Shown here: one piece after another, positions 1 to 64,000 of the stretch
How the letters are laid out: the number at the start of each line of letters is the position of its first letter
Numbering within the stretch: the first letter of the stretch is position 1
NCBI GenBank assembly: GCA_030583805.1
Contig: CP129476.1
Location: forward strand, 53,453 to 117,452
Length of the DNA stretch: 64,000 nt
DNA from: Patescibacteria group bacterium
Lineage (GTDB): Bacteria; Patescibacteriota; Patescibacteriia; SG8-24; DYFX01
Direction: 5' to 3'
Program-made: the position numbers and the translations under genes
The notes under the pieces: model-generated
Told to the model about the DNA's origin: nothing
The model's database searches: none
What the model saw: the letters and a program-made list of their open reading frames with translations, nothing else

Positions 1-196
1 CTTCGAGCTTCGCCTTGTCGGAGAGCAGTTCCGGGTCGATCTTCACGGACGTAACCTCCTGGTTGCCGTTCATGGAAATCGAGATCTTGCCCCAGGCGGC
101 CGAACCCTCCACCGTCACGTCCTTCAGGACGTTTTGGATGGTTTTGGCTTGGTCGCGGAGATCCTTGATCTGTTTGAGTTTGCTGAACATCGTCAT
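1..196 (-). CDS. ybaB: YbaB/EbfC family nucleoid-associated protein (N-terminal part; rest lies beyond window start)
   Basis: Reverse-complement translation from the ATG at 194-196 gives MTMFSKLKQIKDLRDQAKTIQNVLKDVTVEGSAAWGKISISMNGNQEVTSVKIDPELL, matching the YbaB family. It sits immediately downstream of dnaB. Confidence 0.75.
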   Translation of the reverse strand, partial: MTMFSKLKQIKDLRDQAKTIQNVLKDVTVEGSAAWGKISISMNGNQEVTSVKIDPELLSDKAKLE

Positions 197-205
197 AGTG
201 CGTGG

Positions 206-1615
206 TTAAGCTTCGATAGCGGTCGGGGCGAGCGCGAAGTCCTTGTCGAGATTCTTGAAACTGGCGCGGTTCTCGTCGAAGAAGAGGCGGCAGACGCCGG
301 TCGGGCCGTTGCGGTGCTTGGCGATATGGATTTCGGCGACATGCCGTTCTTCGGGCGCCAGGTCCTCCATGCGGTAGTTGCGGTCGGCGGCTTTGCGGTA
401 GATGAACATGACGACGTCGGCGTCTTGTTCGATCGAGCCCGATTCGCGCAGGTGGGCGAGCTTCGGGATGGCCGGCTTGCTCATTTCGACGGCGCGCGAG
501 AGCTGCGAGAGCGCCAGGACCGGAACGTTCATTTCGCGGGCCAAACCCTTGAGCGATCGGGTGATGCCGGCGATTTCCTGCACGCGGTTCTCGATCTTCG
601 TTTGCGACTCCATGAGCTGGAGATAGTCGACGACGATGAGGCCGAGCTGCCCGTGCTGCTTCTGGAGGCGGCGCACTTTCGTGCGGATCTCCATGATGTT
701 GACGTTGGCGGAGTCGTCGATGAAGATCGGCGCTTCCGAGAGCGTACCGAGCGCGTGGGCGATGTGCGGGAAGTCGTCGTCGCCCGGCTTGTCCGACAAG
801 CGGCCGGTACGCATCTTCCAGAGGTCGACGTTGGCTTCGGCGCAGATCATGCGGTCGACCAGCTGTTCCTTGGACATTTCCAGCGAGAAGATGCCGACGG
901 CTTTTTGCGAGCGGACGGCGACGTTGCGGGCGATGTCGAGCGCGAACGACGTTTTACCGCAGGCCGGACGGGCGGCGAGAATGACAAGGTCGGAAGCCTG
1001 AAGGCCGGCAAGAAGATTATCGAGCGACTTGAAACCCGTCGGCACGCCGCGCAGCTTTCCTTTTTCCTTGTGCAGCTCGTCGATGCGGTCGAAGGCGGCG
1101 TCGAGGACGCTGCGGATCGGGACGAAGTTCTGCTTGAGGTGCTTTTGCGAAACGCCGAAGAGGCGTTGCTCGGCTTGGTCGAGGAGCGATTCGACGTTAT
1201 CGCTCTCGCCGCCATCGAAACCCATGCGGGCGATTTCATGCGAGGCGGTGATCAGGCGGCGCAGCGTCGAGTCGCGCTGGACGATTTTGGCGTAGTGAAA
1301 AACATGCGAGGCGGTCGGGACGGCTTCGGCCAGCTGCGCGAGGTACGTCTGTCCGCCGCAGCGTTCGAGCTGGCCGGCTTCGTTCAAGCGGTCGGAGAGC
1401 GAGATGAGGTCGATCGGCTCCGATTTGGCGTACAGGCCGAGCATGGCGTCGAAAATCGCGCCGTGGCTCTCGCGGTAAAAATCCTCGGGCGTGACCATGT
1501 CGGCCACGCGCAAAATCGCTTCCTTGTCGATCAGGATCGAGCCCAGGACCGCCGCTTCCGCGTCGTAATTGTGCGGCGGGACGAATTCGGGTTTGCGGTC
1601 TCCGGAAGCTGTCAT
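206..1615 (-). CDS. dnaB: replicative DNA helicase DnaB
   Basis: 469 aa. N-terminal DnaB domain (NYDAEAAVLGSIL) and Walker A (ARPACGKTSFAL). Also carries the RecA-like C-terminal motifs (LIVVDYLQLM, SQLSR). No intein. Confidence 0.95.
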   Translation of the reverse strand: MTASGDRKPEFVPPHNYDAEAAVLGSILIDKEAILRVADMVTPEDFYRESHGAIFDAMLGLYAKSEPIDLISLSDRLNEAGQLERCGGQTYLAQLAEAVPTASHVFHYAKIVQRDSTLRRLITASHEIARMGFDGGESDNVESLLDQAEQRLFGVSQKHLKQNFVPIRSVLDAAFDRIDELHKEKGKLRGVPTGFKSLDNLLAGLQASDLVILAARPACGKTSFALDIARNVAVRSQKAVGIFSLEMSKEQLVDRMICAEANVDLWKMRTGRLSDKPGDDDFPHIAHALGTLSEAPIFIDDSANVNIMEIRTKVRRLQKQHGQLGLIVVDYLQLMESQTKIENRVQEIAGITRSLKGLAREMNVPVLALSQLSRAVEMSKPAIPKLAHLRESGSIEQDADVVMFIYRKAADRNYRMEDLAPEERHVAEIHIAKHRNGPTGVCRLFFDENRASFKNLDKDFALAPTAIEA

Positions 1616-1682
1616 AGTGGCCCCATCGTACGCGATGAGGCTGGCACCGTCAAAACGAAAAAACGGGCCTGGTAGGCACCGT

Positions 1683-2366
1683 TCAGGGGGTGGCGATGAG
1701 CCTGTGGATAAGATCGAACAGGCTCCGGTCGTAGAGCGGGGAGCGGTGGTGCCAAGGTCCGTAGTGGCACCAGCTCTGATCGAGATCGGGTTGGCGCTTC
1801 GAGACGAGCAGGTCTCTCGTGCCGAAGACGGCCTGGAAGTCCCAGTCGCGCGGATGATGCAGGAACGAGACTTGCTCGTTCAAGGTCGGACTGCCCGGTC
1901 GCATCTCGCGGATGCTGGTCCCGATCAGCGGGTCGATCAGCCATCCAGCGTGGGCGCTCAAGGCCCCGTGGAAGGGGGAGCCGTAGGTGACGATGCGGCG
2001 GACGACATCCTCTGGCTGCTCGTGCGTCTGCAAGACGGTCTGCATCATGGCGGAGACCGCCACGAGACCGCCCTCCGACCATCCCATGACGGTGAGAGGT
2101 TGATCGAGCACGCTGCGGAGCTTCAGGAGGTCTCTTGCGAGGCGCAGGCCATGGTGGCCGATCGGCTTGCGGTAAAGGAACGGCGCGCGTGGCCAGACGA
2201 GAACGTCGACGCCGCGTTTCGCCAGCGCATTGCGAAGGGGACGGAGCGAAAGGCGTCCTCCCGCGAAACCTGGCACAAGAACGGTCGGAAACGAGAGCGG
2301 TGTGGACACGTGACACCTCCGGGAGGAGCCTGCGTACACGGTAGTCCGGCGCGAAGCCGAAGTCAA
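1683..2366 (-). CDS. alpha/beta-hydrolase fold protein (lipase/esterase-like)
   Basis: 227 aa. N-terminal oxyanion region VLVPGFAGG and nucleophile elbow GWSEGG. The exact start is uncertain because only 21 bp separate it from the divergent permease. Confidence 0.65.
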   Translation of the reverse strand: MTSASRRTTVYAGSSRRCHVSTPLSFPTVLVPGFAGGRLSLRPLRNALAKRGVDVLVWPRAPFLYRKPIGHHGLRLARDLLKLRSVLDQPLTVMGWSEGGLVAVSAMMQTVLQTHEQPEDVVRRIVTYGSPFHGALSAHAGWLIDPLIGTSIREMRPGSPTLNEQVSFLHHPRDWDFQAVFGTRDLLVSKRQPDLDQSWCHYGPWHHRSPLYDRSLFDLIHRLIATP

Positions 2367-2387
2367 AACGTGCTAGAATGGTGCGGT

Positions 2388-3536
2388 ATGGCCAATGGAC
2401 GCTCCGCGACACGTTTCGGCTCCGGTCTCCGCGCATCTTTCGTCATGTTCGGCACGATCGTTGGCGCCGGCATCTTCGGTCTGCCCTATATGGTTCAGCA
2501 AGCCGGCTATCTGGCCGGCCTGTTTTGGATGCTTGTCTTGGCGGTTGCCGTCACGTTGACGCACTTGTTGTACGCCGACGTCGTCATGGCGACGCCTGGT
2601 CAGCATCGTTTGGTCGGGTATGTGAGGATGCATCTCGGTTCCTGGGCCGGCCGTCTTGAAGCCTTCTCGTCGGTAATCGGTCTTTTCGGCGCGAGCTTGG
2701 CCTACTTGATCCTCGGCGGCTTGTTCATCGCGCAGATCTTCGGACCTGAGCTTCCGGTTCCGCCGTTCTGGGGCGCTGCGCTCTTGTTCATTTTCGGCGT
2801 CCTGGCCGTGCGAAAAGGAACGACGTTTCTCTCCGCCGTCGATTTCTGGATGACGCTTGTTGAAATGGGATCGATCCTGCTTTTGGCGGCAATCGCGTCG
2901 ACAGCGATCAAGACTGAGCACCTCCTTACGTTCAATGTGGAACACGCGCTCGTGCCGTACGGCATCATTCTTTTCGCCTACGGCGGCCTGACGGTCGTGA
3001 CGGAGGTGCGGGAGATCGTCGGCGACGACGCGCGCAGGGTGCGCCGAAGCGTCATTGCCGGCACGCTTATGGCCGTAGGACTCACGATCGCATTCGCAAC
3101 CGCAGTCGTCGGCGCGCTCGGTCCGACTACCACGACGGAGTCGATCGGCGGCCTTAGCGCCGCGTTCGGGGGCCATCTGCCGCGGCTCGGCGCGCTCGCC
3201 GGATTTTTCTCGATTCTCACGTCCTACATCGTTTTTACCGACTACCTGAACAAGCAGTTCTGCAAGGATTTCAACGTTCGACCGATTCTGGCTTCGATCG
3301 CGGCCGTCGGATTTCCTTTCATGCTGTATCTCATGGGCGTACGCAGCTTCGGCCGCATTTTGGAGCTTGTGGGCGCCGTCCTGATCGGCGTCGAAGGCAT
3401 GTTCGTTTCAATGATGTACCTGAAAGTAAAGCGGGAGAAGCGCGATGGGATGTTGAAGGTCCCGAATCTCGTCGTCTACTTCCTCCTGCTCGTGTACGCC
3501 GCGGGAGCCCTCTACGCCCTTTTCGGCCCGCGTTGA
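2388..3536 (+). CDS. amino-acid permease (aromatic amino acid / Trp-Tyr permease-like family)
   Basis: Only the C-terminal 383 aa of the 655-aa track ORF look real: multi-TM hydrophobic protein starting MANGRSATRFGSGL..FGTIVGAGIFGLP (typical amino-acid transporter N-motif). The upstream part of that ORF is antisense to dnaB and the hydrolase. Confidence 0.7.
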   Translation: MANGRSATRFGSGLRASFVMFGTIVGAGIFGLPYMVQQAGYLAGLFWMLVLAVAVTLTHLLYADVVMATPGQHRLVGYVRMHLGSWAGRLEAFSSVIGLFGASLAYLILGGLFIAQIFGPELPVPPFWGAALLFIFGVLAVRKGTTFLSAVDFWMTLVEMGSILLLAAIASTAIKTEHLLTFNVEHALVPYGIILFAYGGLTVVTEVREIVGDDARRVRRSVIAGTLMAVGLTIAFATAVVGALGPTTTTESIGGLSAAFGGHLPRLGALAGFFSILTSYIVFTDYLNKQFCKDFNVRPILASIAAVGFPFMLYLMGVRSFGRILELVGAVLIGVEGMFVSMMYLKVKREKRDGMLKVPNLVVYFLLLVYAAGALYALFGPR

Positions 3537-3548
3537 TCGGAAGAATCC

Positions 3549-3577
3549 TTGACAAAACGGGGTTTTTTTGATAGGTT
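3549..3577 (+). promoter_or_regulatory. sigma70-like promoter candidate (TTGACA-17-TAGGTT) upstream of the GGDEF gene
   Basis: TTGACA at 3549-3554, a 17-nt spacer, then TAGGTT at 3572-3577. An AAGGAGG RBS lies 6 nt before the ATG at 3644. Confidence 0.4.
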
Positions 3578-3643
3578 CAGACCCAGTGAGATTGCCCTTT
3601 TTTCAACGTAGTACTACCCCCAACCACAGCCAAGGAGGCCATC

Positions 3644-4627
3644 ATGGCCGAGCCGAAGGTGGCGAGCGTCAGCCCGCCTAGCCCCGATCGTCAGCTTGCC
3701 TCCGCGCTTGCAACCGCCGCTGCGCTTCGTTCGCAGCTCGCTTCCAAAGAGGTGATCTGCCTGGCCTTCGAATGCGACGATGCTGCCCGCATGATTGCGG
3801 ACGAGCATGGTCGGATCGTCGAGTGCAACCGCATGGCCGAGCATCTGTTCGGCGACGTCAGAGACGATCGCATCAGCGTGCGCGTGTTCGAGCGCATTCA
3901 GCGCCGGCACGGGCGCCGGCGTTCCGAACAGAGCGTCGTGCACGAGCTCCCTGTCGCCTACGGCGTCGAGCTCCTCACGCGCCTCCAGTCCGGAAAGCTC
4001 CAGCGCATCCGCGAACGCGTCGTCATCGACAGCCGCATGAAGGGATTGATCGGCGCGATCTTGTCGGTCGTGCCGCTCGATCACGGCGGCAAGCGCTGGC
4101 TCAAGATCGAGGTCAACGAAGTCGATTCGATCGAAGACGACAACCTCACGCGGCTGGGTACCAAGGAACAGCTCGAGCGCAAGGTTGCCGAAGCGATCCA
4201 GAGCGAAGCGACGTTTTCGCTCCTGTACTTCGACATCGACAAGTTCAAGCCGATCAACGACGAGCATGGCCATGCCGACGGCGACGACGTCATCGCCGGC
4301 GTCGCCGAGCGCACGTCCAACTGCGCCCAGCGCAGCACGGACTTCCCCGCGCGCTTGCACGGTGACGAGTTCTGCGTGCTGGTGCTCGACAACGTGCTCG
4401 CGGCTTGCGGCTTGGGCGAGCGCATTCGCGCCGAGATCGAAGGGAATCCCTTCATGACGCGCTCGGGCAACCAGCTCAGCGTGACGATCTCGATGGGTGC
4501 CGCCGAGTACGAACCCGGCGACACCGTCGATGCGCTGATCAAGCGCGCCGACGCGAACATGATCGCGGCCAAGCGCGAAGGCCGCAACCGCATCTCCACC
4601 AGGAGCGCGGTACTCAAGCGGCCGTAA
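3644..4627 (+). CDS. PAS-GGDEF domain protein with degenerate A-site (HGDEF) and intact I-site (RSTD)
   Basis: 327 aa. Strong RBS. N-terminal PAS-like region (IVECNRMAEHLFG). C-terminal diguanylate-cyclase fold (LLYFDIDKFKPINDEHGHADGD...RLHGDEFCVL...NMIAAKREGRNRI). The signature reads HGDEF, preceded by RSTD five residues upstream. Confidence 0.85.
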   Translation: MAEPKVASVSPPSPDRQLASALATAAALRSQLASKEVICLAFECDDAARMIADEHGRIVECNRMAEHLFGDVRDDRISVRVFERIQRRHGRRRSEQSVVHELPVAYGVELLTRLQSGKLQRIRERVVIDSRMKGLIGAILSVVPLDHGGKRWLKIEVNEVDSIEDDNLTRLGTKEQLERKVAEAIQSEATFSLLYFDIDKFKPINDEHGHADGDDVIAGVAERTSNCAQRSTDFPARLHGDEFCVLVLDNVLAACGLGERIRAEIEGNPFMTRSGNQLSVTISMGAAEYEPGDTVDALIKRADANMIAAKREGRNRISTRSAVLKRP

Positions 4628-4633
4628 CGCACA

Positions 4634-4669
4634 AGGCATCCCGCCTCATGGGGATGCCTCTTTTATTTG
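4634..4669 (+). terminator. intrinsic terminator after GGDEF gene
   Basis: Hairpin AGGCATCCC / GGGATGCCT (9-bp stem) followed by CTTTTATTTG. The T-tract overlaps the folD stop. Confidence 0.6.
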
Positions 4670-5469
4670 CCGTGGCGTTTCGCGAGGTCCAGTGTTTTCT
4701 TGAGCAGCATCGCGACCGTCATCGGGCCGACGCCGCCGGGGACGGGCGTCAGCGCGCTCGCGACGTTTTCCAAACTCGCCGCATCGGCATCGCCCACGGT
4801 CTTGTCGCCGACGCGCGTGGTGCCGACGTCGATGATGACGGCACCGGGTTTGATCATGTCGCCCGTGAGCGAGCCGGGCTTTCCGACCGCCGTGACCACC
4901 ACGTCGGCCGCGGCAAGGTCTTCCGTCGGTTCAAGGCCGCGGCGCGAGAGCATCGTTTCGACCGGAGCGGAGAAGACCGCGCTGTTGGCCAGGACGCAAG
5001 CGAGGCCATGCTTCGGCGTCGGGGCGGTGTCGAGCAGGAGCGAAATCGCTTCGACGAGACCTGGAGCCTCGCCGGTTCCTTCCAAATAGCCGAGGAGATT
5101 CTCAGGATGAAAACCGTCGACGTCTTTCTGCGGATGCATCGCGCCGACGATCTTGTCCGCCTCCAGGTGCGGCGGAAGCGGCAATTGCACCAGCATGGCG
5201 TCGATCGCTTCGCTTCGGTTGAGGTCTTCGACCGCGGCCAGGACTTCATCCTGCGCGGCCGTGGAGGGAAAATGACGGAGATCAAAATGCAGGCCGGCTT
5301 CGGCACAGGCCTTTTCTTTCAAACCGACGTAAAGCCGCGAGGCCGGATCTTCTCCGACCAGCACGACGCCCAAACCCGGCTTTCTGCCGAGTCGCGAAAC
5401 TTCTTCCGCGACGGCCGTCCTGATTTTCTGCGCTTCCGCGCGTCCGTCGATCAGTTTCATGCGTTCCAT
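4663..5469 (-). CDS. folD: bifunctional methylenetetrahydrofolate dehydrogenase / methenyl-THF cyclohydrolase
   Basis: 268 aa. FolD family motifs ([46 protein letters not shown]). Confidence 0.9.
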
Positions 5470-6725
5470 TCGGGATAGATCGGATGCGCGGCAACCAGCG
5501 TTTCGACAGCAGCCAGGACTTCCTTGCGTACGCTTTCGTCAGCCGGAGATTTCAAAACCTTGGCGATCAAGCCGCCGACGACCCGCATATCGCCTTCATT
5601 CAAGCCGCGCGTCGTGAGCGCGGGCGTGCCGATGCGGAGTCCCGAGGGGTCCATCGGCTTGCGCGGATCGTAGGGGATCATGTTCATGTTCGTGTAGATC
5701 CGCGCGAGATCGAGTGCATCGACCGCCGGCTTGCCTGTCGTGCCAAGGTCCGTCAGGTCGGCGATCAGCATGTGGTTGTCGGTGCCGCCCGTGATGACGC
5801 GCACGCCTTCTTGGGTGAGAGACGCGCTGAGCGCTTGAGCGTTCTTCACGACTTGTTTTTGATACGTTTCAAACTCCGGCTTGAGCGCTTCGCCGAACGC
5901 GACCGCTTTGGCCGCGATGACGTGCTCAAGCGGGCCGCCTTGCATGCCGGGAAACACGGCGGAATCGATTTTCTTGGCGAAGTCTTTCTTGCAGAGAATC
6001 ATCGCGCCGCGCGGGCCGCGGAGCGTCTTGTGCGTCGTCGTCGTGACGATATCGGCGTGCGGCACGGGATTCGGAAACGCTTTGCCGGCAACGAGACCGG
6101 CGAAGTGCGCCATGTCGACCATGAAAAACGCGCCGACCTCGTCGGCAATGGCGCGGAACGCCGCAAAGTCGAGCGTGCGCGAATAGGCGGTAAAACCGGC
6201 GACGAGGATTTTCGGCTTCGCGTCGAGCGCGATCTTCCGCACTTCGTCCATGTCGATCAAGTGCGTTTCACGGTTCACGCCGTAGTGGGCGAAGCGGTAG
6301 AGCTTGCCGGAAAAGTTGACCGGCGAGCCGTGCGTGAGATGTCCGCCCATCGCCAAATCCATCGCCATGATCGTCGAGCCCGGCTCGGCGAGTGCCATGT
6401 ACGCCGCGAGGTTCGCAGGGCTTCCGGCGTGCGGCTGGACGTTGGCATGCTCCGCGCCGAAGAGCTGCTTGGCGCGCTCGATCGCCAGCGATTCGACCTG
6501 GTCGACGACCTCGTTGCCGCCGTAGTAGCGCTTGCCGGGGTAGCCTTCGGAATACTTGTTGGTGAGCGGCGAACCGAGCGCTTCCAAGACGGCCTCCGAA
6601 ACGATGTTTTCGGAAGCGATCATCTCAAGGCCTTCCTGCTGGCGATGCGCTTCCGCGCGGATCATGCCGGCGAGATCGGGATCCTGGCTGGCGAGGTGGG
6701 GGAGCGTCATGGGCGTGGGAAACAA
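5457..6725 (-). CDS. glyA: serine hydroxymethyltransferase
   Basis: 422 aa. SHMT motifs ([44 protein letters not shown]). Overlaps folD by 13 bp. Confidence 0.95.
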
Positions 6726-6797
6726 GGCGTGTAATGCGTGGAAAGTATACGCTGCTGCGCGAGGAATTGAAAAGCCGCCCTGGTCGGGGCGGCATGC

Positions 6798-7520
6798 TTA
6801 CTCTTCGCTGCAAGGACCGCCACCGCCGCATTGGGCGAGGACGACACGGATGGCGAGCGAGGAGACGTAGACGCCGATCGGTTTGCCGTTCGAGCGAAGC
6901 TTTCCCGAAGCGAGCGTCATGCCCACGACGTTTCCGTCGCTGTCGATCAGCGGCGAGCCCGACTCCCCGGATTCCGGAGGATGGGGCGCGGCGGCGTAAA
7001 AGACGCGGGACGGCGGCAGCGGTTCCATTACGACGACGGCGTCGCCGAATACGGCAGTGCCCGTCGTTTCGTCGTACGCATTGAATGAGCGACGGTGCAG
7101 GATTTCCCCGTTTTCGGGCAGACGCGCGGCCAGGTTCAGGTGCCCCGCGTGCTCGTTGTGCGCGAGGAGCAAGAGGGTGTCGAGCGTATCGATGCGGTTG
7201 CCGTAGACGGCCCGGCTGCACCCGCCCTCTCCGACAATGGCGAAATCGGGAATAGCGCCGTCGCGCGCGGCTTGGAGCGCGTGGTCGGCCGTGGCGATGA
7301 CGCGTGGCGCCACGTAGAAGCCGGTGCCGATCGCGGTCGCATCACCAAGCGTTTCGCAGGTCGCCTCGATGAACACGAGGACGACGTGCGCAGCCGCGGC
7401 CGCGACGGGCGCGGGCAGCTCGGGTGGTGGCACGGATGGTTTCGGCGGCGCCGAAGACGGGCTCGCTTGCGAAGCGCAAGCGGCGAGGATGCTTGCAAGC
7501 GCAAAAACAGCAACGCGCAT
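6798..7520 (-). CDS. trypsin-like (S1 family) serine protease, predicted lipoprotein
   Basis: 240 aa. Signal peptide with lipobox (ASILAAC). His motif TADHAL and Ser motif GESGSPL. AAGGAGG RBS. Confidence 0.75.
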   Translation of the reverse strand: MRVAVFALASILAACASQASPSSAPPKPSVPPPELPAPVAAAAAHVVLVFIEATCETLGDATAIGTGFYVAPRVIATADHALQAARDGAIPDFAIVGEGGCSRAVYGNRIDTLDTLLLLAHNEHAGHLNLAARLPENGEILHRRSFNAYDETTGTAVFGDAVVVMEPLPPSRVFYAAAPHPPESGESGSPLIDSDGNVVGMTLASGKLRSNGKPIGVYVSSLAIRVVLAQCGGGGPCSEE

Positions 7521-7588
7521 CGGAGCCTCCTTGAAAGGACCGTTTCAGCATAGCGTATGGGCGCGTGTTGGCAACTCGCCGCCGTGCT

Positions 7589-7619
7589 GAAAAAGAAAAA
7601 ACCGGCCACGCAAGGCCGG
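7589..7619 (-). terminator. intrinsic terminator downstream of GT4 gene (minus strand)
   Basis: Hairpin CCGGCC-ACGCAA-GGCCGG. The plus-strand A-tract 7590-7601 becomes a T-tract on the minus strand right after the stop at 7623. Confidence 0.6.
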
Positions 7620-7622
7620 TTC

Positions 7623-8738
7623 TTATGCCGTCATTTTTTCGTACAGTTCTTTGTATTGCTCCGCAATCCGATCCCAGTCGAATTTCGCCAAGCGGCTCGT
7701 GGCCGTCTCCGCGAGGCGCGCGGCGAGCGCGGCGTCCGAGAGAATGCGCACGATCGCTTCCGCCAGCGCTTTCGGATCGGACGGGGGAACGAGCAGCCCG
7801 CTCTTCTCATGTTCGATCACGTCGGGAATGCCCCCGACGTTCGTGCCCACGACCGGCACGCCAAGCGCTTGCGCTTCAAGCAGCACGATGCCGAGGCCTT
7901 CGCCCAATGAGGGCAGGACGAAGACGGTGGACTGCGCGACTTCCGTCATGGCCTCCGTGTTCGGTTTGGCGCCGAGGAAGCGCACGACCTCTTGAAGCGA
8001 CTGTGCGTGCGTGAACTTCTTGAGTTCGGCTTCGAGCGCTCCGCCTCCGACGATGACGAGCTCGGCGTCGGCGACGGAGTGGCGCGCGATTTTGATCGCT
8101 TCGATCAGGAAGGGGAGACCTTTCTCAGGCGAGAGGCGGGCGACCGTGACGACGCGATGCTTCTTTTTTTCCAAACGCGGCACGTTGGCGAGATGGCTGA
8201 AGTCGACGCCGTTCGGGATCGTCGTCGTGTCTTTCGCGCCCAATCGGGCGGCGCGATTCGTGAGCGCCGTCGAGATGCCGACGACCTTGGTCGGCGAGAC
8301 GTGGATGTTGCGCCAGACGAAGCGCGGAATCTTTTTATTCTTGACCGGCATGTCCAAATCGCCCGACTGGAGCGTGAGTAGCGTCGGTTTTTTTCCGCCG
8401 AAGACGCGATACCACCAGAGCGCGATACCGGCATAGGATTCCATGACGGCGTGGACGAGGTCGTGCGGCTGCTTGAGAGACCAGAGCGGCGCTAGCAGCG
8501 GAAACGCGTATTTGTCCCACTTCTTTCCGAATCCGAGGCGCGTGATTTCGTACGTCGCGCCGCCCCCCAGCGTTTTCGTTTCGTGTTTTGGCAGCGTGCC
8601 GTCGAGACGCGCGGTCACGACGCAGATCGAAAAACGTCCGGCCAAGCGGCGGACGGTCTCGACGACCATCACCTCCGCTCCGGAAATGAACGGGTCGTAA
8701 AACGCAGAATAGATCAGGACGCGCTTACGCGGCGCCAT
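7623..8738 (-). CDS. glycosyltransferase family 4 (GT-B)
   Basis: 371 aa. GT4 C-terminal motif (SLGEGLGIVLLEAQALGVPVVGTNVGGIPDVIEHEKSGLL). Confidence 0.85.
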   Translation of the reverse strand: MAPRKRVLIYSAFYDPFISGAEVMVVETVRRLAGRFSICVVTARLDGTLPKHETKTLGGGATYEITRLGFGKKWDKYAFPLLAPLWSLKQPHDLVHAVMESYAGIALWWYRVFGGKKPTLLTLQSGDLDMPVKNKKIPRFVWRNIHVSPTKVVGISTALTNRAARLGAKDTTTIPNGVDFSHLANVPRLEKKKHRVVTVARLSPEKGLPFLIEAIKIARHSVADAELVIVGGGALEAELKKFTHAQSLQEVVRFLGAKPNTEAMTEVAQSTVFVLPSLGEGLGIVLLEAQALGVPVVGTNVGGIPDVIEHEKSGLLVPPSDPKALAEAIVRILSDAALAARLAETATSRLAKFDWDRIAEQYKELYEKMTA

Positions 8739-9699
8739 GCTTGTTTTTCATGTATTCGTAGGTCTCCCGAAGGCCTTCTTCAAGCGTCGTCTCCGCTTTG
8801 GTACCGATCAGCTCATGCATGCGCTGGACGTCCGGCGTGCGGTATTTGATCTCCATTTTACGCACCGGCAGGTATTCAATCTTCAGGTCTTTGCCCGAAA
8901 CGGCGGCGACGCGCTCGGCCAGTTCCTGGATGGTGGTCGGAATGCCTTTGCCGACGTTGATGGTCTGGCCGTCGGTCGTATCTTTCAGCATTGCGGTCAG
9001 AATGGTGTTGACGTTGTCTTTATAGAAAACGAAATCGCGCGTCGCCGAACCGTCGCCGAAAATATGGAGCGGCTCGCCCTTGAGCGCGCGGTCGAGAAAG
9101 ATGCCGACCACGAAACCGTACGGCGAGCTTTCTTGGCGCGGGCCGTAGACGTTGAAGAAGCGGAGTGCCACGGTTTTCAGTCCGTACTGCTCGTAGTAAT
9201 GATGCGTCAGGTTCTCTCCGAGCATCTTCACGAGGCTGTAGGGGTCGCGCGGGCTCACGTTGATCGGGCCGTGCTCATGCGTCGGCAGCGAGATCGGCTC
9301 GCCGTAGACCTCGGAAGAGGAGGAGTACAAAATTTTCTTGACCTTGCGATCCTTGCAGAATTCGAAAATCGCGCGGATGCCGTCGATATCCTTGAGGACG
9401 TCGAGCGGACGCTCTTCGACGCGCTTTACGCCGCAGAAGGCGCCGAGGTGGAAGACGTAGTCGGGTTTGTGGGTATCGAAGACGCGGTCGAGCGTCGGCC
9501 AGTCGTTGGCGTTGCCGTGCGCGAACGCAAAATTGGGATTACCTTCGTGTTGCGAAAGATTTTCGCGCTTGCCGGTCGAGAGATCGTCAAGAACGACGAC
9601 CTTGGCGCCGAGTTCGATCAGCCGGTCAGTCAGGTGGGAGCCGATGAACCCCGCTCCTCCCGTCACCAATACGCTGGCCCCTTTATACGCTTCAAACAT
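8725..9699 (-). CDS. NAD-dependent epimerase/dehydratase, UDP-glucuronate decarboxylase (UXS)-like
   Basis: Rossmann VLVTGGAGFIGSH, catalytic YxxxK region, and a UXS-like YGPRQ...GDGSATRDF segment. The ATG start at 9697-9699 is preferred over the upstream GTG. Confidence 0.85.
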   Translation of the reverse strand: MFEAYKGASVLVTGGAGFIGSHLTDRLIELGAKVVVLDDLSTGKRENLSQHEGNPNFAFAHGNANDWPTLDRVFDTHKPDYVFHLGAFCGVKRVEERPLDVLKDIDGIRAIFEFCKDRKVKKILYSSSSEVYGEPISLPTHEHGPINVSPRDPYSLVKMLGENLTHHYYEQYGLKTVALRFFNVYGPRQESSPYGFVVGIFLDRALKGEPLHIFGDGSATRDFVFYKDNVNTILTAMLKDTTDGQTINVGKGIPTTIQELAERVAAVSGKDLKIEYLPVRKMEIKYRTPDVQRMHELIGTKAETTLEEGLRETYEYMKNKHGAA

Positions 9700-9781
9700 A
9701 TGGCGACACTCTAGCGAAAACACGCATTTTTGGCCAGGGGTGAAAACCGGGAAAATAAAAATCCCCGATGCGCAACGGGCT

Positions 9782-10219
9782 TCAGATACCCTTGCTCTTC
9801 GGGGGTGGCGGAGGAGGATCGGCCGGCGCGGTACCCTCCGTGGCCGGAGCCATGATCGGCACCTTCTCGTCCGGCATCTTGACCTTCACGCCGTCGAACA
9901 CCTTGGAATCGAGCTTCTTGCCGACTTCCTTGGCGGCCTCCTTGGCGGCCTCTTGCTGAGCATCGCGCCCGCCGGGCGTCGCCTTCCGGATCGCGTCGCG
10001 GACTTCCTTGGTGGCGCCGCCCTGGTCGTTGCCGGTCGCCTTGTCGGCGCGCTGCTTGTTGCCGTCGTTCTCGCGCTTCACGCGGTGCGCGTCGCGCCTG
10101 TTGGCTCCGTCGGGGACAGGCTTCGTCTTCGGCACCACGGTGACCTGCACCTCTTCGGGCTTGACCGTCGGCTTCTCGCGTTCGCGCGGGTCGCCGCCCT
10201 CTTTCTTGTCATCTGGCAT
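9782..10219 (-). CDS. hypothetical low-complexity charged protein (K/E/D/P-rich, C-terminal PPPPPPK)
   Basis: 145 aa. GGAGG RBS 7 nt upstream of the ATG. Compositionally biased; no recognisable domain. Confidence 0.45.
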   Translation of the reverse strand: MPDDKKEGGDPREREKPTVKPEEVQVTVVPKTKPVPDGANRRDAHRVKRENDGNKQRADKATGNDQGGATKEVRDAIRKATPGGRDAQQEAAKEAAKEVGKKLDSKVFDGVKVKMPDEKVPIMAPATEGTAPADPPPPPPKSKGI

Positions 10220-10332
10220 GATCGTACTCCTCCGTTTTGGGATGACATAGATAGCTTGACACCAGGCCTAAAACGTGTAAAGGTGCGCCTGTTGTATCGC
10301 GACTTCAACCGCACATCTTGGAGGGAATGCGC

Positions 10333-10785
10333 ATGAGTTGCAGAGCAATCGAGATCAGCGGGCTTCAGCTGCGCAGGATCGTCCGGTGGGGCGTGTCGAT
10401 CCTGACGGATGGACCGAACCTGCTGCCGCGACCGTCGACCTGGAAACGGGTCTGCGTCGACCTGAAACCCGTCACGTTGACGGGGGACCCCAGCTTCCTG
10501 CGTCGCCTCAAGCAGATCGAGATGGTCGGCGGCAAGAACGCGGTGCTGGTGACGGCGCAGGATATCGCCGCGAACTCGGCGCTGGCGCGCTACCTGCTGT
10601 GCGCCGGCTGGACGATCATCGCCCGCGGCAACGGCGCCTACGCGGTGCAGAAGGTCATCTTCCGCCGGCCGATCAAGGACGATCTGGTCGGCGAGATCGA
10701 CCAGCACCAGATCTTCCAGGTGCCGACGAGCGCGCTCGCGCCGTGGGGCGGCACGCTCGATCCGATCACGCGCGCCGCTTCCTGA
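10333..10785 (+). CDS. hypothetical protein
   Basis: A GGAGGG RBS precedes ATG 10333 (MSCRAIEISGL...). No recognisable domain. The overlapping R-rich frame 10338-10826 was judged a shadow. Confidence 0.45.
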   Translation: MSCRAIEISGLQLRRIVRWGVSILTDGPNLLPRPSTWKRVCVDLKPVTLTGDPSFLRRLKQIEMVGGKNAVLVTAQDIAANSALARYLLCAGWTIIARGNGAYAVQKVIFRRPIKDDLVGEIDQHQIFQVPTSALAPWGGTLDPITRAAS

Positions 10786-10886
10786 TCGGGACGCTTTCAC
10801 GGTCACGACTTCGAGAGACCTTCTGAGGGGAAGGTCTCGTTTTTTATCTTGAAAAATATGGAGCGAACGGGTAGGCTGGGCGTGAC

Positions 10887-12281
10887 ATGGCACTCGACCT
10901 CACGCACGTCCACCGCATCCATTGCGTCGGCATCGGCGGCATCGGCGTTTCCGCCGCCGCCAAGTTTTTGCGTTTGCAGGGGAAGGACGTGAGCGGCTCC
11001 GACACCGCCCGCTCCGTCGTGACGGCCGATGCCGAGCGCGCCGGCGTGCGCGTGCTCGAACCCGCGGCTGAGAACGTCGCTCCGGATCTCGACCTTCTCA
11101 TTTACACGTCCGCCGCTCCAGAGACGCAGGCGGAGCGCCAAGCGGCCGCTGCCTTCGGTATCCCGCAGCTCAGCTATTTCGAATTTCTCGGACTTCTGTC
11201 CAAGCAGTACAAAACGGTCGCGATTTCCGGCACCAACGGCAAATCGACGACGACGGCGATGCTCGCGCTGATCCTCGAAAAGGCGGGATTGGATCCGACC
11301 GTGATCGTCGGCAGCCGCGTGCCGAGCTTTGAGTATGGAAACCTGCGCGTGGGCAAGAGCGACCTGTTCGTCGTCGAGGCGTGCGAATATCGCGAGCAGT
11401 TCATGAGCTTGTCGCCCGCAATGGTCGTCGTCACCAAAATCGTCGAGGACCACCTCGATTACTACCGCGACCTCGCGCATATCCAGGAAACGTTTAAAGC
11501 GTTTGCGGCCAAGCGGCCCGTCGACGGACCGTTGATTTGGAATGCGGATGATGCGGGCAGCCGCGAAGCGCTCGGCGCGCTCGCGGAGCCGAACAGCACG
11601 TTCGGATTTTCGAACGATGCCGATCTTCGCGTCGAGCGGCATGAAACTTCCGAAGGATTGCAGCGCTTTGACGCCGTGTTTAAGGACGGCGTCGCTTGGC
11701 GCGACCTCGAACTGCGCGTGCCCGGCACGTTCAACGTGTTGAACGCGCTCGCCGCGATCGGCGCGGCCCGCGCGCTCGGCGCGTCCGAAGAGGCGGTACG
11801 TTCGGCGCTGGCCTCCTTCGCCGGCATTTGGCGGAGATTCGAGAAGGTCGGCGAGACGCACGGCGCGCCCGTCATTTCGGATTACGGACACACGCCTGAC
11901 GCGATCGAGGCGACGCTCAAAGCCGCAAAGGAGTTTTATCCCGGAAAAAAACTTGTCGTCGCGTTCCAGCCGCACCACCACGAGCGCACGCGGAAGCTGT
12001 TTGACGCGTTCGTGAACGCGTTTGACGAGGCTGATACGCTCGTCCTTTCGGAAATCTACGGCGTCGAGGGTCGCAAAGAGGGGGAGCATGAGGTTTCCTC
12101 CCGCGACCTGGTCGACGCGATCAAGAAGCGCGGCCGCGTGGCCGCGGTTTCCTACGCCGCCGATCCGCCGGAAGCGCTGCGCCAGCTCGAGGCGATCGAT
12201 TCGAAAGATGCTATCATGCTTGTCATGGGCGCAGGCGACATCTATTCCATCGCGTATCCACTATGCAGAACATCCCGATGA
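10887..12281 (+). CDS. murC: UDP-N-acetylmuramate--L-alanine ligase
   Basis: 464 aa. N-terminal Rossmann HCVGIGGIGVSAAA and Mur ligase P-loop AISGTNGKSTTTAML. Typical MurC middle and C-terminal domains. Confidence 0.9.
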   Translation: MALDLTHVHRIHCVGIGGIGVSAAAKFLRLQGKDVSGSDTARSVVTADAERAGVRVLEPAAENVAPDLDLLIYTSAAPETQAERQAAAAFGIPQLSYFEFLGLLSKQYKTVAISGTNGKSTTTAMLALILEKAGLDPTVIVGSRVPSFEYGNLRVGKSDLFVVEACEYREQFMSLSPAMVVVTKIVEDHLDYYRDLAHIQETFKAFAAKRPVDGPLIWNADDAGSREALGALAEPNSTFGFSNDADLRVERHETSEGLQRFDAVFKDGVAWRDLELRVPGTFNVLNALAAIGAARALGASEEAVRSALASFAGIWRRFEKVGETHGAPVISDYGHTPDAIEATLKAAKEFYPGKKLVVAFQPHHHERTRKLFDAFVNAFDEADTLVLSEIYGVEGRKEGEHEVSSRDLVDAIKKRGRVAAVSYAADPPEALRQLEAIDSKDAIMLVMGAGDIYSIAYPLCRTSR

Positions 12282-14473
12282 AACCGCTCGACGCATTCCT
12301 CCTGAAGCTCGTCCGTTACGGCTTGTTCGCGGTGTTCGCGATCCCGTTCGTCGTCTGGTTGAGCCACCTCTATCCGTGGGTGACCGGAAAGGTCATGTGC
12401 TTCCAGATCCTGGTCGAACTGCTTTTCCCGTGTTACGTCCTGCTCGCGTTCCGCCGCAAAGAATTCCGCCCCTCGAAGTCGCCCTTCCTGTATGCCATGC
12501 TCGCGTACTTCGCCGTGGCGACGCTTTCGATGCTGTTGGGCGACAATACGCACCGGAGTTTCTGGTCCAAGCCGGACCGGCTCACGGGCCTCTTCTTCCA
12601 ATACCACCTGCTCGCCTTCTTCCTTATGGCCGGCGCCACCTGGCGCAAGGTCATGGTGCAGCCGGTGATCGCCGCCACGATTTCGGCAATCATCCTTTCT
12701 CTCCACGGCCTCCTTCAGGTGATGTTCCCTCCCGCGGGCGCGCTCGACGTGCGCGGATCCGCCACGCTCGGAAACGCCAGCTATCTCGGGCAGTACCTCG
12801 TACCGCACCTGTTCCTTGCCGGCTGGTTGGTCGCGCGCTACTGGAAAACGCCTTTGCGTTGGGCTTGGGGCGCAGCCGGCCTCGTGATCATGTTCGGCAT
12901 TTTTGCGACGAAATCCAAAGGCGCCTTGCTCGGCGTCGTGATCGGCGCGCTCGCGGCCTCCTTGATCGCCGCGGTGCGCGGAGGCAGGCGCGCGAGGATG
13001 TTCAGCTTGATCGGCCTCGGTCTCGTGGTCCTGGCGGCCGTCGCGTACCTGATCGGCAACCAGGTGCAACCGTTCAAGCGCTGGCTTTATGACGGACGCT
13101 TGTCGATCCAATACTTCCAGGAAACGAGCCATTCGCGAAAACTCCTGATCAGCAACGCTCTCAAGGGGTTCTCGCAGAAACCTTTGCTCGGCTGGGGTCC
13201 TGAGAACTTTGAAAGCGGATATTATTTCAACTACGATCCGCTCACGCTCCAGTACGGAGAATACGAAACGCGCCAGGACCGTCCTCACAACCTGGTGCTT
13301 GAGATGCTGCACAACCTTGGCGCGCTGGGATTCCTGGCCTATACCGCCGTCTTCGTTTTTGCCGTGCGCGTCGCCGTTACGCGAAAGCGGGAAGACTGGG
13401 TTCTTGGCGCCGGACTCGTCGTCGCGGCGATCGCGCAGGTCGGCACCAACCTGTTTATCTTCGAAACACCGATGTCGTATCTGGCGCTCTTCTTCATGTT
13501 CTCCCTTGTCGCTGCTGAAGCAGCTTCGCGCGAGGAGCGAGAAGAGGGGGCTGACGAGTCGAGCCAGGCCGCCGTGCCGCTCGCGCTGCTCGTCGCGCTT
13601 CTGAGTCTTTGGAGCTTGTATACCGTGTCCGCAAGCGTCCGCGCCGCCAAAATTACGTCGCAAATGATCATGGCGCTTTCGCAACCGGGACGCACGGCCG
13701 AAGAATGGTCTGGAATGCTCGAGGAGCTGCGCAAGAAAGAATCTCCCTACTACGAACGGCATATTCGCGCGGCCACGTCGCATCTCAGCCAGTCGCGCGG
13801 CGAATACCTCGAAGGGCCGTACCGTCCGATCCTGATCGATTTGGCGGAAGACGAGTACCGCCGTTTCAAGAATCGCAACGATTACGTCCAGGCGCTCGTG
13901 ATCTCTTCCGCGTACCTGAGCTTCGGACCGCGTACGCCAGAGCAGCAAGCGGCGCTCGAAGACGCTGCGGCGCGGGCGGCGGCGCGTTCGCCCAACCGGC
14001 ACGAGGTCGAGGTGATTCTGGCGCAGATCGCGTGGGAAAAAAATGAGCTCGACGTGGCCGAGACGCACATCAATCGGATTCGCGAGCTCGATCCGTCGCT
14101 TCCGCTCGGCGGCGGCTGGTGGATGCGCTGGCAGCTTGAATTCCGCGATCCGACGGCGGCTCCGAAATATCTGGCGGAGCACCCGGAGATCAAAGACAGC
14201 CAGGACGCGTGGGACCAGGTCGAATACGGCACGCTTCATATGCTGAACCAGAGGCGCTGGGCCGATCTTCTCGCGGTACAAAAAGCGTCCGCCGAAGCGA
14301 ACGTGCGAAATGTCCAATGGGATCTTGTGGGAGCGATCGGCGCCTGGGCGCTCGGCGACAAAGCCAAGAGCGACGCTTTGATCAGCGAAGCGCGCGCGCT
14401 CTATCCGGAAAAGCTCGATCTCGTCGAAGCGATCGCCGGACAGCGTGAAGTTATCGTCGCGAACGGCGGTTAA
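12263..14473 (+). CDS. O-antigen ligase/polymerase (WaaL/Wzy)-like polytopic membrane protein with C-terminal TPR-like domain
   Basis: 736 aa. About 12 TM segments. Wzy_C-type loop (RPHNLVLEMLHNLGALGF). C-terminal ~280 aa soluble helical repeats (TPR-like). Overlaps the murC stop. Confidence 0.8.
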   Translation: MQNIPMKPLDAFLLKLVRYGLFAVFAIPFVVWLSHLYPWVTGKVMCFQILVELLFPCYVLLAFRRKEFRPSKSPFLYAMLAYFAVATLSMLLGDNTHRSFWSKPDRLTGLFFQYHLLAFFLMAGATWRKVMVQPVIAATISAIILSLHGLLQVMFPPAGALDVRGSATLGNASYLGQYLVPHLFLAGWLVARYWKTPLRWAWGAAGLVIMFGIFATKSKGALLGVVIGALAASLIAAVRGGRRARMFSLIGLGLVVLAAVAYLIGNQVQPFKRWLYDGRLSIQYFQETSHSRKLLISNALKGFSQKPLLGWGPENFESGYYFNYDPLTLQYGEYETRQDRPHNLVLEMLHNLGALGFLAYTAVFVFAVRVAVTRKREDWVLGAGLVVAAIAQVGTNLFIFETPMSYLALFFMFSLVAAEAASREEREEGADESSQAAVPLALLVALLSLWSLYTVSASVRAAKITSQMIMALSQPGRTAEEWSGMLEELRKKESPYYERHIRAATSHLSQSRGEYLEGPYRPILIDLAEDEYRRFKNRNDYVQALVISSAYLSFGPRTPEQQAALEDAAARAAARSPNRHEVEVILAQIAWEKNELDVAETHINRIRELDPSLPLGGGWWMRWQLEFRDPTAAPKYLAEHPEIKDSQDAWDQVEYGTLHMLNQRRWADLLAVQKASAEANVRNVQWDLVGAIGAWALGDKAKSDALISEARALYPEKLDLVEAIAGQREVIVANGG

Positions 14474-15617
14474 GCACCGAACGGTACAGCGCGAGCACGG
14501 CTTCCACCATGGCCGAACCTGAGCGGCGTTCCGCAATGCGCGGGGCGCCGCTTTTGAGTTCATGATACAGCGTGCGGTCCGTCAGGACGTCGTGAAGCGC
14601 GCGCCGCAAAGCCTCAAGGTTCCCCGGTTCCACCAGCAAACCGCTGCGTCGGTCTTCGATCAGTTCCGGCAGGGCGCCGACGCGCGTGGCGACGATCGGA
14701 ATCTCGGCGAGCGACGCTTCAAGAATCGTCCACGGCAAACCTTCTTTTGTGGAAGGGAGGACAAAAACATCGAAGCCCTTCATGAGCGTGGCCGCGTCTT
14801 TCACGGCGCCCGGGAGGCAGACGCGGTCCTTGTGCGGGAGGGCGGCGTGCAACGCGCGCAGGCGCGGCATGTCCGGCCCGTCGCCAAGCACGACGAGATC
14901 GAGTTCCGGGAAGTCCGGCGCGAGGCGCTCGAACGTTTCAAACAGCATCGGCAAATTTTTCGCGGGGTAGGCGTTGGCGATCGTGCCGAGAACCAGACGG
15001 TCGAGTCGCGTGCCACAGCGCTCTGCCAGGCGTTCACGGGCGTCGTCGTGGTCCAGGAAAGCGATCTCCTCGCGATCGATGCCGAGCGGAATGATCGCGA
15101 GCGTCTGCGCGGTTGCCAAGCGTCGGCGCAAAGCGACGTCGCGCTCCGCTTCGGACAAGGTGATCGTGGCGCTCCGCCAGCGTGCGGCAAGTTTCTCGCT
15201 CAGCAAAAGCGTCAGTCGGAACAGCAAGCTGCGGCGTTCGAGAAAGCCCCAGCCGTGCGCGGTGTAGATCACGGACGGCCGGTACGCGGACATCCGCGCC
15301 GCGAGCGCGCCGATCAATCCCGCCTTGCTGCTGTTCGTGTGGATCAGGTCGAAGCGCTCGCGGTCGATCAGGCGGCGCAGCGCGCGCACGGCGAGCACGT
15401 CGCTGATGGGGGAGATGGGTTGTCGAAGTTCCGGAATTTCAAGCGCGCGCACCTCGGCAGGCAGCGCGGAAAACAGCTCGTGTTTCGGCGAACGGCCGGC
15501 GGCCACCGTTACGTCGAACGTTTTTGCGGCCTGCGCGGCCAGGCGCGCGACATAGCGTTCGGCGCCGCCCCAAGAGGACGACGTCACGAGCAGCAGGATT
15601 TTCGGTTTCGATTCCAT
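14451..15617 (-). CDS. glycosyltransferase family 4
   Basis: GT4 motif (STKEGLPWTILEASLAEIPIVATRVGALPELI). The ATG giving MESKPKILLLV is preferred. The track's upstream M is a TTG with no SD. Confidence 0.8.
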   Translation of the reverse strand: MESKPKILLLVTSSSWGGAERYVARLAAQAAKTFDVTVAAGRSPKHELFSALPAEVRALEIPELRQPISPISDVLAVRALRRLIDRERFDLIHTNSSKAGLIGALAARMSAYRPSVIYTAHGWGFLERRSLLFRLTLLLSEKLAARWRSATITLSEAERDVALRRRLATAQTLAIIPLGIDREEIAFLDHDDARERLAERCGTRLDRLVLGTIANAYPAKNLPMLFETFERLAPDFPELDLVVLGDGPDMPRLRALHAALPHKDRVCLPGAVKDAATLMKGFDVFVLPSTKEGLPWTILEASLAEIPIVATRVGALPELIEDRRSGLLVEPGNLEALRRALHDVLTDRTLYHELKSGAPRIAERRSGSAMVEAVLALYRSVLNRRSRR

Positions 15618-15672
15618 GATGCGGACTTTAAACTTCTTGCTTTTCGCTTTACCCAAGGTACACTATACACGC

Positions 15673-17892
15673 ATGAAAGTCGTCTTCGCCACCGGCATTT
15701 TTCCTCCCGATATCGGCGGTCCCGCCACCTCGGTTTCGGCGTTGGCTGAAGCGTGGAGCGCGCGCGGGCATCGCGTTACGGTCGTGACGTATGCCGATTC
15801 CGTGGAGGACGGCGCGCGTTCCGCGTACGGGGTCGTTCGCGTTCCGCGCGCGTTGCCCGCATGGAAGCGCTACGCGGCTTTTTTTCGCGCGCTTTGGCGC
15901 GCGTCCGACGAACCCGGGCCGATCTTCGCGCAGGACGCGATCGCTTCAGGCGTGCCCGCGCTCCTGGTCGCCTGGCTCCGCCGCCGGAGGTTCATCGTCC
16001 GGATCGCGGGCGATTTCGCCTGGGAGCAAGCGCACGTGAAGTACGGGTACGGCGAATCGCTCGAAACCTTTCAAAAAGACGCACGCGTTCCGCTCGTACC
16101 GATGGTTTTGCGCGCGGTGCAGCGCTTCGTGTATCGCCGCGCTGATCTCGCGCTCGCGCCCAGCCGCTACCTGGCCGCGGTGCTCCGCGACTGGGGCGTC
16201 CCCGAACGCCGCATTCGCATGGTGTACAACGGCGTCCATCTCCCAGAGGTTGCCGGCGAGCGCGGGAAGCATCCGCGCCGCATCGTCGCGGCCGGACGTC
16301 TCGTGCCTTGGAAAAATTTCGACGTCTTGATCAAGGCGATGCCGCGCGTCGTCGAGCGCTTTCCCGATGCGGAGCTGCTGATTGCCGGCGACGGACCTGA
16401 ACTCACGCGCCTGCGCGCGCTGGCGAGCGCGCCGATGCTCGCGGAACGCGTGACGTTCGCGGGCAAAATGGAACGCGAGGCGCTTTGGAAAACCATTGCC
16501 GAGAGCGGCGTTTTTGCGCTCGTGAGTTCTTACGAAGGCTTCTCGCACCAGCTGGTCGAAGCCTCGGCGTGCGGCACGGCGATTGTCGCGAGCCGCGCCG
16601 GAGGCAACACGGAACTTATCGAGAACGGGCGAAACGGCCTGCTGGTCGAACCGGGCGATGCCGCGTCGCTGGCGCAGGCGCTGATTCGGTTTCTGGAGGA
16701 TCCGGCATTCGCGCGCGCGTGCGCTGAAGAAGCGGCAAAAGATGCGCGGACGTTTTCGATCGAGCGGCAAATTGCGGAAACGTCCGAGATCGTACTCGGC
16801 GCGCCCGGACTCCGCGTCGTTCTCGTCAGCCGCGACGGCACGGTTGCCGATGCCGCTTCGCGGACGGCCGCGCGCATGCGGTCCTACGGCGAACGCGTCG
16901 ATCATCTTCGTGTCGTGAGCCTCGCGAAACAGGACGCGGCTTCGGTCGAGCTCTCGCCGCGGGTTCATGCGGATGTCGTTGACGTTCGCGGGTATCCTTT
17001 GCCGTGGCGGCTCGTGCGGCAGGTGCGCGAGGCGATCGCGGCGGAGCAGGCGACGCTCGTGGTCGCGCAAGATCCGTTCGAAGCGGGATTGGTTGGCGCG
17101 GCTGCGGCCTCGGCCGAGCAGGTTCCGTTCGTTGTCGAAGAACACGGCGGCGTCTATCTTTCCGAACATTGGCGGCAGGAGACGCTGAAACACAAGGTGT
17201 TGTATCCGCTCGGGCTCCGCGTCCTGAAACGCGCCGCCGGTATCCGGGCGGTCAGCGTGAAAATCGAAGAAGACCTGCGTCGGCGTTTTCCGACGGCGGA
17301 GATCGTCAAGATTCCCGTCTACACGGAACCGCGCACGTGCCGTTCGAGCGCGCCGCCGCACGTGTTCGGATACGTCGGCCGCTTCGTGCCGCAAAAGAAT
17401 CTCTTCGGCATGCTTGAAGCGTTTGCCGTGGTCGCCAGAGCGCTTCCGCAAGCGAAGCTGCTGCTTGTCGGCGCCGGACCGCTTGAAAACACGCTCAAGG
17501 CGCGCGCCTTCGTTCTCGGTATTTCAGAACGCGTGGAATGGATCGCGCACACGGAAAGCGTCGACAGCGTCTATGAACGCATCGGTACGCTCGTGCTTTC
17601 TTCGTGGTACGAGGGCTGGGCGCGCGTGGTGCCGGAAGCGATGTCCTGCGGTATTCCCGTCGTCATGACGGACGTGGGCTGCGCCAACGAATTGTTGCGC
17701 AACGGCATGGAAGGGTACGTCGTTCCGATCGGGGACGATGCCGTACTGGCCAAGGCGATGATCGATATCGTGCAGTCTGGAAAGCACGGGCTTTTGGCCG
17801 CCGCGGCGAAGCGCCGCGTCGAAACGTCGCCGACGCCGCAAGAGCTCGGCGATCGGCTGGTCGATTTTTGGAAGCGCTTCGGAGCGGCCTAG
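15673..17892 (+). CDS. tandem GT4-GT4 fusion glycosyltransferase
   Basis: 739 aa from ATG 15673 (MKVVFATGIFPP). Two complete GT4 units, each with its own E-x7-E-type motif (SSYEGFSHQLVEASACGTAIV...; SSWYEGWARVVPEAMSCGIPVV...). Confidence 0.8.
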   Translation: MKVVFATGIFPPDIGGPATSVSALAEAWSARGHRVTVVTYADSVEDGARSAYGVVRVPRALPAWKRYAAFFRALWRASDEPGPIFAQDAIASGVPALLVAWLRRRRFIVRIAGDFAWEQAHVKYGYGESLETFQKDARVPLVPMVLRAVQRFVYRRADLALAPSRYLAAVLRDWGVPERRIRMVYNGVHLPEVAGERGKHPRRIVAAGRLVPWKNFDVLIKAMPRVVERFPDAELLIAGDGPELTRLRALASAPMLAERVTFAGKMEREALWKTIAESGVFALVSSYEGFSHQLVEASACGTAIVASRAGGNTELIENGRNGLLVEPGDAASLAQALIRFLEDPAFARACAEEAAKDARTFSIERQIAETSEIVLGAPGLRVVLVSRDGTVADAASRTAARMRSYGERVDHLRVVSLAKQDAASVELSPRVHADVVDVRGYPLPWRLVRQVREAIAAEQATLVVAQDPFEAGLVGAAAASAEQVPFVVEEHGGVYLSEHWRQETLKHKVLYPLGLRVLKRAAGIRAVSVKIEEDLRRRFPTAEIVKIPVYTEPRTCRSSAPPHVFGYVGRFVPQKNLFGMLEAFAVVARALPQAKLLLVGAGPLENTLKARAFVLGISERVEWIAHTESVDSVYERIGTLVLSSWYEGWARVVPEAMSCGIPVVMTDVGCANELLRNGMEGYVVPIGDDAVLAKAMIDIVQSGKHGLLAAAAKRRVETSPTPQELGDRLVDFWKRFGAA

Positions 17893-18881
17893 GCTTCGAC
17901 GTCGTAAAAACCTTTCGCGTTGCGCGGGAAAGCGCGGATCTGTTCCGGCGGGCTGACGCAAAGATCGCCCGGTTTCAACGGGAACGGGGCTTCGTGCGCG
18001 TGAACGAGCAGAATGCCTCCGCGGCAGCAGACAAGCCATTTGCCGTTCGGGAACGTTTCAAGGACGGTTCCCGGAGCGCGTCCGGACTGTCCGTAGGCGA
18101 TCGCGTCCGTTTCGAATATCGAGGCGCGATGGATCGTGATCTTCTCGCCGCGCACGTACGTGAAGGCGCCGTTGAACGGCGGCGCGACCGCTCGAATGAA
18201 CCGCTCGATGTCCTCGAGATCCGCGCGCCAATCGATCAGGCTGTCTTCAGGATTCCGTTTCGGATAGAACGTCGGCGTCTCGTCGCTTTGCGGCGCCAGG
18301 CGAAACTGGCGCTCGAGAAGCGCCGGCAAATTTTTGATGATGAGGCGTTTCATCGCCAAGGCGTTTTTAAAATGCATCGTCTCGGCCGTGTCCTCCGGAC
18401 GGATCGTGAACCTGAACGTGTCCAGAACAGCGCCGGAATCGACGCCGGGATCGTACCGAAAGAGGTTCGTATAAAACTCCGTCCGCCCTTCCAAAATCGA
18501 CCAATTCATCGGCGAGCGCCCGCGGCCCTTGGGCAGGTTTTCGGCGCTGCCGTGCATGCCGAACGCGCCGATGCGGATGAGATCAAGAACGTTTGCGGGA
18601 ATCAGCCGCTGCCAGCCGATCACGAAGGCGAGATCGAGCTGCATGGAACGGATCGCCTCGACGTCCTCCGGCTCTTTCAGGGCATAGCTTCGCGCGACGT
18701 AGCAGGGAATGCCGTGCGCTTCGGCGAACGCGCGCAAGTCTTCGTAGTCGGCGACGTCGTTTTTCGCGGCAAGTTCCGGCGAGATCGTAATGAGCTGCTG
18801 CACGCCGCGCTGCGCCAAAAGCGCCTCAAGCATGAAGCGCGTCGTTTGCTTGCAGCCGAAGATGGCGATCTTCGCGTTCAT
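17889..18881 (-). CDS. formyltransferase family protein (sugar N-formyltransferase / Fmt-like)
   Basis: Start MNAKIAIFG. Formyl_trans_N region (HGSAENLPKGRGRSPMNWSILEG) and C-terminal Fmt-like domain. Stop overlaps the next gene start. Confidence 0.8.
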   Translation of the reverse strand: MNAKIAIFGCKQTTRFMLEALLAQRGVQQLITISPELAAKNDVADYEDLRAFAEAHGIPCYVARSYALKEPEDVEAIRSMQLDLAFVIGWQRLIPANVLDLIRIGAFGMHGSAENLPKGRGRSPMNWSILEGRTEFYTNLFRYDPGVDSGAVLDTFRFTIRPEDTAETMHFKNALAMKRLIIKNLPALLERQFRLAPQSDETPTFYPKRNPEDSLIDWRADLEDIERFIRAVAPPFNGAFTYVRGEKITIHRASIFETDAIAYGQSGRAPGTVLETFPNGKWLVCCRGGILLVHAHEAPFPLKPGDLCVSPPEQIRAFPRNAKGFYDVEA

Positions 18882-19585
18882 GAAGGGATACGCGTTCGGT
18901 AGGGAATGCAATTCTCCGCGACGTGCGCCTGAAAGCGATTGGCGCGCTCCGTTACGAAGCGGTCAAGAAGATCCACGTTATCCTTCGTGTTCGGATACAT
19001 CCACCAGAGCGGATGGATGAGGAGGTGCATCGCTTTGGTCTGCTTCCATTCCTCCGTTTCGAACGGGTGTCCGAAACGGAACAGGCCTTGGGAATCGGAA
19101 ACGTACTTGATGTCCTTGAAGTACTTGTTCTGGTAGGTGTGTTCGACGCCACAGAGCGGAGCGTCGCAGTTCTTGAGAAAATCGTTGGGGCGGTGCACGC
19201 TCATGACCGTGACCGGCACGCCGAAATACGATTCAAAAAGCGCTTTTTCCTCGAGAAAGCCTTGTTCGACGTTTTCATAATGCGTCGGATCGAAATGGAT
19301 GCTGACGCGGTGCCCGCGCGCATGGATCGAATGGATATATTCGGCGTTCGCGCGCGAAAAGGGGTTGTAGGAATCCGAACGCATCAGGAAAAAGTAGGTC
19401 GCTTTCACCCCGAGCGCGTCTTCCGCCAGCGACATGTCGTGCGCCAGCTTCACGTCAAAGTCGACGTCGTGGCGCACGATGAGTTCTCCCGTCGCGCCCG
19501 TCGCCTGATCAAAAAAAATCGGACGATAGCCGTTGAAGGCAAAGCCTTGAAGCAATGCGGCGTATTTTCCGAGATAGCTTTCCAT
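18878..19585 (-). CDS. hypothetical protein, possible polysaccharide deacetylase-like (NodB-fold) enzyme
   Basis: 235 aa. VRHDVDFD...GVKATYF resembles CE4 deacetylase motifs. Assignment is weak. Confidence 0.45.
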   Translation of the reverse strand: MESYLGKYAALLQGFAFNGYRPIFFDQATGATGELIVRHDVDFDVKLAHDMSLAEDALGVKATYFFLMRSDSYNPFSRANAEYIHSIHARGHRVSIHFDPTHYENVEQGFLEEKALFESYFGVPVTVMSVHRPNDFLKNCDAPLCGVEHTYQNKYFKDIKYVSDSQGLFRFGHPFETEEWKQTKAMHLLIHPLWWMYPNTKDNVDLLDRFVTERANRFQAHVAENCIPYRTRIPS

Positions 19586-19590
19586 GGGGT

Positions 19591-20616
19591 TCAGTGGATC
19601 GGCAGGCTGATGACGTGCTTGGCGGCGAATTCCGAATGGGGGAGGGGCGCGTGCTTGCCGAACAGGCCGACGTAGGCCGGCTGCTTGTAGACCGGAACGT
19701 CGTAATAGATTGCGGACGGAATGCCTTCGCGTTCAAGTTCTTTCACGAACGCCTTGCGGTCGTGTACGAGCAGCGTGAAGACGTTGTAGGTATGCCCCTC
19801 CTGTTCGGGCAGCGCCATGACGTTCGGGTGGTTCCGGTATTTTTTGAACCAGGATTGCGCTCGCGCGCGTCGCACGGCCAGATCTTCCTCCAGCCATGCT
19901 ATTTTTTCAAGCAGGACGGCGGCTTGGATCGTGTCGAGACGGCTGTTGCCGCCGATGATCTGGTGGACGTACTTTCTGGGTTGTCCGTGGTTTTTGAGCA
20001 GCTTGAAGCGCGCCAGGACGGCTTTCGAGCGGATCGTGACCGCGCCGCCGTCGCCGAAGGCGCCAAGATTCTTCGTCGGGAAGAAACTGAAGCAGCCGAC
20101 ATCACCGAACGTGCCGGTGAGCTTGCCGCCGCTTTTCGCGCCGTAGGACTGGGCGCAATCCTCGACGAGTTTCAGGTGATGCTTTTTGCAGATACGCGCG
20201 ACCTCCGCCACGTCGCAGGCAAGGCCGTAGAGATGTACGACGAGGACGGCGCGCGTTTTTTTCGTGATCTTTTTCTCGATCTGCGAAGCGTCGATGTTGA
20301 AGGTCTGCGGATCGATGTCGACCAGGACCGGTTTTGCGCCGACGGCCGCGATCGCTTCAATGGTCGCGAAATAGGTGAACGCCGTCGTGATGACTTCGTC
20401 GCCCGGACCGATACCGAGCGCTTTCAGGCCGATCATCAGAGCGTCCGTGCCCGAATTGCAGGTGACGGCTTCCACGCCGAAAAAGTCCGACAGCTTACGC
20501 TCGAGATCTCCGACTTCCGGACCGTTGATGAACTGTTCGGCGGCGACAACACGACCGATCCGCTTCAAGAGCAGGTCGGTTTTTTTCTTTGAGAGCTGTT
20601 GCGAAAAGAAGTTCAT
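19591..20616 (-). CDS. DegT/DnrJ/EryC1/StrS family PLP-dependent sugar aminotransferase
   Basis: 341 aa. TCNSGTDAL, HLYG, and an FFPTKNLGAFGDGGAV lysine region. Confidence 0.9.
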   Translation of the reverse strand: MNFFSQQLSKKKTDLLLKRIGRVVAAEQFINGPEVGDLERKLSDFFGVEAVTCNSGTDALMIGLKALGIGPGDEVITTAFTYFATIEAIAAVGAKPVLVDIDPQTFNIDASQIEKKITKKTRAVLVVHLYGLACDVAEVARICKKHHLKLVEDCAQSYGAKSGGKLTGTFGDVGCFSFFPTKNLGAFGDGGAVTIRSKAVLARFKLLKNHGQPRKYVHQIIGGNSRLDTIQAAVLLEKIAWLEEDLAVRRARAQSWFKKYRNHPNVMALPEQEGHTYNVFTLLVHDRKAFVKELEREGIPSAIYYDVPVYKQPAYVGLFGKHAPLPHSEFAAKHVISLPIH

Positions 20617-21344
20617 GCGGAAGCGGGTCCTTCGTAGGTGATCTCGTCGTCAGACAGGCGGCGCGGGCCGCGTACGGTTTCGCGTTCTTCGATGATCTGT
20701 GCGAGCAGTCCCGGCAAGCGAGCGAGCGCAAAGATGCCGCGCATCGGTTCAGGTCCGAAACCCATGTCGAGCAAGACGGCTGCCATCGCCCCGTCGACGT
20801 TAAGCGGCAGCGGTTTTTTCGCGTCGGTATTCAGCGCCGCTTCGACGCGTTCGGCGAACGCGGCATAGGCGCCGTAGACGCCGAGCGCTTTGGCGCGCGC
20901 GCATAAGGCTTCGCTGCGGCGGTCCTTGGCCAGAAGCTTGTGCCCGTATCCCGGCAAGCGGCGGTGTTCGGCGTGTGCGCGCGAGACGACGACTGCGGGG
21001 TCTTCCTGCGCCTGCGCGAGAAAGAATCTGGCCGCGTTCTCGATCGCGCCGCCGTGCAGCGTACCTTGGGCTAGGATGCCGGCGGCCAAAGCGACGTGCG
21101 GATCGTTTCCGGAAGAGGCGACGGCGCGCGCCGTGATCGACGAAACGGGCGCCGCGCCGTGATCGATGGCGGCGACCAGCACGGATTCCAGCATGGCGGC
21201 CTGTTCTTTCGTCGGCCAGCTCTCGCGCAGCAAAAGCCACGTCACTTCCGTAAACGACCGCGTACCGATCAAGGAGATCAGGTCGTGGCCGCGAAGAAGT
21301 TCGTGTTCCTTCGTGACATGGGAGATGCGCGTTTTGATGTTCAT
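20613..21344 (-). CDS. citrate synthase-like catalytic domain protein (citryl-CoA lyase / ATP-citrate lyase C-terminal-like)
   Basis: 243 aa. GYGHKLLAKDRRSE resembles the citrate-synthase HxxY...D-R catalytic loop. Size matches CCL / ACL C-terminal domain. Start overlaps the upstream gene stop by 4 bp. Confidence 0.6.
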   Translation of the reverse strand: MNIKTRISHVTKEHELLRGHDLISLIGTRSFTEVTWLLLRESWPTKEQAAMLESVLVAAIDHGAAPVSSITARAVASSGNDPHVALAAGILAQGTLHGGAIENAARFFLAQAQEDPAVVVSRAHAEHRRLPGYGHKLLAKDRRSEALCARAKALGVYGAYAAFAERVEAALNTDAKKPLPLNVDGAMAAVLLDMGFGPEPMRGIFALARLPGLLAQIIEERETVRGPRRLSDDEITYEGPASA

Positions 21345-22237
21345 GCGTGGGTCGTCGAATGGATCAATTCTACGAGGTTTTCGAAGCGTTCGGCAACCAA
21401 GGCGCCGGCGTCTTGGAGCGCCGCCATTTTTTCCCGGGCCGACCGGCCCTTGCCGACGATCGCGCCGGCGTGTCCCACAACAGTACCCGACGGCAGCGTT
21501 TCGGCGAAGGCGCCGCCGATATGCACCGCGAGCGGCTTCGTAAAGCCGCCGTCATGCAGCAAAGAAACGATTTCCGTTTCGTAGTTCACGCCCTGTTCGG
21601 CGTAGAGCACGACGGCTTTCGTGGCCGGGTCGTTTTCCATTTCCTTCAGGACGTCGGCGTACGTCGTGCCGATCAAGAGTTCGCCGCCGACGTGGACGGC
21701 GGCGCTCTGTCCGAGGCCGGCCTGGCGCACGAGCCAGGAGAGCTCGTTGGTCATGCCGCCGGAGCGCGAGATGACGCCGATCGGTCCTGGCGCGTAGATG
21801 TCGTCGACCAAAGGGCCGCCGACGACGCCGAGGCGTCCGATGCCGGGAACGATGCAGCCGAGCGAGCCAGGGCCGATGATCCGTGCGCCGCGTTCGCGCG
21901 CCGCCGCGAGGCAGTAGGCCGCGTCCTTGAGCGGCATCTTTTCCGTCATGACGTTCACGAGCGGTACGCCCGCCTCAAGCGCTTCGAGCACGGCGGATTT
22001 TGCGGCGGACGGAGGCACATAGACCGCCGAGACGTTGATTTCCGGGAAGGACGACAGGGCGTCTCGCACGGTCCCGAAGACCGGCGCGCCGTCGGCGACG
22101 TGCCCGCCTTTGCCCGGCGTGACGCCGCACGGCACGCGCGTGCGGTACGCCCGCATGGCCGTGAGCGCGCGCAATCCCTCCTTGCCGGTGATGCCCTGGA
22201 TCAAGACCGATGTTTTTTCCGTCAGCAGGATACTCAT
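21341..22237 (-). CDS. succinyl-CoA synthetase alpha-subunit (SucD)-like CoA-binding protein
   Basis: 298 aa. MSILLTEKTSVLIQGITGKEG, GVTPGKGG, phosphohistidine loop GHAGAIV. Colinear with SucD/CcsB. Confidence 0.85.
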   Translation of the reverse strand: MSILLTEKTSVLIQGITGKEGLRALTAMRAYRTRVPCGVTPGKGGHVADGAPVFGTVRDALSSFPEINVSAVYVPPSAAKSAVLEALEAGVPLVNVMTEKMPLKDAAYCLAAARERGARIIGPGSLGCIVPGIGRLGVVGGPLVDDIYAPGPIGVISRSGGMTNELSWLVRQAGLGQSAAVHVGGELLIGTTYADVLKEMENDPATKAVVLYAEQGVNYETEIVSLLHDGGFTKPLAVHIGGAFAETLPSGTVVGHAGAIVGKGRSAREKMAALQDAGALVAERFENLVELIHSTTHA

Positions 22238-23304
22238 AGCGCCAGCGTTTTCATGCGTGTCACGGCATCATCCATCGACGTTTCCTTGCCGAAAAGTTCG
22301 ATGCGCAGGCCGTTCCGTTCCGCGCAGGCGCGCAAGAGCGCGAGGCCTTCGCGTTCGCGCGGGCCGGCACGGCGGACGACGATCGGGTAGGAAGGCTTGA
22401 GCGCGTCGAGCGCCTCGGCAATGCCTTCGAACGTTTCTTTGACGTCGGTAAAATTGGCGATGCCGCCGACGATCAGCGCGCCGCGGAGGCCCGGCTTCGA
22501 CAAGACGAGCGTCGCGAGCTCGCGGACTTTTTCTTTCGGCGGGTTTCCGGAGTACTCGGCGTAATTGGCAGCGCGGAGTCCGGCGCGTTGCATGGCGTCC
22601 ATGTTCACGAGACTCGCGCCGCCGCCCGAAAAAAGCGTGGCGATGTCGCCGGAGAGCGCGCGATACGACGCGCCGAAGGCCGAACGGTCATGCACTGCGT
22701 CGTCGAGCGCGACCTTTGCGTCGAGCGCCACGAGTGATCCGTCTGCGCGCTCGGCGACGGGATTGATTTCGATTTGCCGCGCGTCTTCTTCAAAAAATGC
22801 TTTGACAAGCTTTTCGCAAAGCTCCGGCAACGCTTTGGCGATCAGGCCCAGCTCGCCGAAAATTCCTTCGAGCGAGCGCGCCGGATCGCGCGAATCGATC
22901 GGAAAGGATCGGATATCCTCGCGCGTCTCGACGCCGGAGCCTCCGTGTCGGCCGACGAGCAGGAGCGGTCCGCGAGAAGCGGCGTCGTAGAGGCAGGAAA
23001 CGTACAGTTCGCGCGCCGCAACGATGTGCTCTTCGAGCAGCATGCGCTCTACGGGCTGGCCGTTCACGCCGCGCGCCAGCCATGCGGACACAGTCTTCTC
23101 GACGTCGGACACGGATTCGCAAAAAACCACGCCGCCGTGCGCGGCGCGGTTTCCCTCAAGGATTTGCGCTTTGACCACCCAGCAGCCGCCCAGACTCTTC
23201 GTGGCCGCTTCGATCTCCTCGATGCCTGAAATAAGGATTCCGGCAGGAATCGCGATGCCGTGTTTTGCGAGGAGCGTCTTACCTTCGTGCTCGCAGACGT
23301 TCAT
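22234..23304 (-). CDS. succinyl-CoA synthetase beta-subunit (SucC)-like ATP-grasp protein
   Basis: 356 aa. MNVCEHEGKTLLAKHGIAIP resembles the SucC N-terminus. ATP-grasp plus CoA-ligase domains. Start overlaps the SucD-like stop (4 bp). Confidence 0.85.
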   Translation of the reverse strand: MNVCEHEGKTLLAKHGIAIPAGILISGIEEIEAATKSLGGCWVVKAQILEGNRAAHGGVVFCESVSDVEKTVSAWLARGVNGQPVERMLLEEHIVAARELYVSCLYDAASRGPLLLVGRHGGSGVETREDIRSFPIDSRDPARSLEGIFGELGLIAKALPELCEKLVKAFFEEDARQIEINPVAERADGSLVALDAKVALDDAVHDRSAFGASYRALSGDIATLFSGGGASLVNMDAMQRAGLRAANYAEYSGNPPKEKVRELATLVLSKPGLRGALIVGGIANFTDVKETFEGIAEALDALKPSYPIVVRRAGPREREGLALLRACAERNGLRIELFGKETSMDDAVTRMKTLAL

Positions 23305-24352
23305 ATTCTTCCTTCACGCGCCGTACGAGCTTTTTGAGATTGTGGTGCTCGACGACGATCGAGCGGAGCGTTTCGCCCATGCGGGCGCGTTCGTCGGGCG
23401 CGAGCGACAGGCACTTGTCGAGCTTGGCGGCAAAATCCTCAGCACCCCATTCGTAAAAGAGGTAGGGCAGCCACTCGCCGAAGTATTGGTTGAAGACCGG
23501 TGTGCAGACGAGCGTCGGAACGCCGCAGGACATCGACTCGAGAAAATTCTTTCCGGCGCCGCCGCCGCGCTGCATGGCGATGGAGACCGACGCGCCGCAC
23601 AAGTAGGGGAGAATGTCCTTGTTCGGCACCGGCCCCACGAAGTCGAAAGCGTCCTCCAGGCCGGCCGCCTTGATGCGTTCCTTGATGCCGGCGACGTAGG
23701 CTACGTCGGACGCGGTCAGCGGTCCGCCGATGATGCGTGCCACGAAATCGCGGCGACCGTACTTGTCGCGGAGAAGCTTGCAAGCATCGATCAGCAAATC
23801 ATACTCCTTAATAGGAGAAAGGCGTCCGACGCTTAAAATCACCTTGCGTTCCGAGGTGCGTTGCGGCACGGGGCAGCTGAAGAGATCCGGGTCGACGCCG
23901 TGGCCGACCGCCATGAATTTCGGCGAATCGCTGCCGCGGAAGCTTTCCTTCGAAACCGAAACGACGCCGTCGCCGAGCCAAAGCGCCATGAGCCGCAGCC
24001 AGCTGCCGCCCTTATGCGCGAACCAAAGCAGCGTCGTCTTGCCCATGAGCCTCCAGAACGGGCCGCCGAGCGTGACGTACTCGGAGTTCATGTGCACGAA
24101 GACGCAGTCGTAGTCGTTGCGCAGGCCGAAAATGTATTTGTAGAAACGCCAAAGGTACTGCAGCCGCGAGCGCTTTTCCTCTTTGCCGAGCGAGTGCACG
24201 CGCACGTTGGACGGGAGATCGTACGCGCCTTTTTTCAAACAGATCACTTCGACGGACGCGAAGACTTCAGCGAACCTCTTGATCCACTGGTGAAACGCGC
24301 CGAGCACGTCGTCGTTCTTATCGACGATTTGCGTGATGATCAGGAGTTTCAT
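23279..24352 (-). CDS. glycosyltransferase family 4
   Basis: Start MKLLIITQ (ATGA overlap with the upstream stop). GT4-like C-terminal domain (VGRLSPIKEYDLLIDA...GGGAGKNFLESMSCGVPTLV). Confidence 0.75.
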   Translation of the reverse strand: MKLLIITQIVDKNDDVLGAFHQWIKRFAEVFASVEVICLKKGAYDLPSNVRVHSLGKEEKRSRLQYLWRFYKYIFGLRNDYDCVFVHMNSEYVTLGGPFWRLMGKTTLLWFAHKGGSWLRLMALWLGDGVVSVSKESFRGSDSPKFMAVGHGVDPDLFSCPVPQRTSERKVILSVGRLSPIKEYDLLIDACKLLRDKYGRRDFVARIIGGPLTASDVAYVAGIKERIKAAGLEDAFDFVGPVPNKDILPYLCGASVSIAMQRGGGAGKNFLESMSCGVPTLVCTPVFNQYFGEWLPYLFYEWGAEDFAAKLDKCLSLAPDERARMGETLRSIVVEHHNLKKLVRRVKEEYERLRARR

Positions 24353-24927
24353 GCGGGGCGCACAAGCCCGTCCTCCAGACGGTAGGTTTTTCCGCACGGC
24401 GCGCAGACGGCGCGTTCGTTTTCAAAAGACAGTCGCGCATCGCAGGCGCAAACCCAACCGATGGGCTTGGCCGGAACGCCGACGACGAGCGCGTAGTCCG
24501 GCACGTTCTTGGTGACGACGGCGCCCGCACCGACCATCGCCCAAGCGCCGATCGTCACGCCGCAGACGATGGTCGCATTCGCGCCGATTGCTGCGCCGGT
24601 TTTGACGAGCGTCGGCTGCCAAGCTTCGCGTTTGGAGGTCTCGCGCGAGCGCGGCATCGGGTCGTTCGTAAAAACGACCGACGGGCCGACGAACACGCGG
24701 TCTTCCAGCGTCACGAGATCCCAGACGTCGATATTCGCCTCGAGTTTCACGCGGTCGCCCAAAACGGCTTTTCCGAAAACGGTGCAGTTGTGGCCGATGA
24801 CGCAGGTTTCGCCGACCTTCGCGCCGCTCACGATCTGGCTGTGGCGCCAGATTTTCGTGCCTGAACCGATGGTCGCGTCGTCGGCGACTTCGGCGGTCGG
24901 ATGGATCGTGACGCCCTCATGCGCCAT
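24349..24927 (-). CDS. hexapeptide-repeat (LbH) sugar N-acetyltransferase, WbpD/PglD/QdtC-like, with C-terminal Cys4 ribbon
   Basis: 192 aa of left-handed beta-helix repeats. C-terminus CACDARLSFENERAVCAPCG (CxC...CxxC). Confidence 0.85.
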   Translation of the reverse strand: MAHEGVTIHPTAEVADDATIGSGTKIWRHSQIVSGAKVGETCVIGHNCTVFGKAVLGDRVKLEANIDVWDLVTLEDRVFVGPSVVFTNDPMPRSRETSKREAWQPTLVKTGAAIGANATIVCGVTIGAWAMVGAGAVVTKNVPDYALVVGVPAKPIGWVCACDARLSFENERAVCAPCGKTYRLEDGLVRPA

Positions 24928-25714
24928 ACGCGGCGTAGAGCGAATCGACGAGTTCGACGGACGGCAGCGTCTCGGCCGGGCGCACGCCCTTGCCCTCGAG
25001 CAGGTCGAGGTAGACGAGGCGGTGCAGATTCTCGTATGACAAGTTATCCTTCGACGAGAAGTTGTAATCCTTGCCGTTCACGACGAAGCGGCGTTGCTGA
25101 CCCGCGCGGTCGCGGTAGATGCCGACCGTCCAGGTGCAGCGATAACGGTCGCCTTCGATGACGCCTTTGCCGACGAGATCGTTCAATTCCGTCGTCGTGA
25201 CCTTCGTCGGCGCTCCGAAGATGTGCTGGAGCAGGTCGAAATAGTGGATGCCGATGTTGTAGAGCGGGCCGCCGGAGCGCTTGTTGTCGCCCTTCCACGT
25301 TTTGAAATACTTCTCGTCGCGGTAGACGGAAATATTCATGTCGATCTCGAACGTGCCGCCGGCGGCGACCTGCGCGCGCAAATCGTGCACCATCGGATGA
25401 TGGCGCAGCTGCATCACGGTGAAGATCTTGTCGAATCCGGCCAGCGATTTGACCGACTCCGCGGAGATGCCGAGCGGCTTTTCGCAAAGCACGAGCTTGC
25501 CGGCTTCGGCGGCCGCGCGTGCCATCGGGACGTGCAGGTCGTTCGGGCCGAGGATCACGATACAATCGGTTTTCGGGTTGTCCATCACTCCGGTTTTCCA
25601 GCGGTCTTCGCCGTACGCGGTATTCACCGCGTCGATCAATTTTCCGCCCAAAGCCTCGATGGCTTCGGCGTGCCGCGGCATGATGAATCCGGTTCCAATC
25701 AGGCTGAAGTTCAT
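24917..25714 (-). CDS. Gfo/Idh/MocA family sugar oxidoreductase (WbpB-like), short form
   Basis: 265 aa. N-terminal Rossmann MNFSLIGTGFIMPRHAEA, then EKP and a GGPLYNIGIHYFDLL C-terminal domain. Confidence 0.8.
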   Translation of the reverse strand: MNFSLIGTGFIMPRHAEAIEALGGKLIDAVNTAYGEDRWKTGVMDNPKTDCIVILGPNDLHVPMARAAAEAGKLVLCEKPLGISAESVKSLAGFDKIFTVMQLRHHPMVHDLRAQVAAGGTFEIDMNISVYRDEKYFKTWKGDNKRSGGPLYNIGIHYFDLLQHIFGAPTKVTTTELNDLVGKGVIEGDRYRCTWTVGIYRDRAGQQRRFVVNGKDYNFSSKDNLSYENLHRLVYLDLLEGKGVRPAETLPSVELVDSLYAAYGA

Positions 25715-25758
25715 ACTTCGGCATTATCGGCTTGAGAGGGCGATTCGTCAATGAACGC

Positions 25759-25787
25759 TTGACGTTTTGGTATTTTTGGGGAATACT
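25759..25787 (+). promoter_or_regulatory. sigma70-like promoter candidate (TTGACG-17-AATACT) with ~150-nt leader before 25936
   Basis: TTGACG 25759-25764, 17-nt spacer, AATACT 25782-25787. It lies in the 220-bp intergenic region that must also hold the leftward promoter of the 9-gene operon. Confidence 0.4.
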
Positions 25788-25935
25788 AGGTCGTTGCCTG
25801 GAAGTATCCTGTTTGAACTCAGCGTTTTGAGGCTGCATCTCGGCTCCAAACCGCCGCGTTCAAAAGGGAAGTTCCCGAGGCGAACGTTTCGTCTCAGAAC
25901 GTACCGACGGCATTCAAGAAAGGCAGGGTAGCCAT

Positions 25936-26745
25936 ATGGCCAACCTGTTCACTGTTCCCGCTGGAAAGCTCAATACGTTCACTGGCAAGCTGTCGCAAGA
26001 GGGCCTAACGGCCGAAATCGTCTTGGCGACTGACAAATATCCGGAGATCGTCCGGGTAATGGTCGAGGCGGGGCGCAAGGCGTTCGAAGCTCGTGATCAG
26101 AACCCCTTCGTCATGACGCTTGAGGAGCAGCTCGAGGCACTGCGTCTCGCCAACATGGAGGAGGGGTGGGGTATCGCTGACGAGATCATCGATCAGCTCG
26201 CCGCGACCGCACCCGCTTGGCCCAAGGGCCGTGACTCCTACCGTTCGTTTCGTATTCGCTTCGGTGAAGGTGGTGATGGTGTGGCACAGACCTTCGAGGC
26301 GCACATGACCCGCATTGAGCGCCTGTACGGAAAAGAGAAGTTTCAGCGACACACGTACTTGCGCTCGGGAAAAGAGTACTTGCGCCGACACGCACCGGAT
26401 CGTCCCCATACGCCCGTTGTCGAGTGGTGCATCACAAGTCTCGATGCCAACGAGAAAATGAAGAGCGTCAAAGCTCGTCGCGGTCCGAAGTCGCTCGCCG
26501 ACGAAGGTTTGGTTCTCGCCTGGCTCTTTCCCAAACGAGTTGAAGCGATCGACCGCAGCATGTGGCCGGCATGGTTCTGTGCAGGGTACGAGATCTGTGT
26601 TCCAGAGTTTTGCCCTCAAGGTTTCGTCCCTACTTGGAACAACCTGATCTGCGTCACCCGCATCCAGAATGGCGAGATACTTCTGAAAATCGACCAACAG
26701 GACTGCGCCTTAAAGGGCTATTCGGTGCCGGCTGTTGAGGGGTGA
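25936..26745 (+). CDS. hypothetical protein with Cys-rich C-terminus
   Basis: 269 aa, no recognisable domain. C-terminal cysteines (WFCAGYEICVPEFCPQGF...NLICV...QDCALKGY). Confidence 0.5.
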   Translation: MANLFTVPAGKLNTFTGKLSQEGLTAEIVLATDKYPEIVRVMVEAGRKAFEARDQNPFVMTLEEQLEALRLANMEEGWGIADEIIDQLAATAPAWPKGRDSYRSFRIRFGEGGDGVAQTFEAHMTRIERLYGKEKFQRHTYLRSGKEYLRRHAPDRPHTPVVEWCITSLDANEKMKSVKARRGPKSLADEGLVLAWLFPKRVEAIDRSMWPAWFCAGYEICVPEFCPQGFVPTWNNLICVTRIQNGEILLKIDQQDCALKGYSVPAVEG

Positions 26746-26870
26746 TCGTGTTAAGACGCTTGCACATTCCCTGACCAGCTCGAAACAAATTCTTCGCGCG
26801 ACAAACCGCATTTGGAAAACGCCCTCTCAGGGCGCGCTCCATGTGCGGTATTTTCTTTTGCGCAAACTGG

Positions 26871-26890
26871 CCAAAAACGCGTTTTTTTGG
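26871..26890. repeat. perfect 20-bp palindrome CCAAAAACGCGTTTTTTTGG (A/T-rich arms) 14-33 bp upstream of the GT4-GT-C gene start
   Basis: Seen directly in sequence. Could be an operator or a weak bidirectional hairpin. Confidence 0.5.
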
Positions 26891-26903
26891 CAGGATAGGG
26901 GAG

Positions 26904-29255
26904 ATGAACATCGCCTACGTCGCCAACGTCCGCCTGCCGACCGAGAAGGCGCACGGGCTCCAGATCATGTCCATGTGCCGCGCGTTCGCGAGGAACGGCC
27001 ACCGCGTGCGGCTGGTCGTCCCGAAGCGCAAGAACATCCACGCCGAATCGCCGTGGGCGTTTTACGGTTTCAAAGAGGAATTTGAAATCGTCGAGGTGCC
27101 GATCTACGACTTCATTTCGCACGATCGCATCCTCGGCCGCTTCGCGCTCTGGCTGAACACGCTGCAATTCTTGGTGACGGCGCGCCGCGCCGTGCACGGG
27201 TTCAATCCCGACGTCGTCTACGCGCGTGAGCCGTGGTACGGCAGTCTCGCGCCGGAAGTCCCGCACGTCTTCGAGGCGCACGACTTCACGAATCGCGTCA
27301 CGCCGTTGCACCGCCGCTGGTGGAAGCGCGCCGCGAGAATCGTCGCCGTTACGGCGGGGCTCAAAAACGTTTTTGTCGCGCACGGCGTGCCGGAAGAAAA
27401 AATCGTCGTCGCGCACGACGGCGTCGACGAAGCCACCTTCGCCGTGCGCGAGACCAAAGCGGAAGCCCGGGCGGAACTCGGCCTGCCATCCGACGCGGTT
27501 CTTGCCATCTACACCGGACATCTCTACGCCTATAAAGGAGCGGATGACGTGCTGGATGCCGCCGCTTCGGTGCCGCCGCACGTCCGAATTCTTTTCGTTG
27601 GCGGCCGCCCTGACGACCTCGCGCGGCTCAAGGCGCGTGCAGCCGCGCTCCATGCGTCAAATGTCATTTTCGCGGGACGCGTGCCGCACGCCATGATTCC
27701 GGTGTATCTCCGCGCGGCTGACATCGCCGTGCTGCCGACGCGCGGAACCGACCGGCATGCCGCGGAATTTTTGTCGCCGCTCAAGCTCTTCGAATACCTG
27801 GCTGCCGGCAAGGCGCTCGTCGCGACCGATCTGCCTTCGGCGCGCGAAGTGCTGACGGATGCAACAGCCGTCTTCGTCCCGCCGTCCGATCCGACGGCGC
27901 TGGCGAAAGCCCTGAGTGATCTTGCAGCTTCGCCGGAACGCGTCGCCTCGTTAGAGCGCGAGAGCTTGCGACTCGCGGCGAATCATACGTGGCTGCGCCG
28001 CGTGGAAACCGTGCTGGCAGATTTGAAGCCGTCCGATGCCGTGCAACCTTGGTACGTTCGTTATCGCGTCGAGATCCTCTGCGCCGTTCTCGCGCTGGCT
28101 ATCCGCACGCTGTACGTTTCCTTTTTCCCGCAGTTCAAGTTTGAAGGCGGCGACGGGCCGATTTACATCGGCTTATCCGACTACGTGCGCGGCCTTGTCG
28201 ACGAGGTGCCGAAGAAAGACCTGCGCTTCTTCCCGATTGTCTACCCGTACTTCTTGGCGATGATCAGAAGCGTCTTCGGCAACGATCTCTTGTGGGTGCG
28301 TCTTGCCCAGGCTGCGCTTTCAGCCGCGACCGTCTTCGTCGGCGCGCTCGCCGCGCGTCTCTGGCTCGGCCGCGCGACCGGACTGCTCGCGGGCGTCCTG
28401 CTCGCCGTGTACGCGCCGCTCGTGCTCGAGAGCGGCATTATCTACACCGAAACGACGTATACGTTCCTGCTGACTTCGGCCGTCGTGCTCGGGGTGTTCG
28501 CGGTGCAGCGCGCGCGGCTCGCGTACGCCTTCGCGGCCGGCATCGGTTTCATGTTCGCGGGCCTCACGCGCGAGCTCGGTTTCTACCAAGCGCTACTCTT
28601 CGGAATCTTCGCGCTCGCGTGGCGTCGTTCCTGGAAAATGGCGGCGCTGCTCATGATCCCGACCTTGCTCGCGCTCGGAGGATTGTCGATTCGGAACGCC
28701 GCGATCGCGGAAAAGCACGCGCTTACGTCCGCTCCGCTCGTCTCCAAAAATTATGAAAAGGATTTGTTCGAGCCGACCCTGGTTGAGTTCCTCTTTTCGC
28801 CGTCGCGCTGGCATCTGTACGTCGAGGGCTCGTATCTCTATTGGCGCTTCCCGTATCGCCTGAGCGATTTGGGAACGGGGGAGCCGGTCGATGGCAAGAC
28901 GAATCCGGACGGCGACGTGGTCTATCACTTGAGCACGAAGCCGGGTTCCTTCATGGCGATTCAGCCAGCGCATCAGATTGCCGGAAAATGGTTCCTGGTT
29001 TTGACGCATTGGTTCCTACTGGTTCTCGCGGCCTACGGCCTTTGGAGAGGCCGTCTTCCGAAAGAGGCGAAGATCGGTTTCCTGATCGCTATCCTGTTCG
29101 CGTGGGGCACGATCATGCTCGGCGGCTTGCACCGCGTGCAGGGATTCGAGGGTTTTGAACCGCTCGCGCGCTACCGGTTCCCGACGGAAGTGCTGATACT
29201 TCTCTTGGCCGTCTCCGGCGCGCAGGCGCTCGGCGTACGCAAGAAGAAAACGTGA
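26904..29255 (+). CDS. GT4 glycosyltransferase fused to a C-terminal polytopic GT-C-like (ArnT/PMT_2-like) membrane domain
   Basis: 784 aa from ATG 26904 (AGGGGAG RBS). N-terminal ~390 aa GT4 (TRGTDRHAAEFLSPLKLFEYLAAGKALVATD). C-terminal ~390 aa with about 10 TM segments and GT-C-like loops. Confidence 0.75.
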   Translation: MNIAYVANVRLPTEKAHGLQIMSMCRAFARNGHRVRLVVPKRKNIHAESPWAFYGFKEEFEIVEVPIYDFISHDRILGRFALWLNTLQFLVTARRAVHGFNPDVVYAREPWYGSLAPEVPHVFEAHDFTNRVTPLHRRWWKRAARIVAVTAGLKNVFVAHGVPEEKIVVAHDGVDEATFAVRETKAEARAELGLPSDAVLAIYTGHLYAYKGADDVLDAAASVPPHVRILFVGGRPDDLARLKARAAALHASNVIFAGRVPHAMIPVYLRAADIAVLPTRGTDRHAAEFLSPLKLFEYLAAGKALVATDLPSAREVLTDATAVFVPPSDPTALAKALSDLAASPERVASLERESLRLAANHTWLRRVETVLADLKPSDAVQPWYVRYRVEILCAVLALAIRTLYVSFFPQFKFEGGDGPIYIGLSDYVRGLVDEVPKKDLRFFPIVYPYFLAMIRSVFGNDLLWVRLAQAALSAATVFVGALAARLWLGRATGLLAGVLLAVYAPLVLESGIIYTETTYTFLLTSAVVLGVFAVQRARLAYAFAAGIGFMFAGLTRELGFYQALLFGIFALAWRRSWKMAALLMIPTLLALGGLSIRNAAIAEKHALTSAPLVSKNYEKDLFEPTLVEFLFSPSRWHLYVEGSYLYWRFPYRLSDLGTGEPVDGKTNPDGDVVYHLSTKPGSFMAIQPAHQIAGKWFLVLTHWFLLVLAAYGLWRGRLPKEAKIGFLIAILFAWGTIMLGGLHRVQGFEGFEPLARYRFPTEVLILLLAVSGAQALGVRKKKT

Positions 29256-29256
29256 T

Positions 29257-30075
29257 ATGGATTCTTCGCAGATCAAAGGCTTTTACGAAACCTACGGCGA
29301 CCGCATTGTCGAGAAGCGGTTGAATTCTCCGTATCCGCTGCGCCGTTACGCGCACCGCATGGGGTATGAGACGATCGCCAAGTTCATCCAGCCCGGCGAG
29401 ACGGTGCTCGACGCCGGTTGCGGCGAAGGCGTGCTTTCGTGGTACCTGGCCGAGCGCGGCGCCAACGTGACGGCCATCGACATCTCGAAACCGAACGTGG
29501 AAAACGCGCGGGCGTTTCTGGAAAAGAAAGGCGTCCTTGATCGCGTCACCGTCATGCAGGGCGACGCCGAGCATCTGCCGTTCGGAGACGAAAGTTTCGA
29601 TTGGGTGGTTTCGTCGCACGTGCTCGAGCACTTGCCCGATTTCGACCAAGGCCTGGCGGAGATCCGCCGCGTCACGAAAAAACGCGCGATCGTCGCGCTG
29701 CCCACCTGCCTGAACCTCGCCGGCGCTTCGCAGCTCGGCGGCGCCGATTTCTGGCGCCTCTCCAAGCGCATGCTTCTCGCATTGCCGTGGGGACTCGTGC
29801 GCATCCTTCTGAATCTCGGGCGCGAAGGCGTGCAGGAAGGCTATGCCGGCGTCGGCGAGCTGCCGCATATTTGGCGCTACCCGACGGTCATGCGCCGCCG
29901 TTTGAAAAAAGGGGGATTCGCCATCAAGCGTTTTGAAGCCGCGACGATCATGCTGCCGTATTTCAATTTCTTCTTGCCTCTTGTGAAGCTGCTCGATCGC
30001 GCGAAACATCTGCCGGTGCTGCGCGATTTCGGGTACGGCTCGATCGCGGTTTTGGAAAAAGAAAAAACCCCGTAG
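29257..30075 (+). CDS. class I SAM-dependent methyltransferase
   Basis: 272 aa. Motif I VLDAGCGEG and post-I acidic residue. Methyltransf_11-like. Confidence 0.8.
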   Translation: MDSSQIKGFYETYGDRIVEKRLNSPYPLRRYAHRMGYETIAKFIQPGETVLDAGCGEGVLSWYLAERGANVTAIDISKPNVENARAFLEKKGVLDRVTVMQGDAEHLPFGDESFDWVVSSHVLEHLPDFDQGLAEIRRVTKKRAIVALPTCLNLAGASQLGGADFWRLSKRMLLALPWGLVRILLNLGREGVQEGYAGVGELPHIWRYPTVMRRRLKKGGFAIKRFEAATIMLPYFNFFLPLVKLLDRAKHLPVLRDFGYGSIAVLEKEKTP

Positions 30076-30085
30076 GAGCGGGGCT

Positions 30086-30715
30086 TCAGGGATCGAAGAC
30101 GAACAGGGCGCGCGCGCCGACTTTGCCGAGTTCGTGCAGCCAGGCGTGCCAGACGCGCGCGACGGCGAGCGAGACGGGCTCTGTGCGGAGCTGCCGCCAC
30201 TCGTCCGTCTCGGCGCTCTCCGCTTCCTGCAGCCAGCGGGCGAGCGTGCCGCACTGTTCCCAGAGCAAAGGAGGTTTCAAGGCCGGATGGAACGTCTTCA
30301 GATGTTCCTTCGCAGCCTCGTCCTCGAGCGCGCGCAGCGCATTGTGTTTCGGTCCCACGCGGGCGAACGTTCCTTCGAGACCGATCGAGAAATCGGGATC
30401 GATGACGTCGCCTTGGGTGCGCGCCAGTTCGGCATCCAGCTCGTCCTGGTACTCGTACACGAGGATGTGCGGCGCGACCGTCTCGGACGGCGCGTTGTCC
30501 AACGTTTCAAAGAGCTTGCCGAGCAGCGTGCTGACGACGCAGATGCCTGCTCGCTGATGCGCGCTCCAGCTCAAGTGCGCGAAGCGCTTGTGAACGATCT
30601 TTTCGAGTCGCGTGACGCCCCCGAAGCTCAGAGGTTGGCCATGCGGCCGCCAAGCCGTTCGATCCTCTCCGATGTTCTCCGGATACAGAAATCGCAATTC
30701 CAAATCGAATCCCAT
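30086..30715 (-). CDS. hypothetical protein
   Basis: 209 aa. No recognisable domain. Convergent with the methyltransferase. Confidence 0.45.
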   Translation of the reverse strand: MGFDLELRFLYPENIGEDRTAWRPHGQPLSFGGVTRLEKIVHKRFAHLSWSAHQRAGICVVSTLLGKLFETLDNAPSETVAPHILVYEYQDELDAELARTQGDVIDPDFSIGLEGTFARVGPKHNALRALEDEAAKEHLKTFHPALKPPLLWEQCGTLARWLQEAESAETDEWRQLRTEPVSLAVARVWHAWLHELGKVGARALFVFDP

Positions 30716-30767
30716 GGTTCCTTCGTTCGGTTGGATGCGCGCACGCTATCCGAGGGCGGCGTCTGCG

Positions 30768-32084
30768 TCAACGGCCTTTTCGCTTCAGCACGCTGTACAC
30801 CGTCTTCAGAATGATCGCCGCGTCGAGCGCGAGCGAACGGTATTTCAAGTAGTAGAGATCGTGGCGCAGTTTCACGACATGGTCTTCGCGCGAAGCGGCA
30901 TACGGGGCCGAAACTTGCGCCCAGCCCGTGAGTCCCGGACGCACGAGGTGCCGCACCGGAAAGAGGGGAATTGTTTTTGCGAGCTCGTCCTCGATTTCCG
31001 GACGTTCCGGACGCGGACCGACGAAACTCATCTCGCCGCGCAGGATGTTCCAAATTTGGGGCAGCTCGTCGAGGCGCGTCGCGCGCAGCAGCCGGCCGAT
31101 GTGCGTGACGCGCGGGTCGCCCTCTTGCGCGAAGGCGGCGCCGTGCTTCTCGGCATCGACGTGCATCGTGCGGAACTTCAACATCATGAACGGCCGGCCG
31201 CCTTTGCCGACGCGCGTCTGTCGGTAGAGAACCGGGCCGCGGTCTTCAATCCAAATCGCGAAAGCGATGACGGGCGAAAGCAAGAGCGTCGGAATCGCGA
31301 ACAGGACGCCACCCAAGACGTCGCCCAAGTGCTTAACGTGCTCATAGATTGCCGAGTCCTGATGCGCGAGGTTATCGAGAATCCAGCGCTCGTCGAGCGC
31401 AGACTCCGGAACCGAATGGCGGATCTTTTCGTAAAAACTCGGAAAGTCGACGATCGTGACGGACTGGAAAAACGTCCGATACAAGCGCGCCGTCAGATCG
31501 GCGCTGCCTTGCAGCGTGCGCGCGACGACGATCATGTCGCAGGCGGGGAGGCGCGTCTCCGTCATTTCATGCACGACGCCGACGGGCGTGTATCCGAGGT
31601 TCGGATTGGTTTCGAGGACGGCTCGGAGCGCGCGCGCTTCTTCTCCGCCGCCCAGGAACAAGACGCGCAGCCGGAAGCGCGGCAGGGAGAACAAGTGCAT
31701 GGTGCAGATGCGCCAGCCGATAAAGAGCGCGGCGAAGAGGACGAGCACGATGACCAGGTTCGTTTTCGGCGTGATGCCGAACCCGGGCGTGAAGTAGAAG
31801 ACCGCCATGGAAACCAGGAACGCGGCGAAGATCGCTTCCGTCGCGCGTCCGAGCAGCTCGATGCGGCTGCGCAGCGCGCCGAAATCATACAGGCCGACGA
31901 TGTAGAAAATCGCGATCCACAAAAGGAAGACGGCGGTGAAGGGCCGCGCGTGTCCTTGCCACTGCACCGGGAGCGCGGCGTCGCCGTAACGCACAAGCAG
32001 CGTCAGGAGCAACGCCGAATAGGCCGCAAGCAAATCGCCCGCGGCAAGAATAGCCAATTTCAATCGGCGATGATCGCCGTTCAT
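30768..32084 (-). CDS. polyprenyl-phosphate sugar phosphotransferase (WbaP / bacterial sugar transferase family), initiating enzyme
   Basis: 438 aa. N-terminal TM segments. C-terminal Bac_transf domain (PVLYRQTRVGKGGRPFMMLKFRTM...DELPQIWNILRGEMSFVGPRPERPE). Confidence 0.9.
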   Translation of the reverse strand: MNGDHRRLKLAILAAGDLLAAYSALLLTLLVRYGDAALPVQWQGHARPFTAVFLLWIAIFYIVGLYDFGALRSRIELLGRATEAIFAAFLVSMAVFYFTPGFGITPKTNLVIVLVLFAALFIGWRICTMHLFSLPRFRLRVLFLGGGEEARALRAVLETNPNLGYTPVGVVHEMTETRLPACDMIVVARTLQGSADLTARLYRTFFQSVTIVDFPSFYEKIRHSVPESALDERWILDNLAHQDSAIYEHVKHLGDVLGGVLFAIPTLLLSPVIAFAIWIEDRGPVLYRQTRVGKGGRPFMMLKFRTMHVDAEKHGAAFAQEGDPRVTHIGRLLRATRLDELPQIWNILRGEMSFVGPRPERPEIEDELAKTIPLFPVRHLVRPGLTGWAQVSAPYAASREDHVVKLRHDLYYLKYRSLALDAAIILKTVYSVLKRKGR

Positions 32085-32158
32085 AACGAGTCAAGAATAG
32101 CTTTTTCAGGCTTGAAAAGCAAGGGTGTTCAGGGTACGCTTGCCTGAGCATTCGCCGT

Positions 32159-33250
32159 ATGAAGATCGCCTTTCTCACGACAACGCTGGACGAGACGGTC
32201 GGCTGGGGCCGCTACGCCGCCGGTTTTTTGGCGGAAGCGCGTCGCCGCAACGGCATTGAAAACGTCATCGCGCCGAATCCGGCGCGCTTGCGTTCAACCG
32301 AAATCCGATGGAAGCAGCCGTTCCTGGCGCTGCTCGACGCGTTCGTCCTTTGGCGTGAAGTCAAAGATTGCGACGTACTTCACGCGGCCATCGAGCCGGC
32401 CGCGCCGCTCGCGTATTTTTTGTCGCTGCTCACGGGCAAACCGTTCGTCGTTTCGGTGTGCGGAACGTTCGCCGATCTCGATTCATATTCCAAGCCGGTG
32501 CGCTGGCTGTACCGCCGCGCGTTCCGTTCCGCCGACCGCATGGCGATTTTGAGCCGCTACACGCTCAGGGTTTTCGAGCGCGGCGTGCAAGACGCGAAAA
32601 CGACGATCGTGTACGGCGGCTTCGTGCCTCCGGCACACGCGCCGAAGAAAACGGGGATCAGCGCCGAACGCAGGATTTTGGCCGTCGGCGCCGTGAAGCC
32701 GCGCAAGGGATTCCACACGCTGCTTGAAGCGCTGGGCCGATTGAAACGCGAAGGGTTTGCCTTCAAAGCCGATTGCGTCGGTCCGAAAGACGCTTCGCGC
32801 TACACCGAACAGCTCGACAAACGCCTGGTCGAACTCGGCCTTGAAGACCATGTGACGTTTCACGGACGCGTTTCCGAAGACGCGCTCAACCGGTTTTATG
32901 CCGATGCCGACCTGTTCGTGCTTCCGTCCGAGCACAGCGGCACCGCGTTCGAAGGCCTCGGCCTCGTCTATCTTGAAGCAATGGCCTACGGCGTGCCGGT
33001 CATCGGTTGTCTCGACTCGGGCGCCGAAGACGTCATTCGCGACGGCGAGAACGGGCGGCTCGTTCCGCCCGGAAACGTCGAAACGCTCGCCGAAACCATC
33101 CGGCAGATGCTGGTCGATGAAGCGCAATGGAAAAAAATGTCCGAGGCTGCGCCCGGAAGCATCGACCGTTTCCGCTGGGAATCCGTCGGCGCCGACATGA
33201 ACGACGCCTACAAGGCGGCGATCAAGGAACGGGCATGTGAGAGTGCATAA
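32159..33250 (+). CDS. glycosyltransferase family 4
   Basis: 363 aa. GT4 motif (PSEHSGTAFEGLGLVYLEAMAYGVPVIGCLDSGAEDVIRDGENGRLV). Confidence 0.85.
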   Translation: MKIAFLTTTLDETVGWGRYAAGFLAEARRRNGIENVIAPNPARLRSTEIRWKQPFLALLDAFVLWREVKDCDVLHAAIEPAAPLAYFLSLLTGKPFVVSVCGTFADLDSYSKPVRWLYRRAFRSADRMAILSRYTLRVFERGVQDAKTTIVYGGFVPPAHAPKKTGISAERRILAVGAVKPRKGFHTLLEALGRLKREGFAFKADCVGPKDASRYTEQLDKRLVELGLEDHVTFHGRVSEDALNRFYADADLFVLPSEHSGTAFEGLGLVYLEAMAYGVPVIGCLDSGAEDVIRDGENGRLVPPGNVETLAETIRQMLVDEAQWKKMSEAAPGSIDRFRWESVGADMNDAYKAAIKERACESA

Positions 33251-33324
33251 CTATACCAATGTCGGATTTTGATTAGATGTGCTAACCTTAAGCTGCATCT
33301 TTTAAGATAGGTATATACAATACT

Positions 33325-35913
33325 ATGCGACACAAGCGCTCGCGCGTGTTTCATCGTTTTATTAACGGCTTTTGCGGATTCGTCATAGTGTTTGCCGGAT
33401 CCTTTTTCTTTAGTGCGTCTGCGGATGCTGGGAGTATCTCCTTCGACGCCAAGAGCCAAGGCAGCGCCACCAGCGCTACGTCCGTCACGGTGTCCCACAC
33501 GACCGGCTCCGGCAGCAACCGCGTGATGTTCGTCCAGCTCTACATGACCCCGCACACCGGACTCACGCCGGCCGACTGCACCTACAATGGCGATGCGCTC
33601 ACGAATCTGGTCGCCCTGCCCTACAACGGAGGCGGCAACGCCAACGTTTACGTCTATCAGCTCGTGGCTCCCGATTCCGGCACGCACGACATCGTCTGCG
33701 ACGGGCCTGACAGCACCGACTACTATCTGACGGCCGCGACGTACGCAGGAGCGGCTCAGTCTCTCGCGACCGGCAGCGCCATCGCTTCGTATTCCAGCAA
33801 CAGCAGCTTCACCACCAAGACGCTTACGCCGACCGCGCTCACGGCCGGCAGCTGGATCTTCGGCGGCGGCGCGACCGAAGACAGCACCTTCACGAACGGA
33901 ACCAACTGCACGCTGCTCTACAGCGGCGCCCACACGGCGTGCGACAGCAACGGACCGGTCGGATCCGGATCCCAGAACCAGATATTCAACGCGAACGCCT
34001 CGACGCGTTTCCAGATCGTCGCCGTGGCGTTTGCGGAGGCCGAAACGCCGACCTCCATCTCCTTCGACGCCAAGAGCCAAGGCAGCGCCACCAGCGCTAC
34101 GTCCGTCACGGTGTCCCACACGACCGGCTCCGGCAGCAACCGCGTGATGTTCGTCCAGCTCTACATGACCCCGCACACCGGACTCACGCCGGCCGACTGC
34201 ACCTACAATGGCGATGCGCTCACGAATCTGGTCGCCCTGCCCTACAACGGAGGCGGCAACGCCAACGTTTACGTCTATCAGCTCGTGGCTCCCGATTCCG
34301 GCACGCACGACATCGTCTGCGACGGGCCTGACAGCACCGACTACTATCTGACGGCCGCGACGTACGCAGGAGCGGCTCAGTCTCTCGCGACCGGCAGCGC
34401 CATCGCTTCGTATTCCAGCAACAGCAGCTTCACCACCAAGACGCTTACGCCGACCGCGCTCACGGCCGGCAGCTGGATCTTCGGCGGCGGCGCGACCGAA
34501 GACAGCACCTTCACGAACGGAACCAACTGCACGCTGCTCTACAGCGGCGCCCACACGGCGTGCGACAGCAACGGACCGGTCGGATCCGGATCCCAGAACC
34601 AGATATTCAACGCGAACGCCTCGACGCGTTTCCAGATCGTCGCCGTGGCGTTTGCGGAGGCCGAAACGCCGACCTCCATCTCCTTCGACGCCAAGAGCCA
34701 AGGCAGCGCCACCAGCGCTACGTCCGTCACGGTGTCCCACACGACCGGCTCCGGCAGCAACCGCGTGATGTTCGTCCAGCTCTACATGACCCCGCACACC
34801 GGACTCACGCCGGCCGACTGCACCTACAATGGCGATGCGCTCACGAATCTGGTCGCCCTGCCCTACAACGGAGGCGGCAACGCCAACATTTACGTCTATC
34901 AGCTCGTGGCTCCCGATTCCGGCACGCACGACATCGTCTGCGACGGGCCTGACAGCACCGACTACTATCTGACGGCCGCGACGTACGCAGGAGCGGCTCA
35001 GTCTCTCGCGACCGGCAGCGCCATCGCTTCGTATTCCAGCAACAGCAGCTTCACCACCAAGACGCTTACGCCGACCGCGCTCACGGCCGGCAGCTGGATC
35101 TTCGGCGGCGGCGCGACCGAAGACAGCACCTTCACGAACGGAACCAACTGCACGCTGCTCTACAGCGGCGCCCACACGGCGTGCGACAGCAACGGACCGG
35201 TCGGATCCGGATCCCAGAACCAGATATTCAACGCGAACGCCTCGACGCGTTTCCAGATCGTCGCCGTGGCGTTTGCGGAGGCCGAAACGCCGACCTCCAT
35301 CTCCTTCGACGCCAAGAGCCAAGGCAGCGCCACCAGCGCTACGTCCGTCACGGTGTCCCACACGACCGGCTCCGGCAGCAACCGCGTGATGTTCGTCCAG
35401 CTCTACATGACCCCGCACACCGGACTCACGCCGGCCGACTGCACCTACAATGGCGATGCGCTCACGAATCTGGTCGCCCTGCCCTACAACGGAGGCGGCA
35501 ACGCCAACGTTTACGTCTATCAGCTCGTGGCTCCCGATTCCGGCACGCACGACATCGTCTGCGACGGGCCTGACAGCACCGACTACTATCTGACGGCCGC
35601 GACGTACGCAGGAGCGGCTCAGTCTCTCGCGACCGGCAGCGCCATCGCTTCGTATTCCAGCAACAGCAGCTTCACCACCAAGACGCTTACGCCGACCGCG
35701 CTCACGGCCGGCAGCTGGATCTTCGGCGGCGGCGCGACCGAAGACAGCACCTTCACGAACGGAACCAACTGCACGCTGCTCTACAGCGGCGCCCACACGG
35801 CGTGCGACAGCAACGGACCGGTCGGGTCCGGATCCCAGAACCAGATATTCAACGCGAACGCCTCGACGCGTTTCCAGATCGTCGCCGTGGCGTTTGCGGA
35901 GGTGGGTGACTAA
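33325..35913 (+). CDS. secreted repeat protein: signal peptide + four near-identical 207-aa tandem domains (Ser/Thr/Gly-rich, 4 Cys each)
   Basis: 862 aa. N-terminal signal peptide (FVIVFAGSFFFSASADA). The unit SISFDAKSQGSATSATSVTVSHTTGSGSNRVMFVQLY...AFAEAETPT repeats 4 times. The long antisense ORF (R-rich) was judged a shadow. Confidence 0.75.
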   Translation: MRHKRSRVFHRFINGFCGFVIVFAGSFFFSASADAGSISFDAKSQGSATSATSVTVSHTTGSGSNRVMFVQLYMTPHTGLTPADCTYNGDALTNLVALPYNGGGNANVYVYQLVAPDSGTHDIVCDGPDSTDYYLTAATYAGAAQSLATGSAIASYSSNSSFTTKTLTPTALTAGSWIFGGGATEDSTFTNGTNCTLLYSGAHTACDSNGPVGSGSQNQIFNANASTRFQIVAVAFAEAETPTSISFDAKSQGSATSATSVTVSHTTGSGSNRVMFVQLYMTPHTGLTPADCTYNGDALTNLVALPYNGGGNANVYVYQLVAPDSGTHDIVCDGPDSTDYYLTAATYAGAAQSLATGSAIASYSSNSSFTTKTLTPTALTAGSWIFGGGATEDSTFTNGTNCTLLYSGAHTACDSNGPVGSGSQNQIFNANASTRFQIVAVAFAEAETPTSISFDAKSQGSATSATSVTVSHTTGSGSNRVMFVQLYMTPHTGLTPADCTYNGDALTNLVALPYNGGGNANIYVYQLVAPDSGTHDIVCDGPDSTDYYLTAATYAGAAQSLATGSAIASYSSNSSFTTKTLTPTALTAGSWIFGGGATEDSTFTNGTNCTLLYSGAHTACDSNGPVGSGSQNQIFNANASTRFQIVAVAFAEAETPTSISFDAKSQGSATSATSVTVSHTTGSGSNRVMFVQLYMTPHTGLTPADCTYNGDALTNLVALPYNGGGNANVYVYQLVAPDSGTHDIVCDGPDSTDYYLTAATYAGAAQSLATGSAIASYSSNSSFTTKTLTPTALTAGSWIFGGGATEDSTFTNGTNCTLLYSGAHTACDSNGPVGSGSQNQIFNANASTRFQIVAVAFAEVGD
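33436..35903. repeat. tandem direct repeat, 621-bp unit x ~4, >99% identical
   Basis: Identical six-frame sub-ORFs recur at 33918/34539/35160 and 33939/34560/35181, offset by exactly 621 bp. Differences seen are GTT/ATT in copy 3 and GGA/GGG in copy 4. Confidence 0.9.
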
Positions 35914-35927
35914 GCTATTGAAAAATA

Positions 35928-35957
35928 CCGGAGCGGTGCAGACCGCCCCGGTTTTTT
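35928..35957 (+). terminator. intrinsic terminator after repeat-protein gene
   Basis: Hairpin CCGGAGCGGT-GCAG-ACCGCCCCGG followed by TTTTTT. Confidence 0.7.
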
Positions 35958-35973
35958 CATTGCCGAAGCGGAA

Positions 35974-37275
35974 GTGTTGACCTACACTGTGGGCATGCTC
36001 AACGCGTTCAAGGGCGCCGCCACGCGCCTTCTTCTCTGGTCGCAAAAATATACGAAAACCGACATGCGGTACGTCGCGCATGGCGGCTTTTGGATGTCCT
36101 TGAACCTCGTCCTGTCGTCCGCCGTCTCCGTCGCGCTCGCAATCGTCTTTGCCAACCTCTTGCCGAAAGAGGTCTACGGTTACTACAAATACGTTTTGTC
36201 CGTCGGCAGTTTGTTCGGTTTCCTGACGTTCACCGGCATGAACGCTGCGGTTTCGCAGGCGGTCGCGCGCGGTCAGGACGGCGCGTTTCCGTACGCCGTC
36301 CGCATCCAGCTGAAGTGGAACCTGCTGCTCGCCGTCGTTTTATCAGGTGTCGGTATCTACTACCTCTTGAACGGCAGCCAGAAGCTCGGCATTCCACTCC
36401 TGTTCCTCGCCATTGGTTCGCCCTTGGCCGCGGCCTACACGACCTACGGCGCCTATCTCGGAGGCAAGAAAGACTTCAAGACGGCTTCGCAGTATTCGAC
36501 GGCGGCAGTCGTGTTGTACGCGCTCACCATGTGCGCTGCCGTGCTCATTACGAAAGACGTGCGATGGCTCGCCGCGACGTATGCGATCAGCTCGGCTGTG
36601 ATCGCCTTCCTCTTCCATCGTCTCACCGTACGCAAATATCAGCCGCAGGGTCTGGAAGAGGAGGAGCGCAAGAAGATGCTGACGCTCGGCAAGCACTTGT
36701 CGCTGACGAACGTCCTCGGTTCGCTGGCGCAGTACGTCGACAGCATCGTCGTCTTCAAATTCGGCGACGCGACGGAGCTGGCCATTTACGCTTTCGCCAA
36801 CGTGATTCCCGACCGGTTGCGCGGTTTCATGAAGCGCGCGCTCGGCATCGTGGCCCCGAAGATCGCGGACAAGACGCCGAGGGAGGCATACGTATCGCTC
36901 GGCCTTCGCATTGCGCAAGGACTTATCGTCGGCGCCGCGCTTGCCGCGGTCTACTGGCTGCTCTCGCCGTTCGTCTTCAAGTATATTTTTCCGCAGTACG
37001 TGGTCTCAACCTTCTACTCGCAGCTGATCGCGCTCGGGTTCCTTCTCGTCATTCCGGCAACGTACAGTTCGCAAGTGATGCAGGCTCAGCATTTGTACAC
37101 GCCGCTGTACGTCGGCACGACGATCGGAAACCTGTTCCGCATTTTCGCGATCATTGCCGGCGGTTTCTTCGGTGGCGTCATCGGCGTCATCGTCGCTCGC
37201 CTTGCGGCCAACGTGTTCGCGACCGCGCTGACGCTTCTGCTCATTCGTCGTGACTTGCGAAAACTCACTGCGTAA
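35974..37275 (+). CDS. Wzx-like polysaccharide flippase (MOP superfamily, polysaccharide biosynthesis protein)
   Basis: About 12-14 TM segments. PF01943-like organisation. Start is TTG 35974 or ATG 35992. Confidence 0.8.
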   Translation: MLTYTVGMLNAFKGAATRLLLWSQKYTKTDMRYVAHGGFWMSLNLVLSSAVSVALAIVFANLLPKEVYGYYKYVLSVGSLFGFLTFTGMNAAVSQAVARGQDGAFPYAVRIQLKWNLLLAVVLSGVGIYYLLNGSQKLGIPLLFLAIGSPLAAAYTTYGAYLGGKKDFKTASQYSTAAVVLYALTMCAAVLITKDVRWLAATYAISSAVIAFLFHRLTVRKYQPQGLEEEERKKMLTLGKHLSLTNVLGSLAQYVDSIVVFKFGDATELAIYAFANVIPDRLRGFMKRALGIVAPKIADKTPREAYVSLGLRIAQGLIVGAALAAVYWLLSPFVFKYIFPQYVVSTFYSQLIALGFLLVIPATYSSQVMQAQHLYTPLYVGTTIGNLFRIFAIIAGGFFGGVIGVIVARLAANVFATALTLLLIRRDLRKLTA

Positions 37276-37276
37276 T

Positions 37277-38251
37277 ATGGCTGCACCCGCGCATCTTGCC
37301 GCCGCTTTCGGCGAGCGCCTGAAGGAAAACGAACCGCTCGCGAAGCACGTCCACATCCGCATTGGCGGACCGGCGGATTTGTATCTTGAAGCGAAAAGTT
37401 CCGACGAGATCGTCCAGGCCGTCGAAGCCGCGATCGCCGAAGGACTCCCGTTCGCGATTTTTGGCGGAGGTTCGAACACATTGCCGAGCGACGACGGTTT
37501 TCGCGGTCTCGTCATCCAAGCGGCGAATCGGAATTGGAGCATTGACGGTACGCGCGTGATCGCCGAAGCGGGCGTGCCGTCAGGTTTCCTGGCGCGCAAA
37601 ACCGCCGAGGCCGGGCTCACCGGCCTTGAATGGGCCGTTTCGCTGCCCGGCACGATCGGCGGCGCCGTACGCGGCAATGCCGGCTGCTTCGGCGGGGAAA
37701 CCAAAGATGCTTTTGTTTCGGCGGAAACGCTGCTCGTGACCGACGGGCGCGCGTTTCGGGCGATCTGCACCAAGAACGAGTGCGGTTTCGGCTATCGCGA
37801 GTCTCGTTTTAAGCGTAGCCGGGACGTGATTCTCTCGGCGGAGTTTGCGCTCGCGGTCGCGCCGAAAGAGACGTGCTTGGCGAGGCTCGAAGAAGTGCTT
37901 TCAAAGCGCAAAGCCGATCAGCCGAGCGATGCGCCGTCGGCGGGCTGCATGTTCAAGAACTTCGACTTTAAGGATGAGGCCGTATTGGCCAAGTTGAAGG
38001 AGCGCGTCGAGGTTCCCGAGGCGTTTCTGCGCGCCAAACGCCTTCCGGCCGGCTGGCTGATCGAGCAGGCCGACATGAAAGGCAAAGCCATCGGAGCCGC
38101 CAAAGTGTCGGAAAAACACGGAAATTTCCTGCTGAATCTCGGAGGCGCGACAGCCTCGGACGTACTGCAGCTGATTTCGCTCATCAAGATGCGCATTCGC
38201 AACGAGTTCGGCATCCAGCTTGAAGAAGAGGTGCAGTTGCTCGGATTCTGA
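37277..38251 (+). CDS. murB: UDP-N-acetylenolpyruvoylglucosamine reductase
   Basis: FAD-binding domain (IRIGGPADLY, FGGGSNTL) and MurB C-terminal domain. Start at ATG 37277 (MAAPAHL). Confidence 0.9.
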   Translation: MAAPAHLAAAFGERLKENEPLAKHVHIRIGGPADLYLEAKSSDEIVQAVEAAIAEGLPFAIFGGGSNTLPSDDGFRGLVIQAANRNWSIDGTRVIAEAGVPSGFLARKTAEAGLTGLEWAVSLPGTIGGAVRGNAGCFGGETKDAFVSAETLLVTDGRAFRAICTKNECGFGYRESRFKRSRDVILSAEFALAVAPKETCLARLEEVLSKRKADQPSDAPSAGCMFKNFDFKDEAVLAKLKERVEVPEAFLRAKRLPAGWLIEQADMKGKAIGAAKVSEKHGNFLLNLGGATASDVLQLISLIKMRIRNEFGIQLEEEVQLLGF

Positions 38252-38274
38252 ACTTCCGTTACGCTGCCACCACT

Positions 38275-39285
38275 ATGCAGAAAACCGCCATTATCACCGG
38301 CATCCTCGGCCAGGACGGCCCCTATCTCGCCAAGCTGCTCTTGGAAAAAGACTATCGCGTTTTCGGACTCATGCAGCGCCACTCGGCTCCGAATTTCGAG
38401 AACACCGATTGGCTGGGCGTGACCGACAAGATCGAGTTCGTGACCGGCGACATGACGGATGAGGGTTCGCTTCTGCATCTCGTGCGCTCGATCCGTCCCG
38501 CCGAAGTCTACAACCTGGCGGCGCAGTCGTTCGTCGGCGCGTCGTGGGATCTCGCCCGCGTCACGACGGAGGTTAACAGCCTTGGCGTGCTGCATCTTTT
38601 GAACGCGCTCAAGTACCACCAGCCGACCGGAAAGTTTTACCAGGCGGCGACGAGCGAGATGTTCGGCAACAATCACGATAACGGCGTGCAAACGGAAACG
38701 ACGTCCTTCCGTCCGCGCAGCCCGTACGGCATCTCGAAAGTCTACGCCTACTGGATGACCGTCAACTTCCGCGAGAGCTTCGGCATGCATACGTCGAACG
38801 GTATCCTCTTCAATCACGAATCGCCGATCCGCGGAAAGGAATTCGTGACCCGCAAAATCAGCGATGCGGTCGCCAAGATCAAGCTCGGCCTTCAAGACAA
38901 GATCATGCTCGGCAACCTCGACGCCAAGCGCGACTGGGGTTTCGCCGGCGATTACGTCGAGGCGATGTGGATGATGCTCCAGCAGCCCGAAGGCGGCGAT
39001 TATCTCGTTGCGACGGGGGAGCCGCACTCGATCCGCGAATTCCTCGACCTCGCTTTCAAGCATGTCGGCATCGACGACTGGAGCGATCTGGTCGGCATCG
39101 ATCCGCGCTTCAAGCGCCCGGCGGAAATCCATGCTCTCAAAGGCTCGCCGCAGAAGGCTACCGAAACATTGGGTTGGAAGCCGAAGGTCTCCTTTGAAGA
39201 ACTCGTTGCCATGATGGTCGACGCCGATCTCGAACGACAGCGCGTCAAGGCTGAAACGCCGGCGTTCTCGGTCAAAGCCGTCTGA
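38275..39285 (+). CDS. gmd: GDP-mannose 4,6-dehydratase
   Basis: 336 aa. ITGILGQDGPYLAKLLLEKDY, SEMFG, YGISKVYAYW. Classic Gmd. Confidence 0.9.
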   Translation: MQKTAIITGILGQDGPYLAKLLLEKDYRVFGLMQRHSAPNFENTDWLGVTDKIEFVTGDMTDEGSLLHLVRSIRPAEVYNLAAQSFVGASWDLARVTTEVNSLGVLHLLNALKYHQPTGKFYQAATSEMFGNNHDNGVQTETTSFRPRSPYGISKVYAYWMTVNFRESFGMHTSNGILFNHESPIRGKEFVTRKISDAVAKIKLGLQDKIMLGNLDAKRDWGFAGDYVEAMWMMLQQPEGGDYLVATGEPHSIREFLDLAFKHVGIDDWSDLVGIDPRFKRPAEIHALKGSPQKATETLGWKPKVSFEELVAMMVDADLERQRVKAETPAFSVKAV

Positions 39286-39290
39286 CCCCG

Positions 39291-39331
39291 GAAAGAGGCC
39301 GCCCTTGCATGGGACGGCTCTTTCCTTTAAA
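39291..39331 (+). terminator. possible intrinsic terminator after gmd
   Basis: Imperfect ~10-bp stem GAAAGAGGCCG / CGGCTCTTTC followed by a CTTTCCTTTAAA T-rich run. Confidence 0.4.
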
Positions 39332-39359
39332 GTAGAGCCACTAAAATAGGCTGTTCTCT

Positions 39360-39671
39360 ATGACCATTGATCGCATCAAAGCCACGGGAATCGAGCTTAC
39401 CGACGCTATTCGGGACGCTGTCGAGAAGGACCTCGCCGCGCTCGCGCCGATCACGGCTCGCTTCGGCGACGGCACCTCGGTCGACGTTGAAGTCGGCAAG
39501 ACGACGAATCATCACCACAAGGGCGAGATTTTCCGCGCCGAGATGAACCTGCATATTCCCGGCAAGACGATCCGCGTCGAAGAAGTCGCCGAGGATCTCT
39601 ACGCCGCCATCAAAGAAGCGGCGCGCACGCTCAGCCGCGAAGTGGTCAAAGAAAAGGAACGCCACGACTGA
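39360..39671 (+). CDS. hpf: ribosome hibernation promoting factor / RaiA family (short HPF)
   Basis: 103 aa. [25 protein letters not shown]...[24 protein letters not shown]. Confidence 0.85.
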
Positions 39672-39676
39672 TTTTC

Positions 39677-42403
<2,727 letters not shown>

Positions 42404-42493
42404 CTTGTCGCAAGCTCCAAGACGCCTTCGTTCGTACTATGACGTGGTCGTCGAGGCATAGTGGTATGCTAAGAAAGATCGCGTACCCTCCCT

Positions 42494-43282
42494 ATGCCTA
42501 AAGCCGTTGTTGTTATTCCCGCCCGGATGGCCTCAACCCGCTATCCCGGCAAACCCAAAGCGCTCATCGCCGGCGTGCCGATGATTGAGCGCGTTTGGCG
42601 TATCGCGAAAGCGGTGCCCTCGGCCGACCGCGTGATCATCGCCACCGATGACGAGGGCTTGAAGTCGTTTTGCGAAGGGTTCGGCGCCGAAGTGGCGATG
42701 ACGAGTCCGGACTGCCTGACTGGCACCGACCGCGTGGCCGAAGTCGCCGCCAAGCTTCCGGAATACGACATCGTGTTCAATTTGCAGGGCGACGCCGTGC
42801 TGACACCTCCGCATGTCATCGAGGCGCTTCTCAAAACAATGAAGGAAGAACCGGAGGCGCCGATGGCGACGCCGATCGTCCATCTGAAGGACGAAGCGCT
42901 TGAATCGTTTTTGGAAAAAAAGCGCACGGGCAGCACGACCGGCACGACCGTCGTCTTCGACCTCAAGGGATACGCGATGTATTTTTCGAAGCTCGTGATC
43001 CCGAACGTCCGCGACAAGAAGGATTTCGACGGCGAACCGCCGATCTACCGCCACATCGGTCTCTACGCGTACCGGCCGGACGTGCTCGCCACGTTCGCTT
43101 CGCTGCCGGAAGGCCGTTTCGAGCGCGCCGAGCGGCTGGAGTACCTGCGACTGCTTGAAAACGGCATTCGCATCCGCTGCGTCGAAGTCGACATGCAAGG
43201 CCGCACGATGGCGTCCGTCGATAATTTTGAGGATATTGCCGTGGTCGAAGACCTGATTGCGAAAGAAGGCGAGCTGCTATGA
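42494..43282 (+). CDS. kdsB: 3-deoxy-manno-octulosonate cytidylyltransferase (CMP-Kdo synthetase)
   Basis: 262 aa. IPARMASTRYPGKP, TGTDRVAEV, GYAMYFSK, RHIGLYAYR. Close motif match to E. coli KdsB. Confidence 0.85.
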   Translation: MPKAVVVIPARMASTRYPGKPKALIAGVPMIERVWRIAKAVPSADRVIIATDDEGLKSFCEGFGAEVAMTSPDCLTGTDRVAEVAAKLPEYDIVFNLQGDAVLTPPHVIEALLKTMKEEPEAPMATPIVHLKDEALESFLEKKRTGSTTGTTVVFDLKGYAMYFSKLVIPNVRDKKDFDGEPPIYRHIGLYAYRPDVLATFASLPEGRFERAERLEYLRLLENGIRIRCVEVDMQGRTMASVDNFEDIAVVEDLIAKEGELL

Positions 43283-43923
43283 AGCTCGTCGTCGCTCGGC
43301 ACGGAACAACGTTCAAGCCCGACGAGGAAAGCCGATACCAAGGCCAGCGTCTCGATTTGCCGCTCAGCGCGCTCGGCCGCGCGCAAGCGAAGCGCCTCGT
43401 CTTTTCGCTTCGCCGTCACGGCATCAAGCCGGATCGGGTCGTGAGCGGCCCGCATCTGCGCCAGCGCGAGACGGCCGAGATCATCGCCGCCGCGTACAAG
43501 CTCCCGACGCCGTCGGTCGAGCCCCTTTTTTCTGAAATCGATTACGGGCCGTGGGAGGGTTTGTCCGGCAAGGACGCGGCCGCGCGCTGGCCGGAAGCGA
43601 CGCGGGGATGGAAAAAGAAAGGCGTCTGGCCCGGCCTGTTTGGCGGCTCCTTCGAGGCGCATGTCGAGGCCTTGCGCGCATGGATCGCCCGGCTGCCGGA
43701 AGAGGGTACGACGCTGGCCGTGAGCAGCCAAGGCCTCATGCGCGCCATGTATGCCGCAGTTGATCCGGACGCGTGGAAAAGCGCCTGCCAGGCGGGTCGC
43801 GCAACCGTTGCGAATCTCAAGACCGGCGCTTGGGGCGAAATCGGCGGCACGCCCGCACGCCCGCGTCTCCTTAGGTGGCAGCGCGAGCCGTCGTGGATCG
43901 ACTGGTTGCCGTTTTTCTTTTGA
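43279..43923 (+). CDS. histidine phosphatase superfamily (phosphoglycerate-mutase-like) protein
   Basis: 214 aa. N-terminal RHG motif (MKLVVARHGTT). ATGA overlap with the kdsB stop. Confidence 0.7.
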   Translation: MKLVVARHGTTFKPDEESRYQGQRLDLPLSALGRAQAKRLVFSLRRHGIKPDRVVSGPHLRQRETAEIIAAAYKLPTPSVEPLFSEIDYGPWEGLSGKDAAARWPEATRGWKKKGVWPGLFGGSFEAHVEALRAWIARLPEEGTTLAVSSQGLMRAMYAAVDPDAWKSACQAGRATVANLKTGAWGEIGGTPARPRLLRWQREPSWIDWLPFFF

Positions 43924-43938
43924 ATCTAGGAATGGACT

Positions 43939-45378
43939 ATGGACACGACGTCTGTCGCCCTTGAGCAGCTGCGCGCGTTCAACCGCATGGTCTCCGAGAC
44001 ACCTGAACTTCGATCCAGGCTTGTCGAAGGTTCGTACGACGTTTTGCAGCAGCAGCAAGCGCGGTTATTTGCCGCTTTGCGCGGCCGGCTGAAAAAGTCA
44101 GGTACGGACGGCGAGGGTTCGCAAGGCGGCAGAATGCGCGCGTATGCCGACGCCGCCGCGGCGCTGCTGCTCACGGCCTGGTCCGCCGCGTCGCGTCGCG
44201 CGGATATCGTGGTGTTCGCGGTCGACATGATCAGTGCGGACGGTGACCACGATTTTCGGCTCGACGGCTTGTACCGCGCATTGCGCGCCAGGAACCTGCG
44301 CACGGTCGAAGTGCTTCATACGCTGATCGGCAGCACGACGCTCGCGCACGCCAGAAGCCGCAAGCGCGCGGCGGCCTATCATGAAGCGTTCGAGATCCTG
44401 GCGCGGCTCTGGTTCCGCTTTTGCCGATGCCGCCCGAAACTGCGCGCGCTCGCCGCGGCGCTGCCGTGCGAGGCGTTTCCTGAAGGGGAGCGCCCTTTCA
44501 TCCGCAAGCTCGCGTTGCAATCCATGGAAGCGGCGCTGTATGCGCCGTTCAAGGTGCGGCTATATCGCTGGCTGTTGCGCCGGCTCAAGCCCTGTGCGGT
44601 ACTCGGGATCGACGACACGCGCTACTACCACGATTTGGTGGCCGCCGCACGCGACCTTGGTATCCCGTTCCACGCATTCCAGCACGGGCTGTATACCGTG
44701 TCTCATGTCGGCTGGCTCGACGACGGGTACGGCTCCAACGCGAAAAAGATTCGACCGGACACGCTCGTCGTATGGAGCGAGTACTGGAAGCGCGAACTAC
44801 TGCGGTTGGGAACCTATTTTTCGGAGAACGATCTGCTGATCGGCGGAAGTCCCAAGCGCGAGAAAGACATCAATCCGCCTCCGCCGTCCCCGTCGGGTGG
44901 CTTTGGCGTGCTCGTGCCGTACGAGACAGGCGCCCCGAAACATGAAGTCAGCGTCTTTCTGAAAGCGTTTTTAGACGACCCGGCCATCACTGTCTTTTTC
45001 AAAGCGCGCCCCGACATGACGCACGAAGCGCAGCTGAAAGAGTACGGGCTGGAAACGTCGCCTCGTCTTGTCATCGTCGAGAAGGACGTCGAGAGCCGCT
45101 TGCCGGACATCCACGCCGTCGTCGGCGTCTGCTCTACGTATTTGTATGATGCGCTCGCATTCCGCCGCCCGGTCGTCATCATCGAAACGAGCCGTACGAG
45201 CGGCATGGCCATGGTACACAACGGTCTCGCCGGCTTCTTGCCGAAGGGCTCCGATGCCGCAGCCCTGAAAAGCCTCGCGGCATCGTCGCAGTCCAAGGCG
45301 GAAGAGCGCGCCCGCGCCTATCTTGGCGGAGGCGTTTCGCTCGATCAAACCTTGGACGCGCTCCTCGCCGGCTCTTGA
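43939..45378 (+). CDS. putative GT-B fold glycosyl/glycerophospho-transferase (KpsS/KpsC- or TagF-like C-terminal domain)
   Basis: 479 aa. C-terminal VVGVCSTYLYDALAFRRPVVIIE resembles the CDP-glycerol glycerophosphotransferase / capsule Kdo-transferase C-motif. Weak assignment. Confidence 0.4.
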   Translation: MDTTSVALEQLRAFNRMVSETPELRSRLVEGSYDVLQQQQARLFAALRGRLKKSGTDGEGSQGGRMRAYADAAAALLLTAWSAASRRADIVVFAVDMISADGDHDFRLDGLYRALRARNLRTVEVLHTLIGSTTLAHARSRKRAAAYHEAFEILARLWFRFCRCRPKLRALAAALPCEAFPEGERPFIRKLALQSMEAALYAPFKVRLYRWLLRRLKPCAVLGIDDTRYYHDLVAAARDLGIPFHAFQHGLYTVSHVGWLDDGYGSNAKKIRPDTLVVWSEYWKRELLRLGTYFSENDLLIGGSPKREKDINPPPPSPSGGFGVLVPYETGAPKHEVSVFLKAFLDDPAITVFFKARPDMTHEAQLKEYGLETSPRLVIVEKDVESRLPDIHAVVGVCSTYLYDALAFRRPVVIIETSRTSGMAMVHNGLAGFLPKGSDAAALKSLAASSQSKAEERARAYLGGGVSLDQTLDALLAGS

Positions 45379-45442
45379 GCTCTTGTACCATCGGTCGAAG
45401 AGCGTTAGGGTTGCGCCGTCCACGGTTTGAAAGAAGGAGCGC

Positions 45443-46054
45443 ATGAATCCCAAGCAGGAAACGATTGCCGCCTACGAGGCGTTTCCCAAAGACTTCGACG
45501 TCGAGTTTGAGCGGCACATGCGTCTCTACAACATGGGGCATGTCGAGCGTTTCCTGTGCTGCGTTCGCGGGGCGAGTATCCTCGACCTCGGAGCCGGCCC
45601 GGGCAACTACGCCGCCGAGTTTGCCGATCGCGGATTCGATGTCCTTTGCGGAGACCTTTCGCCCAGGATGGTCGAGTACTGCCGCCGCAAAGGCCTTGCC
45701 GCCGAGGTGCTCGATATCGAGACGTTCGATCTTCAGCGTCGCTTCAACGGCATCTGGGCAAACGCGGTTCTGCTGCATCTCCCTAAGACGGCTCTCCCAT
45801 CGGTCTTTGAACGCATCGCTCAACACCTGGTTCCCGGCGGCGTGTTCGCATGTTCCGTCAAAGAGGGGGAGGGCGAGGGGTTGAAAGACGATCCGGACTA
45901 CCCCGGCACGCGGCGCTTCTTCAGCTACTACGCTGAAGAAGAGTTCCGAACGCTGCTCATGCCGCGTTTCGCGATCACAGCGTTCGAACGGACGCCGTCG
46001 CGTTCCGGTCAGACGGTTTTCATCAAGTATCTGACGCACCTGCGGCCGACATGA
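45443..46054 (+). CDS. class I SAM-dependent methyltransferase
   Basis: 203 aa. Motif I ILDLGAGPGNYA and acidic post-I residue (CGDLS). Confidence 0.75.
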   Translation: MNPKQETIAAYEAFPKDFDVEFERHMRLYNMGHVERFLCCVRGASILDLGAGPGNYAAEFADRGFDVLCGDLSPRMVEYCRRKGLAAEVLDIETFDLQRRFNGIWANAVLLHLPKTALPSVFERIAQHLVPGGVFACSVKEGEGEGLKDDPDYPGTRRFFSYYAEEEFRTLLMPRFAITAFERTPSRSGQTVFIKYLTHLRPT

Positions 46055-46539
46055 GCCCTGTTGGTCATCGCTCCACTCCGATGGTAAAATCTCGCCATCG
46101 GATTTTTTTATCCACACCCGCCTCTATGCCCAGCCTAGAAGAAGTGCACGGACGCTTGCGCGTGAAGGCCCGCGAAAAAAGCGAGCTGCAGAAAGCCTTC
46201 AAAGACGAGCTCGCGAACAATCCCCGTTACCAGCAAATCGCTGAACAACTCAAGGTCTTGAAAGAGGAAAAGAAGTCGATCGAGAACCAAGTCTGGGCCG
46301 CCTCGTCGGCGGACGCGCAGAAACTCGACCTCTTGGCGCTCGACATCAAGTCCGACCGCGAGATGCTCTCCGAGCTGGCGCTCAATATGTACGTAAAAGG
46401 GGAAACCGTGCAGATCGTCGACGAGTTCCAAGCGCGTTGGGTTCCGAAGTTCGCCGTGACGTTTAAGAAAGATGACGAGATGCAGGAGGAGCGCTCGTCC
46501 GCTGCCGCTGAAGTTCCTGAACCGGATTTCGCGGCGTAA
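46051..46539 (+). CDS. hypothetical coiled-coil protein (start possibly internal at ATG 46126)
   Basis: Charged helical sequence, no domain match. ATGA overlap with the methyltransferase stop at 46051. Confidence 0.4.
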   Translation: MSPVGHRSTPMVKSRHRIFLSTPASMPSLEEVHGRLRVKAREKSELQKAFKDELANNPRYQQIAEQLKVLKEEKKSIENQVWAASSADAQKLDLLALDIKSDREMLSELALNMYVKGETVQIVDEFQARWVPKFAVTFKKDDEMQEERSSAAAEVPEPDFAA

Positions 46540-46554
46540 CTCCCACTCCTCCGT

Positions 46555-47199
46555 ATGGAAGAAAAATCGATTCAAAAACTGAACGCGGGTATTTCCGTCG
46601 TGTTCATCGCCGCCGCCTTGGTGCTCTTCGGCGTCGCGCTTAAAAATCGGAATGCCGCCGAGCCCGCTGCCGAACCGCCCGCCTCCACAAGCGCGCCTTC
46701 CCAGGAGTCGCAGCAGTACCAGGATCTCGCGGGCATGCGTCAGCTCGAGCTGGCCAAGGATTTCGCAAGTTGGACGCCCGAAGCCAAGCTTGAAACCGAA
46801 AAAACGCGCAGCGGCATGCTGGCCGTCACGGGCAAGATTGCCAAAGCGTTCTTGATCGTCAAAGCCTCCGTCGATGGCAAGCCGCTCACGAAGTACGAGA
46901 GCGTTTTCGTCAAGCTGAATGATGCCGGAGGACACCTGTTCCGCCCACAGTCGCTCCCGAGCCCGGATTCCGGAGTGACGAGCCTGCTCTTCGACCTGAG
47001 CGCCGTCCCGGTTTTGCCGAGCATTCCGTACGACGAGACGCGCACGCCCGACCAAGCCGACCTTTCGGCAGTCTTGCTGGACGGAAAATCCGTCAGGCTC
47101 ACGGCGTTCATCTCCTCGTTGCGCCCGGCGCTGCTTGAAGAGCTCACGCTCTCGTACGTTTGCGCCGAGGATTCCGATTGCAACGTCGTCGCCAAGTAA
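46555..47199 (+). CDS. hypothetical membrane-anchored protein (N-terminal TM, Pro/Ala-rich linker)
   Basis: 214 aa. TM helix ISVVFIAAALVLFGVAL. Confidence 0.5.
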   Translation: MEEKSIQKLNAGISVVFIAAALVLFGVALKNRNAAEPAAEPPASTSAPSQESQQYQDLAGMRQLELAKDFASWTPEAKLETEKTRSGMLAVTGKIAKAFLIVKASVDGKPLTKYESVFVKLNDAGGHLFRPQSLPSPDSGVTSLLFDLSAVPVLPSIPYDETRTPDQADLSAVLLDGKSVRLTAFISSLRPALLEELTLSYVCAEDSDCNVVAK

Positions 47200-47226
47200 A
47201 AAGAAAAACCCCGATGTTATTCGGGG
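47198..47226 (-). terminator. intrinsic terminator for minus-strand gene 47233-47691 (hairpin shared with the end of the plus-strand gene)
   Basis: Hairpin CCCCGA-TGTTAT-TCGGGG. The plus-strand A-tract 47198-47208 becomes a T-tract on the minus strand immediately after the stop at 47233. Confidence 0.6.
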
Positions 47227-47232
47227 CGGAGA

Positions 47233-47691
47233 TCACTTCGCGGCCGCTGCCTTCAGGGCGGCGGCCTTTCGCTTCTGATCGCTCCGATCGGCGATCTTGA
47301 GCGCGAGGAGACCGAGGAACGTCGCGCCGCCGCCGAGAGCGAACGGTGCCCAGTGCGGCGCGTAGAGCAGGGCGGGGAACGCCGCCGCAAGCCCAGAGAG
47401 GGGGAGTAGGAGCCAGAGGCGGTTCCTCAGGATCGCGACCAGGCTGTAGATGCCGAGGATCGCGGCGGCGCCGTATGCCGCAATCAGGGCGACCCAGCCT
47501 CCGGTAGCCTGGATGTCGGCCGAGAAGCTCGAGGTGAAGAAGATCCAGTCGTTGCGGGAGAGGCCGAGGCCGACGGCGACGGCTGTGCCGAACAGCGCGG
47601 CGAGCACCCAGAACGTGGTGAGCATCGTTTTCGCGACTTTCCGGTATCCCTTGCTGATGTCCGGAATAACGTACGATTGCGGATCCTTCAT
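47233..47691 (-). CDS. hypothetical small integral membrane protein (4 TM)
   Basis: 152 aa, hydrophobic. No domain match. Confidence 0.55.
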   Translation of the reverse strand: MKDPQSYVIPDISKGYRKVAKTMLTTFWVLAALFGTAVAVGLGLSRNDWIFFTSSFSADIQATGGWVALIAAYGAAAILGIYSLVAILRNRLWLLLPLSGLAAAFPALLYAPHWAPFALGGGATFLGLLALKIADRSDQKRKAAALKAAAAK

Positions 47692-47774
47692 CGGTTCCTC
47701 CTCTGTGGTTTGCGCTCAGGCCACTGTAGGCTACCACCGCCGAAACGTCAATATTCAAAAGGTTTTCTGCCACG

Positions 47775-47803
47775 TTGCCTTTTTTCGCGAGCTTCTTTAT
47801 ACT
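47775..47803 (+). promoter_or_regulatory. sigma70-like promoter candidate (TTGCCT-17-TATACT) upstream of secD
   Basis: TTGCCT 47775-47780, 17-nt spacer, TATACT 47798-47803, about 60 nt before the secD ATG. Confidence 0.45.
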
Positions 47804-47863
47804 GCCTCCGTATTGTGGATGGTGAGGATGTTCCTGATCTGACTTGACCCCAGATTTTCCCGT

Positions 47864-49933
47864 ATGACTACTCGTCGCGGCCGATCGTTTTTTTATTACG
47901 TGTCCGTTCCGTTCGTCTGGCTCGGTAAAGCGCTGAGCCGGATCGTGAAACCGACGTCCCGCGGCAAAGTACGCTGGGCTGTTTTGACTGTCTTGATTCT
48001 GGCCGGACTCTCCGGCTTCTTGGCGTATCCGCAGGCCTGGGATCGCGGCGCCGACGCTTGGAATACCAAGGTTGTCGACGGCATGAATCTGCCTGGCGGT
48101 TTCAAGATCCCGCATTTCGCCAACGTTCCGTACCGCCTCGGCCTTGATCTTCAAGGCGGCACGCACCTCGTCTACGAAGCGGATACTTCCGATATCGTTC
48201 CGAGCGAGCGCGACGCGGCAATGGAAGGCGTGCGCGACGTCATCGAGCGCCGCGTCAACGCGTTCGGCGTTGCCGAGCCGATCATCCAAACCAACAAGGC
48301 GGACGATCGCTGGCGTATTATCGTTGAGCTCGCGGGCGTTCGCGATGTCAGCGAGGCTATCCGCATGATCGGTGAAACGCCTATTCTTGAATTCAAAGAG
48401 GAAAACCCCGTTTCGGAAATTCCGCTCACGCCTGAGCAACAGAAGGAGCTCGAGACGCGCAACGCCGACCTGAAGAAACAGGCAAACGACACGTTGCGGT
48501 CGGCGCTCATCAACCCGAACGACGAAAAACTTGCCTGGGAAAACCTCGGTTCCGTCGGCGAAAGCCAGTACCCGGAACTTTGGAAGTGGGCCGATACGCA
48601 CCGTGGCGCCAAGCTTGCCGGGACGCTGGTTGAGGATCCGGAATACTGGAACGTGCTGCGCGTGAATGCCCGCGACGATGCCGAAAAGGAAATCAAGGCG
48701 AGCCATATTCTGATTTGCTGGGAAGATGCCCAGGGTTGCGGAGAGCCGCTCACGAAGGAGCAGGCTTTGGAGCAGATCACCGCGCTGCGCGGCGAAGTCA
48801 CGGCGCAGAACTTTGCGGAGAAAGCCAAGGCGAATTCAACGGACGGTTCCGTCAGCGTAAATGACGGCGATCTTGGCTGGTTCGGCGAAGGAATGATGGT
48901 CAAGGAATTCCAGGACGCCGCCTTCGCGCTCAAGAACGGGGAGATTTCTCAGCCTGTCGAATCTCCGTTCGGCTACCACCTGATCTACAAAACGGGGGAG
49001 CGCCCGCTCGTGCGCTACGATCTCGACCGCATTGCGTTCAAAAAAGTGACCGCTGCCGACGTCGCGCCGCAGGCCGATCCGTGGAAGAACACGGGCTTGT
49101 CCGGCAAGCATGTGCAGCGCGCGCAGGTTGAATTCGATCAGACGGTCAACCGCCCGCAGGTGCTTCTTACGTTCAACGAAGAAGGTAAAACGCTTTTTGC
49201 CGAACTCACCAAGCGCAGCGTCGGAAAACTGATCGCGATCTATCTCGACGGCCAGGCGATCTCCATTCCGCGCGTGCAGCAAGAAATCGCGGACGGCAAT
49301 GCCGTCATCAGCGGCGACTTTGATGTGAAGGAAGCGAAGCTCTTGTCGCAGCGTCTCAATGCCGGCGCATTGCCGGTACCGATCACGCTGCTCTCCCAGC
49401 AGACGATCGGCGCATCGCTCGGCCAAGACTCGTTGGCAAAGAGCCTGAACGCCGGCTTGATCGGCTTCCTGATCGTCGTTGTCTTCATGACCTTGTACTA
49501 CCGCCTCCCGGGCTTGATTGCCTCGTTGGCGCTGCTCATGTACACCGGTTTCGTGCTCGCGATCTTCAAGCTCTTGGGCATCACGCTGACCCTCTCGGGC
49601 GTTGCGGGCGTCATCTTGTCGATCGGCATGGCCGTGGACGCCAACATCCTGATCTTCGAGCGCATGAAGGAAGAGTTGAAGAATGCCCGCCCGCTTGATT
49701 CGGCGATCGCGGAAGGCTTCAAGCGCGCCTGGACCTCGATCTACGACTCGAATATCTCCTCGCTTATCACCTGCGCCATCTTGTACACCTTCACGTCGAG
49801 TTCGGTGCGTGGCTTCGCGGTGACCTTGGCGATCGGTATCGTCGTCTCGATGTTCTCTGCCATTACGGTGACGCGCACGCTGCTCCGCTTGGTCGCGCCG
49901 TGGACTAGTAACTCTCGCTGGCTCTTCAAGTAA
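47864..49933 (+). CDS. secD: protein translocase subunit SecD with an inserted parvulin-type PPIase domain in the periplasmic P1 region
   Basis: 689 aa. SecD motifs (GLDLQGGTHLVYEAD, GETPILEFKEE, C-terminal 6-TM bundle). Between them sits a PpiC rotamase signature (KASHILI...GDLGWFGEGMMVKEFQDAAFALKNGEISQPVESPFGYHLIY). Confidence 0.9.
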   Translation: MTTRRGRSFFYYVSVPFVWLGKALSRIVKPTSRGKVRWAVLTVLILAGLSGFLAYPQAWDRGADAWNTKVVDGMNLPGGFKIPHFANVPYRLGLDLQGGTHLVYEADTSDIVPSERDAAMEGVRDVIERRVNAFGVAEPIIQTNKADDRWRIIVELAGVRDVSEAIRMIGETPILEFKEENPVSEIPLTPEQQKELETRNADLKKQANDTLRSALINPNDEKLAWENLGSVGESQYPELWKWADTHRGAKLAGTLVEDPEYWNVLRVNARDDAEKEIKASHILICWEDAQGCGEPLTKEQALEQITALRGEVTAQNFAEKAKANSTDGSVSVNDGDLGWFGEGMMVKEFQDAAFALKNGEISQPVESPFGYHLIYKTGERPLVRYDLDRIAFKKVTAADVAPQADPWKNTGLSGKHVQRAQVEFDQTVNRPQVLLTFNEEGKTLFAELTKRSVGKLIAIYLDGQAISIPRVQQEIADGNAVISGDFDVKEAKLLSQRLNAGALPVPITLLSQQTIGASLGQDSLAKSLNAGLIGFLIVVVFMTLYYRLPGLIASLALLMYTGFVLAIFKLLGITLTLSGVAGVILSIGMAVDANILIFERMKEELKNARPLDSAIAEGFKRAWTSIYDSNISSLITCAILYTFTSSSVRGFAVTLAIGIVVSMFSAITVTRTLLRLVAPWTSNSRWLFK

Positions 49934-49934
49934 T

Positions 49935-50846
49935 ATGCTGCGCATCACGCATCACCGCCGAACCTACTACCTCCTTTCCGGACTGCTGACCGGCCTCGCT
50001 TTGGTCGCGTGGTTGTCGTGGGGTCTCAAGCCGGGAATCGATTTTACCGGAGGATCCCTCATGGAAATCGAGTTCTCGCAGGGCCGTCCCGAGGTCACGC
50101 AGATTGTTGAGGTTGCCCGCGCATCCGTCGCCAGCGAGGAGTTGACGGTTCAGCCGCTCGGAGAACGCGGCATGGTCCTGAGGATGCCGCCTCTCGCGGA
50201 AACGGATCATCAAAAACTGCTTCTGGGCCTGAAAGAGAGCTTTGAGAAGGATGGCGCCGTTCTGGATGAAAAGCGATTTGAATCGATCGGTCCCTTGATC
50301 GGCGAAGAGCTTCGCAAGAAGACGATCTACGCCGTCTTCGGCGCGATCTTGGCAATCGTCCTCTACATCACCTACGCCTTCCGCAAGGTCTCGCACCCGG
50401 TTTCGTCGTGGAAATACGGCGCTTGCACCGTCGTCGCTCTGGCGCACGACGTGATCATTCCTGTTGGCGTCTTCTCGGCGCTCGGACACTTCTACGGCAT
50501 CGAAGTCGGCGCCTGGGTCGTAACCGCGCTGCTCACGGTTCTGGGTTTCTCGGTGCACGATACGATCGTCGTATTCGACCGCATTCGCGAAAACCTGGCG
50601 CACGCGCGTCGCGAGAGCTTCGAAGAGATCATCAACCGCAGCTTGAACGAGACGCTCGGCCGCTCGATCAACACGTCGCTCACCGTGCTGTTCGTGCTCT
50701 TCTCCACGTATTTCCTGGGCGGCGAATCGATCAGGAACTTCATCCTGTCCATGACGATCGGCGTCTCTGTCGGCGTCTACTCCTCGATCTTCTTGGCTAG
50801 CCCGCTTCTGGTCAGCTGGCATCTCCGTGATTCCAAAAAAGGCTAA
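49935..50846 (+). CDS. secF: protein translocase subunit SecF
   Basis: 303 aa. SecF motifs (IDFTGGS, 6 TM). Starts 1 nt after the secD stop. Confidence 0.9.
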   Translation: MLRITHHRRTYYLLSGLLTGLALVAWLSWGLKPGIDFTGGSLMEIEFSQGRPEVTQIVEVARASVASEELTVQPLGERGMVLRMPPLAETDHQKLLLGLKESFEKDGAVLDEKRFESIGPLIGEELRKKTIYAVFGAILAIVLYITYAFRKVSHPVSSWKYGACTVVALAHDVIIPVGVFSALGHFYGIEVGAWVVTALLTVLGFSVHDTIVVFDRIRENLAHARRESFEEIINRSLNETLGRSINTSLTVLFVLFSTYFLGGESIRNFILSMTIGVSVGVYSSIFLASPLLVSWHLRDSKKG

Positions 50847-50891
50847 GGAAGGGGAAAAAAGGAATCTTCCAAAACACCGAAAAATATGCTA

Positions 50892-50928
50892 CGCTTCCGT
50901 TGACTACGGAAGCGTTGCTTTTTTCTCC
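50892..50928 (+). terminator. intrinsic terminator after secDF
   Basis: Hairpin CGCTTCCGT-TGACT-ACGGAAGCG (9-bp stem) followed by TTGCTTTTTTCTCC. It overlaps the first 12 codons of the track ORF at 50900, so that ORF's true start is downstream. Confidence 0.65.
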
Positions 50929-50932
50929 GTCC

Positions 50933-52252
50933 ATGCCCCAGATCGTCCTGGACCTGTCGCCACTGTACGCGTTGATGGATCAATCGCCGCTCCAGATCGC
51001 CTGGACATTTTTCGTGTACGGCGGCTGGATCCCGTTTGTTTGGATCCTGTGGCACGGTTTTTCGGAAATTTGGCTGGCGTCGCGTCAGAACAAGTACGCG
51101 GAGACGATCAACTACGTCTTGTTGAGCGTCAATATCCCGAGGATGAACGAGCAGACGCCGAAAGCGGCCGAGCATATTTTCTCGCACCTTGCCGGCACGT
51201 TCTCCTCGCCGAACTTCAAGGAAAAATGGCTTCAGGGAAAATTTACTCCGCCTTTTTCATTCGAGTACGCCTCGATAGACGGGTACACGCAGTTTATCGT
51301 GCGTGCGCCGATCCAATTCCGCGATTTGGTCGAGGCGTCGATCTTTTCGCAGTATCCCGACGCTGAAATCACGGAGATCGCCGATTACACTAAAAACGTT
51401 CCGCTCAAGCATCCGGACCCGGAATGGGATTGCTGGGGTACGGAATTCACGTTGGCAAAGCCGTCCGCGATCCCGCTGCGTACCTACACCGAGTTCGAGC
51501 ACACGCTTTCGCAGGAACTGAAAGACCCGCTCTCGACCCTGCTCGAAACGCTTTCGCGTTTGCGGAAAGGGGAGCAGGTTTGGATCCAGATCATCGTGTA
51601 CCCGCGCGATCAGAACTGGATCCAGGAATCGGTCAAAGTCGCCAACAAGATGAAGGGCCGCGAGGTGAAGAAGAAACCGCCGGCATGGCAAGGGCTTGTC
51701 GAGGAGGGTTTCAGTCTCATGACGGTTGGCGTGAGCCAGGTCGTCGGCGTTGGCGCGAAGGAAGCGGAAAAGAAAAAGGAGGAAAGCCGCGTGCCCAACC
51801 TGTCGCCTGGCGAAAAGCGTTTGTTGGAAGGCGTCGAGAATAAAATGTCGAAGTTCGGTTTTGGCGTGAAGATTCGCTTCGTCTATGTCGGCAAGCGCTC
51901 CGTTTTCCGGAAGGGTCCCATGATTTCGATGGTGCGCGGCGCTTTCGGCCTGTTCGGTTCCCTCGACGGCAACAGCCTCAAGGGCTACGGCAAGGCGGCT
52001 CCGAAAACGGATTACTTCTGGCAGCGCTGGAGCACGGAGGAAAAGAAGACGAAAATTATCACGCGGTTTTCGAACCGTTCTTCAGCAGGCGCCGACCGTT
52101 TCATCTTGAATGTGGAAGAGCTGGCGAGTTTGTGGCACTTCCCGCAAATTTTGGTGAAGGCTCCGCTGCTGAAGAAGGTTGACTCGCGCAAAGTCGAGCC
52201 GCCGTTCTCGTTGCCCGAAACGCCCGACGCCGCGCTGCCGACCCAAGAGTGA
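50933..52252 (+). CDS. hypothetical membrane protein (2 N-terminal TM helices + large soluble domain), upstream partner of T4CP-like ATPase
   Basis: Start placed at ATG 50933 (MPQIVLDLS...), just after the terminator. TM helices around IAWTFFVYGGWIPFVWILW. No domain match for the rest. Confidence 0.55.
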   Translation: MPQIVLDLSPLYALMDQSPLQIAWTFFVYGGWIPFVWILWHGFSEIWLASRQNKYAETINYVLLSVNIPRMNEQTPKAAEHIFSHLAGTFSSPNFKEKWLQGKFTPPFSFEYASIDGYTQFIVRAPIQFRDLVEASIFSQYPDAEITEIADYTKNVPLKHPDPEWDCWGTEFTLAKPSAIPLRTYTEFEHTLSQELKDPLSTLLETLSRLRKGEQVWIQIIVYPRDQNWIQESVKVANKMKGREVKKKPPAWQGLVEEGFSLMTVGVSQVVGVGAKEAEKKKEESRVPNLSPGEKRLLEGVENKMSKFGFGVKIRFVYVGKRSVFRKGPMISMVRGAFGLFGSLDGNSLKGYGKAAPKTDYFWQRWSTEEKKTKIITRFSNRSSAGADRFILNVEELASLWHFPQILVKAPLLKKVDSRKVEPPFSLPETPDAALPTQE

Positions 52253-52258
52253 CGCTTT

Positions 52259-54100
52259 ATGGCATTTTCCGCTGCGCCCTACAACCACGATCACGAAAAC
52301 GAAGTCATTCCGTTTGCGGAGACGAATTTTCGCGGTGAGAATCGGAAGTTCGGCATCAAGACCGACGATCGCCGCCGCCACGTGTACGTGATCGGTAAGA
52401 CGGGCATGGGCAAGACGACCCTGCTCGAAAACTTCGTCATGTCCGATATTTACGCCGGGCACGGTTTGGCGTACGTCGATCCGCACGGCGATACGGCCGA
52501 TAAGATTCTCGACTTCATTCCGCCCTGGCGCATTAATGACGTCGTCTATTTCAATCCGGCCGACATGGAGTTCCCGGTCGGGTTCAATATTCTTGAAATC
52601 GCCAACGAAAACCAAAAACACCTCGTGGCCTCCGGGCTCATGGGCGTCTTCAAGAAAATCTGGCCGGACGTCTGGTCGGCGCGTATGGAGTACATCCTGC
52701 TCAACTGCGTGCTGGCGCTGCTCGACACCCCCGGCTCGACGCTGTTGGGCATCAGCCGCATTTTGGCCGACAAGGATTTCCGCAAGAAGATCGTCGAGAA
52801 CGTGAAGGATCCGGTCGTAAAAGGCTTTTGGGTGAACGAATTCGCGAAGTATACGGACAAGTTCGCGTCCGAAGCGATCGCGCCGGTCCAGAACAAGGTC
52901 GGTCAATTCTTGTCGAACACGGTCATCCGCAACATCGTGGCCCAGACGAAGTCGACGATCAACATCCGGCAGATCATGGATGAGCGCAAGATCCTGATCG
53001 TGAACTTGTCGAAGGGTTTGGTCGGTGAAGACTCGAGCAAGCTTTTGGGCGGCATGCTGATCACGCGCTTGCAGCTCGCCGCCATGGAGCGCGTCGATAT
53101 GCTCGAAAAAGACCGTCAGGACTTTTATCTGTACGTCGACGAGTTCCAGAACTTCGCCACGGAATCGTTTGCCAATATCCTGTCCGAAGCGCGTAAATAC
53201 CGCCTGGCGCTGATCACGGCGCATCAATATATCGAGCAGCTTGAAGAAGAAGTGGCAGCCGCCGTCTTCGGCAACGTCGGCACGATTATTTCCTTCCGCG
53301 TCGGCGCGAACGATGCCGAGCATCTGGCGAAAGAATTCGCGCCCGTGTTCGTTGAGGAGGATATTATCAACCTCGCGAAATACGAAGTGTATCTCAAGCT
53401 CATGATCGACGGCGTGGCCTCTTCGCCGTTCTCGGCGAAAACGCTTTCGCCGATCGCGAAACGCACCGAGAGCCGCGAGAAAGTCATTACGTCCTCTCGC
53501 GAGCGGTACGCGCTGACACGCAACGACATCGAAACGAAAGTGAATACCTGGGCCGGCTTCGATGAAGCGACGGGTACGTTCGTCGGCAAGCCGGCGGCCG
53601 CGGGAGGTCCGTCATCGCCATTCAGCGAAGCGCCGCGCGAAAATTCCGATCGCCAATACAAGGCGAACTGCTCGCGTTGCGACAAGGAGCTGCATTTGAA
53701 ATTCCCGCCAGACCCGAGCCGGCCGTTCTATTGCAAGGAATGCTTGCCCTTCGCGCGAGCCGAAGCGGCTTCTGCGCCGAAACCGTCGGCCAGACCTGCT
53801 TCGAGCGCCGCTCCGCGACCGCCTGCACCGAGGCCGTCGCAAGCGTCCACCACCCACGCGCCGCTACCCGGAGCCCCTCGCACCGCGACCCCGAAACCGG
53901 ATGCCAAGCCCGCCCCGAAGCTTGCCGATAAACCCCTGCCTCCACCTCCGAAGCCCGGTATGTTTGCCGGTAAAATCCGGGTCGTTACCGACACGCAAGA
54001 GCCGGAAGTGTCGACTCCTGCGAAATCAGTCCCTTCCCCGACGGCGCCGAAGCCCGCGCCGCCGCGCTTGCCGCCCCTGAGCTTAAAACCGAAGGCCTGA
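52259..54100 (+). CDS. VirD4/TraG/TraD-like (type IV coupling protein family) P-loop NTPase lacking N-terminal TM anchor; C-terminal zinc ribbon + Pro/Ala-rich tail
   Basis: 613 aa. Walker A VIGKTGMGKTT and Walker B/DEF box FYLYVDEFQNF. C-terminus CSRCDKELHL...YCKECLPF followed by PKPSARPASSAAPRPPAPRP...PPPPKPG. Confidence 0.65.
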   Translation: MAFSAAPYNHDHENEVIPFAETNFRGENRKFGIKTDDRRRHVYVIGKTGMGKTTLLENFVMSDIYAGHGLAYVDPHGDTADKILDFIPPWRINDVVYFNPADMEFPVGFNILEIANENQKHLVASGLMGVFKKIWPDVWSARMEYILLNCVLALLDTPGSTLLGISRILADKDFRKKIVENVKDPVVKGFWVNEFAKYTDKFASEAIAPVQNKVGQFLSNTVIRNIVAQTKSTINIRQIMDERKILIVNLSKGLVGEDSSKLLGGMLITRLQLAAMERVDMLEKDRQDFYLYVDEFQNFATESFANILSEARKYRLALITAHQYIEQLEEEVAAAVFGNVGTIISFRVGANDAEHLAKEFAPVFVEEDIINLAKYEVYLKLMIDGVASSPFSAKTLSPIAKRTESREKVITSSRERYALTRNDIETKVNTWAGFDEATGTFVGKPAAAGGPSSPFSEAPRENSDRQYKANCSRCDKELHLKFPPDPSRPFYCKECLPFARAEAASAPKPSARPASSAAPRPPAPRPSQASTTHAPLPGAPRTATPKPDAKPAPKLADKPLPPPPKPGMFAGKIRVVTDTQEPEVSTPAKSVPSPTAPKPAPPRLPPLSLKPKA

Positions 54101-54153
54101 CCCTCGCCGGGTTGCCAGCCTGTAAGTTTTTTGTTGTACTCGCGTCTTAGCTA

Positions 54154-54726
54154 ATGAACTCGACTGTATCAATGGAATGGCTGAAAGAAGCTGGGCTTCT
54201 GCGCAGAATTCGGTCGGGGGAGGAGGCCGCGTTCGTCGAAACGTACGAGTTTTTCGGCCCAAAGATCTATCGGCACGCCCTTTTCCGCACAAGTTCTCCG
54301 GAAACGGCCGATGATATCATGAGCGAAACCTTTGTCCGGGCTTGGGAAACCATCCGGGTGAAGTCCGCCGAAATCAAAAAATTACGGGCTTTTCTCTACC
54401 GCATCGCTGACAACTTGATCATCGACCACTACCGCCGCAACGCCCGCTCCGCCATCGCGATCAGCGACGAGATCGAGGAAACGCTGCGGGCGCCCGGCGA
54501 TCCGCACGAAGAGATCGATCGTTTGCTGAAGAGCGAGCGGCTGGTGCACGAGCTCAACAGCTTGCGCCCTGAAACGCGCGATCTCCTCATCATGCGCTAC
54601 GTCGATGATCTCTCGATCGAGGAAATCGCCGTGATGACAGGGAAGAAAAAAAACGCCGTTTACGTCGCGATCCACCGCGCCGTAAAAGAACTGAAACTCG
54701 CATGTCCTGCAATCCCAAAGAACTGA
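54154..54726 (+). CDS. RNA polymerase ECF-type sigma-70 factor
   Basis: 190 aa. Region 2 (FVETYEFFGPKIYRHALFRTS, YRIADNLIIDHYRR) and region 4 (LSIEEIAVMTGKKKNAVYVAIHRAVKEL). Confidence 0.85.
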   Translation: MNSTVSMEWLKEAGLLRRIRSGEEAAFVETYEFFGPKIYRHALFRTSSPETADDIMSETFVRAWETIRVKSAEIKKLRAFLYRIADNLIIDHYRRNARSAIAISDEIEETLRAPGDPHEEIDRLLKSERLVHELNSLRPETRDLLIMRYVDDLSIEEIAVMTGKKKNAVYVAIHRAVKELKLACPAIPKN

Positions 54727-55535
54727 AAGAACTTCGACGCTTCCCGATCCCGGAAGCCGTTCTTGAGGGCGGCCGCGAGCGATTGCGGATCGTTATGGCT
54801 GAGCTGCCGTTCGTGCCCGGCGCGCGCCGCCACTTCGGCATTTTCATTTGGAAGCCGGCCATGACGCTCGCACTGATCGGCGTGCTGGTGTTTTCGAGCG
54901 GGGGAGCGGTCATGGCATCGATCGGCGCCGTGCCGGGCGAACGCTTGTACTCGGTCAAGCTCGCGGTCGAAGGCGTGCGGGAGCGCCTCGCGGTTTCGCC
55001 GGCTCGCAAATTTACGCTCCAGGCCGTGCACGCCTCGCGCCGTTTGGAAGAGACAGAAAAACTGATCGTCAATGAAGATCTCGCGGTAGAAATGCGCGAT
55101 GAACGCATTCAAGCCGTGTTGCACGAATACGAAGACCATCTTTTCAAGATGAATGCTTTGGCCGTGCGTTTGTCCGTCGATCCGCCGAAACCGAAAGCGA
55201 GCGCGCGCGCGATTGCCGCGGCGGAGCGCATGTTCGACCGGCACGCCGAGCTTGTCGCTTCGGCAACCGTGACGGAACCCGTCGTGACGGCCGCCGTGCT
55301 CGCGCCGATTGACATGGCGCTGGAATTGCAAAACGAAGTGCTTGAATCGATGTTTCAAGAGAGCGAGAAGCGCGACGATCGGCGCGACGGCGACGATGAG
55401 AACGAAGATGATCGTTCGCACGGCAAGTTGGAAGACAGGCATCGCGAGCGCACGAAGAAAATGAAAGAGCGTCTTCAGCTCCTGCGATTCGAACTCGATC
55501 TTCAAGCCCCACTTGAAAATCCCCTGAAAATATGA
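54702..55535 (+). CDS. putative anti-sigma factor (single TM, DUF5667-like extracytoplasmic helical domain)
   Basis: Overlaps the sigma-factor 3' end. One TM (LALIGVLVFSSGGAVMASIGA). Helical charged C-terminal domain. Context suggests an anti-sigma role. Confidence 0.55.
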   Translation: MSCNPKELKELRRFPIPEAVLEGGRERLRIVMAELPFVPGARRHFGIFIWKPAMTLALIGVLVFSSGGAVMASIGAVPGERLYSVKLAVEGVRERLAVSPARKFTLQAVHASRRLEETEKLIVNEDLAVEMRDERIQAVLHEYEDHLFKMNALAVRLSVDPPKPKASARAIAAAERMFDRHAELVASATVTEPVVTAAVLAPIDMALELQNEVLESMFQESEKRDDRRDGDDENEDDRSHGKLEDRHRERTKKMKERLQLLRFELDLQAPLENPLKI

Positions 55536-55553
55536 TAGAATATCCTCCGAAGT

Positions 55554-56255
55554 ATGTCGGAGGATTTTCTTTCCTTTAAAAACGGTTTCGTCCTTGCGGC
55601 GCTGTGCTTTTTGCTGGCAGCGCCTGTTTCCGCCGCTGAACCTTCGGCGTTCGATACGGACGGCGACGGGTACGACGACGCGACGGAAATGGCGAACGGA
55701 TACACGCCGTACGGTCCCGGCCGTCTTGAGACGCACGACGCCGATGGCGACGAGTTAACCGACGCAGACGAACTTATTTTTGGAACGGATCCGCTCGCGC
55801 CGGACAGCGACCGTGACGGGTATCGCGACGGTGAAGAAGTGCGGCATGGATACGATCCGGCGAAGGGTTCGTCGGCGCGCCTTCAGAAGCGCATCGTGAT
55901 CACGCTGGCGACGCAAACCCTGGCCTATTCGATCGGACCGAAACAACTGGGCACGTTCGAAGTCTCCACCGGGCGTCCGGGATATCCGACGCCGCTTGGA
56001 ACGTTCGCCATCCGCGATAAAATACCGCGCGCATGGTCAAATTCTGCCAAACTCTGGATGCCGTATTGGATGCCGTTCATCGGTACGACGTACGGTCTTC
56101 ATGAATTGCCGGAATGGCCCGGCGGCAAAAAGGAAGGAGAGGATAGTCTGGGTACGCCTGTTTCCGGCGGCTGCGTGCGCCTCGGCGTCGGTTCGGCAAA
56201 GACGCTTTACGAGTGGGCGGAAGTCGGTACGGAGGTCACGATCAATAAAACGTAA
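55554..56255 (+). CDS. L,D-transpeptidase (YkuD domain) with signal peptide and N-terminal Asp-rich Ca-binding-type repeats
   Basis: 233 aa. Signal peptide. Repeats DTDGDGYDD, DADGDELTD, DSDRDGYRD. YkuD catalytic region (HGYD...SGGCVRL). Confidence 0.8.
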   Translation: MSEDFLSFKNGFVLAALCFLLAAPVSAAEPSAFDTDGDGYDDATEMANGYTPYGPGRLETHDADGDELTDADELIFGTDPLAPDSDRDGYRDGEEVRHGYDPAKGSSARLQKRIVITLATQTLAYSIGPKQLGTFEVSTGRPGYPTPLGTFAIRDKIPRAWSNSAKLWMPYWMPFIGTTYGLHELPEWPGGKKEGEDSLGTPVSGGCVRLGVGSAKTLYEWAEVGTEVTINKT

Positions 56256-56275
56256 GGCGGCACGGGAGGTCGCCG

Positions 56276-57655
56276 ATGACGGTGCGGGCGCTGGTCTGGC
56301 AGCGCTCGTTTTGCTACGCTGAACAGCGTATGTACGAGCTTCGCGACCCCATTCACCAGACGATCGAATTTGACGATCGGGAAAAAGCGGTTATCGACCA
56401 CCCGGTTTTTCAGCGCATGCGGTACGTGCGTCAGCTCGGCTTGTCGTATCTCGTCTATCCGGGAGCGACCCACGACCGCTTCAGCCACATGCTGGGCGCG
56501 ATGCATATCGCAGGACGAGTTTGGGACAACATCGCGTCGGTCAGCGCCGACGTGCTGAAGCCGCTCTACAAGAAAAACGAACTGGCCTATTTCCGGCGCA
56601 TCCTCCGCTTTGCCGCGCTGCTGCATGACGTCGGGCACGCGCCGTTTTCGCACGTTTCGGAAAAGCTGATGCCGAAGTTTTCCGCGCTTGAGGCGCCGCG
56701 CGACTGGTACCGCGAGTACGATCTCGACGCGCCCGCCGAACACGAAGATTATTCGGTCATGATGATCGCGGCGCTCGGACGCGATCCTGGCGTGCCGATC
56801 GAGCCGTATGAAGCGCAAGATATCGCTTCGCTCTTACATCACGCCATCAAGCCGTCTTCGCGTTGGAGCAAAGCGTTCGGCGGGAAGAAGGGTGCGATTC
56901 ACGGCCTGCTCAGCGCGCTGATTTCAGGCGAGCTGGACGTCGATCGCATGGACTATCTCATGCGCGACGCGCATTTTACCGGCGTCGCCTACGGCTTTTA
57001 CGACAAAGACCATCTCATCCGCAATCTCGGCATGACGCTGCTGGACGGCCGTCCGACGCTCACGATCGATTCGACGGCCATGCGCGCGTTTGAAGATTTC
57101 CTCTTGGCGCGCTATCACATGTTCCTTCAGGTGTACCACCATAAGACGACCAACGGCTTCGATCATTTTTTGAAGCAGGCTTTCGCGCGGAGAGAAGTGC
57201 AGATCCATGTGCCCGGCACCGTGAGCGGGTACCTGCAGATGCGCGACAGCACGTTTCTTGAAGCGCTTTTTTCCGCCGCGGAGAATCCGAAAAACGTTTG
57301 GTCGCGGAGGTTCGCCGCGCGCGCTCCAGCCAAGCGCTTGTTTACCGCGAGCGGCGATCATCCGGAATCGCGCGAAACCATGCGCAAGCTGCGGAAAACG
57401 CTCAGTGCGGCGGGCGTGCCGTTTTTTGCCATCAACTCGCATCAATATCTCTCGAAACTGGACGCCTTCAAGAAATTCAAAAAAGCCGGCGACGCCAGGA
57501 TGTACGTCCGCGAAAAATCGTTGAACCGCATCGTCTTTACGCCGGTCGAGCACTACAGTTCGCTGCTCAAGAAATACAACGAGGTCATCGACATGGTGAA
57601 TCTCTACGTCTTGCCGGAGCACGAAAAGAAGGCGCTCAAGGCGATCGGCGCATGA
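56276..57655 (+). CDS. HD-domain dNTP triphosphohydrolase (dGTPase-like)
   Basis: GGGAGG RBS before ATG 56276. HD motif (THDRFSHMLGAMHI...LLHDVGHAPFSH). YELRDPIHQTIEF N-terminal signature. Confidence 0.8.
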   Translation: MTVRALVWQRSFCYAEQRMYELRDPIHQTIEFDDREKAVIDHPVFQRMRYVRQLGLSYLVYPGATHDRFSHMLGAMHIAGRVWDNIASVSADVLKPLYKKNELAYFRRILRFAALLHDVGHAPFSHVSEKLMPKFSALEAPRDWYREYDLDAPAEHEDYSVMMIAALGRDPGVPIEPYEAQDIASLLHHAIKPSSRWSKAFGGKKGAIHGLLSALISGELDVDRMDYLMRDAHFTGVAYGFYDKDHLIRNLGMTLLDGRPTLTIDSTAMRAFEDFLLARYHMFLQVYHHKTTNGFDHFLKQAFARREVQIHVPGTVSGYLQMRDSTFLEALFSAAENPKNVWSRRFAARAPAKRLFTASGDHPESRETMRKLRKTLSAAGVPFFAINSHQYLSKLDAFKKFKKAGDARMYVREKSLNRIVFTPVEHYSSLLKKYNEVIDMVNLYVLPEHEKKALKAIGA

Positions 57656-57698
57656 ATCTGGACAAAAGGCTCTCTGCGTGCTAGCATGACGGATCGCT

Positions 57699-58793
57699 AT
57701 GCATCTCGACACGCTCGCCACCGCGCTCGCAGGAGAACCGGCTTATCGCATCAAACAGGCTTCAGAACTCGTGTTCCGCGGCCTGATTTCCGATTGGGAC
57801 GAGGCAAGCTCTCTGCCGTTGGATCTGCGCGCCAAGCTCAAGGCCGAAGTGCCGATTTCGACCTTGGTGCCCGTTCAATCCTCCACGTCATCGAAAGGGG
57901 ATACGCAGAAGACCTTGTTCCGATTGACGGACGGCCAGCAGATCGAGGCAGTGCTCATGCGCCACGAGGGGGAACGCAACACGGTGTGCGTTTCTTCCCA
58001 GGCGGGCTGTCCCATGGCCTGCGCCTTTTGCGCGACCGGCACCATGGGCTTGAAACGCAATCTCGAGTCGCATGAAATCGTCGAGCAGGTGCTGCACTAC
58101 GCCCGCCTTCTCAAGCGCGAAGGCGACGTGCTGACGAACGTCGTCCTCATGGGCATGGGAGAGCCGTTTCATAATTACGACCGCGTCATGGACGCGCTGC
58201 GCCTCATGAACGATCCCAAAGGCTTGGCCTTCGGCGTTCGGCGCATGTCGATCAGCACCTGCGGCATCGTGCCGGGAATCTTGAAGCTCGCTGACGATCC
58301 GATGCGCGTGAACTTGGCGATCTCGCTCCACGCGCCGAATGACGACCTGCGTTCGCGGCTTATGCCGGTCAACAAGGCGTATCCGCTCGCCAAACTGTTT
58401 GACGCCATCAAAACCTACATTCGGAAGACCAACCGCAAGGTCATGTTCGAATACTTGCTGATCGAGGGCGTGAACGACACGCCGGAGATCGCCGAAGAGC
58501 TCGCGGATCTCCTGTGCCGCGAGAATCCTGACGGCAGCGGAGACCCGACGCCGCTCTACCACGTCAATCTTATCAAGTACCACGCGACCGAAGTCCTGGG
58601 ATCGGCCGCCGAGCGCTTCGGGCTTCCGGTCGATGCGCGCACGGGCAAGGGCACGTTCCCGTCGAGCCCGCTCGATCGCCGCCGCGCGTTCCAGCAAATA
58701 CTCTACGACCGCGGAATTTCGGTGACGCATCGCATCACCTTCGGGGAGGACATCGACGCCGCTTGCGGACAACTTGCAAACAAAGAGACCTAA
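57699..58793 (+). CDS. rlmN: 23S rRNA (adenine2503-C2)/tRNA methyltransferase RlmN (radical SAM)
   Basis: 364 aa. CxxxCxxC motif (CPMACAFCATG) and RlmN N-terminal domain. Confidence 0.9.
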   Translation: MHLDTLATALAGEPAYRIKQASELVFRGLISDWDEASSLPLDLRAKLKAEVPISTLVPVQSSTSSKGDTQKTLFRLTDGQQIEAVLMRHEGERNTVCVSSQAGCPMACAFCATGTMGLKRNLESHEIVEQVLHYARLLKREGDVLTNVVLMGMGEPFHNYDRVMDALRLMNDPKGLAFGVRRMSISTCGIVPGILKLADDPMRVNLAISLHAPNDDLRSRLMPVNKAYPLAKLFDAIKTYIRKTNRKVMFEYLLIEGVNDTPEIAEELADLLCRENPDGSGDPTPLYHVNLIKYHATEVLGSAAERFGLPVDARTGKGTFPSSPLDRRRAFQQILYDRGISVTHRITFGEDIDAACGQLANKET

Positions 58794-58819
58794 CGGTTAA
58801 GGTGCCGTTAGGTCTTTTG
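58789..58819 (+). terminator. intrinsic terminator after rlmN
   Basis: Hairpin CCTAACGG-TTAAGGTG-CCGTTAGG followed by TCTTTTG. Confidence 0.65.
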
Positions 58820-58849
58820 CGATACAAGGCTTCCACCCAGGAGGAGACG

Positions 58850-60667
58850 ATGTCCGACGAACAGAACGTCGAGCCGCCGCGGTGGGACCTGTCCAACAGG
58901 CTCTACGCCGGCATCGACGACAAGGCGCTCTGGGACGACCTGCGCGCGCTTGAGATCGAAGCGGCTGCTTTCTACGACGCCTTCCACGGCCGCGTCGAAA
59001 TCATGCTCGGTTCGGCGCTCTATGCCTACGAGCAGATCAAGATGCGCGAAGCCAAGATCACCGGTTACCTCGATCTGGCCGTGACGGAGCATGCGAGCGA
59101 GCGCCTGTCGATCAAGCGCCACGAGATCCTCGTTCGTTGGGAGAGCGTCAGCGCCGAAAAGCTGGATTTCTTCGAACAAGCCGTCGCCGAAATCGATGCG
59201 GACCGCGTCGAGAAGATGGCTGCGGCCGACGGCGTCATCCGCGCGTACGTGCCCTGGATCGTGCGGCTTCGCCAAGAAGCGAAACATCAGCTCGAAGACG
59301 GGCAGGAAGAAGCGGTCGCGAAGCGCGCGCCGTACGGTCCTGCCTCCTGGTACGAGTACACGAAGGAAGAACTGTCGCGCGCGCTGATCGACTTCGACGG
59401 CGCTCCGCGCAGCTTGAACGAACTCGACGGCATCTGGCGCCGCGATCCCGATCGCGAACGCCGCCGTCTCGCGCTTGCCGCGATGAACGATGCGCTGCGC
59501 GAGCGGATGGCGCGGCTTTCCGCACGGACGCTGAACGCGATCATCGGGTATCACGCGATCGAAACGGAAGATCGCAAATACGATGGCCCGATGGGGGAAC
59601 GGAACGCCGAGAATCGGATCGCGCAAGCCACGGTCGACATGGTCTGGGACGGGCTCAAGCACACGGCGTTTCCCGCCGCGCGCAAGTACGCCCAGCTTCA
59701 AGCGAAGCTCCTGCGCATGAAAATGCCGGAGGTGTCCGACTTGTGGGCGCCGTACGCGTTCGCTCCGGAACCGTTCGTGCCGTTCAACGAAGCGCTTCGC
59801 TGGGTCGATCTGGCCGTTCGGCAAATCGATCCCCGGTTGGCCGAGCACGTCAAGCGCCTCATGGATGAAAAGTACGTCGACGCGCAGCCGCGCCCCGGGA
59901 AATACACCGGAGCCTTCTGCCAGACGCTCGTGCTTTCGAATCGCGTTCCCGACGCGAACGTCATCATGAGTTACTACGGCACGATCGACGACGCCAACAC
60001 GCTCTGCCACGAGATGTTCCATGCCGTGAACGATCACGAGCTGGTTCCGCGGCACGGGCCGATCATGTCCTTCGTCTCGGCGCTCAACGCCGAACTCGTC
60101 GGCGTCATGGGCGACGCGCTCTGGTACGAAGTCGTGCGCAAGGAGATTGAAGCGTCCGGCGACGAGCTCCGGCTCCTCGCCCACGTGCTTCAGCGCCTCA
60201 AGCTGCTCTTCGCCTACTTGGTCGAAAGCGCCGTGCATTGGAGCTTCGAGCGGCGCATCCACGCCGTGGGACGCCCGCAAATGCCGGACGAATTCGTGCA
60301 GCACTCCCTTGATGCCTGGAAGGAAGTCTTCGGGCCTCAAGGCCGCAATGAAGTTGCGTACGCGTCCATCGACTACTACTGGACGATGTGCGAGAACTCC
60401 GGAGACCCGTTCTACGTGTTCGCCTATCCCTGCGCCGTCGGCGTCGCGCAAGCGATTCTGAACCGCCGTAAGGAACTCGGTGACGCGTTTCCCGGCTTGT
60501 GCCTGGACTTGTTCCAGAACAATAGCCAGAAGCGCATCGACGAGCTGGCCGTGCCGTTCGGGGTCGACATTCACAAGGACTTCTTCTTCCGGCAAATGTT
60601 CAAGTCTTGCCTTCAGCCGCTCATGGATGAAGCGGAGTGGCTGGCGAAGAAGTTGAAGATCATCTGA
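58850..60667 (+). CDS. M3 family oligoendopeptidase (PepF-like)
   Basis: GGAGGAG RBS before ATG 58850. HExxH zinc motif (HEMFHAVN). The opposite-strand 646-aa ORF was judged a shadow. Confidence 0.85.
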   Translation: MSDEQNVEPPRWDLSNRLYAGIDDKALWDDLRALEIEAAAFYDAFHGRVEIMLGSALYAYEQIKMREAKITGYLDLAVTEHASERLSIKRHEILVRWESVSAEKLDFFEQAVAEIDADRVEKMAAADGVIRAYVPWIVRLRQEAKHQLEDGQEEAVAKRAPYGPASWYEYTKEELSRALIDFDGAPRSLNELDGIWRRDPDRERRRLALAAMNDALRERMARLSARTLNAIIGYHAIETEDRKYDGPMGERNAENRIAQATVDMVWDGLKHTAFPAARKYAQLQAKLLRMKMPEVSDLWAPYAFAPEPFVPFNEALRWVDLAVRQIDPRLAEHVKRLMDEKYVDAQPRPGKYTGAFCQTLVLSNRVPDANVIMSYYGTIDDANTLCHEMFHAVNDHELVPRHGPIMSFVSALNAELVGVMGDALWYEVVRKEIEASGDELRLLAHVLQRLKLLFAYLVESAVHWSFERRIHAVGRPQMPDEFVQHSLDAWKEVFGPQGRNEVAYASIDYYWTMCENSGDPFYVFAYPCAVGVAQAILNRRKELGDAFPGLCLDLFQNNSQKRIDELAVPFGVDIHKDFFFRQMFKSCLQPLMDEAEWLAKKLKII

Positions 60668-60696
60668 TCGGGCGCCTGCCCGATCTTTTCTTTTTC
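60667..60696 (+). terminator. intrinsic terminator after pepF-like gene
   Basis: Hairpin ATCGGGC-GCCT-GCCCGAT followed by CTTTTCTTTTTC. Confidence 0.7.
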
Positions 60697-60732
60697 GATG
60701 ACTCGTGCTAGGTTCCGACCGAGGAGGCACGA

Positions 60733-61689
60733 ATGATTGAAAAACCATCCGCGGACACGCTGGCTATCAGCTTGCAGACGCGCGCTTGGGCTCTCGGCTT
60801 GGAGGCGTACGCGCATCGCCTGGAGTATGCCCGCCGGCCCGGCAAGGTCCGCATGAGCCGCGCCGGAGAAGATCCGCATGCTGCCGTAGCGAGTTACGCT
60901 CCGTACCAGTGGCCGCTTCTCGAAATCGATGATCGTCGCTGGCCTGATGCGCCGATCGTGCTCATCACGGCGACGATGCACGGCGATGAAATCGCCGGGG
61001 CGCTCACGCTCTATCATCGTTTCGAGGAGATCGTGCAGATCGCCTCGGAGGCGAGGCTCGCGCTTCTGTGCTTCCCGCTCGTGAACCCTTCCGGCTTCGA
61101 AAACGGGGAACGGTATGGCATGGACGGTGCGCCGCCGGAGGGCAACAACGATTACCTGCGCTACAGAACGTTCGGCGGCGAGTGGATCTGGGATTTGCGC
61201 GAAGATCATTCCATTACGGAGTGGCGATGGTCGTCCGATCCCACGCTGCCGAACCCGCCCGCGCTGCCTGCTGAAACGCGTCTCATGCACGAGCGTCTGA
61301 AGCTGATCGACTGGCCGCGGGTTGTTGCCGCCATTGATCTGCATCAGGATCGCATCACGCCCGGCGTCGGCCCCGGCGCCTATCACTACGGCTACGGCGA
61401 TCTCGGACGCTATGCGGATATCGTATCGCGCATCGCCAAGAGGGTTCCGATCCTCGCCGACCGCGACTTCGGCGTCGATCTGAGCCAGCCAACGAACACG
61501 ATGCGAACCGATGCGCGGGGTTTCATCGTTCGGCATGACGGTACCTCAAGCGATCTGTGGCACCGTCTAGGCGTGCCGCATGCGATCGTGGCCGAAACGT
61601 CCGGCGCGACCCCGCTCGAGGACGTCATCGAGGTCAATATGGAATGGATCCGCGGCCTCTGCCGTCTCGCGACTCAACGCCGACCCTGA
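60733..61689 (+). CDS. succinylglutamate desuccinylase/aspartoacylase (AstE/AspA, M14-like) family zinc hydrolase
   Basis: 318 aa. GAGGAGG RBS. HGDE zinc-binding motif (TATMHGDEIAG). Family-typical size. Confidence 0.7.
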   Translation: MIEKPSADTLAISLQTRAWALGLEAYAHRLEYARRPGKVRMSRAGEDPHAAVASYAPYQWPLLEIDDRRWPDAPIVLITATMHGDEIAGALTLYHRFEEIVQIASEARLALLCFPLVNPSGFENGERYGMDGAPPEGNNDYLRYRTFGGEWIWDLREDHSITEWRWSSDPTLPNPPALPAETRLMHERLKLIDWPRVVAAIDLHQDRITPGVGPGAYHYGYGDLGRYADIVSRIAKRVPILADRDFGVDLSQPTNTMRTDARGFIVRHDGTSSDLWHRLGVPHAIVAETSGATPLEDVIEVNMEWIRGLCRLATQRRP

Positions 61690-61707
61690 CCGGTCGGCCT
61701 TTTATTG
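61679..61707 (+). terminator. intrinsic terminator candidate after AstE/AspA-like gene
   Basis: Hairpin GCCGACC-CTGACC-GGTCGGC followed by CTTTTATT. The stop codon lies in the loop. Confidence 0.5.
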
Positions 61708-61723
61708 CCAATTTTTTCCTCAT

Positions 61724-62620
61724 ATGATACGTTTTTCCCACGAACGTATGCGAAAGACTTCCCTGAACGTCATTGGCATCATGGGCCTCGGCATGGTCGG
61801 CGGAGCCCTTTTTCGGTATTTCGAAAAGACCCGCGGCCTCGTTCCTGGCGAAACCTTGATCGGCTACGACCCGATGAAGGAGGGCTATCAGGACATCGAA
61901 CCGATGCAGAAAGCGGAAATCGTTTTCATCGGCGTGCCGACCCCGTATCTCACGGGCGAAGACGGCAAGATCGGCTTCGACGAATCCTACGTGCGCGCCG
62001 CTATCGAAGCGCTCCGCGATCCGAAAATCATCGTCATCAAATCGACGGTCCTTCCGGGTACGACCGAACGCATGCAGAAGGACTACCCGCAGCACAAGTT
62101 CCTGTTCAATCCGGAATTCCTGACGGAAATTTCCGCCGACCAGGACATGAACTACCCCGATCGCCAGTTGATCGGTACGACCGAGGAGTCGTACAACGTC
62201 GCGCTCGACGTCATGCACCTCCTGCCGATGGCGCCGTTCGAGCGCGTCATGCGCGCCCGCGAGGCGGAGATGGTCAAGTATTACAGCAACACCTGGTTCT
62301 CCACCAAAGTGGTTTTTGCCAACCAGATGTACGATCTCTGCCAAGCGCTTGAAGTCGACTATGATGTCGTGAAGGACGGCGCCGCAGCCGACAAGCGCAT
62401 CGGCCGCACGCATCTCGAAGTGTTCCACAAGGGCTATCGCGGCTATGGCGGCAAGTGCCTGCCGAAAGACACGCGCGCCCTGATCCAGCTCGGCGACCAG
62501 CTCGGCGTCGAGATGGCGCTCCTGAAGCGCGTCGAAGAATTGAACAACGCGCTCGTCGAAGCGCGCGCTGAAAAGAAAGCTGCGGAGCAGGCAGGGGAAA
62601 AAGCTCCGCAACCGGCCTGA
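61724..62620 (+). CDS. UDP-glucose/GDP-mannose 6-dehydrogenase family protein, short form lacking the C-terminal UDP-binding domain
   Basis: About 299 aa (start ATG 61724 or 61748). N-terminal NAD-binding domain (IGIMGLGMVGG) and catalytic Cys region (GYGGKCLPKD). Ends with a low-complexity tail. Confidence 0.7.
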   Translation: MIRFSHERMRKTSLNVIGIMGLGMVGGALFRYFEKTRGLVPGETLIGYDPMKEGYQDIEPMQKAEIVFIGVPTPYLTGEDGKIGFDESYVRAAIEALRDPKIIVIKSTVLPGTTERMQKDYPQHKFLFNPEFLTEISADQDMNYPDRQLIGTTEESYNVALDVMHLLPMAPFERVMRAREAEMVKYYSNTWFSTKVVFANQMYDLCQALEVDYDVVKDGAAADKRIGRTHLEVFHKGYRGYGGKCLPKDTRALIQLGDQLGVEMALLKRVEELNNALVEARAEKKAAEQAGEKAPQPA

Positions 62621-62624
62621 AACG

Positions 62625-62650
62625 ATAGACCTTGAACGGTCTATTTTTTC
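62625..62650 (+). terminator. intrinsic terminator
   Basis: Hairpin ATAGACC-TTGAAC-GGTCTAT followed by TTTTTT. Confidence 0.7.
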
Positions 62651-62668
62651 ATGCTAGCCTGATGCGTT

Positions 62669-63757
62669 ATGTGGCAAAACAACGGCAAGCCAAAAGTGAT
62701 GGTCGGCATGTCCGGCGGCGTGGATTCTTCCGTGGCCGCATCCTTGCTGTTGGATCAGGGCTACGACGTCGTGGGCGCTTTTATGAAGAATTGGTCGGAC
62801 AGCAAGGATCCCAAGACGGGGGAGTGCGCCTGGAAAGAGGAGCGCCGCGATGCCATGCGCGTCGCCGCGCAGCTCGGCATCCCGTTCGTCACCTTTGATT
62901 TTGAAAAAGAATACAACGAAGCGGTCGTCCAGTATCTCTATCGGGAATACGCCGCCGGACGCACGCCGAATCCGGACGTGATGTGCAATCGCGCCGTGAA
63001 GTTCGATCTCTTCCTGAAAGAAGCGCTCAAAGCGGGCGCCGACTTCATCGCGACCGGCCACTACGCGCGCGTCGCGAAAAAAGACGACGGTTCGTTCGCG
63101 CTCCTGGCCGGACTCGACCGCTCCAAAGACCAATCGTATTTCGTTTTCTCGCTCGGACTAGAGCAGCTGAAGCGCGTCCTGTTTCCGGTCGGCCATCTCG
63201 ACAAGCGCGACGTGCGCGCCTATGCCCGCGACAAGGGCTTGGAAACCGCCGAGAAAAAAGACTCGCAGGGCATCTGCTTCATCGGCCAAGTCGAAATTCG
63301 CGAGTTCCTGAAGCGCGCGCTCACGCCGAAACCCGGCGAAATCGTCACGGTAGAAGGGAAAGTCATCGGACAACACGACGACGCGCAAGCGTTCACGCTC
63401 GGACAGCGGCACGGCCTCAAAGTCGGCGGAGGGCCGGCGCTGTATGTCGTTGCGGTCGATGTGACAAGCGGCGTGGTCACGGTCGCCCAGGGCGCCGATC
63501 ATCCGGCCTTGTTCAAGCAAAAACTCGAAGCGGGAGAATGGCATTGGGTCTCCGGCGCTGCGCCGGCAACGCCGTTGTACGCCCAAGCGCGCATCCGCTA
63601 TCGACAACCGCTTCAAGAATGCGAAGTGCATCCGACTGCGCAGGGCTATGAACTCCGTTTCGCCAAGCCGCAACGCGCGGTGACGCCCGGCCAATTCGCC
63701 GTGCTCTACGATGGCGACGAAGTGCTCGGTGGAGGCGTGATCCTAAGCGGTACGTAA
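62669..63757 (+). CDS. mnmA: tRNA-specific 2-thiouridylase MnmA
   Basis: 362 aa. PP-loop VGMSGGVDSSVAA, then CNRAVKF and MnmA C-terminal domains. Confidence 0.9.
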   Translation: MWQNNGKPKVMVGMSGGVDSSVAASLLLDQGYDVVGAFMKNWSDSKDPKTGECAWKEERRDAMRVAAQLGIPFVTFDFEKEYNEAVVQYLYREYAAGRTPNPDVMCNRAVKFDLFLKEALKAGADFIATGHYARVAKKDDGSFALLAGLDRSKDQSYFVFSLGLEQLKRVLFPVGHLDKRDVRAYARDKGLETAEKKDSQGICFIGQVEIREFLKRALTPKPGEIVTVEGKVIGQHDDAQAFTLGQRHGLKVGGGPALYVVAVDVTSGVVTVAQGADHPALFKQKLEAGEWHWVSGAAPATPLYAQARIRYRQPLQECEVHPTAQGYELRFAKPQRAVTPGQFAVLYDGDEVLGGGVILSGT

Positions 63758-63760
63758 AAA

Positions 63761-63785
63761 GGCTCCCGAACGGGAGCCTTATTTG
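63761..63785. terminator. bidirectional intrinsic terminator between convergent genes
   Basis: Hairpin GGCTCCCG-AA-CGGGAGCC flanked by AAAAA upstream and TTATTTG downstream. Confidence 0.65.
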
Positions 63786-64000
63786 TATCCGATCTTGCGG
63801 AGCATCTCGCCACGATCCCAACCGTCCGGCGTTCCGCCGTTGGCCACGCGCCAGAGATCGGCGCCGAGCGTCCGCGCGAGAGAGCCTCCGTCTTTCAAGG
63901 CGCTGACCCAGTCCTTCGGCCACCAGTCCGGATCGTCGCTCCCGGCGCCCATCATGGCGCCGACCATCGAGGCGACGGTGTCGGTATCGCCGCCGGCGTT
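63779..64000 (-). CDS. hypothetical protein, C-terminal fragment (gene start beyond window end)
   Basis: Open frame continues to the window edge. C-terminal residues ...DWVSALKDGGSLARTLGADLWRVANGGTPDGWDRGEMLRKIGYK. No domain recognised. Confidence 0.35.
   Translation of the reverse strand, partial: NAGGDTDTVASMVGAMMGAGSDDPDWWPKDWVSALKDGGSLARTLGADLWRVANGGTPDGWDRGEMLRKIGYK

Follow-up and report, generated by a model that had tools for sequence, protein, structure and literature searches.

A patescibacterial SecD with parvulin-type modules inserted between its P1 base and P1 head

The secD gene of a Patescibacteria group bacterium (GCA_030583805.1, contig CP129476.1), found in the 64-kb stretch of DNA analyzed here (termed the window; 64,000 nucleotides), encodes a SecD protein that carries a complete PpiC-type (parvulin) peptidyl-prolyl isomerase (PPIase) domain in frame between the base and the head of P1. 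A preliminary description had proposed a single SecD gene of about 689 amino acids (aa) with such a domain at this place, and its gene boundaries match the uninterrupted open reading frame (ORF) exactly, while the position of the domain is borne out by Pfam, TIGR01129, and the alignment to T. thermophilus SecDF. The explanation that we favor, and consider probable, is that the protein is a SecDF subunit with a twin parvulin in P1, of which the second module (module 2) would be active and the first (module 1) degenerate, and that it acts as a foldase at the translocon. The features of the gene and of its neighbors are listed in Table 1.

Table 1. Features of the secD region (positions in the window)
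Feature	Position	Strand	Details and evidence
secA	39677..42403	+	Pfam SecA_DEAD 421 bits and other SecA domains; context only
secD	47864..49933	+	one uninterrupted ORF, 689 aa, insert included
TM1 of SecD (aa ~32-54)	47957..48025	+	helix 32-54 in AF2 model; topology by homology to 3AQP
P1 base, N-terminal part (Sec_GG and SecD_1st, aa 85-181)	48116..48406	+	Pfam; C-terminal end GETPILEFKEE
Short linker and module 1 (aa 182-272; module 1 ~187-272)	48407..48679	+	hhalign, relative P0058, AF2
Module 2 (aa 273-378), canonical parvulin PPIase domain	48680..48997	+	Pfam, residue conservation, Foldseek
Returning strand (aa ~381-393, VRYDLDRIAFKK) and flexible linker to head (aa 394-408)	48998..49087	+	DSSP
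P1-head subdomain (aa 409-505)	49088..49378	+	Pfam SecDF_P1_head; T. thermophilus SecDF alignment from residue 160
TM2-TM6 of SecD (aa 509-676), including proton-relay Asp D592	49388..49891	+	Pfam SecD_SecF_C
secF, partner subunit, 303 aa	49935..50846	+	TIGR00966 271 bits (cutoff 160); Pfam SecD_SecF_C 196 bits

Apart from the insert, the protein has the makeup of a canonical SecD. All three Pfam SecD domains exceed their cutoffs, namely SecD_1st (aa 120-181, preceded by Sec_GG at aa 91-109), SecDF_P1_head (aa 409-505, 96.9 bits over profile positions 18-114), and SecD_SecF_C (aa 509-676), and the secD model TIGR01129 reaches 390 bits (cutoff, 244), matching in two stretches with the insert between them. 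D592 aligns with D340 of T. thermophilus SecDF and is invariant across 99 homologues, and the secF ORF starts 1 nucleotide past the secD stop codon. With a hidden Markov model (HMM) score above the curated cutoff, the proton-relay Asp in TM4, and secF adjacent, the protein qualifies as a SecD, and it is predicted from its sequence to be functional as a subunit of SecDF, the export motor driven by protons, as our favored explanation has it. Canonical SecD/SecDF proteins (T. thermophilus SecDF, 3AQP/5XAN/5YHF; E. coli SecD) are its best match in sequence and fold and share with it TM1, the P1 base, the P1 head, TM2-6, the proton-relay Asp, and the adjacent SecF; they differ in that the protein described here has ∼190 extra residues (two parvulin-type modules) at the base-to-head junction, and, unlike it, no solved SecD or SecDF contains a PPIase domain.

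In the alignment to T. thermophilus SecDF (3AQP), residues 90 to 179 correspond to residues 33 to 117 and residues 412 to 678 to residues 160 to 426, leaving 232 residues between P1 base and P1 head versus 42 in the T. thermophilus protein. The insert of ∼230 aa is about twice as large as a single parvulin and comprises two modules; the preliminary description was right about the canonical parvulin but had counted only one, missing the degenerate, permuted module upstream of it that hhalign brought to light. The position of TM1 puts all of SecD up to TM2 outside the cytoplasm, and the insert is thus predicted, with the topology taken from 3AQP by homology, to be extracytoplasmic. An AF2 model of the insert has a pLDDT of 94 and a pTM of 0.76, and the insert may well be a rigid twin-parvulin unit that two short linkers join to P1 where base and head meet. 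The full-length SecD model, with a pTM of 0.46, does not fix where the insert lies with respect to head cavity and SecYEG.

An artefact, whether through a frameshift, a chimera in the assembly, or a miscalled ORF that fuses a separate parvulin gene to secD, is extremely improbable: we found no point in its support, the ORF is single and free of stops, the insert has SecD sequence on either side, and the architecture recurs in independent assemblies. The single-gene reading of the preliminary description therefore stands, and the 120 best database homologues (51 to 92% identity, mostly 95 to 100% coverage, independent assemblies) all share the collinear architecture.

Module 2 is a parvulin by HMM score, by its catalytic and pocket residues, and by its predicted β-α3-β-α-β2 fold. 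Its Pfam scores are three to four times the cutoffs (Rotamase_3, aa 266-375, 82.2 bits, cutoff 22.5, E value 5e-23; Rotamase, aa 281-376, 73.5 bits, cutoff 21.7), so that the domain scan called for earlier gave a clear positive. Residues H281, D/E327, L337, M345, F349, S/T367, and H372, which on the basis of a motif alignment we take to be equivalent to catalytic and pocket residues of Pin1 and PrsA, are 97 to 100% conserved in 99 homologues of 51 to 92% identity. Foldseek superimposed the predicted module on the PPIase domains of Pin1, PrsA, and SurA-P2 with a root mean square deviation (rmsd) of 2.2 to 2.4 Å and a TM(target) of ∼0.8. Judged by its residues and modeled fold, module 2 is probably a catalytically competent, non-phospho-specific PPIase of the PrsA/Par10/SurA-P2 type. 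It also contains a conserved pair of cysteines, Cys285 and Cys292. The preliminary description had suggested that the organism may lack a separate PpiD or PrsA; within the 64 kb of the window, a phmmer search with module 2 against all six-frame ORFs returned SecD itself and no other parvulin.

Module 1, which is modeled with a pLDDT of >90, has a long α1 helix and lacks both a catalytic His and a β1 of its own; its α2/α3 region is partly deleted in the clade of this SecD. Neither in native nor in permuted order did the module itself match Pfam, and its parvulin ancestry is drawn from the family profile and from relatives: in hhalign, the module 1 family profile matched module 2 with a probability of 98.8% (E value, 5e-17), covering only module 2 columns 27 to 103, and the equivalent of module 1 in relative P0058 scores 60.8 bits with Rotamase_3, above the Pfam threshold. 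These comparisons suggest that module 1 is a circularly permuted parvulin in a degenerate, no longer catalytic form, which is part of the explanation that we consider probable.

In the relatives that have only one module, the parvulin is circularly permuted and has both His residues, β1 following β4 in 58 of 58 cases; re-permuting their sequences raised the Rotamase_3 score by 6 to 9 bits and regained full profile coverage. Read against these relatives, our SecD appears to contain a dead permuted parvulin with an active one nested in it. At the position of the returning strand, the single-module relatives carry their His-bearing β1 (xASHILxK), and DSSP of the predicted model gives long continuous strands at residues 261 to 284 and 370 to 393. 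We propose from these DSSP strings that the returning strand is the β1 that completes module 1, in what would be a strand-swapped pairing. Prepending the returning strand to the module 1 family profile brought no gain in hhalign against module 2 (91.3, versus 90.3 for the native order and 89.5 for the control), and the analogous permutation test with Pfam on relative P0058 gained 3 bits only; sequence comparison thus lends the pairing no support. The likely role of module 1 is to act as a scaffold or to offer a surface for substrate binding.

The ortholog survey suggested by the preliminary description showed that the SecD insertion recurs across Patescibacteria/CPR, and its view of the architecture as unusual applies relative to model organisms only. 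The design is widespread in this group, with 0, 1, 2, or ∼3 to 4 modules at the one site, and the collinear SecD-parvulin architecture is present in hundreds of independent assemblies (NCBI, JGI, ENA, Logan). The His pair is kept in 49 of 65 insert-bearing cluster representatives and absent in the other 16, the single-module forms P0139 and P0142 among those without it, which indicates that catalysis is not needed in every lineage. These 16 representatives, together with the retention of a catalytically dead, confidently modeled module 1, fit a rather unlikely alternative in which the parvulin modules mainly extend the P1 head as a noncatalytic chaperone or a substrate-catching surface (holdase or ratchet), comparable to the inactive parvulin domain of PpiD or to SurA P1, with isomerase activity incidental or dispensable. 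The importance of the PpiD parvulin domain is doubted, yet PpiD stimulates translocation together with SecDF (PMC9643414). In the family of our SecD the full catalytic set is, however, conserved down to 51% identity more strongly than a purely structural role predicts, and the majority of the insert-bearing representatives retain the His pair.

A structural or regulatory role with no bearing on substrate folding is also improbable, and in our estimate clearly more so; the insert could then be a spacer, touch the cell wall, S-layer, YidC, or SecYEG, or restrain the swinging of the P1 head. The insert sits at the junction of base and head, which controls how the head moves (PMC5974789), and this site accepts 1 to ∼4 modules as well as, in 10 representatives, non-parvulin inserts, as a variable decoration would. 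A spacer role, on the other hand, leaves the repeated retention of a catalytically intact parvulin unexplained, and Pfam detected no cell-wall-binding or other interaction domains in SecD.

The most likely function of the insert is that of a translocon-tethered foldase or chaperone resembling PrsA or PpiD. Domain identity and location make a foldase on the extracytoplasmic arm, as originally proposed, the most reasonable reading. PrsA, the lipoprotein foldase of Firmicutes, resembles our SecD in being extracytoplasmic and membrane tethered and in having a PrsA/Par10-type parvulin, itself an inserted domain, with Asp replacing the Cys of Pin1; PrsA PPIase domains are 36 to 43% identical to the parvulin described here. 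In contrast to PrsA, our protein has neither a lipobox nor the PrsA N/C chaperone domain, its parvulin being flanked by SecD P1 and tethered by SecD, and the NCBIfam PrsA models match its parvulin part only, with 54 to 67 bits against cutoffs of 343 to 361 (NF002827, 66.6 bits versus 343; NF002846, 66.4 bits versus 361). Like our SecD, SurA combines one inactive and one active parvulin in tandem, and Foldseek aligned the insert model with SurA (1M5Y) over up to 238 columns with an rmsd of 10 to 13 Å across both domains. SurA, however, is soluble, with domains flexibly linked around an N/C chaperone core, whereas the modules of the insert appear to be nested and to share long strands; the SurA model NF008038 gives 49.9 (cutoff, 394), and no SurA_N-type Pfam domain was found, which argues against membership in the PpiD/SurA families.

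PpiD, located with YfgM in the inner membrane of Gram-negative bacteria, is a membrane-anchored parvulin factor at the Sec translocon that touches SecD in its periplasmic domain and cooperates with SecDF (PMC9643414), and the fusion described here would be the "Rosetta-stone" counterpart of this interaction. PpiD differs in being a protein apart from SecD: it has a TM anchor of its own, chaperone domains that are SurA-N-like, and a parvulin that is catalytically inactive, whereas module 2 keeps the catalytic residues and Pfam did not detect the PpiD chaperone domains in our SecD. In the minimal-genome, wall-less/monoderm bacterium Mycoplasma pneumoniae, the extracellular PPIase/chaperone lipoprotein Mpn444 cross-links to SecD (bioRxiv 10.1101/2024.09.05.611430); unlike our protein, it is a separate, trimeric lipoprotein of other overall architecture that associates with SecD noncovalently. 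We count the PPIase-SecD cooperation of PpiD and Mpn444 as a precedent for the foldase reading.

The P1 head is a swinging, precursor-binding element (PMC5974789). In the favored explanation, it would catch the unfolded chain as it leaves SecYEG and pull it outward, and the chain would next meet the tethered parvulin unit, which could bind it and speed up Xaa-Pro isomerization, such that folding would begin at the translocon exit. In a monoderm-like CPR cell with a small genome, SecD-parvulin would then be a covalent counterpart to the partnerships of PpiD-SecDF and PrsA. In vivo, the PPIase activity of PrsA, SurA, and PpiD is dispensable, and the chaperone function may therefore dominate. We tentatively suggest, as a possibility of less than even probability, a wider picture in which the CPR SecD would be the first translocation motor described to carry its own foldase. 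A natural circularly permuted parvulin would have entered the P1 hinge and given rise, by nesting or strand-swapped duplication, to arrays of 1 to ∼4 modules; the active site would sit on the swinging arm driven by the proton motive force, mechanically coupling pulling to isomerization or chaperoning, and stand-alone PrsA/PpiD would have been replaced in reduced genomes.

In our literature search, which covered a minority of subscription-journal papers, so that a prior mention is possible, neither a fusion of SecD with a parvulin nor a circularly permuted parvulin was described. The fusion, which joins two partners that are separate in model bacteria, is common in Patescibacteria/CPR yet apparently undescribed. 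It provides independent evolutionary evidence that parvulin foldases/chaperones and SecDF share substrate and place, a partnership so far inferred for PpiD-SecD and Mpn444-SecD from cross-links only, and offers a compact single polypeptide for structural work on the handover from P1 head to folding factor. It is also relevant to the way in which CPR cells, ultra-small and with a minimal gene set, fold the proteins that they secrete or display on the surface, which are central in their epibiotic lifestyle. Since databases label the SecD-parvulin proteins only "SecD," the PPIase is overlooked when metabolism and proteostasis are reconstructed from CPR genomes. The series of module numbers at one site is, in addition, a clean natural case of circular permutation and domain nesting.

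Scans of the window for tRNAs and Rfam families gave no match. Relative P0271 (WKZ29203.1) is 92% identical to the SecD described here. The secA gene lies 5.5 kb upstream of secD, an arrangement that is repeated in relatives L081 and L082.

The 689-aa SecD is encoded by one unbroken ORF, and its motifs, coordinates, and length, as given in the preliminary description, all proved correct on ORF calling and on searching with Pfam and NCBIfam models. The insert between the base and the head of the P1 domain scores far above the cutoff of a parvulin model, and neither a frameshift nor a separate gene accounts for it; an artefactual origin of the SecD-parvulin architecture was excluded. The protein is a SecD: TIGR01129 (the NCBIfam SecD equivalog-domain model) matched with 390 bits (cutoff, 244), the match being broken in two by the insert. 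Alignment to Thermus thermophilus SecDF (3AQP) paired residues 90-179 and 412-678 with residues 33-117 and 160-426 of the reference, so that the intervening region comprises 232 residues here versus 42 in T. thermophilus. D592 aligns with the proton-relay Asp D340 of T. thermophilus and is invariant among 99 homologues.

Features of the secD locus and of its product
Feature	Position	Strand	Details
secA	39677-42403		upstream of secD
secD	47864-49933	+	single ORF, 689 aa
secF			303-aa ORF, start 1 nt past secD stop; TIGR00966 271 bits (cutoff 160)
DUF8128-type protein and TrwB/VirD4-like coupling ATPase (treble-clef zinc finger)	50900-54100	+	directly downstream of secF
Same pair, relative L081	L081 13069-16269
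Same pair, relative L082	L082 9940-12993
Sec_GG	aa 91-109		Pfam
SecD_1st	aa 120-181		Pfam
Module 1	aa ~187-272		degenerate parvulin
Module 2	aa ~273-378		canonical parvulin
Rotamase_3	aa 266-375		Pfam 82.2 bits (cutoff 22.5), E 5e-23
Rotamase	aa 281-376		Pfam 73.5 bits
SecDF_P1_head	aa 409-505		Pfam 96.9 bits
SecD_SecF_C	aa 509-676		Pfam
Cys285/Cys292	48716-48739		beta1-alpha1 loop of module 2

The alignment of the 99 homologues resolves the insert into two modules. Module 2 is a canonical member of the parvulin family, in which H281, D/E327, L337, M345, F349, S/T367, and H372 are 97 to 100% conserved; we take their counterparts in Pin1, Par10, and PrsA to be the residues of catalysis (His/Cys(Asp)/Thr/His) and of the proline pocket. 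With this Asp and the motif "FGYH," the module belongs to the non-phospho-specific PrsA/Par10/SurA-P2 type. AF2 modeled the insert alone (aa 182-411; 28-sequence alignment) with a pLDDT of 94 and a pTM of 0.76, and Foldseek matched module 2 to the PPIase domains of Pin1, Ess1, PrsA, and SurA-P2 in the PDB (111 to 114 columns; rmsd, 2.2 to 2.4 Å; TM score of ∼0.8, normalized to the target). The two-domain proteins SurA and PEB4/Cbf2 aligned with the insert model over ∼200 to 240 columns at an rmsd of 9 to 13 Å. In the full-length model (mean pLDDT, 83.5; insert, >90), the top structural matches were SecDF structures, and the placement of domains relative to each other is uncertain because the pTM was 0.46. 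A cysteine pair in the extended beta1-alpha1 loop (HILICWxGAxxC) is kept in 97 of the 99 two-module homologues and may form an extracytoplasmic disulfide that staples the loop beside the active site; single-module relatives lack the pair and read ASHILIKTK there.

Module 1 carries in most relatives the parvulin-like signature "ADFxxLAKEYSxDxxxxxGGDLGF…G.V…ET..G.NI.K" and lacks both catalytic histidines and the N-terminal beta1 strand; a further 12 to 20 residues are lost in the clade of the window's SecD. Its profile matched that of module 2 (probability, 98.8%; E, 5e-17) over columns 27 to 103 only, which is all but beta1. Searched against Pfam, module 1 of the window's SecD gave no match, and that of the relative P0058 passed by itself (Rotamase_3, 60.8 bits). 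Single-module proteins read alpha1…GGDLG…FG[YFW]HII, a loop, and then (K)EVxASHIL[FI]K, placing the His-bearing beta1 after beta4. A search seeded with one of them, P0146, retrieved 68 further single-module SecDs; both His motifs were present in 58, and all 58 had the beta4-then-beta1 order (canonical order, 0/58). When the trailing strand was moved to the front, the Rotamase_3 score rose from 99.2 to 105.5 bits for P0146 and from 101.6 to 111.0 bits for P0130, and coverage of the Rotamase profile widened from 8-97 and 10-96 to 1-97 and 1-96, respectively. Strand order and re-permutation scores thus indicate that the unit basic to the base-head site is a circularly permuted parvulin. DSSP assigned two unusually long unbroken strands to the AF2 models, 261-284 and 370-393, which we read as, first, beta4 of module 1 continuing as beta1 of module 2 and, second, beta4 of module 2 continuing as a strand that returns (VRYDLDRIAFKK). 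On this reading, a ribbon of two strands would extend through both modules, and the strand that returns would provide module 1 with the beta1 that it lacks. The insert can best be seen as a degenerate permuted parvulin between whose beta4 and beta1 a canonical, presumably active one is nested; equivalently, it is two permuted units in tandem with swapped strands. By eye, P0158 and other three-module proteins seem to add one more level of nesting.

The best 120 matches in a database of 5.8 billion proteins (51 to 92% identity; 659 to 718 aa) all had the same Pfam set, and the named ones were "protein translocase subunit SecD" from Patescibacteria or Parcubacteria MAGs. HMMER retrieved 4,561 of 1.84 billion cluster representatives at an E value of ≤1e-30, and the 150 best were classified with segment HMMs built from the 99-homologue alignment; being those nearest the query, they give counts that are no census. 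Among the 141 full-length ones, 66 had no insert (base-head gap, ≤75 aa), 16 had one module (120 to 200), 34 had two (230 to 300; some are ∼1,000- to 1,100-aa SecDF fusions), 14 had about three (340 to 420), 1 had about four (475), and 10 had an insert of 89 to 192 aa without a parvulin HMM match (P0145, P0151, P0157, P0218, P0220, P0228, P0236, P0248, P0257, and P0261). The P0218 and P0157 inserts resemble eroded parvulins, and that of P0220 is an acidic low-complexity stretch. The base-head site seems to be a hot spot for insertions in general. Parvulin-bearing SecDs fused to SecF occur in Peribacteria and Magasanikbacteria MAGs (L022, L023, L062, L002, P0134, P0143, and similar), so the insert is found in split and fused motors alike.

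The His pair was kept in 49 of the 65 insert-bearing representatives among the 150 best and absent in 16. The main alternative, that the insert acts mostly without catalysis, as a chaperone or in capture, draws on the persistence of catalytically dead modules, which in some lineages are the only ones; the near-invariant catalytic residues of this SecD family argue against it. A purely structural or regulatory role of the insert is less likely. In SecDF, an amphiphilic cavity of the P1 head binds the precursor as it emerges, and proton flow powers the swing of the head between its Super-F/F and I forms (PMC5974789, PMC6028853). PpiD of E. coli and Vibrio, a chaperone with a membrane anchor and a parvulin domain, touches the SecD periplasmic domain and works together with SecDF (PMC9643414), and in Mycoplasma, cross-links join a PPIase lipoprotein to SecD (bioRxiv 10.1101/2024.09.05.611430). 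In the favored, catalytic reading, the twin-parvulin unit would hang at the base-head junction on two linkers of ∼10 to 13 residues, would be passed the chain as the P1 head pulls and then releases it, and would bind the chain and catalyze Xaa-Pro isomerization at the translocon exit. This SecD probably works as PrsA or PpiD would if joined to its partner, and the predicted function extends known partnerships in a natural way. The preliminary description raised the possibility that the organism has no separate PrsA or PpiD. The protein itself is not PrsA, PpiD, or SurA, whose models scored far under their cutoffs and whose chaperone domains are absent (Pfam/NCBIfam). Insert-bearing SecDs are already in public databases under the label "SecD" only; our full-text literature search, of incomplete coverage, found no description of a SecD-parvulin fusion or of a circularly permuted parvulin, and such proteins should be noteworthy and experimentally useful to Sec or chaperone specialists.

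Among the matches listed, two-module loci came from Magasanikbacteria, Uhrbacteria, Parcubacteria, Peribacteria, and "Patescibacteria group" MAGs, with one from Falkowbacteria; single-module forms came from Kuenenbacteria, Buchananbacteria, and Parcubacteria, and an Azambacteria SecD cluster had no insert. The closest named relative was WKZ29203.1 (92% identity; 1.17-Mb Patescibacteria contig). Some records label contigs with CPR-type SecDs "uncultured Gammaproteobacteria," "Baltobacteraceae," "Eisenbacteria," or "Binatia" (L001, L003, L005, L006, L008, L009, L015, L016; P0030, P0045, P0064); these are probably mis-binned or mislabeled MAG contigs rather than true non-CPR occurrences.

The window and two relatives share the order murB … secA … secD-secF-DUF8128-TrwB/VirD4-like ATPase. 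The last two genes keep their place beside secDF in two distinct lineages and may belong to the Patescibacteria machinery for type IV secretion or competence; the window's own DUF8128-type protein had no Pfam match. Across the 64 kb (1-64000), no parvulin other than that in SecD was found, and scans for tRNA, tmRNA, and Rfam families gave nothing at threshold. Upstream of secD (37250-46054) lie murB, a GDP-mannose-4,6-dehydratase-like gene, secA, a CTP_transf_3 cytidylyltransferase, a His_Phos_1 phosphatase, a methyltransferase, and a 479-aa ORF without a Pfam match. The 92%-identical relative (L081) adds SIS/CBS and DAHP_synth_1 (KdsD/KdsA-like) genes that are not present between the corresponding genes of the window and that hint at a CMP-sugar (Kdo-like) pathway. 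The GC content of the window is ∼57 to 65% throughout, which is high for CPR.

Follow-up and report, generated by a model that had tools for sequence, protein, structure and literature searches.

The window, i.e. the whole 64,000-nucleotide stretch of DNA analysed here, which comes from an ultrasmall bacterium of the Patescibacteria (CPR), contains a two-gene unit with terminator-like hairpins on both sides (Table 1). The first gene encodes a 439-residue protein, the identical product of which carries a precomputed Pfam match to PF26449 (DUF8128), as do nearly all of its homologues. The second begins 6 nt after the end of the first reading frame, in agreement with the original prediction of an ATPase gene directly after a membrane-protein gene, and its product is 100% identical to a Patescibacteria MAG protein at NCBI. 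The terminator expected after secDF was recovered just 3' of the secF stop (position 50846). According to its homologues and the public annotation, with products of 439-446 residues, the DUF8128 gene starts at the ATG at 50933 (MPQIVLDLS) and not at the TTG at 50900, and the hairpin therefore does not overlap with coding sequence, contrary to the proposal that it extends into the first 12 codons of a frame opening at the latter position. Downstream of the ATPase gene follow genes for an ECF sigma factor and a DUF5667 protein, corresponding to the sigma/anti-sigma pair that had been noted there, and the unit is surrounded in the window by genes for Sec, sigma factors, tRNA modification and the like. 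A tblastn search of the 64 kb with 13 T4SS proteins detected no homologues elsewhere in the window, as anticipated.

Table 1 Features of the two-gene unit, in window coordinates.
Feature	Position	Strand	Basis and remarks
Terminator-like hairpin and T-run	50891..50925	+	Stem of 10 bp (6 GC pairs), loop of 5 nt; between secF stop and DUF8128 start
DUF8128 (PF26449) protein gene, 439 aa	50933..52252	+	Start from homologues and public gene call; putative anchor, probable N-terminal half of a split T4CP
Probable single N-terminal TM helix, residues ~19-45, followed by basic SRQNKY	50987..51067	+	KD-19 1.47, AF2, alignment
C-terminal motif EELAxLxHFP...VKAPLxKK...EPPxxLP of DUF8128	52115..52216	+	Conserved; linker into the ATPase domain in fused homologues
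TM-less T4CP-type (VirD4/TrwB-like) ATPase gene, 613 aa	52259..54100	+	Pfam, PDB sequence matches, Foldseek
Walker A GKTGMGKT, residues 46-53	52394..52417	+	G46, K47, T48, G49, G51 and K52 invariant in 40 homologues
Seven-helix insertion in nucleotide-binding domain, residues 117-227	52607..52939	+	AF2 secondary structure
Walker B YLYVDEFQNF (290-299) and T4CP-type motif EARKYRLALITAHQ (310-323)	53126..53227	+	Invariant columns, 40 homologues
CxxC-x17-CxxC treble-clef zinc ribbon, residues 466-497	53654..53749	+	Pfam zf_Tbcl_2
Pro/Ala/Lys-rich tail, 116 aa	53750..54097	+	Composition 32 P, 22 A, 11 K; length varies among homologues
Terminator-like hairpin and T-run	54108..54132	+	Directly 3' of ATPase stop; closes the unit

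By profile and fold, the ATPase is a type IV coupling protein (T4CP) and not a HerA/FtsK protein. It passes the Pfam cut-offs of TrwB_AAD_bind (41.1 bits, cut-off 20.5; residues 35-370), TraG-D_C (29.2, cut-off 22) and T4SS-DNA_transf (22.9, cut-off 20.1), stays below those of DUF87 (21.8 versus 23.2) and FtsK_SpoIIIE (14.1 versus 24), and gives no match to AAA_10 or CagE, the NCBIfam model VirB4_CagE, which has a cut-off of 643, scoring 24 bits. TrwB and DotL are the only PDB sequence matches with E <= 0.01, and with the AF2 model (pLDDT 76) Foldseek returns TrwB first (E 3e-11, TMt 0.63), followed by HerA, Cag-beta, DotL and the C-terminal domain of VirB4 (2.5e-8). The VirD4/TraG-like character that had been read from the sequence is thus borne out, and the HerA/FtsK assignment that had been set against it beforehand was not obtained. 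Both Walker motifs are as predicted, the segment containing EARKYRLALITAHQ aligns to 'GRKAGLRVVAGLQ' of TrwB, and the seven-helix insertion would represent the T4CP all-alpha domain, equivalent to the AAD of TrwB, to judge from a model of only pLDDT 76. As foreseen for a protein without N-terminal membrane anchor, no convincing TM segment was detected in the ATPase, the top KD-19 windows (1.47, at residues 146 and 332) being located inside the globular fold. Towards the C-terminus, the zinc ribbon (cysteines at residues 471-495) matches zf_Tbcl_2 at 27.8 bits (cut-off 27) and NCBIfam TIGR04272 at 29 bits, under its cut-off of 36. The tail, suggested to be disordered by its Pro/Ala/Lys composition, terminates in a short conserved motif (alignment consensus GxLxPGQxIxF); the ribbon had been described correctly in the original prediction, and the tail exceeds the approximately 70 residues given there. 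In one homologous locus (L007), the zinc ribbon domain is encoded by a separate downstream gene.

The DUF8128 protein (AF2 model, pLDDT 82.5) has a single hydrophobic stretch, of only moderate hydrophobicity, at residues ~19-45, where the model contains a long helix (residues 19-56). Together with the following basic residues, this region aligns with the TM and Arg-rich stretch of single-chain, fused T4CPs (see below). A second candidate (~251-270) corresponds to an amphipathic helix with low pLDDT and poor conservation, and the protein probably carries one N-terminal TM helix rather than the two proposed earlier, the large soluble domain standing as described. Following the positive-inside rule, the predicted topology is N-out/C-in, with a cytoplasmic domain. 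In the C-terminal motif, E396, A398, H402, P404 and P424 are invariant among 79 sequences, and the motif aligns with 'PELAALAHLP..APGL..ARSVVPPARIP' of the fused T4CPs. About 3,250 clusters at 50% identity match a DUF8128 profile (E<=0.001), and the window protein finds no match in PADLOC.

The relationship between the two proteins is revealed by fused homologues, i.e. single-chain T4CPs of ~810 residues, in which the N-terminal TM helix and a 400-residue region match DUF8128. Profile comparison using hhalign aligns DUF8128 with this N-domain over 327 columns (97.5%, E 5.5e-12), the probability having grown from 83% to 93.8% and then 97.5% as the profiles were enriched, and the negative control, Replic_Relax, stays at 0-0.4%. 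Of 81 metagenomic frames, 78 combine the DUF8128-like N-domain with a region matched by the CPR ATPase HMM in a single reading frame. This is exemplified by WP_331738717.1 (812 aa) of an Embleya sp. NBC_00896 plasmid, annotated as 'type IV secretory system conjugative DNA transfer family protein', onto which DUF8128 residues 34-434 map at 47-397 and ATPase residues 14-413 at 397-796. The ATPase portion, 31% identical to the window ATPase, attains 245 bits with the CPR ATPase HMM, for which nothing was reported on R46 TraJ, pGO1 TrsK and three VirB4s. Since VirB4, PrgI and Replic_Relax adjoin the fused T4CP in all 27 loci that span 12 kb or more, the fused family represents genuine T4CPs, and the Embleya T4SS cluster was verified with Pfam. 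The actinobacterial MPF-FATA-like 'long' T4CPs thus share the TM helix, the DUF8128-like domain with its linker motif and the ATPase subfamily with the pair, in identical order. They differ in being a single polypeptide without zinc ribbon or Pro-rich tail, in their high-GC Actinomycetota background and in adjoining VirB4, PrgI, TrbL-like, Replic_Relax and NlpC/P60 genes on plasmids or elements. The end-to-end mapping of both window proteins onto one fused T4CP supports the split-T4CP idea, and we consider it likely that the pair constitutes one T4CP made as two polypeptides. A point against this is that non-CPR relatives that are closer to the ATPase (38-45% identity) are stand-alone proteins of ~400 residues with no DUF8128 nearby; stand-alone relatives are found on plasmids, islands and SPO1-like phages.

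The arrangement is conserved across the group. DUF8128 is located directly upstream of the ATPase gene on the same strand in 75 of 80 GTDB Patescibacteria species loci (gaps of -27 to +544 nt), and is missing in 4 of the 79 informative loci within the 2.3-8 kb of upstream flank examined; the close-homologue lists of the two proteins have contigs in common. Co-occurrence hence upholds the predicted pairing, and non-conservation of the upstream gene with the ATPase was not found. The conserved block reads secD-secF-(Sigma70_r4/HARE-HTH gene)-DUF8128-ATPase, with a sigma-factor gene immediately before the pair in 50 of the 80 loci. This housekeeping synteny supports a vertically inherited core gene pair rather than a mobile element, as already suspected. 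No VirB4 or relaxase gene was detected in the 64-kb window or the 80 related loci, nor any other T4SS gene in the latter (±8 kb, less at contig ends). Mean identity over 703 locus pairs amounts to 64.6% for the ATPase core, 47.5% for SecF and 35% for DUF8128, the ATPase exceeding SecF in 99.9% of the pairs, and ATPase conservation is also above that of SecD and MnmA.

T4CPs lacking a TM domain are an accepted subclass (PMC7434980), and examples with a separate membrane anchor are known, such as pIP501 TraJ with its putative anchor TraI (PMC7434980, PMC13037476). The pair resembles pIP501 TraI/TraJ and pGO1 TrsK, where the tether of a TM-less T4CP ATPase is believed to be the membrane protein of an adjacent gene (PMC7434980, PMC13037476). 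However, the anchor is small in those systems, as compared to 439 residues with a large conserved cytoplasmic domain here, their genes are located within a conjugation operon with a relaxase, and the CPR ATPase HMM misses TrsK. Classification as a T4CP, adjacency in 75 of 80 loci and homology to the N-terminal half of the fused proteins all support the earlier suggestion that the upstream protein may provide the anchor. TrwB (R388) and VirD4 share the nucleotide-binding domain with Walker A/B, the RK..Q motif and the helical insertion with the window ATPase, TrwB being the best structural match, yet TrwB has two N-terminal TM helices in-chain, no DUF8128-like domain and only ~16% identity. Evidently, the window ATPase belongs to the VirD4-type T4CP homologues described as 'orphan' in Patescibacteria (Quinonero-Coronel et al. 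2025), in agreement with its naming at NCBI; according to the available portion of PMC12102498, these are widespread, seldom near virB4 and possibly exapted. That portion does not mention a DUF8128 partner or a split/fused relationship, and 'DUF8128' and 'PF26449' do not occur in the searched literature. The orphan homologues have been reported before, and the link of DUF8128 to T4CPs was not found in the literature searched. In S. epibionticum, a sigma-factor gene directly precedes that of the orphan T4CP homologue SEML1_0293, as it does the pair in 50 of the 80 loci, and this protein (921 aa, ATPase domain 402-719) may be a fused form.

Based on these comparisons, we propose that the pair operates as follows. 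DUF8128 would insert into the membrane N-out/C-in through its one membrane-spanning helix, its ~380-residue cytoplasmic domain taking the role of the N-terminal half of the 'long' single-chain T4CPs. This domain would dock on the product of the second gene, a VirD4/TrwB-type nucleotide-binding domain with helical insertion, thereby tethering the ATPase, presumably hexameric by analogy with TrwB, at the membrane. TraD and DotL dock substrates or adaptors through their C-terminal extensions, and the zinc ribbon and proline-rich tail, which the ATPase gene has gained in this lineage, may do likewise. ATP hydrolysis at the membrane would then serve to recruit or drive the substrate, a macromolecule that may be DNA or protein. 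The likeliest partner is the chromosomal MPF-FATA-like T4SS present elsewhere in most Patescibacteria genomes, which lacks a T4CP of its own, and the chances that the pair serves it are about even. The Patescibacteria T4SS is MPF-FATA-derived, its cluster being devoid of a T4CP (PMC12102498, PMC10633639). Against this reading stand the lack of any T4SS gene in the window and within ±8 kb (less at contig ends) in the 80 related loci, and published counts in which T4CP homologues occur in 2,918 of 3,035 Patescibacteria genomes and VirB4 in only 2,417, with just 148 of 5,713 T4CP genes near virB4 (PMC12102498). Relaxases are almost absent from the group.

Alternatively, and more tentatively, the split T4CP may have been exapted, i.e. 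recruited to a core cellular task independent of the VirB4 machinery, such as the uptake or export of DNA or nucleotides, chromosome handling, or protein traffic beside Sec. The housekeeping synteny (secD/secF, sigma-like gene) with no T4SS gene nearby is in line with this, as are the conservation of the ATPase above SecF, SecD and MnmA, which is unusual among conjugative T4CPs, and the addition of ribbon and tail in this lineage. T4CP homologues are also more widely distributed than VirB4, and exaptation is raised by the authors themselves (PMC12102498). However, two paralogues are probably lumped together in the T4CP count of that study, SEML1_0142 being the FtsK-like one, and the genome-count argument is therefore weak. 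T4CP genes are often far from virB4 in any case (PMC12102498), and the synteny with secDF may simply be conserved gene order. The T4SS of S. epibionticum is listed as essential, the candidate orthologue SEML1_0293 as non-essential (PMC10633639 Table S1), which weighs against the favoured coupling to the T4SS; the dispensability of SEML1_0293 in co-culture also argues against an indispensable housekeeping role in that Saccharibacteria species; positive evidence for any other partner or substrate is lacking. The more specific notion that the split T4CP now operates as a core membrane translocase without VirB4 machinery, for instance to transport proteins or nucleic acids, either between the epibiont and its host or inside the cell, appears somewhat unlikely, but would explain the conservation above SecD/SecF, the presence in more genomes than VirB4 and the gain of ribbon and tail.

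A divergent, split VirB4, with DUF8128 as the VirB4 N-terminal domain, is improbable to a far greater degree. The best six Foldseek matches of the DUF8128 model are R388 TrwK/VirB4 chains (7o42_A: E 9.4e-5, prob 1.0, ~439 aligned columns), albeit with a TM-score of just 0.38 and an rmsd of 11.5 A, and with unrelated FAD oxidases next (E ~8e-3). In contrast, DUF8128 scores 0.1-0.3% against a profile of 55 actinobacterial VirB4s, equal to the negative control, comparisons with single VirB4 or TrsD sequences were negative, and none of 42 DUF8128 members matched a VirB4 Pfam family (E <= 10). Moreover, the ATPase fits T4CP models rather than AAA_10 or CagE, and a separate, bona fide VirB4 adjoins the fused homologues. 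That DUF8128 and the N-terminal domain of VirB4 might be remotely related, which would place this T4CP subfamily between VirB4 and canonical T4CPs in architecture, is an improbable proposition derived only from the Foldseek matches. Finally, a HerA/FtsK-type or defence ATPase (e.g. MADS mad8-like) beside an unrelated membrane protein is very improbable and largely refuted by the fusion evidence, for although mad8 is the top PADLOC match of the ATPase (56.5 bits), HerA structures rank high in Foldseek (E ~1e-10, as expected for the superfamily) and stand-alone relatives reside on plasmids, islands and phages, no other mad gene or PADLOC family was matched, DUF87 and FtsK score under their cut-offs, the ATPase domain begins ~35 residues from the N-terminus with neither HAS-barrel nor FtsK gamma domain, the neighbouring protein accompanies the ATPase across loci and shares homology with the N-terminal half of fused T4CPs, and the context is housekeeping rather than a defence island.

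Patescibacteria, which possibly account for at least a quarter of bacterial diversity, depend on host cells, and it is chiefly through their secretion machinery that they are suspected to extract resources. Their T4SS clusters are without coupling protein (PMC10633639), and T4CP homologues of the 'orphan' type occur almost universally and have so far lacked an explanation (PMC12102498). Identification of the orphan T4CP as half a protein would give DUF8128 a concrete role. The split/fused link further defines a distinct T4CP subfamily common to Patescibacteria and Actinomycetota, the latter being the host phylum of cultivated Saccharibacteria. The question of what the T4CP does in Patescibacteria hence becomes approachable as a two-gene problem and, as the unusual degree to which the motor is conserved suggests, solving it should matter to the biology of the group in its entirety.

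We propose that the DUF8128 gene and the adjacent gene for an ATPase without transmembrane (TM) segments make up a two-gene form of a 'long' type IV coupling protein (T4CP), a reading supported by homology of the upstream protein to the N-terminal half of fused, single-chain T4CPs and in line with the original prediction that this protein supplies the anchor. A tblastn search of plasmids with the ATPase core returned 348 records at 28-38% identity, in one of which the match covers the C-terminal half of an 812-aa protein of an Embleya plasmid, annotated 'type IV secretory system conjugative DNA transfer family protein' and surrounded by genes for TrbL-like, PrgI (VirB3-like), VirB4, Replic_Relax and NlpC/P60 proteins. 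The N-terminal 400 residues of this protein are collinear with the DUF8128 profile, and both carry the motifs DPL..LL...S.L..GEQ...QI..P and ELA.L.H.P..AP.L...PP..P. Support from hhalign grew with profile enrichment, from 83% (E 8.8e-6) against three plasmid sequences and 93.8% (E 1.7e-7) with a 79-sequence DUF8128 profile to 97.5% (E 5.5e-12) against 72 metagenome-derived N-domains, the latter over 327 columns, i.e. essentially the whole domain; Replic_Relax, the negative control, gave 0-0.4%. The N-domain is followed in frame by a match to the Patescibacteria (CPR) ATPase HMM in 78 of 81 metagenomic reading frames, the other three being cut by contig ends or otherwise missing the downstream ATPase portion. 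VirB4, PrgI and Replic_Relax surround the fused T4CP in 27/27 loci of at least 12 kb, and the GC content of the fused-T4CP loci (65-78%) points to Actinomycetota. DUF8128 residues 34-434 correspond to residues 47-397 of the Embleya protein and ATPase residues 14-413 to 397-796; the two window proteins thus together cover one T4CP from end to end and are split in the linker past the EPPxxLP motif. On the fused T4CP, the CPR ATPase HMM reaches 245 bits, with no match reported to TraJ and TrsK of the comparison plasmids R46 and pGO1, respectively, or to three VirB4s, and judged by sequence the CPR ATPase and the fused T4CPs are a distinct T4CP subfamily.

The ATPase itself falls with the T4CPs, as predicted, and not with HerA or FtsK. 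Its Pfam matches above curated cut-offs are TrwB_AAD_bind (41.1 bits), TraG-D_C (29.2) and T4SS-DNA_transf (22.9), with DUF87/HerA (21.8 vs 23.2) and FtsK_SpoIIIE (14.1 vs 24) below theirs, and the NCBIfam matches are TraD and VirD4-like models, every one far under its equivalog cut-off. Among PDB sequences at E <= 0.01, only the T4CPs TrwB and DotL are matched, by the single sequence as well as by a 40-sequence profile; matches to a DnaA-related protein and to HerA have E values of 0.16-0.94. In the AF2 model (pLDDT 76), seven helices are inserted into a RecA-like core at residues 117-227, and Foldseek ranks TrwB chains as the best matches of the model (E 3e-11, TMt about 0.63), followed by HerA (~1e-10), Cag-beta and DotL, and the VirB4 C-terminal domain (2.5e-8). 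Walker A (GKTGMGKT), Walker B (YLYVDEFQNF) and the motif EARKYRLALITAHQ are invariant across 40 aligned homologues. In PADLOC, the ATPase best matches mad8 of the MADS defence system. The chain is devoid of TM segments, so that the claimed lack of an N-terminal anchor stands. The predicted C-terminal ribbon is also found, as a CxxC-x17-CxxC treble clef at residues 466-497 (zf_Tbcl_2, 27.8 bits), and the Pro/Ala/Lys-rich tail behind it comprises 116 residues, not about 70. In one related locus (L007), among four that have no upstream DUF8128, the ATPase (7914-9941) is ribbonless, and a separate 118-aa gene about 150 nt 3' of it (10096-10452) encodes two zf_Tbcl_2 (CxxC-x17-CxxC) domains, which suggests that the ribbon is a module that can be separated from the ATPase.

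The upstream protein belongs to Pfam DUF8128 (PF26449), a family matched by approximately 3,250 clusters at 50% identity in a profile search and with no mention found in the searched literature. Its sole hydrophobic stretch is moderate (residues about 22-45), lies within a long predicted helix (19-56) and is followed by basic residues, and AF2 (pLDDT 82.5) confidently folds the other 380 residues into alpha/beta domains. The protein had been described as a 2-TM membrane protein with a large soluble domain; one N-terminal hydrophobic helix and the large domain hold, while the second TM candidate (about 251-270) is dropped, being variable, charged in homologues and modelled at low confidence. 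The family has many invariant residues and a conserved C-terminal motif, EELAxLxHFP...VKAPLxKK...EPPxxLP. No match was obtained in the local Pfam copy, NCBIfam or PADLOC, a Pfam scan of 42 members at E <= 10 gave noise only, and the profile matched no PDB sequence. Foldseek of the model places six R388 TrwK/VirB4 chains first (E 9.4e-5, prob 1.0), which prompted the reading of DUF8128 as a VirB4 N-terminal domain; however, the TM-score is only 0.38, unrelated oxidases follow close behind, and hhalign is negative against the single sequences pGO1 TrsD and TrsE, R46 TraB and Embleya VirB4. Against a 55-sequence VirB4 profile it reaches 0.1-0.3%, equal to the negative control, and this reading is consequently reduced to a minor rival of the T4CP N-terminal half.

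The association of the two genes, proposed as a check, is borne out across 80 loci from different GTDB species, including Uhr-, Magasanik-, Buchanan-, Falkow-, Kerfeld-, Doudna-, Moran-, Nealson-, Portnoy- and Andersenbacteria, among others. DUF8128 lies directly upstream of the ATPase on the same strand in 75 of them, with gaps of -27 to +544 nt; one of the remaining five is truncated and four lack DUF8128 within the examined flanks. The wider conserved block is secD-secF-(Sigma70_r4 + HARE-HTH gene)-DUF8128-ATPase, with variable downstream genes. The ~350-aa Sigma70_r4 + HARE-HTH protein is encoded between secF and DUF8128 in 50/80 loci (e.g. L049:5249-6343 and L061:5502-6590); it is absent from 50846-50933 in the window, which has the ECF sigma/DUF5667 pair downstream of the ATPase instead. 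Over 703 all-against-all locus pairs, mean identity is 64.6% for the ATPase core, 47.5% for SecF and 35.0% for DUF8128, and the ATPase exceeds SecF in 99.9% of pairs; its core is strikingly constrained. When the divergences of DUF8128 and the ATPase are correlated in the manner of a mirror tree, r is 0.68, no higher than with SecF (0.66 and 0.63) and hence uninformative. Within Patescibacteria, no DUF8128-ATPase fusion occurs in the 80 loci or among the top matches of three protein searches, the third of which, seeded with the DUF8128 of locus L079, sampled Andersenbacteria.

Features of the pair and its surroundings (window coordinates)
Feature	Position	Strand	Remarks
ORF 5' of secD	46051-46539	+	162 aa; no Pfam match
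ORF 5' of secD	46555-47199	+	214 aa; no Pfam match
SecD	47864-49933	+	689 aa; PPIC-type parvulin rotamase domain inserted
Upstream hairpin	50891-50915	+	10-bp stem, then T-run to 50925; between secF stop 50846 and ATG 50933
DUF8128 gene	50933-52252	+	439 aa; start ATG 50933, from homologues and public gene call
ATPase gene	52259-54100	+	613 aa; starts 6 nt past DUF8128 stop
Downstream terminator-like hairpin	54108-54132	+	3' of ATPase gene
ECF-type sigma factor	54154-54726	+	Sigma70_r2 and r4_2
DUF5667 protein	54702-55535	+	277 aa, one TM-like stretch
YkuD L,D-transpeptidase with TSP3 repeats	55554-56255	+	follows DUF5667 gene

The original observation is confirmed with small corrections, among them the gene layout, and its split-T4CP reading is supported. 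The first ORF had been listed from a TTG at 50900 (to 52252), and a terminator was said to overlap its start; since homologues are 439-446 aa long with the N-terminus MP.I.IDL, and the public gene call on the identical contig begins at the equivalent ATG, the shorter gene is adopted and the hairpin ends upstream of it. Only 8 nt separate the end of the hairpin and T-run from the start codon. The ATPase gene does follow closely, at 6 nt rather than 7 bp, in the same direction, and its product is 100% identical to P0121, an NCBI protein from a Patescibacteria MAG (1.17-Mb contig). A second hairpin follows the ATPase gene, which gives the pair the appearance of a bicistronic unit. A search of the + strand at 50600-54400 gave no sigma-70-like promoter, and expression may depend on secDF read-through or an unrecognised promoter type.

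The surrounding genes are housekeeping genes, in agreement with the claim that this is not a mobile element; a mobile-element reading is further disfavoured by the form of the IMG/VR, plasmid and phage relatives, which are either fused T4CPs of actinobacteria or stand-alone ATPases of shorter length. Upstream lie SecF and SecD, a translocon subunit with a built-in foldase (Rotamase_3, 82 bits, residues about 266-376) in the periplasmic P1 region between SecD_1st and SecDF_P1_head; Pfam at E <= 0.01 found nothing in the two ORFs before it. Downstream, the ECF sigma and DUF5667 genes overlap by 25 nt and likely form the predicted sigma/anti-sigma pair, followed by genes for the YkuD transpeptidase, an HD-domain protein, a radical-SAM protein (RlmN-like) and MnmA. 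The stand-alone TM-less relatives (~350-430 aa) share 31-60% identity in loci L084-L091 (L084-L090 from IMG/VR, L091 a Sulfitobacter plasmid) and 23-26% in phage matches H26-H40, and are found in phage-like regions, integrase-bearing genomic islands, mostly non-mobilizable plasmids, SPO1-like Bacillus phages and phage G (gp156). Next to the ATPase in L089 and L090 is a large membrane protein that bears another T4CP-like domain, a weaker one.

Coupling to a type IV secretion system (T4SS) and a T4SS-independent role are rated about equally likely; coupling is slightly favoured, since the fused relatives are genuine parts of T4SSs that share the MPF class of the Patescibacteria T4SS. According to PMC12102498, Patescibacteria T4SS are MPF-FATA-derived and present in 2,417 of 3,035 genomes, 2,918 genomes carry 5,713 VirD4-type T4CP homologues, only 148 of them near virB4, relaxases are rare, and exaptation is left open. 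Neither the window nor the 80 loci hold VirB4 or another recognisable T4SS protein, as anticipated, and a window search for ATPase paralogues and T4SS genes returned only the ATPase gene itself. In S. epibionticum, the T4SS cluster is essential and has no recognisable T4CP, and the non-essential SEML1_0293 (921 aa, TrwB_AAD_bind at residues 402-719) directly follows the essential 'RpoS' sigma-factor gene SEML1_0294 (PMC10633639); size, domain position and synteny suggest SEML1_0293 as a candidate DUF8128-ATPase fusion. Its insertion reads drop about fourfold from T0 to T2 (5,817 to 1,372) with neighbouring genes flat (PMC10633639 Table S1), a hint that disruption of this gene, although called 'non-essential', carries a mild fitness cost. 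Another 'T4CP-like' protein, SEML1_0142 (1,019 aa, FtsK-like ECOD match), is essential, as is the small upstream gene SEML1_0141 (PMC10633639 Table S1).

T4CPs without a TM domain that use a separately encoded membrane anchor are an accepted class, e.g. pIP501 TraI/TraJ (PMC7434980, PMC13037476). The window pair shares this arrangement but differs in that its proposed anchor is a large conserved protein, the N-terminal half of the T4CP. DUF8128 would adopt an N-out/C-in topology, its cytoplasmic domain would dock on a presumed hexamer of the ATPase, and ribbon and tail may bind adaptors or substrates, much as the C-termini of TraD and DotL do.

In conclusion, the window ATPase gene belongs to the orphan T4CP homologues reported earlier from Patescibacteria. 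Relative to the literature passages and terms covered, the fused actinobacterial counterpart, the secDF-linked synteny and an ATPase conservation above that of Sec components appear to be undescribed, as does the identity of the other half of the orphan T4CP: demonstrably, at the level of sequence homology, DUF8128 is its missing N-terminal half.
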